Shown here in pieces: positions 1-64,000 of a stretch of DNA of 64,000 bases; within the stretch, counting starts at the first letter, position 1; each line of letters opens with the position of its first letter. The notes under the pieces are model-generated. The model searched no databases, was not told the DNA's origin, and was given only the letters and a program-made list of their open reading frames with translations. The stretch is from positions 434,001 to 498,000 of the forward strand of contig JADEYG010000007.1 of NCBI GenBank assembly GCA_016906335.1. Reading direction: 5' to 3'. The translations under genes were made by a program, and so were the position numbers. This DNA comes from Novakomyces olei. Its lineage: Eukaryota.

Positions 1-1707
1 TCGCCTGCCCTAACAAAAAATCGAAAATCTTCCGGTGCCTCAAACACCAGGACAATCGTAGAACCGAGGTTAAACCCTCCAATTTCTTCGCCCTTTGCAA
101 CTGGATGCCCGCGTAGAATGAATGAAGAGTCAGAATAAGTCGCCTCAGAGAATCCGCGAGAGTTTAATTTTTCCTTTTTGTTTATAGTATTTGTGCGCAA
201 GAATTTATCGAATTTGATCCGAATGGACCCTACATTAGTAGCACCAACGGGTGTCATACTCATAAACCCCCAGCGATATTTCCCGAGCAAAGCAACACGC
301 TCATTAAGCACAAAAAGATTGCTTATCTTTCTAGCTACATAGGGGGACACGCTGTACAAATCACCCGGAAAGTGACGTCGGGTCTCGACTACCCAACTAG
401 CAGGCGAATGAAATCGATGATAGTCACCTGGTGCGAGGTAAATAACGGCGAAGAAAAGTTTACGCGGACCATCTTGACCTAGGATTCCAGCCCCGGCTTC
501 TTGAACGACTTTTAATATTGACGAAGTGCTACTCTTTGCATCGTAAACGGAAGCATCTGTACCGGCCCGGCTTCCAGAGCCGATGAGATCGCCGAGAGAG
601 TAAGCGATACCATTGACCTCCGCAAATTCTTTATCGGTTACGTGCTGCATATCGTCACGTTCAAATTTTACGGTCTCCGCATCGGTTCCAGAATCAGACG
701 AACTTGACCCGAGCAAAGCATCCAACGAGTACGTCAGCCCTTTGACTTGTTCAATGCGATCCTCGTCCACTATTCCCAAGTGTAATACCCGCCCATCTGC
801 TGGGGACACCTAACGAGTGTTAGATGATTTATTTGATAAAACACTGAAAATAAAATAAAATCAATAAAATGAAGGCAAGAGACTCCATACTATTGGTGCA
901 TCTGCTATTGGCCGTTTTGACATATCAATTTCGCGATAAAAGAATTCAGCCAAGTTTCGGTATTTTTGTAGATCCTTTTCTTTGAGCTCATCAAAGTTGC
1001 AACCAAACAGCCATCCGTATAATCGATAACCAGGGCCCCTCATCCAAATCGGGAGATCAATCTCATTAAATTTGCCCCAAAGCCGTGAAATACTGTTCAG
1101 AGGTAGAGTACTCAGAACGCGTACCTAGCACAATTAGAATTGCAATGGTCAAGAACAATTGCTGATACACAGCGATCAAAAGTTTACAAATACAAAAATT
1201 AAACAGAAATGTATATAAAAAAGAACAAAATAAAAGAATGAACGTTAAAAAAAAACAGACAACAAAGAGCAGAAATAAAAATATAGGACTAAACAACGCA
1301 AATGCCATGCAAACAATGTGCCAAAAAATTCATACCTGCCATGGTCCAGTAGGTCTGACTTTCTCTTCATCCTGTGTCTGATTGTCTCCGCGAAACCGCT
1401 TGTATGCATGCAACGCAATGACTACGGCAATTCCCACGCCCACAGGCAAATTGTACCATTCAACCTTGGTCTTACTCAAAGCCGCCCGCAGCCTATGCCG
1501 AAAAGAAACAGAAGGATCTTTCCCCGAACCCTTTTTATTGTATTTAAATTGAGAATTCTCCGTCTGTTGCTGGCGCTGCAGAAAAGGCCGTCCGGTGGAG
1601 AATCGCACACGCAAACGTCCATCCCGTCGTGCGCCAGAGAATCGTGGCAGCGGCACGAATTGCAGCCCAGCTCGGCCTGTACGTAGCCCTCGCTGCCACG
1701 CTTTCAT
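1..1707 (-). CDS. PSD1: Mitochondrial phosphatidylserine decarboxylase proenzyme 1 (3' end runs off window)
   Basis: Spliced exons (introns 1125-1335 and 810-890) give W-Q-VRVLSTLPLNSISRLWG, YRNLAEFFYR, VSPADG, YLAPGDYHRFHSP and the autocatalytic GGFNLGSTIVLVFEAP motif; Arg-rich N-terminus from ATG at 1707. Confidence 0.93.
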
Positions 1708-2154
1708 TCTTTTCTTGTGATATTTACGTTTCACTAAACCCTCTGTGAGGTAACCGCGTGCTCTAAAGCTCTATAAACGCGTTGCCGATAGGATCCAAGC
1801 AGCTACAATCACATGAAGAATAATGAATATTGCCAGTATAGAATATTATCAAGAATATTATCAAGAATATTATATAAATAATGTATTTAAATAATGTATT
1901 TAAATAGTAAATAGTAAACATCGAATGCTGAATTAACTGGATTAATACTGAATTAATACTGAATTAAATTAATATTAATTGTAGCAAAACAATAATATTT
2001 GAAACAACGAGCCAAAAAGACAGGACAATTCTATAGTACAAACCAGATTGGCGACGGCCAATTGCACTCGCTCACGGCTGAAAGAGAACCAAAACAAACA
2101 CTTTAATGATACAAAATGGTTAATTGATTGCATTTGATCAAGATTTATGCCGAA

Positions 2155-2858
2155 ATGCTCTCGCCAAAGGCCGGTCTTAAAGAAATCGGTTCCTTTGCCC
2201 GCTGGCAGGTCTCCAGCTCGCGTGAAGGCCATGGGCCTGAGCTTTTACGCGACCAGAACCCGGAAACTTATTGGCAGTATGTTTTGCGCTTTATGGGTTT
2301 ATGCATAGCTAATTCTGTGTAGGTCGGACGGCGCGCAGCCGCATTACATCAATATTAGTTTTCCTAAACGCGTCCAAATAAAGGTAATTAATATAATATT
2401 GTGGAGTACCGCATTTCTAACACGTGCACAGGAAGTGCATCTCTACACGTCATACAAACTGGACGAGTCTTATACCCCCGCAAATATCACGTTTTTGGCG
2501 GGAACCGACTTTCATGATTTGCAAAAAGTTGTCAATATAACGCTCGGAGAATCCGTCGAAGGTTGGACTCGTGTATCCGTTGGACAGTACGGGACAGAGT
2601 AAGAATCTGATTGCAACTTGCTGCCCCCAATCTAACAAATCACAGTGGCGTGCTTGACTGTTTTATGCTGCAAATAAACATCAATTCAAATCAGCAAAAC
2701 GGGAAGGACACGCACCTTCGTATGGTCCATATTTACGCCCCGGAAACGTAAACCCTAAATTTACTTGCGTCTACTAATCTGATAGTCCCGGCATCGAACA
2801 CGACAGCGAGATACCCTTTACCAGCACCTTGTTTACACAGCATCTTAGCATTAGATAG
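2155..2858 (+). CDS. APC10: Anaphase-promoting complex subunit 10 (Doc1/Apc10)
   Basis: Multi-exon: WQVSS..G, ETYWQ/SDGAQPHYINI, DESYTP, NQQNGKDTHLR and C-terminal IR tail (..LSIR*). Confidence 0.92.
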
Positions 2859-2939
2859 AATTATAGTACGTGTATTTATAATACTTTTATTTCGTCTACT
2901 AGGAACATCATTACCATAGCTTTTTCATGTATTTTGCGT

Positions 2940-5900
2940 CTAAAAACTGCGTCCGCGAACATCCTCAATCTTTTTACATACATCGGAAACGCTTCGTTCC
3001 AGTTCGTTAGCGATCCGCTCCTTTTTATCCATCGGTAGCTGCAAATACCTCTCACAAAAATCCCCATCCACCACACCTTTGCACGGAGCATAATAACCCC
3101 GATAAACTAAATGATCCCGGCCTGTAAGCGGAGGGTCTTCTGTCCGCAGAGCCATTTCAAGATGCGTGAAAAAGTCAACGTCATCACGACTCGCCAATGG
3201 CAAAATTATCCCTATCGTACCCGACAATCCCGAATAAACAAGAATATCGCGGCCGCCACTAACCATTGCCACCTTTTGTATCGATGTGGGGATATCGCCG
3301 AGAAAATAATGTGCCAATAAATTAAGTTTGAACGAGGCACCATTCAAGTAGGGTTTTTCCTGTAGTAAAGTAGACCCGTTAGGATCACTGTCGGATAGTT
3401 CAGATGCCTTTTCCGGGCAGCGCAAGAGCCAGAAATTACCAAATCTGTCTCCGCCCGCGGTCGTTTCATAATCCACCATTGTCATGCAAGTTGTCCATCG
3501 GCTGATAAAATCATCTGCAAAAATAATCAAATGATTGTCCTCATACTTGTACACACAATAGGATAAAGAGTCCTTAATGTCACCAATGACGATACGTGAT
3601 CCCTGTGATTGAAGCGAAACTACAAGGTTCGGAACCTGTGTCTCGCACTTTCTAAGAAGCCTTTTCATACCAATATCGTACAGCCGGACTGCTTTGCCTA
3701 TGCCCGCTAGGATGCGGCCCTGGTAAGCAATGAGAGCACGCGGAACGTCTTCCGTGTCCGTCTTATGGACAAAAGTCAGGGCTTGTCCGTCCTCTGATAT
3801 TTGGTAAATATGTATAAAGCCTTTAGCACAGCCTGGAGGAGAAAGCTTGACATCCTTGCCTGTACCGACAGCCAAATAGTAATTCTCAGAATTATGAAAT
3901 GTAACCACTGCCAAGCTCATGGCCGCCTCATTGTCTTCCAACATTATTTCTCCATACTCTGACAGGTTAATAGGATCAACGCAGGTAATGCTAGACGCCC
4001 AGCGGCCCTGTTCGTAGATAGAATTTGTTCTTTGTGGTATATTTTTGGCCTTCTCCAAAACGCCGTTCGTTGAGTCACCGTTTATCTCTTTAGTTTTGGA
4101 CTCTGCAACATTTTGATCGGCTCCGATCACGTAAAAGACAGGCTCGAGTGGATGATTGACAAACTTCCGTGGCGTCAAATTGAGCGGCATCACCTGCTGC
4201 TTGATTTGCTGGCCCAATTCTTCAGGGTAAAAGATTCTATATTCACGTTAGCAAAGATTCTACGCGTAGCTGAAATATTAATTATCCATTCAATTTTTAT
4301 TCTTGCAGAAAGAAAAGGTTTAAAGCGTCATGTTCTTCAGTAGGAACAATTGGAAATAATGATTTTTTTCGACATCAGTAAATTCCGAATAGTTTCATCA
4401 TCCTTAGGACATTATTCGCTTTATCCAACTTCATTTTGTATATTTCATATATTCCTGTCTTTGGCTTACCGTAAAACTTCATTCGAAATACCAACCACCC
4501 CCTCAGGGCACTGCTCACTGGAAAACGACCAGCCATAATCAAGCCGATCGTAGCTTAGGGGTGCCAGTTGAAGCGAATTCTGATGGGTATAACTTAGCCA
4601 TGAGCGCGAAGAAAGAGCAAGCACAGCAGACTGACCCTCGGCTTTAACATTAAACAGTGAGACTGGCTTTGTTCCCAAGAACCGGGTGCGTGTATCCTTC
4701 AACTGGCCCGAAGTTATGTCCAAGACAGTCCGCAGGTAAACACCACTCGCTAACCCAATGTGCAGAAAATGTGTGACGTCAAAGCTCTCAGACATGGTGT
4801 TCAAGACCAAAGAATTGGCCGGTGATGAAAGTGCTTGCACTGACAGATTCTCCAATGTTGTATCCGGATCCAGCGAGAGAATCCTCACCGTACTGTCCTC
4901 ACAGCCAACGGCCAAGAAGGAATTACGTTGAATGCCTTCCGGAACACTGCCAATACTCAGGGCAGTAACGTTGCCTCCCATGTCCTTGCGGTCTTGATAC
5001 TCGTTGAGTTGGCCCTCGAAATCCATTTCAAAATAGACCAGCTCACACGATGAAAGCGCTAATACGATCTGCCTATTGTTGGCAGTGGCCTTGACTACTG
5101 TTGAGCGGCCGCTCGTTTTCCATTCGTTTATTTGCTTGTCTGCCCTAATGTGACGGATACCACGAGGATGAATTTGAACAAGAGAGTCGTCTCCCAGCTG
5201 TTGTACTGCCATTGTAGGCACAGACAGTAAGAAACCTGAATCAACGACCTCTTCTACCGTCTCACCAATCGTCAGCACTAGCGTTCCATTAGCAAAGGAG
5301 AGTATTATATACGAATCGTATGCATCATCTTTGTGCAATTTGGTCGTGAAAACTGCGTTGGGGATAGCAGGAAGCTCTGACGATACAAGCTCAGAGACGG
5401 AAATTCCTCGGGTGAGTTTCCGTAAGGAAGATCGACTTTGTGATCCACACAAAGCGTAAATGTCTGGGGAATCCTCGCCTGTTAGATTCAACACTTTACA
5501 GTCAACCAAGGGGTCTAATGAAGACATGGAATCGACAAGTACAAGGTTCTCAAGTGGCTCAACCATAAAATGCACAGATTGATTCGGATCTTTGCTGTAA
5601 TCGACTGAAGATAGTTCGGTGCGATTGTCGTCGTCTCCAAGTTTGATGAATTGGTACAAGTGGTGATCACTGCTTTCCGATATACTGAACAGGTAACCGC
5701 TTCTAAAAATCAAAAGCGAATTCGCCGAAGGAATAGTATCAAAATATTTGATTTTTACAGAAAGAGCATGCTTTTTATCCTCGGAAAGGTCAACCGTCAG
5801 CTTGAATAGATCTCCATCCTCATTTTGTAATAATACGAAAAAGATTCCCTTCATTCGGTGCGTTACAAAAGCTGTTATTAAACGCGGACTCTTTGTTCCT

Positions 5901-6869
5901 GCCCGCGAGGGTATGGGAAGCCGCAGACTTTGTGCGTGATGATGCATATATGTAATAAAGCCGTCAGAGCAAACAAGCACACCAGATGGACCATCCTTGC
6001 CTCCCGGCACGGGTATCAACAAATTGGCAGAGCGGTCCACTGCTTCACTAAAACGTCGAACTACGTGATTCAATCCAAGATCAAGTTCATAGTAGGTCAA
6101 GACTTTCTCGACACGCGAATAAGCGTCGGGAGAAGGGTCATCATTGACATCACTATAGTCGATCTCAAGAGCAGCGAAAATAGGATTCTCAAAGCCAACA
6201 TCAAGACTCTTCACGTCAAAAAGAATAGTCTGGGGTTTGTGAGCCTCCAGGGGACTGGAGATCGTAAGATTTGCAGCAGAATCGCGATTTAGAACATAGA
6301 CAATTTTGCTCTTTTCCACAGAGGCAATCATGCAAGTACGTCCCTTAGGGTCCACCGCCAAATACTGACCAGGTACAACTCGCCGTATTCCAGTCTTGCC
6401 AAACGTCTCCATGTGAACTCGCGCAAAAGTTTTCGTTTCTGGTCGGTACTCCAATATGGTTATTCGGCCGGAATCACTTCCCACAATGATATAGTCTACC
6501 TGTTAGATTTCCTGATATTTACCATTACAATTCGTTTTGCTTTGCAATTGGTTTGCTTTGCAATTGATATTGCTTTGTTTTGAATCTAAATAGGGACAAG
6601 AAACGTCATTATTTTCTCTTACCTTTGGGACTGCCTGTGAGACGAAACGCCGCGAGTGATCTGACAATCCCAAATACTTCATGCTGGCAAATTTCTTTGA
6701 GTTTAGCGTTTTCCGTATCCAGGCGCCATAGAGAAAGGGACCGCGCTGTAGCCGTCAATACTTCCTGCTGCTTTGTACCGGAAAATTGGCCAATTACAGC
6801 TGTCTTAAAAGCAGTCGACCGATTAACAGTTAACGCATACAGGTACAAATTCGGCGTAATTGACGCCAT
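2940..6869 (-). CDS. RSE1: U2 snRNP SF3b subunit Rse1/SF3B3
   Basis: Three exons; [66 protein letters not shown] introns at about 6497-6621 and 4237-4469. Confidence 0.97.
4330..4412 (-). ncRNA. Intronic box C/D snoRNA, snR41-like guide for 18S rRNA Am541
   Basis: Minus strand: box C ATGATGA (4401-4395), D' CTGA (4378-4375), D CTGA (4340-4337), terminal stem ATGTcCT/AGaACAT; 13-nt guide TCCAATTGTTCCT complementary to conserved 18S AGGAACAAUUGGA. Confidence 0.88.
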
Positions 6870-7250
6870 TTAGGCTCAAGTAGAGCACACTCGTGCCGCC
6901 AGTCGAGACAGTTAATGCTTCTCCGCCCCAACTGATGCTCTATGATACCGTTAAAAGGGAAGAAGAGGCAAGAATTCACAGTCGCAAAAGACGCCTTATG
7001 CGATTGATCAATTTTATTTATTCGCTTTTAAATAAATGAATAAGATCCACATATACACAGCAATATCAGGGATGCGTTACATGTAAAATACTCCAAGCTA
7101 TATTACTAGAAATTGCTGAATAAATAACGATATGTGTATTTATATATATTTTATATTATACACACGTACTATATTTGCTCACATTTATCTATACAGCCGC
7201 GATATGGATGAGCACGGGCTCGCCTAGTCATTTGGCCGCGTGAGCCGTCA

Positions 7251-9562
7251 ATGGCGGATAAGAGCGCTCCTGCGGGGGCCGATGATAATAAAAAACTCAA
7301 GGGTAAGGCAGTGTCTGAATTGAGTGTTTCTTATAGCCAACAAGACTCTTTCCCCTCGTATGCGAAGAACGTGCTGTGTCGCAATATCGTTATCCACGGA
7401 TACTGCAAGTACGCAGACAAGGGCTGCGCGTTCAATCATGACCAGCAATTCGTAAGAAAGCCTTTGGCCGTATCGTGTTGCTGATCAAAAGCAATCTTCT
7501 AAAGCTACACAGTCACCTGAAATTGCGTCGTAAGCGCCATTTGTGAACCACGAACTGTTACTAAGTTTCAAGCAAAGCTCCACTCAAAGCAGAATCGCCT
7601 CTTTTCACACCAGCTGCGACGCAACCTCCTGCTCCAAGTTTTACTCCTGCAGCTGCTGCGTTTAAGCCATCAGGACGATCTATAGTTGCACCTGGATCGA
7701 TTAAAGCAGCTCCTTTTGTGCCCAAGAGTACTGCTAGTTCTAAAAAGCATTTGCTAACACAAGTAGGTACTCAAGCCTCGCCAGTTGGCTCATTCGCGTC
7801 TTTAAAGTAATTGCATATTCTTTTACTTTTTTGTTCTTACCCAAAGACTTTCTGGTGCGGATGCGACGCCTGATTTCGGCGGACGGCCGACGACGGCGGC
7901 TGCTTTCCAAGGTGGCTTGAACATGGTGTGCTCATTATTATCCGTGGTAGCAGCATTGTGCTAATTATCCCTGCACAGAAGAGCTCAGAGTACGATGAAA
8001 TCCCATCGAATCAGACTATGCCAAACGATTACTACACCGGTCCTTATTCACGGGTATACACTTGCGCTTTACGTCAATTATCACTAATTTCTTTTCCAGC
8101 CCAAATACCACCTTTATTCATCTGTCGCAAATTCTTCCGGAAACACAGATGCATATTTGAGAAAGGTGGCTGACTACACGGTAAAACCAAGCCTCAGAGA
8201 GCTATTATGGGACAAGATGGCGGAGAAGTTAAGATTTGATCCAGGTATCTACTTTATCCGCTATGTTTTATACTAATGTAAAGATACAAATTTTCCCTCA
8301 TACATATATCCTTTCCATTCGTTCACGGTCATTGACAGCCAAAACTCCCGAAATGACCGGGTATTTGGACATTCTTCCATCATGTACAAAGCTATCAACG
8401 CAAATGATGGTGAAGTTTATGCAGTGCGCCGGATAGAAAGTATGATTCAGCCTTTTCTACTATATGTTTCAAATGCTAATTCTCAAAGACTGCGATCTCT
8501 CACAAGAGGGACGGATAACGAGGGTAAACAAGTGGGCAAAATTAAAGTCTTCAAATCTAATATCTGTGCACTCTGCTTTTACCACACACAAGTTTGGTGA
8601 TCATTGTAAGCAGCTTCATGTGTACAGAAGCTTTTCTAACACGTATAGCCGTCTGTTTTGTTATGGATTACTTCCCCAAAAGCACAACGCTATATAGCGT
8701 TCATTTTGGGCAAAATCCCTTATTCGGTCCGCGTATGCTTGATACAGGATCTAGAGTGGTTCCTGAACACGCTCTTTGGTCATATTTTGTTCAGATATCA
8801 AATGCTTTACGCGTAGTCCATCAAGCCGATTTGGCGGTACGAACGTTGGACTCTACAAAGATAATCGTCACCGGTGGTAGTGGCGATGATAGAATACGTC
8901 TGTCAAGTTTGGGTATTATTGATGTCCTTGATGACAGCAATTATGATATGAAAGAGTTACAAAGAACGGATCTGGTTTTATTTGGCCATCTTATGGTTAT
9001 ATTTACAACAAACAATCCTGCCGCATTGCTATCATTAGAGCGATCTATGGATCTGATTGCTGAAAAGTATTCTCCCGAAATGTATCAGGCCCTTTTATAC
9101 TTGGTGCACGCTGATGAAACACACAATATCTATGATTTTCAACGGCAAATATCCGGCCGGATCTCGGAACAGCTCGATGCGTCTGGGTTCGGGAATGACG
9201 AATTAGTGGATGCTCTTTGTAAGGAGATCGAGAATGGACGTGTGGCACGGTTGTTAATAAAACTCTCCATCGTGCTCGATCGTCCAAAATTTCGTCTTGA
9301 TGATGGGTCAGAGAACGAACAGCAAGCAAATCAATTTGTGCTAAGACTCTTTCGTGACTATGTGTTCCATCAAGTGGACGAGGCGGGCAATGCAGTTTTA
9401 GATTTTGGACACATACTAGGGTGCTTAGCAAAGCTAGATGCCGGTAGCGAGGAAAAGATTTTACTAGTTTCGCCGGACGAGCAAACGTGTATAATTCCTA
9501 CATTTGCAGAACTAGGCCAAATTCTACAGCGAGAGTTTGAGCCGTATCAACGGCAGACGTAG
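7251..9562 (+). CDS. PAN3: PAN2-PAN3 deadenylase subunit Pan3
   Basis: N-terminal CCCH finger (CRNIVIHGYCKYADKGCAFNH), PAM2-like LKAESPLFTP, pseudokinase, ENGRVARLLIKL, LFRDYVFHQVD; about 9 short introns. Confidence 0.95.
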
Positions 9563-9617
9563 ATAACTAATCAAAAACCAATAAAAGCTGTTTAAACATT
9601 TAAATGTGCTTTTGAAA

Positions 9618-10174
9618 TTATTCTTGTAGAAAAGGATTCGGTATCTCGCGACTGCCGTCAGCCGGTGCAATCAGCGTGATAGTGGTGCCGCGAACAACGA
9701 CAAGGCCAAGTGGCCTTTTCTTGTCTGTAAGTTTACCTTCCTCGTCTGTAGCATTAGCATAATCAGTTCTCTGCAAACGACTTACCCCGCAAAACCTCCT
9801 CCACATCATCCAAAACAAGATTCAGTAATTGATCAAAGCCTTTAAGCGTCCCGATTGCTATGTGACATTAGTCTCAAACTTTAATTAATGTAGATAGATA
9901 TATACCTTCCCGGCCGCCAGCAAATTTGACCGCAATAGATTGACCACGGTATTTTTCAAGGTCTAGAATTGCTTCACGCTTGCTAAAAAAATTAGAATTC
10001 AACGCGGTCCACTTGATTCTCTGATCGACTTACGGCCGTTCTCTGCAATAACATAAGCGTGCATTCTAGAAAACAAACTTACGATGATGAATGGCCTCCT
10101 CTGCTATGACCGCCACGGCCACGCGCTGCCTAAAATTGTAAGTAAGCCAAAGACAAGATCAGTACCTGTTCCAT
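9618..10174 (-). CDS. LSM7: U6 snRNA-associated Sm-like protein Lsm7
   Basis: Six exons join in frame: MEQ-AARGRGG..SERPKREAILDLEKY..KFAGGRE..GTLKGFDQLLNLVLDDVEE..LGLVVVRG..EIPNPF. Confidence 0.94.
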
Positions 10175-10387
10175 TGGTGAACTTGCCGTTCGTAAATTCT
10201 ACAGGCTCTGCGCTGTGTATCGCATCTTTATATTGTACTATTATTTATTTATATATTATGTCTATTGGGTTTATCTGCCACCGTAATGTAGTCCAGTTTG
10301 CTGTTATATGCACGAAAGGCTATCTAAAGTGCGATTTTAAGTGAAAAATCGTTGCTTATTTCAACAATAAGGCGTTGTAAATAGCGT

Positions 10388-10446
10388 AATTGGTATTAAA
10401 TTGGTATTAAATTGGTATTAAATTGGTATTAAATTGGAATTAAATT
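10388..10446. repeat. 11-bp tandem repeat (AATTGGTATTA) x~5
   Basis: Direct reading; lies in the LSM7/KAP95 divergent intergenic region. Confidence 0.85.
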
Positions 10447-10892
10447 AAATCTCGAGACATGAATATTAAATACAATCTCATACTCAGCTATTGATAATTC
10501 TAACAACGAAGTAAATAAATAATATACTGAAGAAATTTTAATTTTGCTCAGTATTCGGGCACGTTAAAAATCTTGCCCTTTTCATATATGATACAAAATC
10601 GCCATATAATTAATATTGTTTATACAATTTCAAGATCCTGGTTTAAATACACGCACCTTCACACTACTTAAACTCTATACGTGAACAACCGGAGGAAAAA
10701 TTCAACGGGCCAAGGCCTGCTGTCAATAGGCGCGAGCAGAGCTCATTCGTCACACGGCTAGTTTAGCCCTGCGGCAGTAGCTGGACTGTTCCGTATCACA
10801 AGAATTATAGGAAAAGGATCAAACAATATCAACTAAACATCGCTCGTTAAGTACGGTCAAGTCTTCACGCATCTCAAATCACGAAAGCAGCA

Positions 10893-12802
10893 ATGGACGT
10901 ACGAACACTGCTGCAGAATACTCTGCACACAGATGCTGCCGTACGTGCTGACGCGGAAGCACAGCTCTCTAGAGCCAGCAGCGAGAATTTTGTAAGCCTG
11001 CTTGCACTGGGAAACTGCAATTTTTATTAACGTGATAGCCGCTGTACATGGTCACGCTCGTGAAGGAGTTAGAAAACGACGAGAGCCCTTCAATTGTCCG
11101 CACGGCTTCTGGTCTCGCGTTGAAAAACGCTCTCACTGCAAGGGTAAGTAGTGTAGAGCGGTGTTTGCGGGTCCTTTATTAACATATATACAAGGAGCAA
11201 AGCCGGCGGCACGATTACCAACAACGATGGCAATCGATCGACACAGATACGAAAAATCAGATTAAAAACAGCGTAAGTAACTCAAAAAATTGTGGTTAAA
11301 AGTGGGGCTGACGTTTAGTCGTTAAAGGCTCTTGGTGCTACCGACACCAAAGCAGGTCAGGCGGCGGCACAGTTTATTGCAGCGATTGCCGCATTTGAGC
11401 TGCCCACGGGCCAGTGGCCAGAGTTGATGACGTTTTTGGTGTCGAGTGTTTCTGATCCAAACAATTCGGCTACTCTCAAGCAGCATACTCTGCAGGCAAT
11501 CGGTTATATCTGCGAATCAACTGATCCTGCTAGTCTAACAGCACAGTCCAATTCGATTCTCACTGCCGTTGTTCAGGGAGCAAGGAACGATGAGCCAAGT
11601 CCACAAGTTCGTTTGGCTGCTATTAATGCACTGTACGATTCTCTGGTGTTTGTGAGAGAGAATTTTGCCCACGAAGGAGAAAGGAATTTCATAATGCAAG
11701 TAGTCTGTGAAGCAACACAAAGCGAGCAAAGCGAGATTCAAGTAGCTGCGTTTGGGTGTCTTGTGCGAATTATGAACCTCTACTACGATTATATGCAATT
11801 CTACATGGAAAAGGCCCTGTTTGGCCTTACTGTACTCGGTATGCGCAATGGAGATGAGCAGGTGGCTTTGCAGGCAGTGGAGTTTTGGAGTGCTGTTTAT
11901 GAGGAGGAGATTGAAATTCAAATCGAGGCTCAGGAAGCTCTTGAACTTGGCGAACAGCCGGAACGGCAGAGCCATCAGTTTGCTAGAGCTGCTCTCCCCG
12001 AAGTGCTTCCTGTTCTCCTGCATCTGCTTTGCAATCAAGACGAAGACGCAGATGAAGATGATTGGAACGTTGCAATGGCCGCCGGCTCCTCCATCGAGAT
12101 GCTTTCGCAGTGTGTGGAGGGCCTGATAGTCGGCCCTGTACTGACATTTATTGAGGGCAATATTCATAGTGATAACTGGAAACACCGGGATGCTGCTGTA
12201 ATGGCATTTGGATCTATCCTGGACGGTCCAGACCCAACTACACTTGAGCCGCTGGTCCAGCAGGCTCTGCCCGTGCTGATCGGCATGATGTCTGACCCAG
12301 TCGTGCAAGTCCGGGACACTGTCGCCTGGACTTTAGGTCGGGCTTCTAATTTTGTTCTCTCGGCCATTTCTATAGACATGCATCTCCCGCCAATGGTGGC
12401 AGCTCTCCTGACGGGCCTGGGCGATAATCCTCGTGTTGTTGCAAACTGCTGTTGGGCTATCATGAACTTGGCCTTAGGGTTCAGTCCCGATGATGTTACT
12501 GCTCAGACAGGAGTAATGTCTCCGTATGCTGAAGCCATCTTTACCCAACTCTTGCGGGTCACAGAGCAAAGCCACAACGAGCAAAACAGCCGCACCTCAG
12601 CCTACGAAGCGTTGTCGACTTTTACGGCCGAATGCCCACAAGATTGTGTTACTTTTGTGCAAGGACTGTACAATATCGTGGTTGAGCGGCTAGAGGCGTC
12701 AATTGTTCAGCAGTCACAGCTCCTAAGTGTTGAGGAACGGACGGGCCATGAGGAACTTCAGTCTAACCTGTGCAGCTTGTTGATGGTATGATTTTGCGGT
12801 TA

Positions 12803-12839
<37 letters not shown>

Positions 12840-13732
12840 TTTTTTTGTTTACTTTTTACTTTTGTTTGCCCAATGCTAACGTGTAGAGCGTCGTGCGCCG
12901 GCTCGGGCCCGAGTCGGTGGCAACTTCGGATAGAACTATGGGCGTATTGGCTCATTTGATCAAATCCGCGCCTCAGCAGTCGACGGTCCAAGAAGATGCG
13001 CTGATGGCAGTTGGCGCTGTTATCAGTGCTATTGATCATGACTTTGCAAAATACATGCAGCCTTTCCTGCCCTATGTGCAAGATGCTATCGGCAAACACG
13101 AAGAGTACCAAATTTGCTCTATCGCGGTCGGGCTGATTGGCGATATAGCGGGTGCTCTTGGTGCCGATGTTCTTCCCTATTGCGATACATTTATGACGGA
13201 CTTGTTAAAGGCTCTACAGAGTCCTGTGGTGAACAGGAATATAAAACCAAGCATATTAATCTGTATTGGTGACATTGCGCTCGCTATCGGACCAAACTTT
13301 GAAAAGTATCTGGTCGTAGTTATGGATATTCTAAAGCAGGCAGCCAATTTACCCCTTTCTGCGGACATCGGCTTTGACGTTTTGGACTATTTTGTCCAGC
13401 TACGTGAGGGTATTGCGGATGCGTATACCGGCATTGTACAGGCGTTCAAGGACACACGCCCCGATGCTTTACTGCCGTTTATTGGAAATATTTTCGTCTT
13501 TCTACAGAGCATTCAAACCGATGTGGGACGGAGCGAGGCTCTTACACGGTCGGCTATCGGTGTCCTCGGCGATCTTTCTTCCGCTTTCACTAATGGTCAA
13601 CTAAAAGCAGCTCTGCAGAATTCGTGGATAGATGCACTGCTGCGGGATGGCCGTACGAAGCCGGGGTACAGTGCTTCTACAAAGGAAACAGCACGCTGGG
13701 CCACGGAGCAGGTGCGGCGGGCAAGCCAATAA
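10893..13732 (+). CDS. KAP95: Importin beta-1 (karyopherin beta)
   Basis: HEAT repeats; GLALKNAL, LQAIGYICE, ERNFIMQVVCEATQ, ALQAVEFWS, acidic loop DEDADEDDWN, RDAAVMAFGSILDGP; four introns. Confidence 0.97.
12807..12836. repeat. (TA)15 microsatellite in KAP95 intron
   Basis: Direct reading. Confidence 0.9.
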
Positions 13733-13931
13733 ATGAAACAACAATAAAAGGCCGTTTGCATTTAGTTTTAGTAGCAGATATTTAGTAATCGGGACAGATT
13801 GCGAAGTAGACTGGGTATATAGAATCGTACATGTCTATCGCATAAAGCAGAAACTTTACAACTCTTTGAAATTGAAGCAGTATATATTGATGATAAACCA
13901 TAAAACTTGAATAATTTTGAACGGACGAACG

Positions 13932-14163
13932 AATCAATGAATGAATGGATGAATGAGTCAATGAGTCAATGAGTCAATGAGTCAATGAGTCAATGAGTCA
14001 ATGAGTCAATGAGTCAATGAGTCAATGAGTCAATGAGTCAATGAGTCAATGAATGAATGGATGAATCAATGAATGGATGAATGAATCAATGAATCAATGA
14101 ACCAATGAATGGATGAATCAATCAATGAATCAATGAATCAATGAATCAATCAATCAATCAATA
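13932..14163. repeat. Compound tandem repeat: (ATGAGTCA)12 at 13953-14048 flanked by AATG/AATC tetramers
   Basis: Direct reading. Confidence 0.95.
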
Positions 14164-14230
14164 AAACTATTTACTGATTGATGAAAGCTATTCAGTCTCT
14201 TGATAAATAAATCAATTCAAACTGTGTGCG

Positions 14231-15361
14231 CTACGGTTCGTCTACATACTCAACGATAACTGTGCCACTTGGGTATATAGATGACACGTCGTGTATACGT
14301 GTACTTGCATTTGGTGCCAGTTTTTCCCGGGGCATTGTCGAGAATAGATCAAAATCAAACTCGTGCCTGTAGTCAGAGGGCACATCCGTTTCTCCCTCCG
14401 CCAGTCCATGAGTGGAAGCATCCGCTTCCTCGTTTAACGCGCAGTCCACCCAAGTATAAAGCTCATACAGGGAAGCGTCGCTGCAAAATTCGACTACACG
14501 TCGCACGTGACCGCCCGGAGCTCGAACGCTTAAGCGTGCGGGCCGATCGGAGCCGGTGCGATTAGGTGCCTGTAGTGTGCGCTGCTTATTCCTCCAAGCA
14601 ACCTTGTGTGCAGCCAAGCGTTCTTTCTCACGCTGCCGCTCTTGCTCTGCTAATCGCTCCCTTTCAGCCGCGTCCCGACGCTCACGGTCGCGCTGCAATG
14701 ACGCGTTGTACGCGCGATCCTGTTCTACGCGTAATTGCCGAGCAGCGTCGCGTTCGCGTACAGTGTTGCGTTGCCGTAGCAACACACGTTCCCACCGTTG
14801 GGTTACTTGTAACAGAGCGCGTAGAACAGTGGCCACTGACGTGGCACTCGTGCCCTGTAACCGAAGAACTAGACTCAGCGAAGAAGTGGCCGTTACTTTA
14901 ACAGGCGCCAAGACGGCCACGCACGGCAGTCTTGAGCAGTTTATTTGCTGAGCCGCCGCAAAGGCATCGCTCATGCTCGTGTCGCCGGCCCATACAATAA
15001 AGTGGTCAGCGGATAAGAGTCGGGTCGCGTCTCCATCACACATTGTACTATCAAACTCGGCACCCGCGTCGTGCTCGTCGTTGGATAAAAACACAACTAG
15101 ATATTTGCTCTCATGACGAGCACGCTGCGATACTTGTGCAAATGGCGCAGCCGTAAAGGGCACGTGCTCCGTGCCGTGGAGGCTTTCGTATCTGTCAATC
15201 AGCAACCGCGCTTGTTCCGCCGGCGGCGATTGGCTTCGACGTTGTAATTTACTGTAACCTGATCCTGACTGTAACAGGGTTCGCGGTAACAGCACCGCCG
15301 CTGCCAGCAGTTTCGCTATTATACGCCAGAGAACGACCGCCAGCGATCGCAAGCCAGACAT
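14231..15361 (-). CDS. UBX-domain Cdc48 adaptor (UAS + coiled coil + UBX; Ubx2/Ubx3/FAF2 family)
   Basis: Hydrophobic N-terminus, UAS domain (SKYLVVFL..FIVWAG), LRVEQDRAYNASLQRDRE coiled coil, C-terminal UBX (LYELYTWV, PSGTVIVE). Confidence 0.88.
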   Translation of the reverse strand: MSGLRSLAVVLWRIIAKLLAAAVLLPRTLLQSGSGYSKLQRRSQSPPAEQARLLIDRYESLHGTEHVPFTAAPFAQVSQRARHESKYLVVFLSNDEHDAGAEFDSTMCDGDATRLLSADHFIVWAGDTSMSDAFAAAQQINCSRLPCVAVLAPVKVTATSSLSLVLRLQGTSATSVATVLRALLQVTQRWERVLLRQRNTVRERDAARQLRVEQDRAYNASLQRDRERRDAAERERLAEQERQREKERLAAHKVAWRNKQRTLQAPNRTGSDRPARLSVRAPGGHVRRVVEFCSDASLYELYTWVDCALNEEADASTHGLAEGETDVPSDYRHEFDFDLFSTMPREKLAPNASTRIHDVSSIYPSGTVIVEYVDEP

Positions 15362-15455
15362 GATGTGGATTTGCGTGCGTTTGTGCCACGAATCATACTA
15401 TAGCTCGCGTGCTGCGTATACGAAACCCATATGACAGACAGATATGAATTGCTTT

Positions 15456-15491
15456 GTTAGGGTTTATTAGGGTTAGGGTTAGTCAGGGTTA
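15456..15491. promoter_or_regulatory. TTAGGG-type telobox cluster in the UBX/CMC2 divergent promoter (putative Teb1/Tbf1 sites)
   Basis: GTTAGGGTTTATTAGGGTTAGGGTTAGTCAGGGTTA; similar boxes lie in other intergenic regions. Confidence 0.6.
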
Positions 15492-15625
15492 ATAAACCAA
15501 TTAGAATTCTACTTCACTTTATGGCTTCGTATTATCGTATCAGTCATTCATCAGCGACTTGGATAATCTGACTCGGCTGCACCTTTTCGAATATACTGGA
15601 TTGAAAGACAATCAATCGTCTCTTG

Positions 15626-15918
15626 ATGCATCCGCATTTGGAGCATTTTCGGCATCCTTCATGTGTCGAGTTAATACAAGCGTTTGAAGAGTGCCAGAGC
15701 AGCACGGCACGCCGTTGGCTTTCGCAATGTGACAGTATAAGGATTGCAATGACAAAATGTCTCGAACAAGAGGTTTGGCTTTTATGCTAAGATGGAGATA
15801 TTGACTCTTTATTTAGCGCAAGGATCGACGAAAAGTGAACCAAGAAAAGGCAAAATTACGGCAGGAAAAAATCAGGCGTGGTTGGGAAGAGCTTGAAAAT
15901 GATAAAGCTTCAAATTGA
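15626..15918 (+). CDS. CMC2: Mitochondrial twin CX9C COX assembly protein Cmc2 (82 aa, absent from ORF track)
   Basis: MHPHLEHFRHPS-C-x9-C...C-x9-C-LEQE | intron 15773-15816 | RKDRRKVNQEKAKLRQEKIRRGWEELENDKASN*. Confidence 0.9.
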
Positions 15919-16648
15919 CAAAGCTTGAAATTGACAAAGCTTGACGTATTCCCGGTACTTGACGCTCTGCCTGACTTATTGTGTATTATATATCTGTACA
16001 TTTCGCAGACAATCCATTTTTCTTCAGCGTTATATCCCGTGAAGAGAGGATAAGCTATGCGTCTGCTATTTGCCGGATACAACCGGCGTGCATCTATCTG
16101 CTCTCAATATTCGCTGATCGTGACATTTAGGGCATGTATTATTACAAAATTTTTTGAAAATTCAGCACGTCAATCACGGCGGGCACTCTCATAAATACTG
16201 AGTCAAGGAATATTTTAAAAAAGTTTAAATTGAATATTCAGCTCTTGTAATCTCCCGAGCGTCAGACTAGAGATTGTAAAATTTAGTTGCATTAATCACT
16301 GCTATTTAATTATTGCATGGCATAAAGTGCCATTATTTTACTTTATTTTACAACACGAGAATATCACAGCATGCTTGAGCTTATCGTAAATGTATTAGGC
16401 ATGAATAAATTAAGCACTGACTCAAAAAGTCCATGAGCCCACATTGTAAACAGCCTTTAGCTCAGGCCTCGTGGAAAATTCATAGCGATCAATGCTTTAT
16501 TTTCGTCTAGTCTAGCAATTGCCAGTGTATAGTTAATGCTTGTCGTGAAACAATGTTTTCGGGCTTGGTCTTTTATTCTGATTGCATCATTTAGTCTTTT
16601 TGCAAATAATAAAATTTATAGCAAAAAAGCACAACGCCGCCAGCAAGC

Positions 16649-17794
16649 ATGTCGATGCCGCATGATACAGAAATGCAGGCGCCACGACGTGGACTACGAA
16701 GCACTAAAATGGGTCACGGTCAGTTGGATAGTCCAAAAGAGTCAGGTGATCCAAACCTTGGAGGAAGTACAGAAGCTCACGAAAACGCGCAGGCGACAGA
16801 GGCGAAAGATAGATCAGAGCTAGAAGACTCAGCAGAAATGACGATAAAGAGCGAAGACGAAAATGATGTTGACAAGGATATGGATAAAAGTCAGGTAGAA
16901 ATGGCTGAAGACAATAAGCAGGACGATAGTATGAATGAGGACGATGATGATGACGACGCTGAAGCTGAATCTGAAGACGAAGACGAAGACGAAGAAGGAG
17001 ACCCGATATTACATAAAATACCTGTCTATTCAACAGGAAACGATCATAATTTTTTTCTAGTTCAATATCCATTACGGCCTGCAGACCATCCTTATTCTTC
17101 AGCAACGGGAGAGGCACCTACCGCTGTACGATTAAAGCCAGAGACCGGCTGGCTCGAAATGGATGTTCCGCTAAACAATGACCCCCAATTCTATGATGAA
17201 GAGCGGGCACGCGAATTAGGAGAGCAGGCGGCCCTGTTTAATCATACTTTAGCAGGCAAGGTAAATGAATGTGCTTCCAATTATATGGTTGGAGTGTTTA
17301 AAAACGGTGCTATATACCTTACTGCTCTGCGCAAGACGACTCAATTGCGTCCATCGCTGAAGCATTTTGATATGGAACAGTACCGTCAGCGACAACAGCG
17401 GCAGGAGGACGAGACGCAACGTGTTCCGGAGGCAAAAGCTGTCTCGGTCTCTGCTATGAGGCAACAGGACAATCAGAGCATTCCACAACTATCTACAACT
17501 GCGAGCTTACGTAAAAGGCACGAGGAGCCCTGGATAGATTTGCACGCAACGGCTTCCACCCAAACCTATTTGGCAGATACACAAGTGGAATCTAAAAACA
17601 TTGGCAGGGCAACGTGTACAATGGCAGAATATTTAGGCCAGCTTGTTCATGACATAGGACCAAAGGCAGAAGTTGTACCCGATCGGACACCAGTGTCTCC
17701 TGTGAGAAATAGACCGGCATTAAGTCAAGCTGCTGCGAGCGGCAGTAATGCCTCCTCACGGGGGGGTCGAGGCAGGGGTCGCGGGCGGCGATAG
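16649..17794 (+). CDS. RPC37: RNA polymerase III subunit Rpc37/RPC5 (Sin-like)
   Basis: Acidic N-terminus, IPVY..FLVQYPLRP, RLKP..GWLEMDVPL, YMVGVFKNGAIYLT, QLRPSLKHFD. Confidence 0.85.
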   Translation: MSMPHDTEMQAPRRGLRSTKMGHGQLDSPKESGDPNLGGSTEAHENAQATEAKDRSELEDSAEMTIKSEDENDVDKDMDKSQVEMAEDNKQDDSMNEDDDDDDAEAESEDEDEDEEGDPILHKIPVYSTGNDHNFFLVQYPLRPADHPYSSATGEAPTAVRLKPETGWLEMDVPLNNDPQFYDEERARELGEQAALFNHTLAGKVNECASNYMVGVFKNGAIYLTALRKTTQLRPSLKHFDMEQYRQRQQRQEDETQRVPEAKAVSVSAMRQQDNQSIPQLSTTASLRKRHEEPWIDLHATASTQTYLADTQVESKNIGRATCTMAEYLGQLVHDIGPKAEVVPDRTPVSPVRNRPALSQAAASGSNASSRGGRGRGRGRR

Positions 17795-18583
17795 ATATAG
17801 ATATCCCATACTTTATTGGTGAATTAGCTTTACAATTTTTATACTAATTTATGCTTTGCATCTTTACCTTTTTTCATTATTGTCGTTTATAGAATCATAA
17901 AAATATCATATATTTGATAATTCATAATTTTGGCATTTAAACTTAATTGCCGCTTTGCTGGAAAAATGACAAGTTTAAAATGTACATGTTTTGGCAGCCA
18001 GAATCTTGCTCTAAAAATTATCATAATGATTGTTATTAAGCAAGACTCTGCGATCGATGTATAAGCGAATAAAATTAAAAACGATAATAGAGTACAAAAA
18101 CAAGAAGTCGAAGCACTCAACGAAACAAACAAATTCTGAAAATTTAGTGTATCTAGTGCATTGTTTTCTGTATTGTGTTATTTTAGCCGACTTCGTTTCC
18201 GCAGGACTGGTTATCGGTTTTAGTATACGAGTATCTGGGAAGCTCTAGTGCTCTAGTGTCCAGCAAATAAAATTTACTGTATTCACTATAATGCTATTGG
18301 CTGGATAAGCTTTATCGCCATGTATGAAATCTCATCTAATCTTATCAGATTGCCGACAAGGGCGGTAAATGATGCCGCCTTTAGGAGGCGCAAAAGTATA
18401 AAAGCGGCAGCTCCGCGTCGTACCCCCAATTCATGATTGGCGCAGGTTCTTACCTTTAGGCGACAAGACTTGGCACGCCAGTAAATCTATCTGCTATTTA
18501 AATCTTTGGTATTGTACACATTCGCAACCTGAATAACTTGCCCCACAATACTAATTACAATTTAAGAGACAATTAAAAGGGCA

Positions 18584-20109
18584 ATGCTCTCGAAAATCGC
18601 TAAACGAGTCGCGCTACAAACAGCTTGCCGACAGGCATTTCGGCGCTACGCAACAGCAGCCTATTTTCCACGTGAGGCGCAGTCGCCTGCTGTCACAGAA
18701 TGGCCAGGTCCAAAGACTCGCGCGGCTCGTAGCGATTTGGACTCGGTGCAGGATACGGGGTATGACCATGTATACATTCAAACAAAATGATCAAAGCTTA
18801 TACAAGTGCGGTCGTAATGATGGCAGACTACGCTAAATCTTACGGAAATTATTTGGTAGACGCCGATGGAAACGTATTGCTGGATATGTTTGCTCAAATT
18901 GCCTCCATCCCTGTCGGATACAATAACGACGAGCTGATCCGGGCAGCACAGACGCCAGAATTTGCTACAGCTTTAATGAATCGGCCAGCACTCGGTAATT
19001 TCCCGCCGGAAAATTGGAGCGAACTGCTTCGTGAAAGCATTTTGGCTGTAGCTCCAGCAGGTCTAGATCAGGTTCAGTTACAAATGTGTGGCAGCTGTGC
19101 TAATGAGGCTGCTTACAAGGCTGCTTTTATGTACTATCAACAAATCCGTCGAGGTAGTCGTACTGCTCCTTTCACGGAAGAGGAACTCTCTTCCTGCATG
19201 AAAAACTCTGCTCCAGGGTCACCGGATTTGAGCATTCTTTCCTTTAAACATGGATTTCATGGACGGCTCTTTGGATCACTCTCAACAACAAGGTCGAAAC
19301 CTATTCATAAGCTTGACATCCCAGCATTTCATTGGCCGGCCGCGGAGTTTCCAAAGCTAAAGTACCCTCTTGAAGATAATATAGAGGCCAATCGTGCGGA
19401 AGAGGCCCGTTGCCTGGTTGATGTGCAGGAGAAAATTACACAATGGCCGTCGCCAGTGGCTGCCGTTATTGTGGAGCCAATTCAGTCGGAGGGCGGCGAT
19501 AATCATGCCTCAGGAGATTTCTTCCGGAAGCTTCAACAGATTTGTAAAGACAATGGTGTCTGTTTCATAGTAGACGAGGTGCAAACTGGTGTCGGTGCAA
19601 CTGGCAAGTTTTGGGCTCATCAGCACTGGAACCTGCCGACCCCACCAGACATGATGACGTTTAGTAAAAAGTTCCAAGTTGCTGGCTATTATTATGGCAA
19701 CCGTGATCTACGACCAAACTTGCCCTATCGTCAGTTTAATACATGGCAGGGTGATCCAGTGCGTGTGCTACAGGCCAAGCATATAATCAACGAGATTCGA
19801 TCCAAAGATTTGTTGACGAATACACGTGAGACTGGTGCTTATTTATGGGGCAAACTTGAAGGATTAAAGCAATCTTTTCCCGATTCGATGCAAAACTTGC
19901 GTGGCAAAGATAGAGGAACTTTTATTGCCTGGGATTCAGCCAATGAGGCGGCGCGAAATGCCACAGTTCTGGGCCTCCGTCAAAGAGGGGTAAATGTCGG
20001 TGGCTCTGGAGAGCGTGCTATTCGCTTGAGACCCATGTTGACTCTGCAAAGGCACCACGTCGATATTTTTATCAGCAAACTATCAGAGTATCTAGCTAGT
20101 ACAAAATAA
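18584..20109 (+). CDS. UGA1: 4-aminobutyrate (GABA) aminotransferase, mitochondrial presequence
   Basis: SYGNYLVDADGN, FHGRLFGSLSTTRSKPIHKLDIPAF, EPIQSEGGDNHAS, DEVQTGVG, PLP lysine motif TFSKK; intron 18760-18806. Confidence 0.97.
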
Positions 20110-20273
20110 AAAATTTGGATCGATATGCACATAAGAGCATTGGTGGTATACAGTCTGGATAGATGTGAAATCACTGACGAATAACCATTGGCAAAAAACA
20201 ATTGTGAGACATGATTGATAGAATGATTAAACTGCCGACTAGCTCATCTCTTTTTCGCTAGCTTATCTTTTTT

Positions 20274-20873
20274 TCACTGGCTCATCTTTTTCTCGAGTAC
20301 ACGTTCATACAGCTGTGCATCGTCTGATGAAAATGCACAAAATACTACTCTTATCGGGCTATTACCCGCCTTTAGCCAGTCGAGGACGGTTGTAGTGGCC
20401 ACGTCTGCCGCATCTGCCTTGGGATAGCCATAGACACCGGTACTTACGCCGGGAAAAGCGATTGAAGTGCAACCATTTTTCTGTGCTACATCCAAAGAGT
20501 TTCGGTAGCAGTCCGTCAACAGCCGTTCGCTCTGCTCAGCGTTCCCGTACACTGGGCCAACTGTATGGATCACGTGTTTAGCAGGCAGTTTATAGCCGCC
20601 CGTAATCTTTGCTTCGCCTGTTTTGGCACCGTTGAGAGTGCGGCACTCTTGTACCAGCTGTGGACCAGCCGCCCTGTGTATTGCTCCATCAACGCCGCCA
20701 CCACCAAGTAGCGATGTGTTTGCCGCGTTTACTATAGCGTCGACCTGTAGCTTTGTAATGTCACCTCGCCAGACATAGATCTGGTCTTTGAACTTTGAGG
20801 CAGGTGACGATAACTGCACGTGGCGAGCGGAAAGAATACTGCCAATACTCGAAAGGTCGGATAGTTTGACCAT
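20274..20873 (-). CDS. Macro domain O-acetyl-ADP-ribose deacetylase / mono-ADP-ribosyl hydrolase (MacroD/YmdB type)
   Basis: GDITKLQVDAIVNAANTSLLGGGGVDGAIHRAAG, HVIHTVGP, AFPGVSTGVYGYP; intronless. Confidence 0.95.
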   Translation of the reverse strand: MVKLSDLSSIGSILSARHVQLSSPASKFKDQIYVWRGDITKLQVDAIVNAANTSLLGGGGVDGAIHRAAGPQLVQECRTLNGAKTGEAKITGGYKLPAKHVIHTVGPVYGNAEQSERLLTDCYRNSLDVAQKNGCTSIAFPGVSTGVYGYPKADAADVATTTVLDWLKAGNSPIRVVFCAFSSDDAQLYERVLEKKMSQ

Positions 20874-21396
20874 AGTGGCAGTCGATTCGCTATCCTTTAT
20901 CGCAAGTGCCTTTTTGTGGAGAAATACTACTCTGTCTGCTTATAATAACCTATTATCGAGTATAGAGCAAAGGAATAATGACGTATATGTTAGAGCACAA
21001 AGCGCCGACCAGGTTGTGCGTAAAGTTGCTGCCGTAACTCAAGATTTCCATGATAAACGCTTCATAGACAGTATGGCAGGCCAAATGTGACTTTTAGCTT
21101 TTAAACAAGTTTTGTAGGCACCTTACTTTTGCAGATAGATATCCGCCTAAAGTTATTGCTCTCAACGTTTGATTCGAAACCATAAATGTTATAAATTGGT
21201 TCTTATCTAGACAAACTTCACGTTATTAGCCATAAAAATATGATTGTAAGTATGTGCTGATATTGAATTGGGCGTGCTACGTTATGGTGATAAAAATATT
21301 TTTGCTCTTGTACTTTAGATTCTAGGGTTAAGTGGGTCGACCGCGTGGACGAGTAATGTTTATTGATGCAAAAGAGTAAAACAGTATACTCGCGAC

Positions 21397-22186
21397 ATGG
21401 ACGATGTAGAGCGTCGACTTAGGGAGCATTTCGAGGCACAGTTTGGATCAGTACCGGATGATTTAATAACTTTGCCTTCTTCAAAATTGTCTGACACTGA
21501 AAAGGAGAAACAGGAAAGCGAGTCAGACGACTCAGTCCAGGAGGAATATGAAGAAGGAGAAAACGATGATCCTAAAGTCTTTAGCTTCACAGAGTCAAAA
21601 AATAATAGATTAAAAAGGGACAATTCACGACGCTATATGGTAAGCTATAGTACTGGACGAAACTAATTAAAAGATGTCAAAACTGCCAAGAGTCGGTGCG
21701 GCACCAGAAAGCGGGGAAAAGTTAAAAGCGCAATCGTCAAAATCAATTGAAGACGCACAAGACGACATGACTAACCTTAAAAATGACGTTGCTCTGCAGA
21801 GACTATTACGAGAATCGCATTTACTGGAAAGGCAGGACGAAGGTACAAAATCGACCGGCAAGAACATGCTAAAGGCAAACGAGCTGCACCTTCAAGCGTT
21901 AGGGGCAAAGAGGGAGCAAACGAAAATGCCCATGAACATGAGAAAAGGAATCAATGCTAAGCGGACATTACGTGATACCCGGGAGAAAACAGCAGCCAAG
22001 GAAGCCGGCATTGTATTAGCAAGAGAGAAGACTACAGGCAAAAAGGAGGCACGCGTTGATCGCGGTCTACAAGAAGTAACGATTGGAAAGTATCGTAAGG
22101 GTATGCTCAAATTGAGCAAGCGCGATATAGAGCGCGTGAACTCTGAGAATGAAAATGCAAAACACCGTAAAAGATTACGACGTTGA
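21397..22186 (+). CDS. FAF1: Nucleolar pre-rRNA processing protein Faf1
   Basis: HFEAQFG, NDVALQRLLRESHLL, KMPMNMRKGI, DRGL..IGKYRKGMLKLSKRDI; 34-nt intron 21640-21673. Confidence 0.85.
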
Positions 22187-22801
22187 AGAAATAGAATTAT
22201 TAAAGAATAAAACTAATTTGTGCACAGAAATTTGGATATCTGTGCATTTACTTTTGGCTCAAATACCATTGATCAACACTTTATCTAGCGACAAACTTGC
22301 CAATTCTAATAGCCGCATATCCCATGTCATTTTTTATTCCATGCCATGGCATATCTATCGCTCAGCCAGTTTATCTATGATGATTAACCCTAAATAACCC
22401 TAAAATCTTGATATTTGTCAAGATGAAGTAAAGCAAAGTGGGCAATGCCAGCTCTATAATTTCGGTGCTGTTAATAGAAAAACGCCATTGAAGATGGCTT
22501 TCATGGTTCTAAGGTAATTCGCGGGTTCGCATTTCAACATTGTGGCGATTTTTTCAAAGGGAGCAGAATTGGAAAGTTTAGGGTCAGTCCTGCCAACTTG
22601 AGCTACTGCGAACCTGCCTGTCTTGAAGGCGTCATCTACCGAAATATCTATCAGAAAAAGAGAGCAACTAGTAAACCATTTGTCGTCGATCAGAGTCAAT
22701 GCTCGCATACCCAGTACGAAATATTCCTTTTTATTGGATGATTCATCTTGGATTGCTTTAACGTGAGTCTAGACGGTCTTTTTAATCATCTATCGATTAC
22801 T

Positions 22802-23726
22802 ATGCTCGAATGTTTAGATTACGGTTCTCCGTCCCGGCGCAATCTAATTGTATTCTTCCCCGGGAATCCGGGCGTTCTCGACTACTATCATGAGTTTCTT
22901 TGTGCGTTGTCTGAAGGAGAGCGAGACGCTTACGTTGTCGCCATCAATCATTCACACGAGCTTTTGACACTCGAGGCACAGATACGACTTAAGCTCGAGG
23001 AACTTGTGAGACTGCAATCTAAGCGTCGCTCGTCAAGTCTCTCTGGTTTTACTATTATAATAGGACATTCAGTCGGTGCATATATGGCGAGCCGAGTACT
23101 AGAGTTACGACCGGATCTGGTGGACAATGTGATTGGGCTTTTTCCAACAGTGTCGCATATTGCCCGTTCAAAGTCGGGTCTCTTGTTGGCGGTACGGTTA
23201 TACAATTGGATTTTAATTATTTTTGGACGCCTCTAATTTGTCTGATTTTATTTCTCCCTAGTCGTTTATCAAACTCACAAAACAGCCAATTATCAAGTAC
23301 AAATTTGTACCAACAGCAGTTGCAGCTGTCGCCTCGGTTCTAAAGAAAATATTCCCCGTCTCATGGCTGACCGGCCTTGTCTCGCTCATTACCGGATTCC
23401 CCAAGCGCTATGCATATATTACAGCTACACGATTAATCCAATGGGAAATTGTACAGTCTTCTCTTTTTCTTGCCGCAAGTGAAATGCTAGACATCACACA
23501 GCTTAGGCATGAATTTTGGAAGGAAAAGGGCGACAAAGTTTTCCTTCTTTACGGCGTCGATGACCACTGGGTCCCAGAATGGGCAATGCAAGAATTGCAG
23601 TCTTCATGTAAAGCTCATACTAAAATAGCTCCGGCCTATATCAAGCACAGTTTTAGCATTCGGTCTAGCAAAGAAGTGACCGCCATATGTGAGCCCTGGA
23701 TACGGGAAATCATTCGCGACACTTGA
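22802..23726 (+). CDS. Lipid droplet-associated hydrolase (LDAH/YPR147C family alpha/beta hydrolase)
   Basis: FFPGNPG..YY, GHSVGAY nucleophile elbow, LFPT, DHWVP, HSF; intron about 23192-23261. Confidence 0.88.
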
Positions 23727-23913
23727 TACAGCGGCAAGCAATAATTATAGAATCAAGGTGATCTTGCTCTAATTTTGGCTGATTTTGATAAACGAATCAC
23801 AATATATTTGTAGATTCAGCCTTGCCATCAAACGTAGTATATGCAGTACTCTTCGCGAAGAAAAACTGCAGTTATAAAATTAAATCAGCAACATTTGCAA
23901 TTATCGTTCTTCA

Positions 23914-26900
23914 TTAACCCTCTTGCCCATTTGTCGCGAGCCTGCGCCGTTTCGCCTCCAAAATTCGATCAATATTTAAAGCATTATGATCCTCAGGCAG
24001 CCAATCTCCATTGCACACACAAAGAACTCTCATTTTTGGGTGGTACATTAAATCTGGTAACAGTTTTGGTGTAATTAAAAAGTACTGCGAGTCCGACTTT
24101 GCACACGCAAGCTCGACCAGCCTTGCATGGACGAGCCGCTCGTTTCTGGGGTCCATTCCCTGGTTTATTTCATCAACGACACGAAATGGAGCACGCGCTA
24201 CCGACTGCAGTGCCATCAGGAAAAAAATGGTTGAAACGGATCTTTCACCGCCAGATTGCCTGAATCCGTCAAGCAACTGCAGGGATTCGTTTTCACGAAA
24301 TTTTACCATTATCTCCAATTTCCATTTGTCAAAATCATCGGGCTTTTGTATCCGAATCTCCCCTGCACATCCAATTGATGCAAACGTTTCGGAAAAATCG
24401 CGAGAGATGCTTTGCACTAGAGAATCAACGGCCGGTTCCCATTCCTTTTTCTGCCTTTCGATATCAGTCTCGGCTTTTGATCGCGAACTAGCGCACTGCG
24501 CCAGCATTGACAATAGCTGTTTAATTTTTTTTGCTCTGGATTCATACAGCTGAATGACATCAGGTCCGCTTATAGAAACGCTCAGTTGAGACCGTTCTGC
24601 TTCAATCTGGGCTTTCAATTCTTCAATTGTTGCTGTGTCCTCCGATACAATATCTTGCAAGGACGCTCGCGTCTCTTCGTCATGCTGAGCTAAATTTTCA
24701 CGCGCAATTGCCAGCCTATCTTGGGCTTCTTTCTTTCTTACACTTGCTGTTGCTTTACGCTCAGCTACATCAGTCCCGAGATCTTTTATTTTTTTTTGAC
24801 TATCGCTCATTTCCTGTTCGTACGCCCGCACATCAGACTCGGCCTGCAGCCTTCTGAGCAGACTCAATTCGGCTTTTTGCACTGCTTCACAATGCTCCTT
24901 GTACCGATCTTTGACGGTAAGCGCTGCTTCAGCTTCTTTACGAATTGAGACCTTTATTCTTTCTTGTATCTCTTCGAATTGAGCTCGGTCGGCTTCGGGA
25001 CTTTTACTTAAAGCTAGTAATTCTCTTCGCCGCCTTTCCAAGTCTTCTTTCTTTTTTCGCCAAGCAAATTCGAGTTCCTTTTGCCGCTTCCTCGCAGCAA
25101 TAATCATGGCCCGACTTTGCGTTAGCTCGGCAACTCTATCAGACAGTGTTTTGCTTTTTTGCTCTAGCTCTAGTAACTCTTTCCTGATACTCTGATCGTT
25201 TTGCTTAACCTGGTCCATGCTTCGGTGAATCCGTGCAATTTCCTCATTGTCTATACTCTCCTTGAACCAAACTGAACGTAGATTTAGTGTGGCATGAGAG
25301 CTCATTACTTTTTGCGATCCGTATTTCGATCTTGTTAAAGTCACTGCCGTCGTTCCGGATACGTATCTTCTTATTGCCACTGATCCCTGTTGAAGTAGGC
25401 CCTCTAATTTTTGAATACTAGCAATGGGCAATTCCTCCCTTGAAACGGGAATCTGATGCAAATTAGCCGTGTGACATAAAGTGTTCAAGACAGGGTCAGG
25501 TCCGTCTAAAAAGTCAAGCGCGTATCCATCAAAGCCTAAAGACTTTAGCTGCTCCGTGTTTAAAGGCCGTCGCTGGTCTTTTAGTGCTGGTGCTGGTGTG
25601 CCAGAAAACTCTACCACATGAAGTCGTAATCGTCGGCCCACTGCTTCAGTGCTATCGATCAAAAGACCCGTGAACTTTTCGTAATCTTCCCTATTTAAGC
25701 ACGTGAAAACACTATAATCGTCTGGCCTCAGAATCGATTCAATATAAGGCGAGTACCGCGCGTCTTTTACATTTAACAAAAAGAACGCTGGACCGTAAAC
25801 CCTATCCTTAAAAACATGCTGATTATTTTTTAGCCACTTAAAAGCATCTACAGTATCAGACTTGCGGCTTCGATTCAATATCTCTTCTCGCATTCCTTGA
25901 ACTGACCGAAGTCTTTGGATCCGTCTGTCCAAAGACTCAAGTTCCATATTATTGGATTGCATTAGGCTTCGCTTGTTTGCAAGACCATCATTAATATTGC
26001 CGATTTCAGCGTCCAGCTCTGTCATTTGATTATTTATATCGTCCTGTTAATCGTAAGTTTTGACTGCCAGATATATCCAAAAGCTTACAAAAGATTGCCT
26101 TGCGAGTCCTTGATCTTGCGTCGGGTCCGGTCCCAGATTAGATTCTCGCTCGTAGATGTCTCGTTTCAAGTTTTCGATCTTCAGCTTACGCTGCTGGCCG
26201 CGTTGCTCCAACATATCGATATCTTTTTCGTATTCTGTCCGGTCTATGCTCTTTCATTGTTAAAAATCGTAAATAATAATCTGTTAGCTTATGATACCAG
26301 TCTTGCACTCTTTACAAGCAAATCATCAAGCTCCGATTTTGAAGCATACGCCACATCAAGCAAACGTAAATTAGCCTTTTTTGATTGCTGCGCCAATTCT
26401 TGGAAACATCCTGCTTTTTCAAGCGCAGGACCAAGCAGAGACCTAGCAGCTTTCAACTTCTCCTCCGCCTCGACCCTTTCTTCCCTTGCCTTCATAAATT
26501 CGCTGCGCGCATCTCTGTACTCTACAAAGGGTATGCGAAGTTCCATCAGCTTAATCTTGTGCAAAATAGATTGTCGCGCACGAAAGCTTTCTACTTCCTT
26601 TTCAGTTTGTTCTTGCTGCTTTTCAAGATTCTCAAGCTCTGCTTCTTGTCGCTGATAAGTAAATTCTAATTCTTGTAGCTTTTGCTTCAGCTCAATTAGT
26701 CTAACATGGGTGTTTAGCATATCATCATTGCCGGCCGCTTTTTCAACCTCTCTTAAAAGGCGTTCTGGCGTAAGCGCAGCGAATTCGCTGACCTTATCCT
26801 GCGGTAGAAATTGACTCGTCATATTAGAAAACGCGCAGAGAGGAACCAAAAAATAAATAAATAAACAAATAGATACATAGATAGATAGATAGATACATAA

Positions 26901-27542
26901 ATCAATAATTAATATATATATATATATTATTAATTGTTTAAATAAAAATAAAAATAAAAATAAAAATAAAACGAATAAATAGTTCTTTGAGCTTACCATA
27001 AATTGTCAATCTGTATGCAAAGATGAGCGACCAGCTCCTTGACGTGCTTCAAAGTCGATAGTTTACCTATAAAAATGTCATGAGCATATCCCAAAAGCGA
27101 CCGACCAACCGGCCAAGCCTTACCATTAATATACCACACGCTTTTGTCGGGAAAAATGGAACGTTTGATGACATAGTTGCGAGTAGATTGGTACAGTTCA
27201 ATTTCTATTCCGGACTCATCACGTTGCAATTTAATAAATTCCTGTACTTCTTTAGCGCGGCCCAGCACGCTGGTACTGAACCCAAGACCGATAGCAATAG
27301 CGCAAACAATTGACGATTTTCCCGTGCCATTTGGCCCAATGATCATATTCAAATTAGGACCAGGGAAAAACTCGACCGCGTCATATGTGACAAAATTAGT
27401 AAGGCGTATACGGACAATCGATCCGGGTTTATGGCTACCGTGATTGTTAGCAACGCGTCAACAACTGTAAAGGCATTATAATTTACACATGCTCAGATAA
27501 TCCCCGTCCTCCGTTTTCCATTGGCTCCATTGGCACCGTCAT
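23914..27542 (-). CDS. SMC5: Structural maintenance of chromosomes protein 5
   Basis: GSIVRIRLTNFVTY, GPNGTGKSSIVCAI, QFLPQDKVSEFA, QSGGERSVSTIFFLMALQ, FRVVDEINQGMDPRNER, YFLITPKLL. Confidence 0.97.
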
Positions 27543-28388
27543 AGCAGCAGGAACAAGCTCTCTAACAAAAAGCTTTTTCTAATTGCATAACGTCCGCTTT
27601 GTGCTTTTCATCGCGCTTCCAACTTTTTGTAGAATGTCGAAATTATTCATACTCGTGAACGCGTGTAATTTGTAGCATTTATCTTGTTATCAATCTACAC
27701 TAACTGTGCTCATATACGTACAATTATTCATATATTACGCGCGATTATAGTGAATATATAATTCAATTGTGTGTTTATCAAATATATTGTGGATTATAGA
27801 ATATATCTGTTGAAATATGAATCTATTATCCCCTTATAATAAATACACTTGCCCGCTCACTCACCAATTAAGACAAATCTACCATGAGTGTCAGTTGTTT
27901 GACTTTAGCCTTTACAGAATCTCATTCAAAAATATATAGTTATATATACAGCCAAAGCGAACCCTCATACCCTTCGGGCGATTCAGCTAAAGCAATCGTG
28001 AGTTTCTAATTCATTCAATTCTACCATAAGAACAAATTTCAACCTATATTTACAATAATATCTATGGACTATCAAATATATTGTGGATTATCAAATATAT
28101 TGCCCGCTATCGCTGGGCATTATTGTACGATATTCACAATAAATTTCCAATATTCCGTAACGATTCTGTCCCACGTGGATTTCTGCAATAATAAAGTCGT
28201 CAGAATTATAGGAATATTCCTGCCCCACACATCGTTACCGTATGCGGTAGCGCTAAACGATAATCATATCAGACTGCCAAGGTCCGAGACACTCTTATCC
28301 GGGACTTGCGCGGAGGGTAGAGAGCTTCAATCTAACGCCGCTAATATTCTGATTCGTGTGCATTGCCAATTGATGCAACAAGGCAGCC

Positions 28389-29387
28389 ATGAGAATCACG
28401 TTTTTCGGAGCGCAGCAATATGATGAAGAATACTTTAGTCGGGTAAAATCAGATCACGAGCTCGTATTCCTAAGTGCTGCATTGACGGAGAGCACGGCCG
28501 GTTTAGTACGGAACAGTGAGGCCGTTTGCTGTTTTGTTAATGATGCCGCATCGGCACCAGTGATCAATATATTGGCCGACAATGGCGTGAAACTGCTCTT
28601 GCTCAGATGCGCTGGCTTCAATAACGTGGATCTTCCACAAGCGGCCAAGCGCGGGATCACTGTGGCTAACGTGCCTGCTTACTCGCCAGAGGCAGTTGCG
28701 GAACATGCAGTTGCATTAATAATGACGATAAATAGGAAAACTCATAGGGCATACAATCGTGTTCGGGAGGGCAATTTCGACTTGAATGGCCTGCTCGGGT
28801 ATACAATGAAGGGCAAGACTGTAGGTGTAATTGGCACGGGCCGTATCGGTCTGGCATTTGCCAAAATCATGCTCGGATTTGGCTGCCATATCTTGGGCTA
28901 CGATGCGTTTCCTTCACAGGCTTTTAGAGATATCGGTGGCAAGTATGTGGGTCTCGATACCCTACTGAGCGAATCCCGCATTGTCTCTCTCCACTGCCCT
29001 TCAACCCCGGAAACAAAACACATTATAAACGCTAAAACATTGGAGAGAATGCAAAGGGGGGCTTTACTTGTAAACACTTCTCGTGGAAGTCTCATCGATA
29101 CAAAGGCAGTTGTACATTCTTTGAAGACTCATCATCTTGGATCACTCGCCCTAGATGTCTACGAAGAAGAATCCGGGTATTTTTACCGCGATCGCAGCCA
29201 GCATATTATCCAGGATGACGTACTCGCAAGGCTGATGACGTTTCCAAACGTGTTTATCACAGGTCATCAGGCGTTTTTTACAGAAGAGGCTCTTACCGAG
29301 ATCGCACAGACGACGCTCGGCAGCGCCAACGAATTTGCTGCCACTGGAAAGTGTACATACACAGTCACTAGTAAGGAGCGTGACTGA
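28389..29387 (+). CDS. NAD-dependent D-lactate / D-2-hydroxyacid dehydrogenase (LdhA-like)
   Basis: RCAGFNNVD, VPAYSPEAVAEHAV, HRAYNRVREGNF, GVIGTGRIG, NTSRG, LDVYEEE, TGHQAFFT; intronless. Confidence 0.95.
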   Translation: MRITFFGAQQYDEEYFSRVKSDHELVFLSAALTESTAGLVRNSEAVCCFVNDAASAPVINILADNGVKLLLLRCAGFNNVDLPQAAKRGITVANVPAYSPEAVAEHAVALIMTINRKTHRAYNRVREGNFDLNGLLGYTMKGKTVGVIGTGRIGLAFAKIMLGFGCHILGYDAFPSQAFRDIGGKYVGLDTLLSESRIVSLHCPSTPETKHIINAKTLERMQRGALLVNTSRGSLIDTKAVVHSLKTHHLGSLALDVYEEESGYFYRDRSQHIIQDDVLARLMTFPNVFITGHQAFFTEEALTEIAQTTLGSANEFAATGKCTYTVTSKERD

Positions 29388-29640
29388 TTGTCAAGCGTCT
29401 ATAGAGAAGTCGGTGTTGATTATACGGAGAAGTCGGAGGTTTCTTATATGGCTTCTTGCGTTTACTGTTCGTTATACAAGATGTAGTCTCTTTTTCGCTT
29501 TGGACCAGAATTCTCTAATAGTGGATTGTTCACGAATGCCATTTCAGCAGCCAGACATTTGAACGCTGAATCTTCTATATAGTGTTCCGCATTCCTTTTC
29601 TGTAATTTTGTTTTAGTCCAAGCACTGATTTCATCATTGA

Positions 29641-31131
29641 TCATTTCCTCAAGAGACCTATTTCTTGCAATACAGCATCAGCATACTTGCTATTAGCATC
29701 AGTCTCTGACAATGAATCCACGACGGCTTGAGCACGTGAAAGGCGTGAGGCGACCTCCCGGCTTACAATTTCCTTCAACTTTTTATCCTTTGATGTTAGG
29801 AAATGCCGTGCAGTAAGGATAAAAGTGTACAGGAGCGAAAATGTCCAATTCAGATCTTTGTCTTTTAATGCCTCGTCAAAAAAATACAAAGCAGTATCCC
29901 AAGCGTTTTTAGACTTTTTCCTGTCCCGACATGAATTGATAGCCCTGAAATAGGCCGTATTCGAAATAGATTCTTCTTTCAAATTAATGGACGGGTCCGA
30001 CTGCGCCCGCATTTGTTCGTACAACGTCTGCGCCATTTTGTAGTCACGAGACGTCATACACAGTCGTAACAGATTATTCATAATGTCGCGAGTATATTTA
30101 GTACAATCTCCCTTTGCTTTGACGGCATCGAGAAGAAGTAAAGGGTACCGAGTTTCTGATTGTTCAGCGCACATTCGAATGACCGTAGACAGAACAGCGC
30201 TATCGACTTGTGGACTGTTTTGTGGCCGAATTTTCGGTATTTCACTGCTGAGATACATTTTGTTTTGCTTTGTAATATCCAAATTAAAAGCGCCGTCAAT
30301 AAAAGTAGCTATTTTATTCACCCCATTTTTGTGCAGTCCCAAATTAGCAACACAGTCGGTAAGTAAAATCGAATCAGGCGTGATTGATCCCGAGTTCCAT
30401 TGCCGAACCATTCTCTCCAGCACAGTCAACGAGTCAGCAGCAAAATGTCGGCTCCGCCCGCGTGCCAGAGCGCGAAGCATGATCGAAAAAGTCATGATTC
30501 CAATAGGCACTTCGTCCTTCATTGCAGTATACAGCTTTATCAACGCATCCGTTTCATTCCATTCTGCAAAGACTTGAAGGGCAAGGTTCAAATGCACATC
30601 TGATCGAGTAAAGCCTGCAGGCGGATTGTCAAACAATGATGTCAGCACTTCATTATACCGAGGCGGTAATTTATCATGATGTCGATTAGACTGTTTTCGA
30701 CGCATCGCATTAAGCAAAAGCGAAAAAGAATAGTCATTAGGGTTAGCACCGCGACGTTTCATCTGTGATGCATTTAGTAAACTATCGCATATTGTACTCA
30801 CCTCATTGAACCACTTGAAAGCTTGGGCAAATCGGCCGTCAGCTGCATAGTACTCCAAAATTACATTACACGCAGGCACACAATCACCGTAGCGAACTGC
30901 GTCGGCCGCGAGTCGTTTTGCGTCTTCAAGTTTATCTTGTTCGATTAATGTTCTTGTCCTATTTGCGACTGCCAGACGGTCAAAGCGTCGTGACGAACTT
31001 GGCGCGGCAGAGACACCAGTATAGTCGACTCGTAGTGGCCGATTTATTCGTGCTTGTGACGCATATCTTAAGGACCGAACGTTTGGACCAATCCATCGGC
31101 AAAGGCAGCATCTCTGATAAATTGGCTGCAT
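29641..31131 (-). CDS. Pentatricopeptide repeat protein, probably mitochondrial
   Basis: CNVILEYY..AFKWFNE/MKRRGANPNDYSFSLLLNA PPR motifs; Arg-rich N-terminus; short intron near 30764-30801. Confidence 0.8.
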   Translation of the reverse strand: MQPIYQRCCLCRWIGPNVRSLRYASQARINRPLRVDYTGVSAAPSSSRRFDRLAVANRTRTLIEQDKLEDAKRLAADAVRYGDCVPACNVILEYYAADGRFAQAFKWFNEVSTICDSLLNASQMKRRGANPNDYSFSLLLNAMRRKQSNRHHDKLPPRYNEVLTSLFDNPPAGFTRSDVHLNLALQVFAEWNETDALIKLYTAMKDEVPIGIMTFSIMLRALARGRSRHFAADSLTVLERMVRQWNSGSITPDSILLTDCVANLGLHKNGVNKIATFIDGAFNLDITKQNKMYLSSEIPKIRPQNSPQVDSAVLSTVIRMCAEQSETRYPLLLLDAVKAKGDCTKYTRDIMNNLLRLCMTSRDYKMAQTLYEQMRAQSDPSINLKEESISNTAYFRAINSCRDRKKSKNAWDTALYFFDEALKDKDLNWTFSLLYTFILTARHFLTSKDKKLKEIVSREVASRLSRAQAVVDSLSETDANSKYADAVLQEIGLLRK

Positions 31132-31210
31132 TGAGAATGCCAAAACTGACAAAAAAAATTACGTCTGTACCTCTTTTACTACACTCGATAGTACCACAAA
31201 AAAGCGAAAG

Positions 31211-31256
31211 GTTTAGGGTTAATTAGGTTAAGTTTATAATTTTAAGGGTTAGGGTT
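31211..31256. promoter_or_regulatory. TTAGGG-type telobox cluster in the PPR/DeSI divergent promoter
   Basis: GTTTAGGGTTAATTAGGTTA...AAGGGTTAGGGTTA. Confidence 0.55.
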
Positions 31257-31401
31257 ATATGATTTTCGTAATATAAACCGAGCGGCCATAATATAAATCT
31301 GATGGAAACGCGCGTCCCCATTACGTGTCTTACTATTCGCCCTATCTAAACGTATAAATATGTAGATTAAATTGAATTATTACGTAGACACCTGCGACAA
31401 A

Positions 31402-32065
31402 ATGACAGCTGCAGAGGGTAAGAGCGATGGAGAGCCAGTGTACTTGTACGTGTATGATCTGTGGCAGTCAGATGTACCGCTGAACAGTTTGGGTATGCAG
31501 TGTATGCTTTGAGGCTTATTGGCTAACGGACTGCCAGTGCCGGGCATCGATGGTATCTACCACACAGCCATTGTCGCCTTTGGCATTGAGGTATTTTACG
31601 GCAGTGGTATTCAAATCTCGACGCCAGGACAAACGTAAGAATCAGCTTGTGTTCAAATAAATACTCACAATTTTACAGGCACCACGGCGATCCGCGACGT
31701 AAGGTCCTTCTCGGCCATACTGAGGTTCCTTTTGACGTTAGTATCATTACGCTTTACAGGATCGGCAATCTAACAAACAGATTTATCGCGAATTTTTGAG
31801 AGAACTTGCTCCTGAATATTCGCCTGAACGGTATCATTTGTTTCGCCACAACTGTAACAATTTTACAAATGACGTAAGCGAACTGCTTGTCGGCCGACCG
31901 ATTCCTGCTGAAATTCGCGACTTGCCTTTACGGTTTCTGCAGACACCTTTGGGTCAGACATTTGGTCCCATGATTGAATCAATGTTCACACCAACTGCAA
32001 CAAAATCTATTTCGGCTTATAGGGGACTTGACGAAATAGAGGATGATAAACCCGATTTCTCATAG
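31402..32065 (+). CDS. PPPDE/DeSI desumoylating isopeptidase
   Basis: VYLYVYDL, GIYHTAIV (catalytic His), YHLFRHNCNNFT (catalytic Cys); three short introns. Confidence 0.92.
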
Positions 32066-32351
32066 ATTGGGCTGCCGACACGTTTTATATTTTGGTTTCT
32101 CTACGATTTACTATATAAGTCTCCTTTTTTTTTTTTTACAATGATTTGCGTCTGAGAATTCGTGGTATTCGATTTCTCTAGATTATCGGCAGGGTTGGGA
32201 TTGTTTGTTTGTAATAGTTGGCCGTTTCAAAATTTTAAATTCTTAGTATAGAATTATTAAACATATACTTTATAATTTTTTTGCCTGAGACTCTTAAATC
32301 AATGAATGGAGGAAACTATGCTGGTAACAATCTTGTTTGCATTGCTCAACA

Positions 32352-35075
32352 CTATTGTAATTCACCAAGATGACGCTCAATATTGGCCTTCTGTATAGAC
32401 GTTGTCGCTTTAGCCAATAAATACTGCAAGAGCTCCGGGCTTTTCGCACGTATTGCCTCGCCCACAGCTGCATCTATGTCAGGAATAAGCAGCCAAAGGG
32501 TTACACGTTCTTCCACCGTCGTACTTGAGCACCTTGATATATATTTTGCCGCCAAGCGTGGATTACCCGCACGTGCACAGCCTTTAACAAAAGGCTGGAA
32601 CCCAATCGGTGATTTTCTCACACTATCTGTCCACTGTTCCAATCCATACCAGTCTTGTGTAGACAGTAGAGCTCGCAGACGGATCCACCAAAACTGACGC
32701 TCTGTCATCTTGAACGTTGAACGTAACTTGTTTGCTCGGTCTAAATGATTCTTCGCTAGTAATTTGAAAATTGTATCAGCAAGACTTGCACCATCAAAAT
32801 TCATCCCTGTTTCGTGTGATAGATCACGCTGAGTATTGATTAATCTCAGCACATCTGCCACAACACCGTTCTCAAAGGTAGTTGCCTTTAAGTCTTTGTA
32901 ATTTTTGGCCGTCTTTTTCAAAAGATCCACTTTCTCTTCCTTATCCGGAGTTGCAAGTGCTTCCGTTAAATACCACTCCGCCATTCTATCCGGTCTGTCG
33001 TCCCTAAAACAAATAGACTTGTACAGGGCAAAATCTTGCCTCATGGCGTAACTTTCCACAATTTCTTTGGCAGTAGGATGCCTGTCAAGAATGGTGAGAA
33101 CGTCTGGTAGACTTTTCGAATCTTGGAGAACTTTTGCAACCTTTAGTACCATAAAAGGATCATTGCTCTCAACTGCATTTCCTAGAGCCAATTCGTATTC
33201 ATTCATTTGCAAAAGCAAATCCACTTTGCTGCTAGAAATAGTTTCCAAATCAAGTAGCTGAGTAGCAAGAGCAACTCTACCCAGCTTGAAAGCTTCAGAA
33301 GCAATTTTGTCAAACGCAATGTTTGAATGGTTCTGTGTTTTTCCGACAATTTCTTGGAGTAAGGCTTCATCGTTTAAGGACGATGAACTCTTTAGTTTGG
33401 CAGTCGCCCACTTTTCACACACTACGGATACCGGATAGCGGGTATAGGTTGCAATTTTGTAGGCCAGCAGAAACTCGTTCCGCTCCATTAGACGCCGCAG
33501 CAACGAGTCTATAGAAAGAGAAAGGTACTGCGAATATGTTAAAGGATAGCCAAGCTCTCGTAGCCACATTTGGTTGATGACCCGAAGGCTCTCGCAAGTT
33601 TCTACGAATTCATCAGAGTTGTAAAACTCGAGGTAGTATTTGCCGTACGATACTGCTTTCAACAATTTGCTTTGCCAATAAGCTGAAGTTTCATTTTGAG
33701 CCGCTTTAATACATAAATCAATGGCTGAGAGTAGATTGTCTTTGATAATTCTTATATTCTCTTCGGCTTGTGCGGAACGACGATCAATTTGATCCACACA
33801 GTCCAGTAAAATAGCTGCCGGGGATGTAGAGCCAATTCCTAAAGCGTCTTCCAACCCTTCAGGTAACTTTCTCAATATCTCGACGTTAGTGTTCGACACT
33901 ATCCGTAAACAATCAGCCTCGGAGAAGACATGCGCCATGTAGGCACAATCAACGATTAGCTGTTGGCCGTCAGGGCCAATAAGCTCCAAACTCGAGTTTC
34001 TAACCACCACAAGACAATCACTGCCACACCAAGCTAGAGCAGTATTTTCATCTAGCGGTGGCGTCAAGTCGACTTTTGTGTACGCGCGACTCATTTCAAT
34101 ATTATAAACGACTACTTGTCCCGATCCTAAAAGCACCCCCAGCAATCGTCCATTTTTGGATATAACAAGCTGCTTAATTTGACCGTGTAAAAGATCTTCG
34201 CTTCTCGTGCCCTCGTAATCAATTACATACACAGAGGAATTGACGGCACAGTATATTTCAGGGTTACGTCCAAGCGCAAACTCTGGCGGCAGTAGGTCCC
34301 ACGTGTCAATCTTCCCTTCTGCACTCACTTTTGCGTACGATGTTATACGTGGACTCGAATACGAATTGACTCCCAGGAACGAATCGTCTTGCAGCCGTAC
34401 AGCGAGACCAGTATCCCAAAACCTGCAGGAATGCACACCGATATCCTCGGCACTAAGACCAAGGCTGAACTCGAAGAAGGAACCATCAAGAATGTAGCAT
34501 CTTACTTTACCGGACTGAGCAACAACAATAATCCTCTCTTCGGCATCCCATCCCATACCAACAATGTTTGCATTGGGCCACTATGCCATACGTTAGCGCA
34601 TAAATCTTTGGAGACACAATCTTTAGACACAATGAGAAAATCGTAATTTCAAAATACAACAAGGACAGAGTCAAACATCGGCAAGTCTTACTTTCAAATT
34701 AATGACTAATTCTCCCGAACATGTATACAAGCTGATCTCATCGTCCTGGTACCGATACTGCTGTTTCTGATTATAGTCGCAAGCGATTGCTGTTGATTGC
34801 GGTCAGTAACTCGGAAGCAATAATTGCTGTACCAATTAAGCCTGCATTTTTACAGCACGATACTATAGACCTGCTCAGGTCTACGTCTATCTGAAACGCG
34901 TAGAGTTCAATCTGCAAAGGTGAGTCTACCAGTCTCTGCGCCAATAGTATACCTTTTCATAAAACCGATCACCCAAGCGCACCCAGTCTTTGAGCTTAGT
35001 ATACGACCATTCAACTGACAGTAGTCAAGATATAAAGGGAAACCTACTTGCCGAAGGGTGGGTGCTATACGCCAT
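32352..35075 (-). CDS. VPS16: HOPS/CORVET core subunit Vps16
   Basis: HPSANW..RFYEK, MGW..EE, GSTSPAAILLD, LLKAVSYGK, FWWIRLRAL, KSPIGFQPF; several 5' introns. Confidence 0.93.
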
Positions 35076-35747
35076 ATACGCTCTTATCGACCATAGCCAG
35101 GAAGGCTATCTGCCGTGCTTTACCAGTGTATAGATATAAATAAATATATAATTATATAATTATATAATTAAATATATAAATATATATAATTAAATATATA
35201 TATATACGTAAGTAAAACAAGATGCGTTTTATCGCTGAATGATTTGTCCCAATAAATACGCAGCTAAGACTATCGCGATACCTATACAGATCATCTGGGT
35301 TGGGTATACAGGAATAATGAGTGAATGGTCGATTGCATAGTAATTGATCACTTGACGCAGGCGATGCTAGTTTTGCCGAATTCCGGGCTGTTTATATGCT
35401 AGGCTCGATTTGTTTGGCAATTGCAAGCCAGACATCCCAGTTGGTGGCACCCATATGTTACAGCATTATCGTACACCACAAAGAGCCCTGGAACTACAAA
35501 GTCTGAATTATGCACACATCAATGAAAGCATTAAAAAGTTGTGCAAAAGCCTAAACAATATGTATGATACACAGTGAAGGAAAAAGATAAAAAGTGCGTG
35601 TCTCAAAGTGAAACAAAACTCGATAAGCACCATTATGGGTCATAGAATATGGTAAACCCATCACGATTGACACTTGAGATAGAGCTAGAGTTCTTTAGAG
35701 CTTGAAAGCCCAATTAAAACCAAATTCATCAAGCCAATAATAAACTT

Positions 35748-36260
35748 TCAAGCAGAAAGTTTCTGATACCGATCAAGAGCAATATCGCACATGGCATCAA
35801 TAGCGACCTCCTCTTCGCGGCCTTGATTGCTTTTGGAAATACGGTTTCGCAAATCGGCAATTATTTCGTGCCTAGATCTACCGTTGACCCATATAACGTA
35901 GATAAGGCCCGGGTATTTCTTTTCGTACTGCTCGTTTAGCACAAGCAACTGATCGTTTTCGCCTTGAAGGCTAGCTTGCTCCGCCTGTGATAAAGCTGAA
36001 TCGATTTTCTTTGCACCAAGTCTAGGATGAGCGCCCAAGATAACATACAAGCTTTCCTTCTTTGACTTGTCGAGTCGCATTGAATGAAGCGTGGCTCGAA
36101 TAGCTTCAATTAGAGCCTGGTACGAAGGCGGGCGTACCTGCTCAATACTCGGTGCGACAATTGCCGTCAGAGTCGGTGACGGCTCAAACAGGAGTGCGAG
36201 TACTCGTCCAATTTCAGACTCTGACGACTCTGAGAGCCGCTCGATAGGCGGCAGTTCCAT
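35748..36260 (-). CDS. OHCU decarboxylase-like protein (purine catabolism)
   Basis: LLFEPSP, AHPRLG, SQAEQ, LNEQYEKKYPGLIYVIWVNGRSR, MCDIALDR. Confidence 0.88.
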   Translation of the reverse strand: MELPPIERLSESSESEIGRVLALLFEPSPTLTAIVAPSIEQVRPPSYQALIEAIRATLHSMRLDKSKKESLYVILGAHPRLGAKKIDSALSQAEQASLQGENDQLLVLNEQYEKKYPGLIYVIWVNGRSRHEIIADLRNRISKSNQGREEEVAIDAMCDIALDRYQKLSA

Positions 36261-36466
36261 ATATATAAAAGACCGGGGAGGTGTCAGATATAGCCAAGGC
36301 CGTTTTATCATGCGCACCACATAGCTTTTCTCACTTTATACACGCCACACAACCACAGCCATATCAAGTATATCGTGATATAATAAATTTATTTATCATT
36401 TATTCATTTATTATCAATAATGATTATTACCGATTGGCCTGCCGTAGAGACAGTGTCGTACCAGCG

Positions 36467-39121
36467 ATGAGCATTCCGTCAATTCAGGTTGAACGGCCGT
36501 CGCTCGACGTTGACACCGGGCGAGGCTTCCGGACTAGAACGCGTAGTAGCGACACGTCTCTCACTGCGGGAAACAGAGCAGGCAGCCACCTGAATCTGGC
36601 CGTGGATAATCATGAAGATGCGACAGACACTAATTTCGCGTCTGGTGCACACCACAGCCGTCGCACTAGCTTTGCCACGCCGACCCATTCGGCAACAAAT
36701 AGTTCGGGGCTTTTAACTCCGGAGGATTCAGGGGTTGATCCTCTCAGTTTGCATATAATGCAAAGGACGGGTACTTCGAGTCTTTTATCGAAGCGAGAAA
36801 ATAGCGATGACGGACACGCCTCTGTTGCCACTGCAACTGCCGCTAATGCCGCTGCTACCGGTAACACTATTGAACAGCCTACAGCACAAACGCCCACAGC
36901 CGCTGCTCCGGCGCCATCAGCGTCCAATGAAGACGCTGGTTTACATACAATTCATTCAATGGTTCGCGAAATGAAATCGGCACAGGGCTCTCTTTTCTCA
37001 AAACTCATTCAAACAACACGGAGCCATATCCGTGGCGAAAATGACGATGACCACCATGGCGATGACGTTACCCGGGAGGAAGGTAATAACGCTTACCCGT
37101 TTACGATAGCCAAGGGAAGCCTACACCCTCACTCTGTCGGGCTTAGTCAACCCGACTCGTACATCCGGACTCGGTCCAATAGCAAAGAAGCCGGGGACTT
37201 TACTCGGCTCTTTCTCGCTCAGACACTCGATTGTGGTGGTGGACATGGTGCAGGACATGGTGCAGGTCGTAACGGTACTCAGCATCATGCTGAGAGCAAT
37301 GATCAGCACAAGAATGGTGCAATATGGGCATTACGGTTCAGTCCGGATGGAAAGTATCTTGCTTCTGGTGGCAGAGATGGAATTTTGCGGATATGGGCAG
37401 TTATTCGGTCGAGAGAGCAACGGCAAAAGTTTCAAAGGGCGCAAGAGCAAACCTCACAAAGTCAGCTGCTGAACGCGCCTGTCTTTGAAGCTGAGCCTTT
37501 CCGTTTGTACAAGGGTCATACCTCTGATATACTCGATATTAGTTGGAGCAAAACAGGTTTTATTCTCAGCAGCTCTATGGATCGTACAGTGAGACTTTGG
37601 CATGTCAGTCGACCAGAATGTTTATGCCGATTTGAGCACTCTGACTTTGTGACGTCAATTGCCTTTCATCCCAAGGATGATCGGTTTTTCCTTTCGGGGT
37701 CATTGGACTGTAAATTACGGCTCTGGTCTATAGCAGAGAAACGCGTTTATTTCTGGAATGAGCTGCCTGAGCTCGTGACTGCCGTTGCTTTTACCCCTGA
37801 CGGTCGTCATGCGATGGCGGGCACGTATGCCGGAATTTGCTTGTTTTATGAAACGGATGGGTTAAGGTACTATACGCAGATACATGCGCGTAGCTCAAGG
37901 GGCAAGAACGCCAAGGGCAGTAAAGTGACGGGCATTGAGTGTATAGCTGCGTCGAACGATAGTCCTTCTGCAGATGTTAAAGTTCTTGTAACGACAAACG
38001 ATTCGCGAGTAAGACTCTACAATTTTCGCGATAAGGCGCTGGAAGTCAAGTTCAAGGGCAATGTTAATACGTGCGGTCAGATACATGCAAGCTTTTCTCA
38101 GAGTGTTAAATACATTATATGTGGAAGTGAGGACAAGCAAGTATGGATATGGAGTGTGAACCCTTCTCCTGGGACGAAATACGACAAGTGCAGAACGGAC
38201 CATTTTGCAGCGAACAATAATATAACTACCTGTGCAATTTTTGGACCCAGTTCAACAGTACAGTTTCTGGAAATATCAAACGACCCCATATACGATCTAG
38301 TTTCCCGGTATCATATGGCAAAATCGCAAGGAGATGAAGATACACAAGATGAACGGAAAGGGAGTGATGAAGGTGGGGAGAATGATAACCTGCAAGCAGC
38401 TGCACCCACTCCGTGTCTAAAGGAGCTCGGCGATCTCAGCCATGATATAATTATATGTGCTGATGATGAGGGAGTCATAAAGGTATTTCGGCAAGACAGA
38501 GCAGCAGCAATTCGTCAAATGTTTGAATCTGGGAGTAAGCATACGACACAAAATGCTCTGCCAAAGAGGTTTTGGCCACAGCGCTCTAATTCTCCCAATA
38601 ATTGGGATGAGGAATCAAAAAGATTTGTAAAGTCTCCTGTTTATTCAAGCTCCGAGTCATCAGATGATTTGTCGACTAATAATTCCCTACAAATTACCTC
38701 TGCGTATGACGTACCAGCGCCCTCGTTAAGACGCAGAAGCCTTGATGATGTGTCGTCCATTGCAAATTCCGAAATTGCAGAGGAGCAGTATCGAAAATCA
38801 TTGGAAAAGACGCTTGAGGAGGACATAGAATTTGGCCCTGGAAAATATTATTACCAAAAATCGCATGAGCTTCAACAGCTTGTTCCGACTGGCAATGCAT
38901 CAGAGACAGATGAGAGCCAAAGTTCCTCCTCATCTGGATTTTCAGATTCTGATGCGTCTCAGAGCACAACGGGTACAGATACTGTAGATCAGGAGACAGT
39001 CCAAATAACCTGTAATCGGTGTGATGGATCTCTTTTCCGTGCTTCTAGAACGACAGACAGCAATTTTCTACAGTCGTCTATCCGTCTCTCGTGCGCTAGA
39101 TGCAATTATGTTATCGTTTGA
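36467..39121 (+). CDS. WD40-repeat protein, WDR44/Dgr2/YMR102C family
   Basis: LFLAQ, GAIWALRFSPDGKYLASGG, GHTSDILDISWS, HSDFVTSIAFHPKDDRFFLSGSLDCKLRLW, VTTNDSRVRLY; first likely ATG at 36467. Confidence 0.9.
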   Translation: MSIPSIQVERPSLDVDTGRGFRTRTRSSDTSLTAGNRAGSHLNLAVDNHEDATDTNFASGAHHSRRTSFATPTHSATNSSGLLTPEDSGVDPLSLHIMQRTGTSSLLSKRENSDDGHASVATATAANAAATGNTIEQPTAQTPTAAAPAPSASNEDAGLHTIHSMVREMKSAQGSLFSKLIQTTRSHIRGENDDDHHGDDVTREEGNNAYPFTIAKGSLHPHSVGLSQPDSYIRTRSNSKEAGDFTRLFLAQTLDCGGGHGAGHGAGRNGTQHHAESNDQHKNGAIWALRFSPDGKYLASGGRDGILRIWAVIRSREQRQKFQRAQEQTSQSQLLNAPVFEAEPFRLYKGHTSDILDISWSKTGFILSSSMDRTVRLWHVSRPECLCRFEHSDFVTSIAFHPKDDRFFLSGSLDCKLRLWSIAEKRVYFWNELPELVTAVAFTPDGRHAMAGTYAGICLFYETDGLRYYTQIHARSSRGKNAKGSKVTGIECIAASNDSPSADVKVLVTTNDSRVRLYNFRDKALEVKFKGNVNTCGQIHASFSQSVKYIICGSEDKQVWIWSVNPSPGTKYDKCRTDHFAANNNITTCAIFGPSSTVQFLEISNDPIYDLVSRYHMAKSQGDEDTQDERKGSDEGGENDNLQAAAPTPCLKELGDLSHDIIICADDEGVIKVFRQDRAAAIRQMFESGSKHTTQNALPKRFWPQRSNSPNNWDEESKRFVKSPVYSSSESSDDLSTNNSLQITSAYDVPAPSLRRRSLDDVSSIANSEIAEEQYRKSLEKTLEEDIEFGPGKYYYQKSHELQQLVPTGNASETDESQSSSSSGFSDSDASQSTTGTDTVDQETVQITCNRCDGSLFRASRTTDSNFLQSSIRLSCARCNYVIV

Positions 39122-39163
39122 ACGGGGCAAAAACAGATTTATGTGGGCGCGAGCTTTGGGTCT

Positions 39164-40452
39164 TCATGAAAGCGAATCTTCAGGTACCCAAAATAGCTAT
39201 AATTTGCTTGTTAGTGACCTGTTTTCAAAGAGCATTAAATATATTTGATACCATTTGTTTGCCAGCGGTAACAAATTGAGCGTAGCGAGGATTGAATCCA
39301 ATAATCTGTGGAGAATGTGTCGGCAAATGATTGATTGATTGCGAGGGTTTCAAGTTGGTTTCTTTCTTGTTCATATCAAAAAAAACCACATTTTTATTTT
39401 CTGCGACTAGATAACGATTAGTGAAGGAACAAAAATAAAACAAAGAAAAAGACGTTGCTTGGAAAGCCAAGCGTTTCTTTCACGTACGTGCTAGTATATA
39501 GTTGGCATCAGGAGTGAAACAGGCAGACACTGGGCTGCTTACTGACGATGTGTGTGGCGGAGGCGTATAGCCAACTAGTCGGCGGGCCATTTCGCCGTTG
39601 AACGAGTCCAAAACATAACGCATTTCTCCAGTTGTCCCAAGCAAAATGAAACGGCCATCGTTGGAAAATTCTAGCGATGTCCAATCAGGCATTTGCGGAT
39701 CGGAAAAGTTGGTCAACAAATATTCTTCATCGCGGAGATAAAACGTACTGAACGGCATTTTATCAAAATTCCGTAGATCATACAGCATGATGCTAGAGGT
39801 CCGATGATTTGCTACCGCAAATATGATGCCATTAGGATCGAATATAGCTCTGCTAGTGGAACCTATTTCAAGGTTGCCCTTTCATGAATTAGTTTTAATT
39901 CGAAGAAAAATTAGGGGAGCAAATAAAGAGTAGAATAAATATAAAAGTTGGCATACATGACACGTTTGGGAACGCAAGTCCCAAAGCTTAACAGTGCCAT
40001 CTGCACTTCCAGAAAGCATATGGTCGTCCACAGGCGAAATATCTAATGAAACAACTTTGTCTGTATGACCGCGAAAGTACCGTATGTAAGAATTGTCATG
40101 TAGGGAAAGGTAGCGTAAGACGTCTAAGCACCCCGTTAGCCATAGTTCAAACATAGTTTAAAAGCCAATTATTACCATTCTCCTTTGTAGACGCGTAAAC
40201 AATATTGGTGTGAAGGTGAGTAAACTTGGCAAGGTCACATCCATATTTTTTACTGAGGGATGTCTTTGTATGCTTTGCCGTTTTGCAATTAAACAGCTGT
40301 AGACTCTCGTCTGTTGCGCTTGCAATGAGCCATTCACCTGTATCATCGAAATCAATGCTGGTTATACATGAGCCTCGTTCATTTTCCGCAAATTGTTTTG
40401 CTGGTTTAAACAGCGCCAGGTACGTGTCATTGAGCGCGACTGGCGCTGACAT
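39164..40452 (-). CDS. SWD2: COMPASS/CPF WD40 subunit Swd2 (WDR82)
   Basis: [54 protein letters not shown], final exon [10 protein letters not shown]. Confidence 0.92.
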
Positions 40453-41603
40453 GCTGTGTGACGATGAGCAGCAGTGCAGGAATTTAGTAATAATTATAGC
40501 AATAATTATTGATCAAAGCCATAAATAATGATGGATACTATAAAATTAAATTATTATATTGTTTGCTGTGCTGCAAACCAGTTGAAATATATACTGTTTG
40601 CTACATAAGCGTCATGATTTCGCGATGGAGTAACAGTGAATCGTTCATGAGAGATAATAATTCAATATCAAAAGTGTCGCCAACCTGAAATTCTGCTGAT
40701 TTTGCCATGAGACTTGAAATTGGTATCGATTCCGCTATTCTTGAATCACTTATTTGCAATATGTCCCATGCCCAAAAAATATGTAGATTAAATTTGACTA
40801 GTAACAATTGAATTTTATTTGCTTTATTTAAAATGCTGGTAATGAAATTTATCATAGACCTGAGGTTCAAATGGCTCTCGAGCGAAAATGTTATTAGTTC
40901 AGTAAACTACGAGGCTTCGCTAGTGCAAATTATTCATAGCTTCAGGAACTATTCGGTACGGATTCCAGACAGCGGTCTCATAAATTTTAATATAAAAAGC
41001 CTGTGATCAGTTATGCAAATGTAGTGCTTTGCGTAATATGACAGCAAAAGATGCAGGCTTTAAAATAAATTATTAGATGGGCAATATGCTAAATCGAAGT
41101 GAAGAATACATATACTTTGATTGCCAGTTTTGTTATTGGCGTCATTTCAAAACTGTTCTGAATCTGATAGTCAAAAGGTGGTTGTTGTATTATCTTACGC
41201 CCCACACAGTATCATCCCACATTTTATATTTTAATATATAAATATATATTAATATATTTATTAGACTAGTGAAATTGATTAGGGGTAAAAAAGGTAGCGA
41301 TAGGAACAGAGGCTTCATAAACCAAGAGCAAATCGTTTGAATGTATATGCGAGTGCTGCTCATGTCTAATGCAAAGATCAGCGATACAGGCTAGACAGTT
41401 AATCCAATTTAAAAACGACATTTTATGTACATCTTATCAGTATTGCCGTCCAAAATTAAACGAATTAATAATCAACCTATTTATTTGTCTTACGGCAAAT
41501 TAGTCAAATTAAAATTTAAATAATAATCAAAATATAATGCGCTAGTATATACACAGAGCTTGAAGTTTGTTAATCCGAATCTCTACATTTGCTTGATTGG
41601 CTT

Positions 41604-42963
41604 ATGTCTCAAACGGCTGCGCGCGCTCCGATAGAGACGAAAGCGATTCCGCTAGATCCATCGCCGTCTCCTGATGTACAACGGCTTACTACTCTACGTA
41701 TGAGAAACCAAAATAATACAAGTCTGAATTGCCTTTAACTGGGAACAGAAGGGTTCATATCGGGCGGCATTGCCGCCTGTATGTCAGTTACTTTAACGAA
41801 TCGTATGCTTCAAATGAATTTATTAAAATGGAAACGGCTAATTCGGTTCAGCCGCCGAAGTTGCAAAAACAAGACTGCAACTACAGGGCGAACTTGCAAA
41901 GCGTGGACAGTCGCCGCGTATTTATAAGGGCGCATTTCAGGCTCTTGCTACTATATATAAAGGCGAAGGCATTCGAGGCCTGCAACGAGGATTAGGAACT
42001 GCAGTATGTTATTTTTGTCTGTGGCTGTTTATTATTTTTTTCGTGGCACATTAATCACGCGTACATAGTATTGCTATCAAGTTTTGCTTAACGGCTGCCG
42101 GCTAGGACTTTACGATCCGTGCCGGCGACTTGTCTCGCAAGCAATTTACGGCGATGAGACTCATAGCTCTGTCATTATTAATGTATTTTCCGGCACAGTA
42201 TCCGGTGCAGCTGGAGGTGAGTAAACGCATACCAGTGGAATGAATTGGGGGGAAAAGAATTGAAAGGCTATAATGTTAAACGGAAAATGAGAAAAGTGAA
42301 AATTGAGATATGAAACAATAAACGAACCAAGATTTGAGCAATTGAAATCTAACACGAGCCAGCATTACTGGGATCCCCGCTTTTCATGGTAAAAACACGC
42401 ATGCAGGCGTATTCGCCGGTACACCCGATCGGCTTTCAGCACGAGTACAAAAACATGGTGGATGGTTTAATTAAAGTTACACACGAAAGTGGCGTGCGAG
42501 GACTCTACCGTGGCCTGGATGCCGCTCTTATGCGAACAATGGCAGGCTCAAGCGTGCAATTGCCCATTTATAATTGGGCGAAGCATGTAATTGGCGAATG
42601 GAACATTGTACCTGATGGTCCGCCTAAGCATTTATTAGCCTCTTCTGTGAGTGGTGTGGGCGTTTGCTGCTTTATGGTAAATATTCATTTCTGAATAGCA
42701 AATCCCGACTGACACGACATTAGCAATTGTTTGATACGATCATGACACGCATGTACAATCAAGACGGCCATGCTCTATACAAAAATATATTTGACTGTTT
42801 TATTAAAACGGTACGGACAGAAGGCTTCTTTGCCTTATATAAAGGGTTTTTTGCCCACTGCACGCGTATAATTCCCCACACGATCTTCACCTTAACGTTC
42901 CTTGAACAAACAAACAAGTTTGTTTATTGGTTTGCCAATCGAGGTCGCGAGAATGCTGTCTAA
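41604..42963 (+). CDS. OAC1: Mitochondrial oxaloacetate carrier
   Basis: GFISGGIAAC, PxEVAKTRLQLQGEL, YQVLLNGCRLGLY, SPLFMVKTRMQAYSP, GSSVQLP, TRMYNQ; five introns. Confidence 0.92.
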
Positions 42964-43253
42964 TAATGCGTGACAAAAGTTGTGTGCTGTGCAATCCAAA
43001 AGTGAAATTCGTTCTTGGTAATATTTCTTTAAAGACAATATTATTGCTTGTGAGCATAATGTAACAAAATAGACTATATCTTTTAGGTCCTTCCCTTAGC
43101 GTCCAATACATTTAAACATTGAATAAACTAGTTAAGACTGAGAGACACGATTTGGCTTGATTCCAGCCGAATCTGCCCTTAACATAATCAGGAAATGTGA
43201 AATCGAATTAAAAAACAAAAACGGTTTCCCGCATATCATAGTCAGCAACTCTC

Positions 43254-44364
43254 TTAAAAGTACGTAGCACGCAATCTAACAGTCAGCCCGAAAAAAGATG
43301 TAATGACATACCTATTTTGCAAATGTTGTCCGGCAGTAAGAGTTTGCAGTGAGGGATCAGCAGACTGCGTTTGAAGGACAAAAGGGCTGTGTATTGCATC
43401 CAGAGTACTTTCGTCAAAAGGATGACAGAAGAATGCAATACTTTGACGCCTTTTATTGGCTATAGTTGACGCTGGCATAACTACACGGTGTAAGGTCGAC
43501 TGCAAGTATCCCCGTGTCCAAAAGCTCAACAAATCTCCTATATTTACGAGCAATGGTGGAGCGCATTCCGGGTCACGAGCTTCTAGTGCCGGCACAGGGT
43601 ACCATTTACGATCTGATGCGTTTGCATATGAATCGTGATGCGGACAGATCTCCAGGCCAGACTGATTAGCAAGCTGGAACAGCAAAGTGAGACTGCCATA
43701 GTCCGTGTGAGCTCCCGCCCGGTAATCCGTTTCGTCCTTGTCCACAGTATCCAGCTGAGGGTACATGAGCCAGCGATAAGTGCTGCCTCCTGGCTTCTGT
43801 AGCCCGTGACGTTCCTTAAAGAAATTAGCTCCACCTTGGTCACTGTCGATACGAAGACCGACGGCAAACAAGTTTAGCAGCTTCTGACAAATTTCTTGGC
43901 ATGTCTACGCGTGTTAGCAAGTGAGAGCATTTGAAATTGACAAACCTGTATAAAACTCATAATCTCAGTTTCATGCTGCCGCAGGTACGGATTCAAAGTT
44001 TGATCTAAATGGCTCGCCTTTGTGTGGCAGAAATTAATAACCTCTTTGAAATCTCCATTTTTCTGTACTCCTGGATCAAGGCTGTTTGTCAGTATAGAGA
44101 GATGGCGGCCTGGGACACATACATTTCCTTCTGCAATGGCGCATAGCCGGCTTGGCCTTTCTGTGTGTTGCTCATAGACACTTTGTCCTTCTCGTCTGCC
44201 GGAAGATTGAAGAACTCTGCTGCTACTTGGAACATACGGCCATAAGTTTTGCGGCTCATACCGTAGCCGTCTACGAAGATGAAACCAAGATCATGTGCCG
44301 TTTGCACCACCTTGTCCGCCTTTGTCTGATCGGGACTGCTGATATCGATTACCGGGATTTCCAT
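43254..44364 (-). CDS. 2-oxoglutarate/Fe(II) dioxygenase (IPNS/flavonol synthase-like)
   Basis: IPVIDIS, LGFIFV, RAGAHTDYGSLTLLFQ (HxD), VNIGDLL..WT, STLHRVV, RQSIAFF. Confidence 0.92.
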
Positions 44365-44678
44365 TCTTTTGCGAACTTCTAATTCTATTGCCTGTTCAAC
44401 TGCTCTAATAAAGCAAATTATCACGACAATCCTCGCAATTGTATTTCGGCCTTCCAAGTTTGCTGCAGACGGTGCTCATCGCTCCGAGCGAGCTCTTATC
44501 GTGCACCGATTTTATCAACGTCAGATAAGACATTGGGTCGTTCTTTTGGGATTTTTATCGTACATTGTTTCGGCTATCCCGCCGATACTTTAAATCTGGA
44601 TGATAGATAATGTGGGCGATACTATGTAAGCCGCCGTCTGTCTCTGCTACCTGCAAAAATCATATATTTAGCAAATCG

Positions 44679-44696
44679 AATAAATAAATAAACAAA

Positions 44697-44739
<43 letters not shown>

Positions 44740-44822
44740 ATTAATTAATTAATAAATTAATAAATTAATAAATTAATAAATTAATAAATTAATAAATTAA
44801 TAAATTAACAAATTAATAAATT
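44679..44822. repeat. (TAAA)n followed by (TAAATTAA)n AT microsatellite
   Basis: Direct reading. Confidence 0.9.
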
Positions 44823-45124
44823 GCTTTGATAATATCTATTTTTGTGTATATTTATTTATTTGTACTCGTATGCGTACTGTATATCTATTATTTCTTGTAT
44901 ATTAGCGATATAATTCTATTTATATGTACATTTTAGCGTATCTAATATCAGACATACGCGCACGCACAAAAAGACTATTACATAAAATTAGACAATTCAG
45001 CTTCGAGTGTGGGTTTATGATCTGCGCTAAACCGTCTCGCAAAGGCTCAATTCTCCCCAAATTACTCGGCTGCTTCACTGCTTTGCTATCTGTTTCGTAT
45101 CTCTGAACGTAGGCGTGTTTGAAT

Positions 45125-47917
45125 ATGAGCGGTAAGCCACTTTTCAGAGGAATTGCCTAACTCTAGTCCGATCGTTTAATGCGTACGTGAACGAAAGGCT
45201 GTTGACGCGCACGAGCGCGATACAGGACCTTTCAAACGCCACAATCGGCATTGACGCGGAAAAGTATTTGGATGATGTTCTCTCTCACTTTGCTCCAAAT
45301 GACGCGCTCCAAGCTGTGACAGGGACAATTTCCCTTCGAGCCAATGAGCTCCTGCAGCAGTCGCTAAATATGCTCCTCCAGCTCAAGATAAATCCAATCT
45401 TTGTTTTCCCTGGCCTCGATCCCGTGGTTAAGCAGGATCGTCATAGCCCGAGTACAAAAATAAATAGAGTTTTGGCCGGATGGGATAACTATAATCGCGG
45501 CCGTCTCGATGCTGCCTCAGACTTGTGGTCTACTTGTACGCTTGTACCTTGCATTTATTATTTGGCTTTGTTTTTCACTCTTCAATCCATCGCTCGCATT
45601 TGCACATTTACAAATTTGCAATCTTGTTTCATATGCCTCTTCTTGTGCGAGCTTTTTGATTTTTTAAATTCTTTCTGCCTTGTTTATCTGTTTTTGGGTC
45701 GGTACTAACAATAGCTACTGCAACGGACAAACCGTTTGTTAACGCGCTAAAGCTTATTCTTGACAGTCGCGACATTGAGTATTTTGTCGCCCCTTACATG
45801 ACAGAAGCACAGGTAAGAACAACCATGTTCGACCTTCTCACTTCATGTTTATCTCCCCTTTTCATTTCATTTCATTTTTATTATTGTTTGTTCATCTGGC
45901 AATAATAATTATTTAAATCTAAATTCTTGTTGCAACTGCTTACATGCAGCTGGCATACTTTGTTTCGCCAGAGTGTGGAATGGTGGACGCAGTATACGGC
46001 TATAATGACCTGGTCATGTGGGGCGTCAGCAAGTTGATTGTCAAAATGGATCGGCAAAAGTACCTTTTTCATTGGTTTGACGTAGAAGCAATTCGAAACG
46101 AGCTTTTCTTGAATGAGGATCAGCTGCAGGACGCAATTCTTCTCTGCGGAACGAAGATCACTCCAAGGTTTCCTGGGTTCGATGCCTTTGGGTTCACGGA
46201 TGGCCCCAATGTATTCCAAATGAGCGCAGATTTTGTGCGGCTACACCGGGCCGGTGTAAACGTCGTTTTAGCCTTTGAAGACGATGCGAATGTAAAGCAG
46301 TCGGATTACTATACAGCCTTTTGTAAAGGAAAATGCTGTGTTTTGTACCACCCAATATTCACAAAAGAAGGAGCAGTAGAGCCCTTACACAAGGACAGTG
46401 CTCCTCGAGATGTGCACGATTTTATAGGTACTCGATTCCCCGACGAAGTTTACTATCTTTTGTCTCGCGGCTTGATAGGAAAGGATTCATTGCAGGCTTT
46501 GGTCTCCGGAGTTTACGTGCTAGATCCTCCGGTTGAGCAGGGCACTTCGCCGGAGCAGTTTTTGCGAAGGATCCGTGAGCCGATTGAGATGCGGACTTTT
46601 GCGCTTAATTTTCTTTCGAGCCCATTACAGTTTTTTTATCAAAACAAGGCCGTTCATGCTCAGGCCTGGTTTGACTCCACAAACGAAATTGACATGGTTC
46701 ACAAATTTACGCCCTCTAAAAACGACGAAGTCTCCGGGTGGAAGGTAGACCACGAAACGTTGCAGGCTATCTTACCGGTAACAGATTTGAAGGTAGAAAA
46801 CTTGGACCTGTCAATCCTTCTCGAAGGACTGCAGGACCCGGCAAATGCGAAAAGAACAATTGTCCAGAACCGGGGCAAAATGGAAATGGACTGTGAGCAA
46901 ATATACGCTAATTCTTGGTGGAGATACTTTCAAATTCGAGGATTTATAACCCCTTCGCACACATTAGCGCCAATGGGAAGCGCATTAGCGAAGACTCTTC
47001 AACTGCTTCCGCCTGATCAGCCCCATCTCTCTATACCCGTATACATTGCATTTGAGCTTTTACGCAGTGGACTGCTAACAACAGCGGAATCTCCTTATTC
47101 CTCTGATTTTGCGATAGACAACAAAAATATTCTGACCGATTTTCAACTTGTATCGAGGGTGGCAACGTTTTTACCCTCACAGCGGAAAAATCAGCACGAC
47201 GGACCTGTTATGTGGCCCGTGACAATTGACAGAAACATGTCTTTATTTTCGTCGTACATTGAGACTTATTATACAGCGGCTCGCGAGCTGCAGGGGATGA
47301 ATTTGCTTTCTATATACCTTCAGAATCTTCCTGACAGACGGGAGGAGTACATAAAGAGACTGAAAAAGAAGTAAGTTGCAACTATACTGATGGCTATGAA
47401 GCTTGTGCGTCAAGTGCTTTATTTGAGCTTGTATTTTTGTTAATTTAATTTAATTTAATTTAATTAACTAATTTATTACTCTATTTTTTTATTTATATGT
47501 ATATCATTTCATTTTATTTCATCTATTTACCAGACTAACCGTAGAAACCCGTTTAATTACCAAGTTGGATGCTGTTCAGGCCTTGTGCTCTCCCAATTCA
47601 TCTACAGCTTGCATCGAAAGCAGGCAGAACTTGCCGGACAGCAAAAAGACGGTGAACAATCAACCGAGCATTTAAAAGTGCCCTCATCAGACTATTCTGA
47701 ATGCAAAATTGCTCTATCCCGGAAAATGGATCATATAATGGTGGACGTTGCCTCGATTATAGACAACAGTTTCTTGCTCTGGGACGCCTTTTATGCTGGC
47801 GTGTTGGAAGCTCAAAAGACCGGAGCCATCGGGAAAATTGAGGCAAATAAGTTTATCCGTGCAAGCAACTGGCTAAACGCGTTGCGTGGAAAGGATACGC
47901 GCGACGAGACTAAATAG
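45125..47917 (+). CDS. MKT1: Mkt1, XPG/PIN-like post-transcriptional regulator
   Basis: MSVRSF.., IGIDAEKYL, INPIFVFPGL, YFVAPY..AQLAY, PRDVHDFIGTRFPDEVYY; four introns. Confidence 0.9.
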
Positions 47918-48491
47918 AGCGAATAAGAGCCAGAAATAAATAGTGAAAAACAAATGTATTATCAATAACGTCCTTCCAGTTTCCCTTTTTTTTTTTTTGC
48001 ATTAAACCTCTTATTTGCAATAAACCTCTTTTTGCAATAAACCTCTTTTTGCAAAATCCCTTTTTGCATTAATCCTTGATCTTAATATACAATGGCAATA
48101 CTAGCCTCCTCCTCCTCCTCTTACCCTTCCCCTTGGCCCCTACTTCTTTGGACTAACCTCCATTCAATCACCCCTCCGCTTAATGCATTGACAACATCCA
48201 CCAACAAACATCGCCGTACGCGTATTCGTGTTCAAGCCACACGCAAAAACAAAACATAGACACCACTAAAGCATATCGTCTATAAGCCGCGCATTCAATA
48301 AAACCCAAATCGCTGATCCACGAATAAATATTAAATATGACCAACCTCCATGGTAAGCAACGGTACATGCCCACAGTCTACTTTAGCGCAGAAACACTCG
48401 ACTGCACATACGATCTGTAAAAGGTACCTTGCTTGATTCTTGTACAGCAAGCCTAACAAACCCCCTTCTTTCTATGTAAACAGCTTCCATG

Positions 48492-50387
48492 TTAAACAGC
48501 TTCGTCACGAGACTGGCTCTCTTGCTCGGTCTTTGAGTGGCTCGCAGCCGACGAGACATGTTCAGATTGACGAGAACGGCACCACCAGCGATGACCCGGC
48601 CAGGCCTTGGACTGGCACTCCTTGCCACAGTACTTTGTACGACGGCAGCGACGGCATTTTGCAAACTGCCGGTTGTACTCCTCCCATTTCCCACACTCCA
48701 AGTTGGCACACTGCCGTATACCGCCCCGGGACTCATCCTTGCGGCAAGTGTTTCTCATAATAACACCGGCCCAGTACTGAACTTCGGCCGGATGGATCCG
48801 GAGGGTGAACCGTTCCACAAGGGCAAACACATTGTACCGCAGGGCCGGCGGCAGTTCCTTGAGTGGAGCATAATTGTCCATTGTCTCATCAACTGCAGCC
48901 GGTCGAGAAGCCTGATTAGGGCTCTGCCGCCGTAGACTCTGCAAGTCGGGGACCCGTAGCGCCGGTGCATCAACGGCAAACTGAAAGTAGTGTCGCAGGT
49001 AAGGGTACTTGGAAATGTAGGCAAGCAATTGGAGGCAGTACAGGACATCTTCCTCCCTCGGGATTCGGTGAGGTCTCGATTCCGGGATTGCTGCTGCTGC
49101 CAGTGCTCGGGGAGGGATGGAAGACTGCTCAGCAGCTGAAACTGCTTCAGCCGCCGGCCGAACAACGTCCACGGGGCCCGTGGACTGTACCTGCTGCGCC
49201 AAGGCAGTGCCTGGCACATTCACACTCGTTTCGGGGACGGTACTGCTGGCGGCACCAGCACCAGCGCCAGTGGGCGACTGGCCAGAATAATTGACAGGGT
49301 AATTACCAGAATGGCTGCCAGAGTGACCAGAATAGCTGCCAGAATAATTTCCAGAATGACCAGAATGGCCAGAATGATTTCCAGAATGACTACCGTTCTG
49401 GCTGCCGTTAGTATTATGGTGATGATGACGATGATGGTGGTGGTGACGATGCGTCCGTCCCTGTTCGACCAAAGGCATACTGCCATCGTCGGCGGCAGCA
49501 GAGGTAAAATCCACGACAGAAGAGCTTATTCCCGGCGACAGACCGGTGGCGATTGTGCCGCCGGATATCTGTGTAGACGAAATATCGCCAATTTCTCTCG
49601 AAATTTCCACCGCCGATATCCCGAGCCCCGTTCCCGCAAACGAAGTGGCGCCAGAGCGCAGACCTGACGAACCCTGCATTTGATCGTCGGCAAGGGTAGA
49701 GATCTCGGAGCCGGCTTCGTCGTCGCCAGAGTCACGCGACACTGTGCCATCCGCCGGACCCGCTGAGCCCACTGCCGTTTGTCGGGCAGACAAAGAGCCA
49801 ACAAAGGCGGGCAGAGGTAGAGTGCTGGAGCGTAGAGGAGCGGTGGCAGCGGCAGTACTGGCGGCAGAAGAGTCTGCCGCAGCGGGTACAGAGGCGGGTA
49901 CAGAAGCGGGTAAAGATCTGGCAGGCAGAGAGCCGACAGTGACAGAGGCCATAGCGGGAAAGGCGACAGCCCTTTCCGGTGAGATCTCTTCCAGAGCCAA
50001 GAGAAAATCGTCGAGCAGGGTGACGATGACGGGAACGATATCGGCCTGTATTACGCGTTCACGAACGGCCTCGGTGCCACGGATGCCGATATTGACGATA
50101 CACTGGAAGGAAAACTGCCATAGGGCAGTCTCCAAAAGAGCATTGCCAGTACACTCTTCGCGGTGGTCTTCCAGCTTCAGGAGGTGCACGAGCCGTTCAA
50201 TAGCACCGTCCTGAGCGAGCAAGTGCCGTGTTCGAGCGGACACGGAGCTCAAGTAGGCCAAGTGTGACAGCGAGTTGACTAGTGGCAGGAGAGCAGTAGA
50301 GTCGAGTGCCCGCCGGTCGTAGAAGGTGGCACTGATCTCGGCTGCCGGTTTGTTGTGGAGTGGCTGGCAGCAGTTGGGTTGCCGCAT
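48492..50387 (-). CDS. MUB1: MYND zinc-finger protein Mub1/SamB
   Basis: YDRRALD..LPLVNSLSHLAYL, LQLLAYISKY, QYWAGVIMRN.CRKDESRGGIRQCA, CRRCRRTKYCGKECQSKAW..HRWWC. Confidence 0.93.
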   Translation of the reverse strand: MRQPNCCQPLHNKPAAEISATFYDRRALDSTALLPLVNSLSHLAYLSSVSARTRHLLAQDGAIERLVHLLKLEDHREECTGNALLETALWQFSFQCIVNIGIRGTEAVRERVIQADIVPVIVTLLDDFLLALEEISPERAVAFPAMASVTVGSLPARSLPASVPASVPAAADSSAASTAAATAPLRSSTLPLPAFVGSLSARQTAVGSAGPADGTVSRDSGDDEAGSEISTLADDQMQGSSGLRSGATSFAGTGLGISAVEISREIGDISSTQISGGTIATGLSPGISSSVVDFTSAAADDGSMPLVEQGRTHRHHHHHRHHHHNTNGSQNGSHSGNHSGHSGHSGNYSGSYSGHSGSHSGNYPVNYSGQSPTGAGAGAASSTVPETSVNVPGTALAQQVQSTGPVDVVRPAAEAVSAAEQSSIPPRALAAAAIPESRPHRIPREEDVLYCLQLLAYISKYPYLRHYFQFAVDAPALRVPDLQSLRRQSPNQASRPAAVDETMDNYAPLKELPPALRYNVFALVERFTLRIHPAEVQYWAGVIMRNTCRKDESRGGIRQCANLECGKWEEYNRQFAKCRRCRRTKYCGKECQSKAWPGHRWWCRSRQSEHVSSAASHSKTEQESQSRDEAV

Positions 50388-50719
50388 GGACACTGGCTGC
50401 GCAGTGGCTGCGCACTCGTTCTGCTGTGCTCTTGCAAGTTTAAACTTATCTTTGCCTCGCAAAGAACCACACCACGATCAAAGGGTTACAAAGTTCCGCT
50501 GATCGAGTAAACGTGTGACAAACAGTGGTTTAGTGTACGCCTTTAAAAGTACGTTGCACTCGCGCGTTTCTGCCAACACTTTTTCGCGTGCAGTACGGTG
50601 AGACTTTTGCCGCCGCGATTCGTAGTGTCTTGTGCGGTCGAGAATTTACGTATTCCGTTTCCAGGAATGTCGGTATGATTGTATGATTGTGCAAAGTGGA
50701 AAGTGGTAAAGTATTAAAA

Positions 50720-50860
50720 ATATGGTATAAATGTGGTATAAATTTGGATTAATGTGGTATAAATTTGGATTAATGTGGTATAAATTTGGATAAATGTGGA
50801 ATAAATATGGAATAAATTTGGTATAAAGTAGTATAAATGTGGCAATGTGGTATAAATGTA
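50720..50860. repeat. Degenerate 21-bp tandem repeat (AATGTGGTATAAATTTGGATT)
   Basis: About 3 near-perfect units plus degenerate flanks. Confidence 0.8.
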
Positions 50861-51510
50861 AGAATGTACGCCCAAATCCTGACCACACTAGAGTCACGTT
50901 ACTTGGCGAGAATTAAGGTATTTGCTTAGTAAGGCGATATAGTGTATACGACGAATACTTGCCGCAATCACAATCATACTCGTCGCCCACAGTAATTACG
51001 TATTTTCACTATATTACTGCTATAATACTACTCGTCACTCGTCACTCGTCACGACCATACTCTGTCGTACGTAAACGAGTTCAAAGTTATCTGATCCATT
51101 TGTATGTATGTGCCAAGTCGGTTGCTGCGATTGTGAATCAGGTTTTACTCCAAAACACAGACATTCACAAGGGTTGCACGTAGACTAGAGATGCTGAAAC
51201 ATGACTCGAGATTTGCGTCATTGGTAGACTAGCGTTCCAGCGCGCGTAAACTTGCAGCTCTTTTGCCCTTTTGAGTACGAGTCTTGCCAGACTGCCGTTT
51301 GATACACATTCCGTCAAATGGCCACGACCGCGGATGGCTAGTGGTTGTTTAAATCGTGTCGATGGGAAGCTCTATTCATTTGGATACTAGACAACCGACA
51401 ATGGTACGAGCCATTGCCTTCTACAAAGGTATTACAAGTCTTGACCGTGCTTTTAAAAGTAACAATTTCAGATTAGTGTCTGATTTATGCTATCATTTTT
51501 GCACCATATT

Positions 51511-53143
51511 TCATTCTATGATGCCTGCAATGCCGTCTTCAGGCCGTTCTTCCTGCCCATTGCGTGGCTCACCCGCATCTGCTTGATTTGCCTGCTCCGC
51601 TTGGTCCGTAGGCTCTGGCTGCTCTATCCGCTCTTCCACCAATTCTTGCAATAAATTTGGGCGCCTAGCAGCCTTGCGAAGCAGCTTCACCGCTCTCATA
51701 AATTCACCACGTATCTTCAAACGTTTAGTAAAAGATTTGTTGAATGCATTGATTTGAATTTTAGAAACAGGCAAAAGCAGATCAAACTTGCTTGGTATAA
51801 ACAGTAATAAATCAACTGAAAAAAGATTTGAAACAATATACATACAGCAAAGAGTCCTTTACGACGGACTGTACGGCCCACATTGTGCGAGATTTCAAAT
51901 GGATCTTCAATAGCCAAAACGTAACGGTCACGAATGACATTTTGCTCTGCGTCTACATGCTCGGCTGCCTGCAGCCAGCCCTTGTCTTCCTTCTTTAGAA
52001 GCCCTCCACGCGTGCGTATACTTACGACATAGTCGCGATATACAAAATCATACGCGTAATAGTTGAAGAAGCCGTAGATGAGTTGACCTAATGATTGAGT
52101 GTTTTGCGCTCCAATAGGCGCGCTATCAGGCTCGAACCATACATTGTACCCTTCACATTCTACTTGGTCCAGGGAAACATGACCATGAGGCCGTTCGAGC
52201 TGCAAGTTGGGAATCAACGGCGGTCTTACCACGTTAATCAGATAGTGTATAATAAGCAAAACGTATCCATAACTTGAAAGTGTACCACGGTACGATGAGT
52301 TGATTTTTCTCCGTTTGCTCCAAAACTTTATAAACAAAACAATGTAGCGTACGCGTTCATCACTACGCGCATATGCAGCTAATAGACGCGTGTTATGAAT
52401 GGCCAATAAATTTTCAAACCCAATATCGCAACTTAAACCGTACCGGAACCGGTTCTTGGGATCGTCAAGCAATTTAATAATAGGTACACGTGTTTTCGTG
52501 ATCAACTTCATCTCAAAGCCTTTTGTAAGTAAAACTAGATAAACGGTTTGAAAAGAAACTGGACAAATTTAAATAAATCAAGTCTCACACCTTGAGAGCC
52601 CTCCAAGAGATCATACAGTATCTGCGGCAATTCCGTTTTGATCTCTGGTCCATGGCCTAATCGTTCTCCGTAAATGCAAATATCCATGTCTGAATGTTGT
52701 ACGGAAAAGCCGTTTACAATGCTTCCAAAAACAGCTACTTTATAGCCTGCACGTATTAGTGATGCAGCTGAAACGAGCCGCTTACCCGGATCTATAGCCT
52801 TCACAAACTTTGCCAGAAACTGCACAAAATGCATTTTTTCCTCAAGCTCAAGTTGCGAAATTTGATTTTCCCGTGCTACATCTAAACACATTTGAGTGAG
52901 CAGATCAAACGGAACGTCCCGCCATAAGCTTTCTTCTTGAGTCTCGCGTCTACCAAACTTTAAATTGTCCTGGCCGCTAAAAAAATTATTCGCATTTCGA
53001 GCTGGCGGCAACTTTGTCCTGATGCCTTTGGCCAAAGGCGGATTCGCAGGGTGGTTTTGGCCACCAACTCGAGGCGGCCATTGCGACCGCTCAGGAGAGT
53101 TACCGATAGGCGGTATAAGAACTGGTCTCTTGCCGTTTTCCAT
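51511..53143 (-). CDS. cid1: Cid1-type terminal uridylyltransferase (non-canonical poly(A)/poly(U) polymerase)
   Basis: FGS..NG..SDMDICI, RVPIIKL, CDIGFEN, GTLSSYGYVLL, LAIEDPFEISHNVGRTV..IRGEF; three introns. Confidence 0.88.
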
Positions 53144-53537
53144 ACACTCTGACAAACTGACTCTTGAGCCTGGCACACCGCTTCCCGGATCAATTCTAGT
53201 GCAATTTGTTCATTGTTTTTCCACGCAACTAACCAAGCGGCCGTCTCAAACCATATATTCCTGCGATCAATATCTTTTGCTAAACCTGATAAATCGAGCT
53301 TGTAGTTGATCGCGATTAACTTTAATATAGTCCAATTAGCACCAAAGTATTAATATAACAAGGTTATTCAAGCAATATTATTCGAACAATATTCAACAAT
53401 TTTCAACAATATTCAAACAATATTCAAACAATATTATCATCTAACAATATATAATAATCATGAACGCTATTATCACAATGCAATGTAACATTAATTAATG
53501 TATGCCGGCAAGAAAATCAACTTTGGTCGGATAAATC

Positions 53538-54195
53538 ATGTGGCGCTTTACGTTATTTCTCGCACTGGCGTCAGTTTCAATCTGTCAAGCTTTTGAATTG
53601 GTTCTCCGGGCGTTAGATGATACTGCTCATCCTATAACCTGTGGACAAGTTGACGCAACCAAAGAGTCATTGGCAAGGTTACACGATTGTTTTGCTTCAC
53701 AACTCGGCGACGATGCACTGCAGCAAATCGGGTTACGGCGTGACGGCCAAGTAAAGTACACGAGCACTGTGCAAAGGGTATTTTTAGATTTATAACCCAA
53801 TTTCATTTACATTTATCATTGTCTGGTTCTGACGTTAGAACACGGACAAATCACTGGCGCAAGTATTACGCATCCACACTTTGAAAGGCACACCTTATCA
53901 TGTTTCTTACTTTGAGCGGGCGATTTTACCCGGTGTAAGTTTAAATGCGGCTTACTTCATGCTCATGGAACAGGAGGAAAGCATAATAATTGTCTTTCAC
54001 GAAACGTCCAATGGGCCTGATCCTATCCTTAAGCATGTTATGAAACCGGCACGAGCAGATATAGAGACGGACGAGGAGGCTGATGAGGAGGAGGCACCAC
54101 CGAAAACATTTTTACAAAAATACTGGATGTACTTGGTACCGGTAGCGCTGTTTTTGCTGGTCGGCGGTGGCGGCGGCGGCGAGAGTGCTCAGTAA
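53538..54195 (+). CDS. EMC10: ER membrane complex subunit 10-like protein
   Basis: Signal peptide; C-terminal PPKTFLQKYWMYLVPVALFLLVGGGGG. Confidence 0.8.
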
Positions 54196-55308
54196 TTCAA
54201 AAACTGGCGACTAAGTTGAAAGCGCTATTTGGAATGACCTTCAAATCTGCGTATTACACAAAAACACAATGCTCTCCGTGTTTGATGCATGCCTAAAATT
54301 TGTTTATCGCTTGAGGCTGGCAGAAACCGCAGATGTCTATACATGAAAACGTTTATTCCATATAAAATGCCCGCCCCACTTGAGCCGACTGGCCCTGTGT
54401 GTGAATTGCTGGCGGTATCCCACCAATTAGAACTGTAGTACATTCGACTTGGCCTAGGAAACCTGAATTTGAGAATTAAAAAAAAATAAATAAATAAATA
54501 AAGCAAAACAAAGCACGGCAGGACAGCCAGCCAACGGGCGCAACCACGTTTGCATGTTTGCATGTTTGCCGGACATTCGCTATATCGCACAGAATAATTA
54601 GGGTTAGGGTTAGTATCATTGCTAGAGGTGGTGCGCATTTGTATATTACTCAACAAGCAACGGTGAGTAATAAATCTCGTTTATGGCAACAAAGCCTATT
54701 GAATTCGCCAAATTAGTTTTCGCACCTCGCCAGAACGTAAATGGCGCGTTGCGCGTAATTTGTAAATAAACAAATTAATGTGCGGCAAATATTCGCGTAA
54801 ATAAAGAATTGCGTCCCGATCAGCAATTCTCTTTACCTCAGTTTCGCGGCCGATTTGTTGTCTTTGCTCGTTCTGCGCGCGTCTCTTTCCGTCGTCATCA
54901 GAAAGCTCTCACAGCCACTGGCGCGTGTGTACTGCCTCAAAGCGACAGCACTTGTCTGTACCGCGAGCGCTCCTTGTATGAGTGTGTAATTGCACTCTGC
55001 CCTCCGCTGCCATTCGTCTCTAGCAGTCCGAGCGCAAGTACAGTGCCTCCAGAAAAGGCCTCGTATAAAGGCCGCTAAAGGCCTCGATTGGTGTTTGCAC
55101 CGCTAAACATTCTTTACTGTCTCTCTTTACTATCTCTCTCTCTCTCTCTCTCTCTCTTTACTCTCTTTACTCTCTTTACTCTGTATTCACACACACTCTC
55201 TACTCGTCTCTCTTTAATACACATCGTTTCTTTTGTTTGCGTGTTTGAATATCTGTACATTTGCCATCAGTTCTACATTTGCCGTCAATTCCACATTTGC
55301 ATTCTGAA

Positions 55309-57270
55309 ATGGGTGAGTCTCCAAATCATTGCCTCACTAATTAATGCAGCAACCGTCTACCGCACAGTCCAGCTTTCGCCGCAGCAGTACTCAGAGTACG
55401 TAGCCGGCGGCCGCACTGCCAATCTGGAGACTTATTTGCCACAGAGCAGTCCAACGTACGCACGCACTTTTATGATTATTATACATCCACTGACCGGAGC
55501 AGGTCGTCGTCGTCTATCGACTGGTGGCCCTACCACTCGTCCACGCAGCCGCAGGTATGGTGGACCCCGGAACCCACTTCGTCTCGCGTCTGGTGGACTC
55601 CCGCAGTGACGTCAAGTGCGTCTCCAAGTGCCTCGGCAGACGAGTACTCCTCTACGCCAGCACCGAGCAGTAAATTGCCTATATACCAAGCCTCGACTAA
55701 CTTTTAAGCCTCATCGTCCTGGAGCTCAGAGACGCCTGCCTCTACTTGGGCCTCGTCTTCTTCCTACGAACCCTCTTTGTCCTCCTCTTTGTCCTCTTCT
55801 TCTCACGAATCGACACACTCGCCCTCGAGCACGTTGGAGCCCAGCTCGACTTACACCTCCAGCCCGGCTACTATGACGTCTTCGTCATGGACCAGCCAAG
55901 TGTCTCACTGGTCCTCTACTTCCGCATCGCCGACTATGACGCAACCGTCTACCTCGTCAAGCAGCCGCAGCAGCAGCAGCAGCTCTTCTCCTTCTTCATC
56001 TGCCACTGCAGCATCGACTACACCGACCCCGTCTTCTTCGTCAGCGGCAGACTCACAAACCCGTTCAAGTTCAGCAGCTGACGCGTCTACAACCCGCCAA
56101 TCAGGCGGAGGAGGAGTGTCCCCTCAGACTGCTGGAGCCATTGGCGGAGCCATTGGAGGAGCAGTTGCCCTGGGCCTCGTTCTTTTCCTTGTCTTCTTTT
56201 GCATTCGCCGTAGGAAACGCGAGCTGCTACGCAGACAGGACGAGCTCTGGGAGAAGGAGATTTTGAACGAGCGAGAGGAGCGTGAAAAGCAGAGACTCGC
56301 TGCTGAGAGCCAGGAAGCTGCCCGCACCAATTCATCCACGGGGCCCGTGAGCAGAAGCAGTAATCCAAGCAGCACTCTCCGCACTGCTCCTGTCCTGCGG
56401 CCTTTAGACTCTGGTCCAAGTGGCAGTTTAGCAGCCACTATCCCTGCCGTCTTTGCTTCCAGTGCCAACTCGGCCAGTAGTACTCCTCCTGCCTCGAGTG
56501 CAAATGTGCCTGCTAGACGTATGAACCGTGGCATGCCTCCTGGAGCAGGCAGCTACCCTGCACGCAGTCCAGCAGGGCATCAGTCCCGGCCGGTGCCATA
56601 CAATAACGGCAGACAGAGTGCCAGTGCCAGTGCCGGACACGTGCCGCCGTCCATGTCGGCCGCTCAGCGGGGTATACCTCGGCCCATGCAGGGCAGCTAT
56701 GCACGGCCAGTGCCTTCGCACTTGCAGAGGCCCAGGAGCCCCTTGTCCCAGAGCCGTGGACCTGGCCAGGGACAGGTCCCTGCTGATACAGCGAGATCAG
56801 CTTCGGCAGGGCCAAGGCCAGTTGCCCCGCTGCATGTAAACCGTAAACCCATGATGCCTCCTCCTCATTCAGGTGCCGTACAAGAGCCGGGGTACCTGCC
56901 AAACTCTGCGTCTGCCGCCTCTATAGGCTCTATGCAATCTGCTGGCAGCAGCCATACACCGTTTGCCACTCCGTTTGACGATCAGCACAATACAAATCCT
57001 GCTGTACGGCACCAAAATGTGGCAAGCACAGGTGGGAATAGTGCTCGGGGAGCAGGGCCGCAAGCGAACCAAAGTACTTTGGAAGCCTGGGCCGAACGGA
57101 AACGTGCTCTACAACTTCAATTGTCTCCAGAGGGACCTACTGGCCGAAGCAAAACGTTCAGTAGACCCGTCCTGCCAGAGGTGTCTATCTCGCCTTTACG
57201 AGATACGTTCTTTGACGCCAGGGAAAAGCAGTCGCCGGAAAAGAGACAGAGGCCTACGGGAGGGCAATAG
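55309..57270 (+). CDS. Ser/Thr-rich single-pass membrane protein (Mid2/Skg6/Axl2-like cell-surface sensor)
   Basis: Long S/T tract, TM GAIGGAIGGAVALGLVLFLVFFCI-RRRKR, Pro-rich tail; 5' exons inferred from ATG G|GTGAGT and short introns. Confidence 0.7.
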
Positions 57271-58024
57271 TCGCCAGAACAGGGACATGAAACCGCGATC
57301 GAGACAAGACTGGACAATAATACCGATTTTTAAAAGAAAATGAATTCAACAGTCTCTGAATTGTCCATCTGTTTCATGACTGATTACACCTTTCACTTTT
57401 TTGTTTTAATATTATCAAGTTTACGAGTGCTTTGCAGACAAGTGCGTCTGGCCTACAGAGTGGCGAATAAAGGGCTATTGGTCTGCAGATTAGCAGGCCA
57501 CACAAAAGTACCAAATATGTTTATATTTTGCTATTGCGCTCAAATAAATGTGATGTGCGGACGCTCGGTTCTCCCTATATTGCATTGTTGATTTTGCACA
57601 CATGCCCGATAACTTGCACGCAAATAGCTCACCTATTTACCATATATTTGTATCTATTGTCTCATTCCTATTTGCCTTGAAGAAACCATGCATGTAGTCT
57701 AATTTACTCATAGTCATCGTTCAATGTCCACCGCCGTCGATTGTTCAGGTCGAATTTGAATTGTTTAAATTGCATGAGGACGGCAGTTTTACACGGTCCT
57801 TGTCTCGTGGCCGTATTAACCGGAACCTAAAAAATAAAACCATGTCTGGCCCTAACCCTTACGAGTCACTAGTATTAACAAGTAATTACATTATGAATCA
57901 ATTTATTAATTAATCAATTTATTAATGAATTAACTATCAACTACTCAATTTATTAATTTGTCAATTAATCAATCAAATAGAGCGCGATAGTAAAATTACA
58001 CTGTTATATCGAGTCTTCGAGCCA

Positions 58025-59236
58025 ATGGCGGACTACGGAAGCCGGGCGCAGCATCTAATAGACGAGCGTAAATACCTCGATGCTCTTGAATGTTTGGACC
58101 TGGCAATTGAAAAGCAGCAAGATCAGCCAGACTTGTTTCTCAAGAGGTAACAGTCTATGATTGAGCAGCCGTCACTAAACTCTAGAGCAATTGTACATCA
58201 GCGACTGAATGAGGCAGCGCTGGCGCTTCAAGATGCCGAGCAGGTAGTCCTGTTGGCTCATTCGCGGGGCAATGGATCCCTTATGGCGCAAGGTCAGCTG
58301 CGAAGAGCGTATGAAGAAGAAAAGACCACAACTGCCACTGACTCGCCAGAATATCTCTGTATCACATTGGACAGTATGGGAACGCGCTGTACCTTTTACG
58401 CAAGGCTTCTAGGCACTTGAGCAATGATCCAGCGCTCGCTGTCTGGATTACTAAAACAGAGCAAGAGTTATCGACGAGTAAGTCGTGCAAAACGAGGATG
58501 ATGGCAATACTAAATGCTAGTGGATGAGGACGCGAAGCAGCCCACGGTAGAAGAAGTGCCTGGCGATCCGCGGTCTGCACCTCTTTCGAGCAATCCGGCG
58601 ACTGCAGGACTCCGCGTCTCTGCTGCCTTGTCTCCCGCAAATCCAGACACAGCTTTACCCCGGCACGACTGGTACCAGACGCACGACAAAGTAGAAGTTT
58701 CAGTGTACGAAAAGAGCGTCGAGCCTTCCTCCCTGCACATAGAATTTTTGCCGCGACAGGTATAGCCTATGAGATTGTAGATGCGTCGGACTAACGACCA
58801 GGTTATTGTAAAGCACAGTGCAAAGGAATATGCTCTGCAGCCTTTATTTTCAGAGATTGATCCCGATAAAAGTTCCTACTCTGTGGGCCGTGTCAAAATC
58901 AGTTTGAGCCTGCAAAAGGCTGCAGACAAACGATGGGATAACCTTTTTTTTGAGGATTCTAGCTCCCATATGGGCGGAGCTAAAACGACCAAAAATTGGG
59001 ACAAGCTTGTCGCGTCAGAAGGCGGCGAAGGCGGTGAAGAGTCTTCGCCAGCGGACGGAGGCGTTAATGCTCTATTTCAGAAAATATACGCAGATGCGGA
59101 CGAGGATACCCGGCGGGCTATGGTGAAAAGCTTTGTTGAGAGCGGTGGCACTACGCTATCGACAAACTGGAGTGAAGTTAAGGAGGGGTCTGTTGACGTC
59201 AGGCCCCCGGAGGGAATGGAGCATCGTAAATTTTGA
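58025..59236 (+). CDS. SGT1: Hsp90 co-chaperone Sgt1 (TPR-CS-SGS)
   Basis: TPR N-terminus, RHDWYQT, KNWDKL, NALFQKIYADADEDTRRAMVKSFVESGGTTLSTNW..PPEGME. Confidence 0.93.
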
Positions 59237-59645
59237 ATTGACAAAATGCCCACACCAATCTGCGGCACCTTTTGTTACTGGCTTAACAATGACTTTAACA
59301 AGTTTAGTTAAAAGCAATTTAAAAGCATTTGGGTCTAGTCTGCCGGTCTGTCAAATCTTTTGATTTTGACTACGACTACACTAGTTTGGATGGTTTGGTG
59401 CTGGACGACCACCATACGGTGCTTTCTTTGGCTTGCCCAAATGGAATACTAAGCTATAATTATCATAATACATTATCAAACACGGACAAATGTCAAGATT
59501 AAACCCTAGAATTGCCCAACAATTAAAATAACCCTAGAATTCTAGAGTACGTGATCCACTGGACCAACCCAGCCAGCCACAGCGTCTCGATAGCGCTACT
59601 CAAGACTGTGAGTGCGGGTCACGATCGATTCTAGAACGATTTAAC

Positions 59646-62600
59646 CTATGCCCACATCTTTTCAAACTTGGCATCAAAGTTTTGTTTTAATTCTCCAAAC
59701 GCATTCAATACTTCATATGTGTTTTCAAGCGCTTTCGTATCCAATCCGCCCGTGCTGGAGTTTGCCTCACTCAGAGACAAATTTGAAAAGGCGTCATCTT
59801 CCCAGTTTTCAGGCATAGACCATTCTTGAAGAACAAAGTCGCCTTCGTCCTTCTCATCAAATGCCCCTGCCCCCGATGAGAAATCCGTGTCCTGGCCAAA
59901 CACTAAAAGGTTGCTTAAGCTCGTGATTATAGCGCCCAGTGTGCGGCTAAATTGGTTGAGCAAGAACCAGACATCGCTCACAGGTATCCCGTTTTCCGTT
60001 CTCAACAGCTCGCTCTCGCCGTGCCTGAAAAAATCGTAGATAAACGAATTAATAGGCACAGAGCTATCAAAGTACGGAATTGAAACATCCTCTGGGAAAC
60101 TGTCGTACCGCACATTGGCTATCACAGACTGGGGAGTTGAGAAATCATTTGCTAATCCAGACAAGGCTGTATACTTTGATCGCACTGTGGCCGATTCAGC
60201 ATCAAGCAGGCTAAAATCATTCAGCTGCAAAGCCAAAACGCTGCTCTCTCCTGAAACAGGCAGCACTTCTTCGTCCGTGCAGCCTGTGGCCGCAAAGTTT
60301 TCAGCATAAGATACTAATACAGTAAGCAGATTGCGCTCGTGGTCTTGGAGACACGCCTTTGCGTCCGCTGGCAGGTCCTCCAGCATGACTTGTGCATCGG
60401 TAAGTAAGAACCGGCACTTTTGAGCTGGGTCAATGGGCCTCCGGACAAAGACAAATGCTAGCACTCTCATGAGCTGGTCAAATACGCCCTCCTTGTCGCT
60501 CGTCCACTTGTGACAGATTCTGTGGAAGACACCTCGGCGCAGCAGAGCACCAAAAATGAGGTTGCTCGGCTCACAAAACTGGAGGCTATCCACGATTACA
60601 GACAAGGCCGACGGATTTCCGGTAGGTGAAAGTAGCCCTTCACGGCGCAAGTAGTCAATTTCAAAGCGGACATAGTTTTGGATGCGTCGCAGATCCTTTT
60701 CATCCGTACAAATATACCGCGGAGAGTCCAGTATTTCCTGGATTGTAGACATGACAAACTTTTCCTTGTTGGAACCATTGTAAAGGTGTAAAAGACGTAG
60801 AATATAGGTAAAGGTAAGCTTGTAGTGGGCTTTAACATCGGGCAGCTGACTCGTTAGCAGTCTATTGATCTTTTCTTGTGACACTCCAATAAAACCAACA
60901 TGGCCGAGTAAATCAAAGCCACGTCGGCCAGCACGGCCTGAGGCCTGGCGGTAGTTTAGGGCATTAAGCACAAAACTATCGCCGATAAATACAGTAGTCT
61001 TACAGGGCATATTGATACCCAGGGCTAGGGTACCGGTGGCGATTATAACAGTCAAATGGCCACATCGGAACAGCACTTCTACCAAGTTACGGTATCTTCT
61101 CGTCATGCCCGCATGATGGCAAGCAATTCCTCTTTTCAGACCCTCAATTGCCCACGGCGGAGCACCCTCGCTTGCTCTCAACTTGCTCAAATCACGATCA
61201 AACTCTTCCCTGCCATACGTAGATTTAATGCCAACAAAGGAAAATTCCGGCGATGGTTCTTCCGGGTCAAATAGTTCGATCCACGAGACGTCTTCCGCGT
61301 TTTTGGCTATTTCTTCGTTCATTTTATCCTTGTTTTCCTTTTCCCTGCGCTGCCTTTCCTTCTCCCGCTGGGTAGCACCCGCCTCCCATTTCTTGTAGGC
61401 TTTTAATTTCTGCTGCCACTCTTCCGACGATTCCCGCCATTCTGTTTCCTGTGCAACTAGTCGATTGACAAGAGATTCTGTCAAGTCTTCGCAAAAGACA
61501 CGATCATAATTGAAAAAAATGGCGGGTAGGTAGCCCTGACTGTGCAAGTCGGAGCACATTGGAAGGATTGATTCAATTAAACACGCTCTAGACAGATAAC
61601 CAGATCCATTTCCGGTTTTAGTCAAGACTTTGTCTCCATTAGCAATTGCATCGGAGACCTGGCGGCTCAATCCGTTCAGGAGCTTCTGAATTGGGCTGTC
61701 CGCGTAAACTGCCTTTGGATTCTGCAACCAAGTGGTTAAAACTTGCTTCAGTTCTTTCTCGTAACCCGCAACGTCAACTTTGCGAATAAACTTGCGCTTT
61801 TTAAAGTACCGATCAGGCTCCAAAGATTCAGATATCCTGAAATCACTGGTCTTCAAACGGCTCATGAAGTTGTAGAGCAAAGCACAATCACGCGGCTCGA
61901 AGCTCAGATCAGACGGGATGCTCTGGTCACCCGGCGCAATTGCAGAAACAGGATGAATAGGAGTAATTGTACCAAAATTAGTGGCATCTTGCAACCCATC
62001 AAACTGCGTAAAATTGGATTTAGGAGTCCACACAAATTTTCGCAGGTCAGAGTACCGATACTTATGCTGTATTAAACGCATCTTGTTGTGATGCGCTTTT
62101 TGTATCGAAGAAAGCCAGCGAAACAATTCGTCTGGGTTACCAATAGTGGCAGACAGGGCAGTAATGGGGCAGGCAGTAAATAATAAGAGCTGCTCCCAGA
62201 TAGCACCGTCTTCATTTTCTCCTAAGCCCAGACTGTGAACTTCATCAAACACGATACGCTTTATCCTCGGTGTCCATTCACGGGCTAATGCCGGAGACAG
62301 AACCATGTTTTGTAAAACTTCGGGGACAGTTACCAAAATCTGACAGCCTTCAGGATCATTGTTTGTGTACTCGGGCATTCCTACGGCCCAGACAGTTTTG
62401 CCGGCAAACGGGTATTGCTTTGAAAATCGTGCATAAATTTCAGCTGCAATCTGATTCACAAGAGCCTTCGACGGAGCAATGTAAACCAGTATACCCGAGT
62501 CATCTGCACGCAAAATTTGTTCCATTGAATAGAAAGAAATAAAAGTTTTACCCGCAGAAGTTGGAGCCACAACAAGCACCGATTCATTCTTATCCAATGC

Positions 62601-64000
62601 ATCCAGTGTCTCCCGTTGCCACTTGTCAGGGTCAAAAGCAACACGATGATCAGGCGCGCTCTCCATGTTTCTCTCCATGTAATGGCCACAGTGAAGGAGC
62701 TGAAAAGTCACAGACGTATATGGTACCTCAAGGTCGGCATCTTCATCGTCCAATTGAGGAATAGCAAACTGAAAATTCAGCTCTCTTTTTGGAGACGTTT
62801 CCTTCTTTTCAATCGCGTCTGAAAGACCAAGAGCTCTTAGTGTCTGATTTAGTGCATCATAAATTGTGGCCGTTAAATCTGCTCTGTTGTACAATTCACC
62901 TACTGCATTGAAAATCTCGACCGCCCAATATATGTTCTTCTCTTTATCATCTTCATCTTGGCAAAATCGTGCCCAAATAAATAGCATGATTTGTATACGA
63001 TATAATCGCATCTCCAAATCTATTGAAATATCACGCTCTCGGCCTTGTTCCAGAATCTGTGTCAAACGGGCGAGTCGTCTTTGTAAATCCTTAATGCGTG
63101 CGAGCTCTTGGCGCAAGTCACGCCATAGCGAAATCGATTTGTTTTCTAATTTATCCGCCTTTCGTGCCGCATTTTCTAGCCTAATTTGATCAGCCTTCGA
63201 AAGCTTGGGAGCTTTTTCCTTCTTTTCTTTCTTGTTGCTTTTACTTCCTGGCTTTTCCTTCGTCTCTTTTGTAGGTAGAGGCGTCTTCACGTTCGTAGAT
63301 ACCGGAACTTTGGAGCTGCCAGGAAGAATAGAAATACGGCTCAAAGACCGGCCTCTAGCTCCAGTCAAGGAGCTTGCGTATTTTTGGATATAGCTCATAA
63401 ATGCTTGATCCTGCTTTCTTGCACGACCCATTAAACGACGATCCTTTCGCGGATCCCCTGTTTTGACTGCTTTAATCGCATTAAGGTTTTTTGGCTTTCT
63501 AGCGACCTGGGGTGTCACAGATCCAAAGTCGATATACTTTATATCCGACTCTGTCGGCTCTTCAGTCTCCCACTCTGATTGCACGTCAAACTCTACGTCT
63601 TCAAACAGTCTAGCAAACAGGTCATCTTCATACGGCAAAAGGCTCTTTGCCGAAATATGTTGAAATTCTCTCCTCGGCTCGGATACTACATTCGAGTGAA
63701 CTTCAATCGCCAAACTTGAAACGTCAGTCACATTCGAAAATCCGGCAAGTTCCTGTAAAGTTTTGAAGGAGTCAGAGACGGATGGCGGAACATCAAATTT
63801 GCCTTGACTGAGCTGAAGAGCCATGATCGCAAAAAGCCGGCCATCAAAAACAAACCCAATATCGTCGGATGTCCCGGTCAAATCTTTACTCGTGGCGCCT
63901 TTGACTGAAGAATCCAGAAAAGGAATATATCCAGCGAGGAACTTTCCAAGTGGTGCTGTACTCAGAGACGGAACAGATGCAAAGCATCGGTGAGTCAATG
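59646..64000 (-). CDS. DDX60-like Ski2-family DExH RNA helicase (5' part outside window)
   Basis: FDPDKWQ, APTSAGKTFISFY, PSKALVNQ, FDEVH, LSATIGNP, GIACHHAG, ATGTLALGINMPCK, QASGRAGRRGFD. Confidence 0.9.
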   Translation of the reverse strand, partial: LTHRCFASVPSLSTAPLGKFLAGYIPFLDSSVKGATSKDLTGTSDDIGFVFDGRLFAIMALQLSQGKFDVPPSVSDSFKTLQELAGFSNVTDVSSLAIEVHSNVVSEPRREFQHISAKSLLPYEDDLFARLFEDVEFDVQSEWETEEPTESDIKYIDFGSVTPQVARKPKNLNAIKAVKTGDPRKDRRLMGRARKQDQAFMSYIQKYASSLTGARGRSLSRISILPGSSKVPVSTNVKTPLPTKETKEKPGSKSNKKEKKEKAPKLSKADQIRLENAARKADKLENKSISLWRDLRQELARIKDLQRRLARLTQILEQGRERDISIDLEMRLYRIQIMLFIWARFCQDEDDKEKNIYWAVEIFNAVGELYNRADLTATIYDALNQTLRALGLSDAIEKKETSPKRELNFQFAIPQLDDEDADLEVPYTSVTFQLLHCGHYMERNMESAPDHRVAFDPDKWQRETLDALDKNESVLVVAPTSAGKTFISFYSMEQILRADDSGILVYIAPSKALVNQIAAEIYARFSKQYPFAGKTVWAVGMPEYTNNDPEGCQILVTVPEVLQNMVLSPALAREWTPRIKRIVFDEVHSLGLGENEDGAIWEQLLLFTACPITALSATIGNPDELFRWLSSIQKAHHNKMRLIQHKYRYSDLRKFVWTPKSNFTQFDGLQDATNFGTITPIHPVSAIAPGDQSIPSDLSFEPRDCALLYNFMSRLKTSDFRISESLEPDRYFKKRKFIRKVDVAGYEKELKQVLTTWLQNPKAVYADSPIQKLLNGLSRQVSDAIANGDKVLTKTGNGSGYLSRACLIESILPMCSDLHSQGYLPAIFFNYDRVFCEDLTESLVNRLVAQETEWRESSEEWQQKLKAYKKWEAGATQREKERQRREKENKDKMNEEIAKNAEDVSWIELFDPEEPSPEFSFVGIKSTYGREEFDRDLSKLRASEGAPPWAIEGLKRGIACHHAGMTRRYRNLVEVLFRCGHLTVIIATGTLALGINMPCKTTVFIGDSFVLNALNYRQASGRAGRRGFDLLGHVGFIGVSQEKINRLLTSQLPDVKAHYKLTFTYILRLLHLYNGSNKEKFVMSTIQEILDSPRYICTDEKDLRRIQNYVRFEIDYLRREGLLSPTGNPSALSVIVDSLQFCEPSNLIFGALLRRGVFHRICHKWTSDKEGVFDQLMRVLAFVFVRRPIDPAQKCRFLLTDAQVMLEDLPADAKACLQDHERNLLTVLVSYAENFAATGCTDEEVLPVSGESSVLALQLNDFSLLDAESATVRSKYTALSGLANDFSTPQSVIANVRYDSFPEDVSIPYFDSSVPINSFIYDFFRHGESELLRTENGIPVSDVWFLLNQFSRTLGAIITSLSNLLVFGQDTDFSSGAGAFDEKDEGDFVLQEWSMPENWEDDAFSNLSLSEANSSTGGLDTKALENTYEVLNAFGELKQNFDAKFEKMWA

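Follow-up and report, generated by a model that had tools for sequence, protein, structure and literature searches.

The 64,000-nt stretch of Novakomyces olei DNA analysed here (the window) contains a gene for the splicing factor Rse1/SF3B3, and an earlier note on this DNA had proposed that its second intron conceals an snR41-like box C/D snoRNA. The locus raises two questions: whether this intron encodes a methylation guide of a recognisable family, and how such a guide came to reside in a gene of the spliceosome rather than in the snoRNA cluster in which budding yeast carries it.

The RSE1 gene and the snoRNA in its second intron

The RSE1 gene is found on the minus strand and comprises three exons encoding 1189 aa (Table 1). 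Its two introns were called because the RSE1 reading frame is open only when both are removed. Both RSE1 propeller families of Pfam are matched in exon 2 and CPSF_A in exon 3, and the gene is present as a single copy in the genome. The closest named relatives of the protein are those of Saitoella (64% identity) and Pneumocystis (61% identity), and in a FastTree phylogeny the gene groups with that of Taphrina (support 0.986), from which the source organism is probably a fungus of the Taphrinomycotina. A search with the short exon-1 protein returned flatworm proteins only and was set aside for lineage.

Intron 1 contains no snoRNA match to the family profile described below, and its position (aa 82/83) also interrupts the tblastn matches of many homologues. 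It includes a 15-nt direct repeat and has a CAG acceptor four bases ahead of its TAG acceptor; a splice model using the upstream CAG was rejected, as it leads to an early stop at codon 91. Intron 2 has a GTAAGC donor, a CTAAC branch point and a TAG acceptor. Put at about 230 nt in the earlier note, it measures 233 nt and exceeds all 72 homologous introns measured (126–211 nt). Its 3′-end (4230–4270, minus strand) contains a degenerate 23-nt tandem duplication, with TAGAATCTTT occurring twice, which takes in the branch point, the acceptor and the first exon bases. The duplicate acceptor (AG at 4261–4260) precedes the true acceptor by 23 nt and lacks a CTAAC; its use would shift the reading frame.

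Table 1. Coordinates of the RSE1 gene and of the snoRNA elements in its second intron (window positions)
Feature	Position	Strand	Basis or remark
RSE1/SF3B3 exon 1 (coding part, ATG at 6869)	6623..6869	-	splice model
RSE1 intron 1, 127 nt	6496..6622	-	splice model
RSE1 exon 2	4470..6495	-	Pfam PF10433 and PF23726; 64% identity to Saitoella Rse1
RSE1 intron 2, 233 nt, snoRNA host	4237..4469	-	phase 2 in codon 758 (L|R-I-F)
RSE1 exon 3 to stop codon (ending at 2940)	2940..4236	-	Pfam CPSF_A
Intron 2 branch point CTAAC	4247..4251	-	read at 4251-4247
Box C/D snoRNA, snR41-I / Nc CD13 / U62 family	4333..4405	-	ends estimated, ~70-75 nt
External stem, 5′ arm	4406..4423	-	duplex fold
Box C, ATGATGA	4395..4401	-	sequence
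Probable box D′ (CGGA), without own guide	4384..4387	-	alignment to homologues
Box C′ (ATGTCGA)	4369..4375	-	conserved block in 51 aligned sequences
Antisense guide to 18S 540-554, target A543	4342..4356	-	13 Watson-Crick pairs (4354-4342) and 2 G-U
Box D, CTGA	4337..4340	-	sequence
External stem, 3′ arm	4321..4336	-	duplex fold

The proposed snoRNA is borne out by the intron sequence, which contains boxes C and D towards the 5′- and 3′-ends of the element, respectively, a D′/C′ region, a guide to the organism's own 18S rRNA and a flanking stem. The guide core, TCCAATTGTTCCT (4354–4342, minus strand), ends 1 nt before box D. The perfect 13-nt antisense match to 18S claimed in the earlier note holds against the 18S of this genome, and two G-U pairs extend it to a duplex of 15 bp (−21.4 kcal/mol) with 18S 540–554. 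By the D+5 rule, the target is A543 of the organism's own 18S, which confirms the predicted equivalence to the yeast Am541 site; the register is that of the Rfam snR41 consensus and of Neurospora crassa (Nc) CD13. In yeast, Am541 is given as 87–99% methylated and attributed to snR41 (PMC5199042).

Across the 14.3-Mb genome there are 11 matches to the 13-mer target, one at the snoRNA locus and ten in the full 18S genes (all but one of the 11 copies), compared with a single match to a reversed control. A search by pattern, and not by RNA profile, for the guide with a box-like GA after it gave one match in the genome, the locus in RSE1 intron 2. The eleven full-length 18S genes are found singly over contigs C2, C5, C7, C9 and C12, and form no one tandem array; such dispersed rDNA is unusual in fungi. 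One 18S copy (G000:C2:748372-750187) has one A missing in the snoRNA target region, which could be either an assembly error or a variant copy.

The internal boxes had been placed differently in the earlier note. Its boxes C and D (4401–4395 and 4340–4337) stand, but the CTGA at 4378–4375 is unlikely to be D′ because it overlaps the conserved C′ block ATGTCGA (4375–4369). Conservation of the boxes in relatives, which the earlier note had named as a check, is evident in this block: across 51 aligned sequences, the TG of C′ is invariant and its G is at least 90% conserved, at positions outside the search pattern. Box D′ is probably the degenerate CGGA at 4387–4384, which matches the D′ of homologues, although this assignment is less certain than that of C′. 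CGGA lies too near box C to leave room for a second guide, and a search for one against the organism's own rDNA unit, U2 and U6 gave a best match of 9 nt, out of register.

The terminal stem of the earlier note is set off from the boxes: the fold of the window snoRNA has no pairing directly beside the C/D motif, and the stem is external, joining 4423–4406 with 4336–4321 through 13 bp (−10.8 kcal/mol). When the 3′ flank was shuffled 2000 times, an equally good stem arose in 0.8% of cases, and the observed stem is the second strongest among 58 distinct flank pairs. Across the family, flanks pair better with their own partners than with mismatched ones (−5.1 vs −3.6 kcal/mol). The distances to the splice sites, 68 nt between donor and box C and 100 nt between box D and acceptor, both exceed those of every homologue measured (medians 39 and 66 nt), and the strong outer stem may compensate for this atypical spacing. 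Neither the intron nor the snoRNA folds better than its shuffles (z 0.35 and −0.90, respectively). The fold energies of C/D RNAs are usually no better than those of shuffled sequences.

Family membership and the two halves of snR41

No Rfam model reached its gathering score anywhere in the window. In the Rfam check suggested in the earlier note, snR41 (RF01218) matches weakly at the locus, with one guide only, and its 19.3 bits (E 6.2) fall below the cut-off of 50 bits. SNORD62 (RF00153; cut-off 39 bits) did not match the locus, and its best match in the genome, at 18.6 bits, lies elsewhere. A family profile was built from 50 homologues with the window locus excluded, and scored the locus at 42.4 bits (E 2.6e-12), against 8.1 bits for the runner-up in the window; the 42.4 bits arise partly by construction because box C, guide and box D made up the pattern that had retrieved the homologues. 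With an Am541-equivalent target, its guide at box D and no Gm1126 guide, the candidate classes by sequence as a member of the snR41-I / Nc CD13 / U62 family, and as an RNA it appears ordinary. This family is missed here by the Rfam gathering thresholds.

In Saccharomyces cerevisiae, snR41 (RF01218, clan CL00068) shares the guide sequence, the register and the target Am541 with the window snoRNA, but there the RNA has two guides, this one upstream of D′ and another for Gm1126, and is encoded in an unspliced cluster. In the window snoRNA, the guide lies upstream of D, is the only one, and is encoded in the intron of a protein-coding gene. The other half of yeast snR41 is found elsewhere in the genome. 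The RF01218 search identified a second locus (G000:C12:1198040) with a 14-nt D guide to 18S 1130–1143 and target G1133, which is the first in a run of four box C/D-like sequences located in intron-like stretches. This locus is assigned as snR41-II (Gm1126-type), kept in the cluster. The D′/C′ region of cluster snR41-II (L016:1501-1599, at G000:C12:1198040) is well formed, and its D′ region resembles snR75, so a second target for this predicted RNA is possible.

The same division has been described in two other ascomycetes. Table S2 of PMC4138321 lists snR41 of Schizosaccharomyces pombe as two RNAs, snR41-I and snR41-II, and Table 1 and Additional file 1 of PMC2780460 give the same split for N. 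crassa, as CD13 and CD9. As described in these papers, S. pombe snR41-I and Nc CD13 resemble the window snoRNA in having one guide only, at box D, for the same adenosine of 18S (Am544 and Am538, respectively), in being intronic, and in lying apart from snR41-II or CD9. Their guide duplexes span 12–13 bp, and the Gm1126-type snR41-II and CD9 belong to cluster III (PMC4138321, PMC2780460). These family members were cloned as cDNA in both species, and the entries of the two papers give them as “intronic” with a chromosome (VI for Nc CD13) and no host gene name (PMC2780460, PMC4138321). Guides of the equivalent site are also given for human U62/SNORD62 (Am590) and Arabidopsis snoR41Y (Am543) in PMC3511168. 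Because the split is seen here, in S. pombe and in N. crassa, the double guide of budding yeast is a special case, and would have arisen by fusion.

Position of the snoRNA intron across fungi

Metagenomes were scanned with a pattern of box C (exact TGATGA), a 30–60 nt gap, the guide and box D, which was found in at least 117 stretches. Among the 117 matches listed, 75 are located in RSE1, on the sense strand and at the same codon and phase. An unconstrained junction search placed 67 of these 75 listed loci at Saitoella aa 763, phase 2, and 72 of the 75 passed a constrained test of the L|R-I-F junction. The remaining three (of the 75 listed) show the common donor on inspection, two of them with a diverged exon start and one being incomplete. 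The free base of the pattern is T in all 75 RSE1-hosted matches listed, in 16 of 16 matches with other hosts and in 2 of 26 chance-like ones. A C′-like regular expression was written after the alignment and does not count as independent evidence.

By nearest named protein, the 75 listed RSE1 hosts comprise Agaricomycetes (11), Lecanoromycetes (12), Acarospora-like fungi (4), Leotiomycetes (9) and Eurotiomycetes (8), with 31 falling below the identity cut. One host gene shares 94% identity with that of Thelephora over 233 aa. In a tree of 52 of the 76 locus sequences (those shorter than 300 aa or identical to another being left out), host genes group with Eurotiomycetes, Leotiomycetes and Lecanoromycetes. 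The host range among the matches listed therefore covers Agaricomycetes and at least three classes of Pezizomycotina, and no Sordariomycetes, Saccharomycotina or non-Dikarya hosts were identified among them. The metagenome matches are not independent, many being resampled species, and they reduce to 50 sequences at a 90% similarity cut. The share of RSE1 genes that keep the intron is not derivable from these counts, because the scan began from the snoRNA, required an exact box C and drew on the at least 117 matches listed. S. pombe snR41-I is outside its reach because its box C is degenerate. Scans of prokaryote and viral collections that began from the gene found no RSE1.

Because the Am541 guide is found in the same RSE1 intron in Ascomycota and Basidiomycota, the window locus is a common state and not a rearrangement. 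The earlier note had seen in it a different arrangement from the cluster-borne snR41; that reading does not hold, as the cluster is kept here with snR41-II and the RSE1 intron is the same across both phyla. Hosting in RSE1 is probably the old state of Dikarya, and the budding-yeast form a derived one.

Within the snoRNA family, the D guide is constant, whereas turnover is seen on the D′ side. Lineage-specific elements of 8–9 nt before D′ match 25S rRNA (e.g., homologues L026, L040, L047 and L105; L044 and L125), and a further such element, TATCGTTAA (e.g., L024 and L089), is shared by several lineages and by the Rfam snR41 consensus.

The other 42 of the 117 matches listed comprise 16 true-looking copies in other hosts and 26 chance-like matches, the latter mostly inside long bacterial-type reading frames. 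The same pattern gave 10 matches in 596 Gb of prokaryote genomes. The family profile scored the 16 copies at 30.7–45.3 bits, and 21 chance-like loci, of which 11 belong to the 26 and 10 are those from prokaryotes, at 28.4 bits or less. Seven of the 16 copies (L049, L055, L066, L071, L078, L086 and L101) lie in near-identical or similar intron-like stretches just after the stop codon of a gene, which is an amino-acid permease at the three loci whose frames were scanned (L049, L066 and L086). Two further copies (L059 and L069) are found in a reading frame that resembles a transporter but matches no Pfam family; their snoRNA core is almost identical to that of the RSE1-hosted L033, while the flanking exons differ, which suggests that the snoRNA intron was recently copied into the transporter-like gene. 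With these 16 true-looking copies, the link between RSE1 and the snoRNA is not absolute. They fit the “constrained drift” model of snoRNA location (PMC3511168) acting on a stable ancestral RSE1 site.

Explanations for the RSE1 site

The locus combines conserved boxes, a guide that matches its target, a single copy and a common intron position, and is very probably an intronic single-guide snoRNA in an old RSE1 home, retained there for delivery of the RNA. The snoRNA would be transcribed as a segment of the RSE1 pre-mRNA; once intron 2 has been spliced out and debranched, the snoRNA would be freed from it and trimmed, with core proteins shielding boxes C and D. This route of release and trimming is established snoRNA biology. 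The RNA would then pair with 18S 540–554 and direct fibrillarin to methylate the ribose of A543, as placed by the D+5 rule. The intron would have been the home of the snoRNA for at least the age of the Ascomycota–Basidiomycota split, and may persist since a constitutively expressed gene supplies a needed RNA; some lineages would have copied or moved the snoRNA to other introns.

A closer tie to the host is conceivable. The output of any intronic snoRNA is expected to depend on splicing, and nothing in the sequence evidence at the locus shows a special link to the spliceosome. A regulatory pairing, in which the intronic snoRNP tunes RSE1 splicing or the supply of SF3b sets snoRNA output and ties ribosome modification to the spliceosome, is unlikely. 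The RSE1 position has lasted through a very long span of evolution, snoRNAs recur in the SF3B3 of animals as well according to PMC12309372, and the frame-shifting duplicate acceptor 23 nt upstream could serve such control. However, that acceptor has no CTAAC of its own, 16 of the 91 true-looking copies among the matches listed are found elsewhere, including the intron after the stop codon of an amino-acid permease, and no conserved element besides the snoRNA stands out in alignments of the snoRNA with 10–12 nt flanks. Broad expression of the host alone accounts for host choice, as argued in PMC3511168. It is equally doubtful that functional coupling, with snoRNP loading or acceptor choice setting the amount of Rse1, has kept the guide in an SF3b-subunit intron since before the Ascomycota–Basidiomycota split; if it were true, branch-point recognition capacity would be linked to ribosome maturation.

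Two further explanations are far less probable than either of these. A lineage-specific or recent move of a yeast-type snR41 from its cluster into RSE1 would agree with S. cerevisiae, in which both guides occur in one RNA of the snR41-snR70-snR51 cluster, but it is largely refuted by the shared RSE1 position from Agaricomycetes to Pezizomycotina. The cluster of this genome, which is present with the Gm1126-type half only, and the two separate RNAs also listed for S. pombe and N. crassa in the papers cited above speak against it too. That the locus is a decayed or chance copy, no longer expressed in N. olei, is the least probable of all. The low Rfam score, the unusual spacing and the existence of chance pattern matches (26 of the 117 metagenome matches listed and 10 in 596 Gb of prokaryote sequence) point that way, whereas the boxes and guide are intact, the guide is the only such one in the genome, the intron is orthologous, and the locus scores 42.4 bits, when none of the 21 chance-like loci tested exceeds 28.4.

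The retention of a snoRNA at a stable RSE1 site, which remains the preferred reading, has parallels in other host genes. In RPL7/snR39-snR59 and NOG2/snR191, the position of the snoRNA intron is likewise fixed across distant fungi (Lim et al., 2021; PMC8476143). As described there, those hosts act in ribosome biogenesis and their pairs survive in S. cerevisiae, whereas RSE1 encodes a subunit of the U2 snRNP. The SF3B3 family hosts intronic C/D snoRNAs in fly, fish, chicken and macaque (SnoBIRD; PMC12309372), and no link to the Am541 guide or to this intron position is shown there. No report of the pair of RSE1 and an Am541 guide was found in the literature consulted, including the relevant parts of PMC3596301 and PMC11028025, and the host name could stand in external snoRNAome tables. 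By term search, neither RSE1 nor prp12 is named in the main text of PMC8476143, PMC5824354, PMC4138321, PMC5033589, PMC8216456 and bioRxiv 2022.12.06.519325, or in the searched supplements of fungal snoRNA papers, including that of PMC8476143.

The RNA, its target and its intronic hosting are of known kinds, and what is added is the fixed position in a splicing-factor gene across Dikarya. This position is relevant to the question of whether snoRNAs change location freely or are kept in place. The copies in other hosts are cases of a snoRNA intron arising in new hosts, and the RSE1-hosted guide gives the likely ancestral state for the fusion that would have produced yeast snR41.
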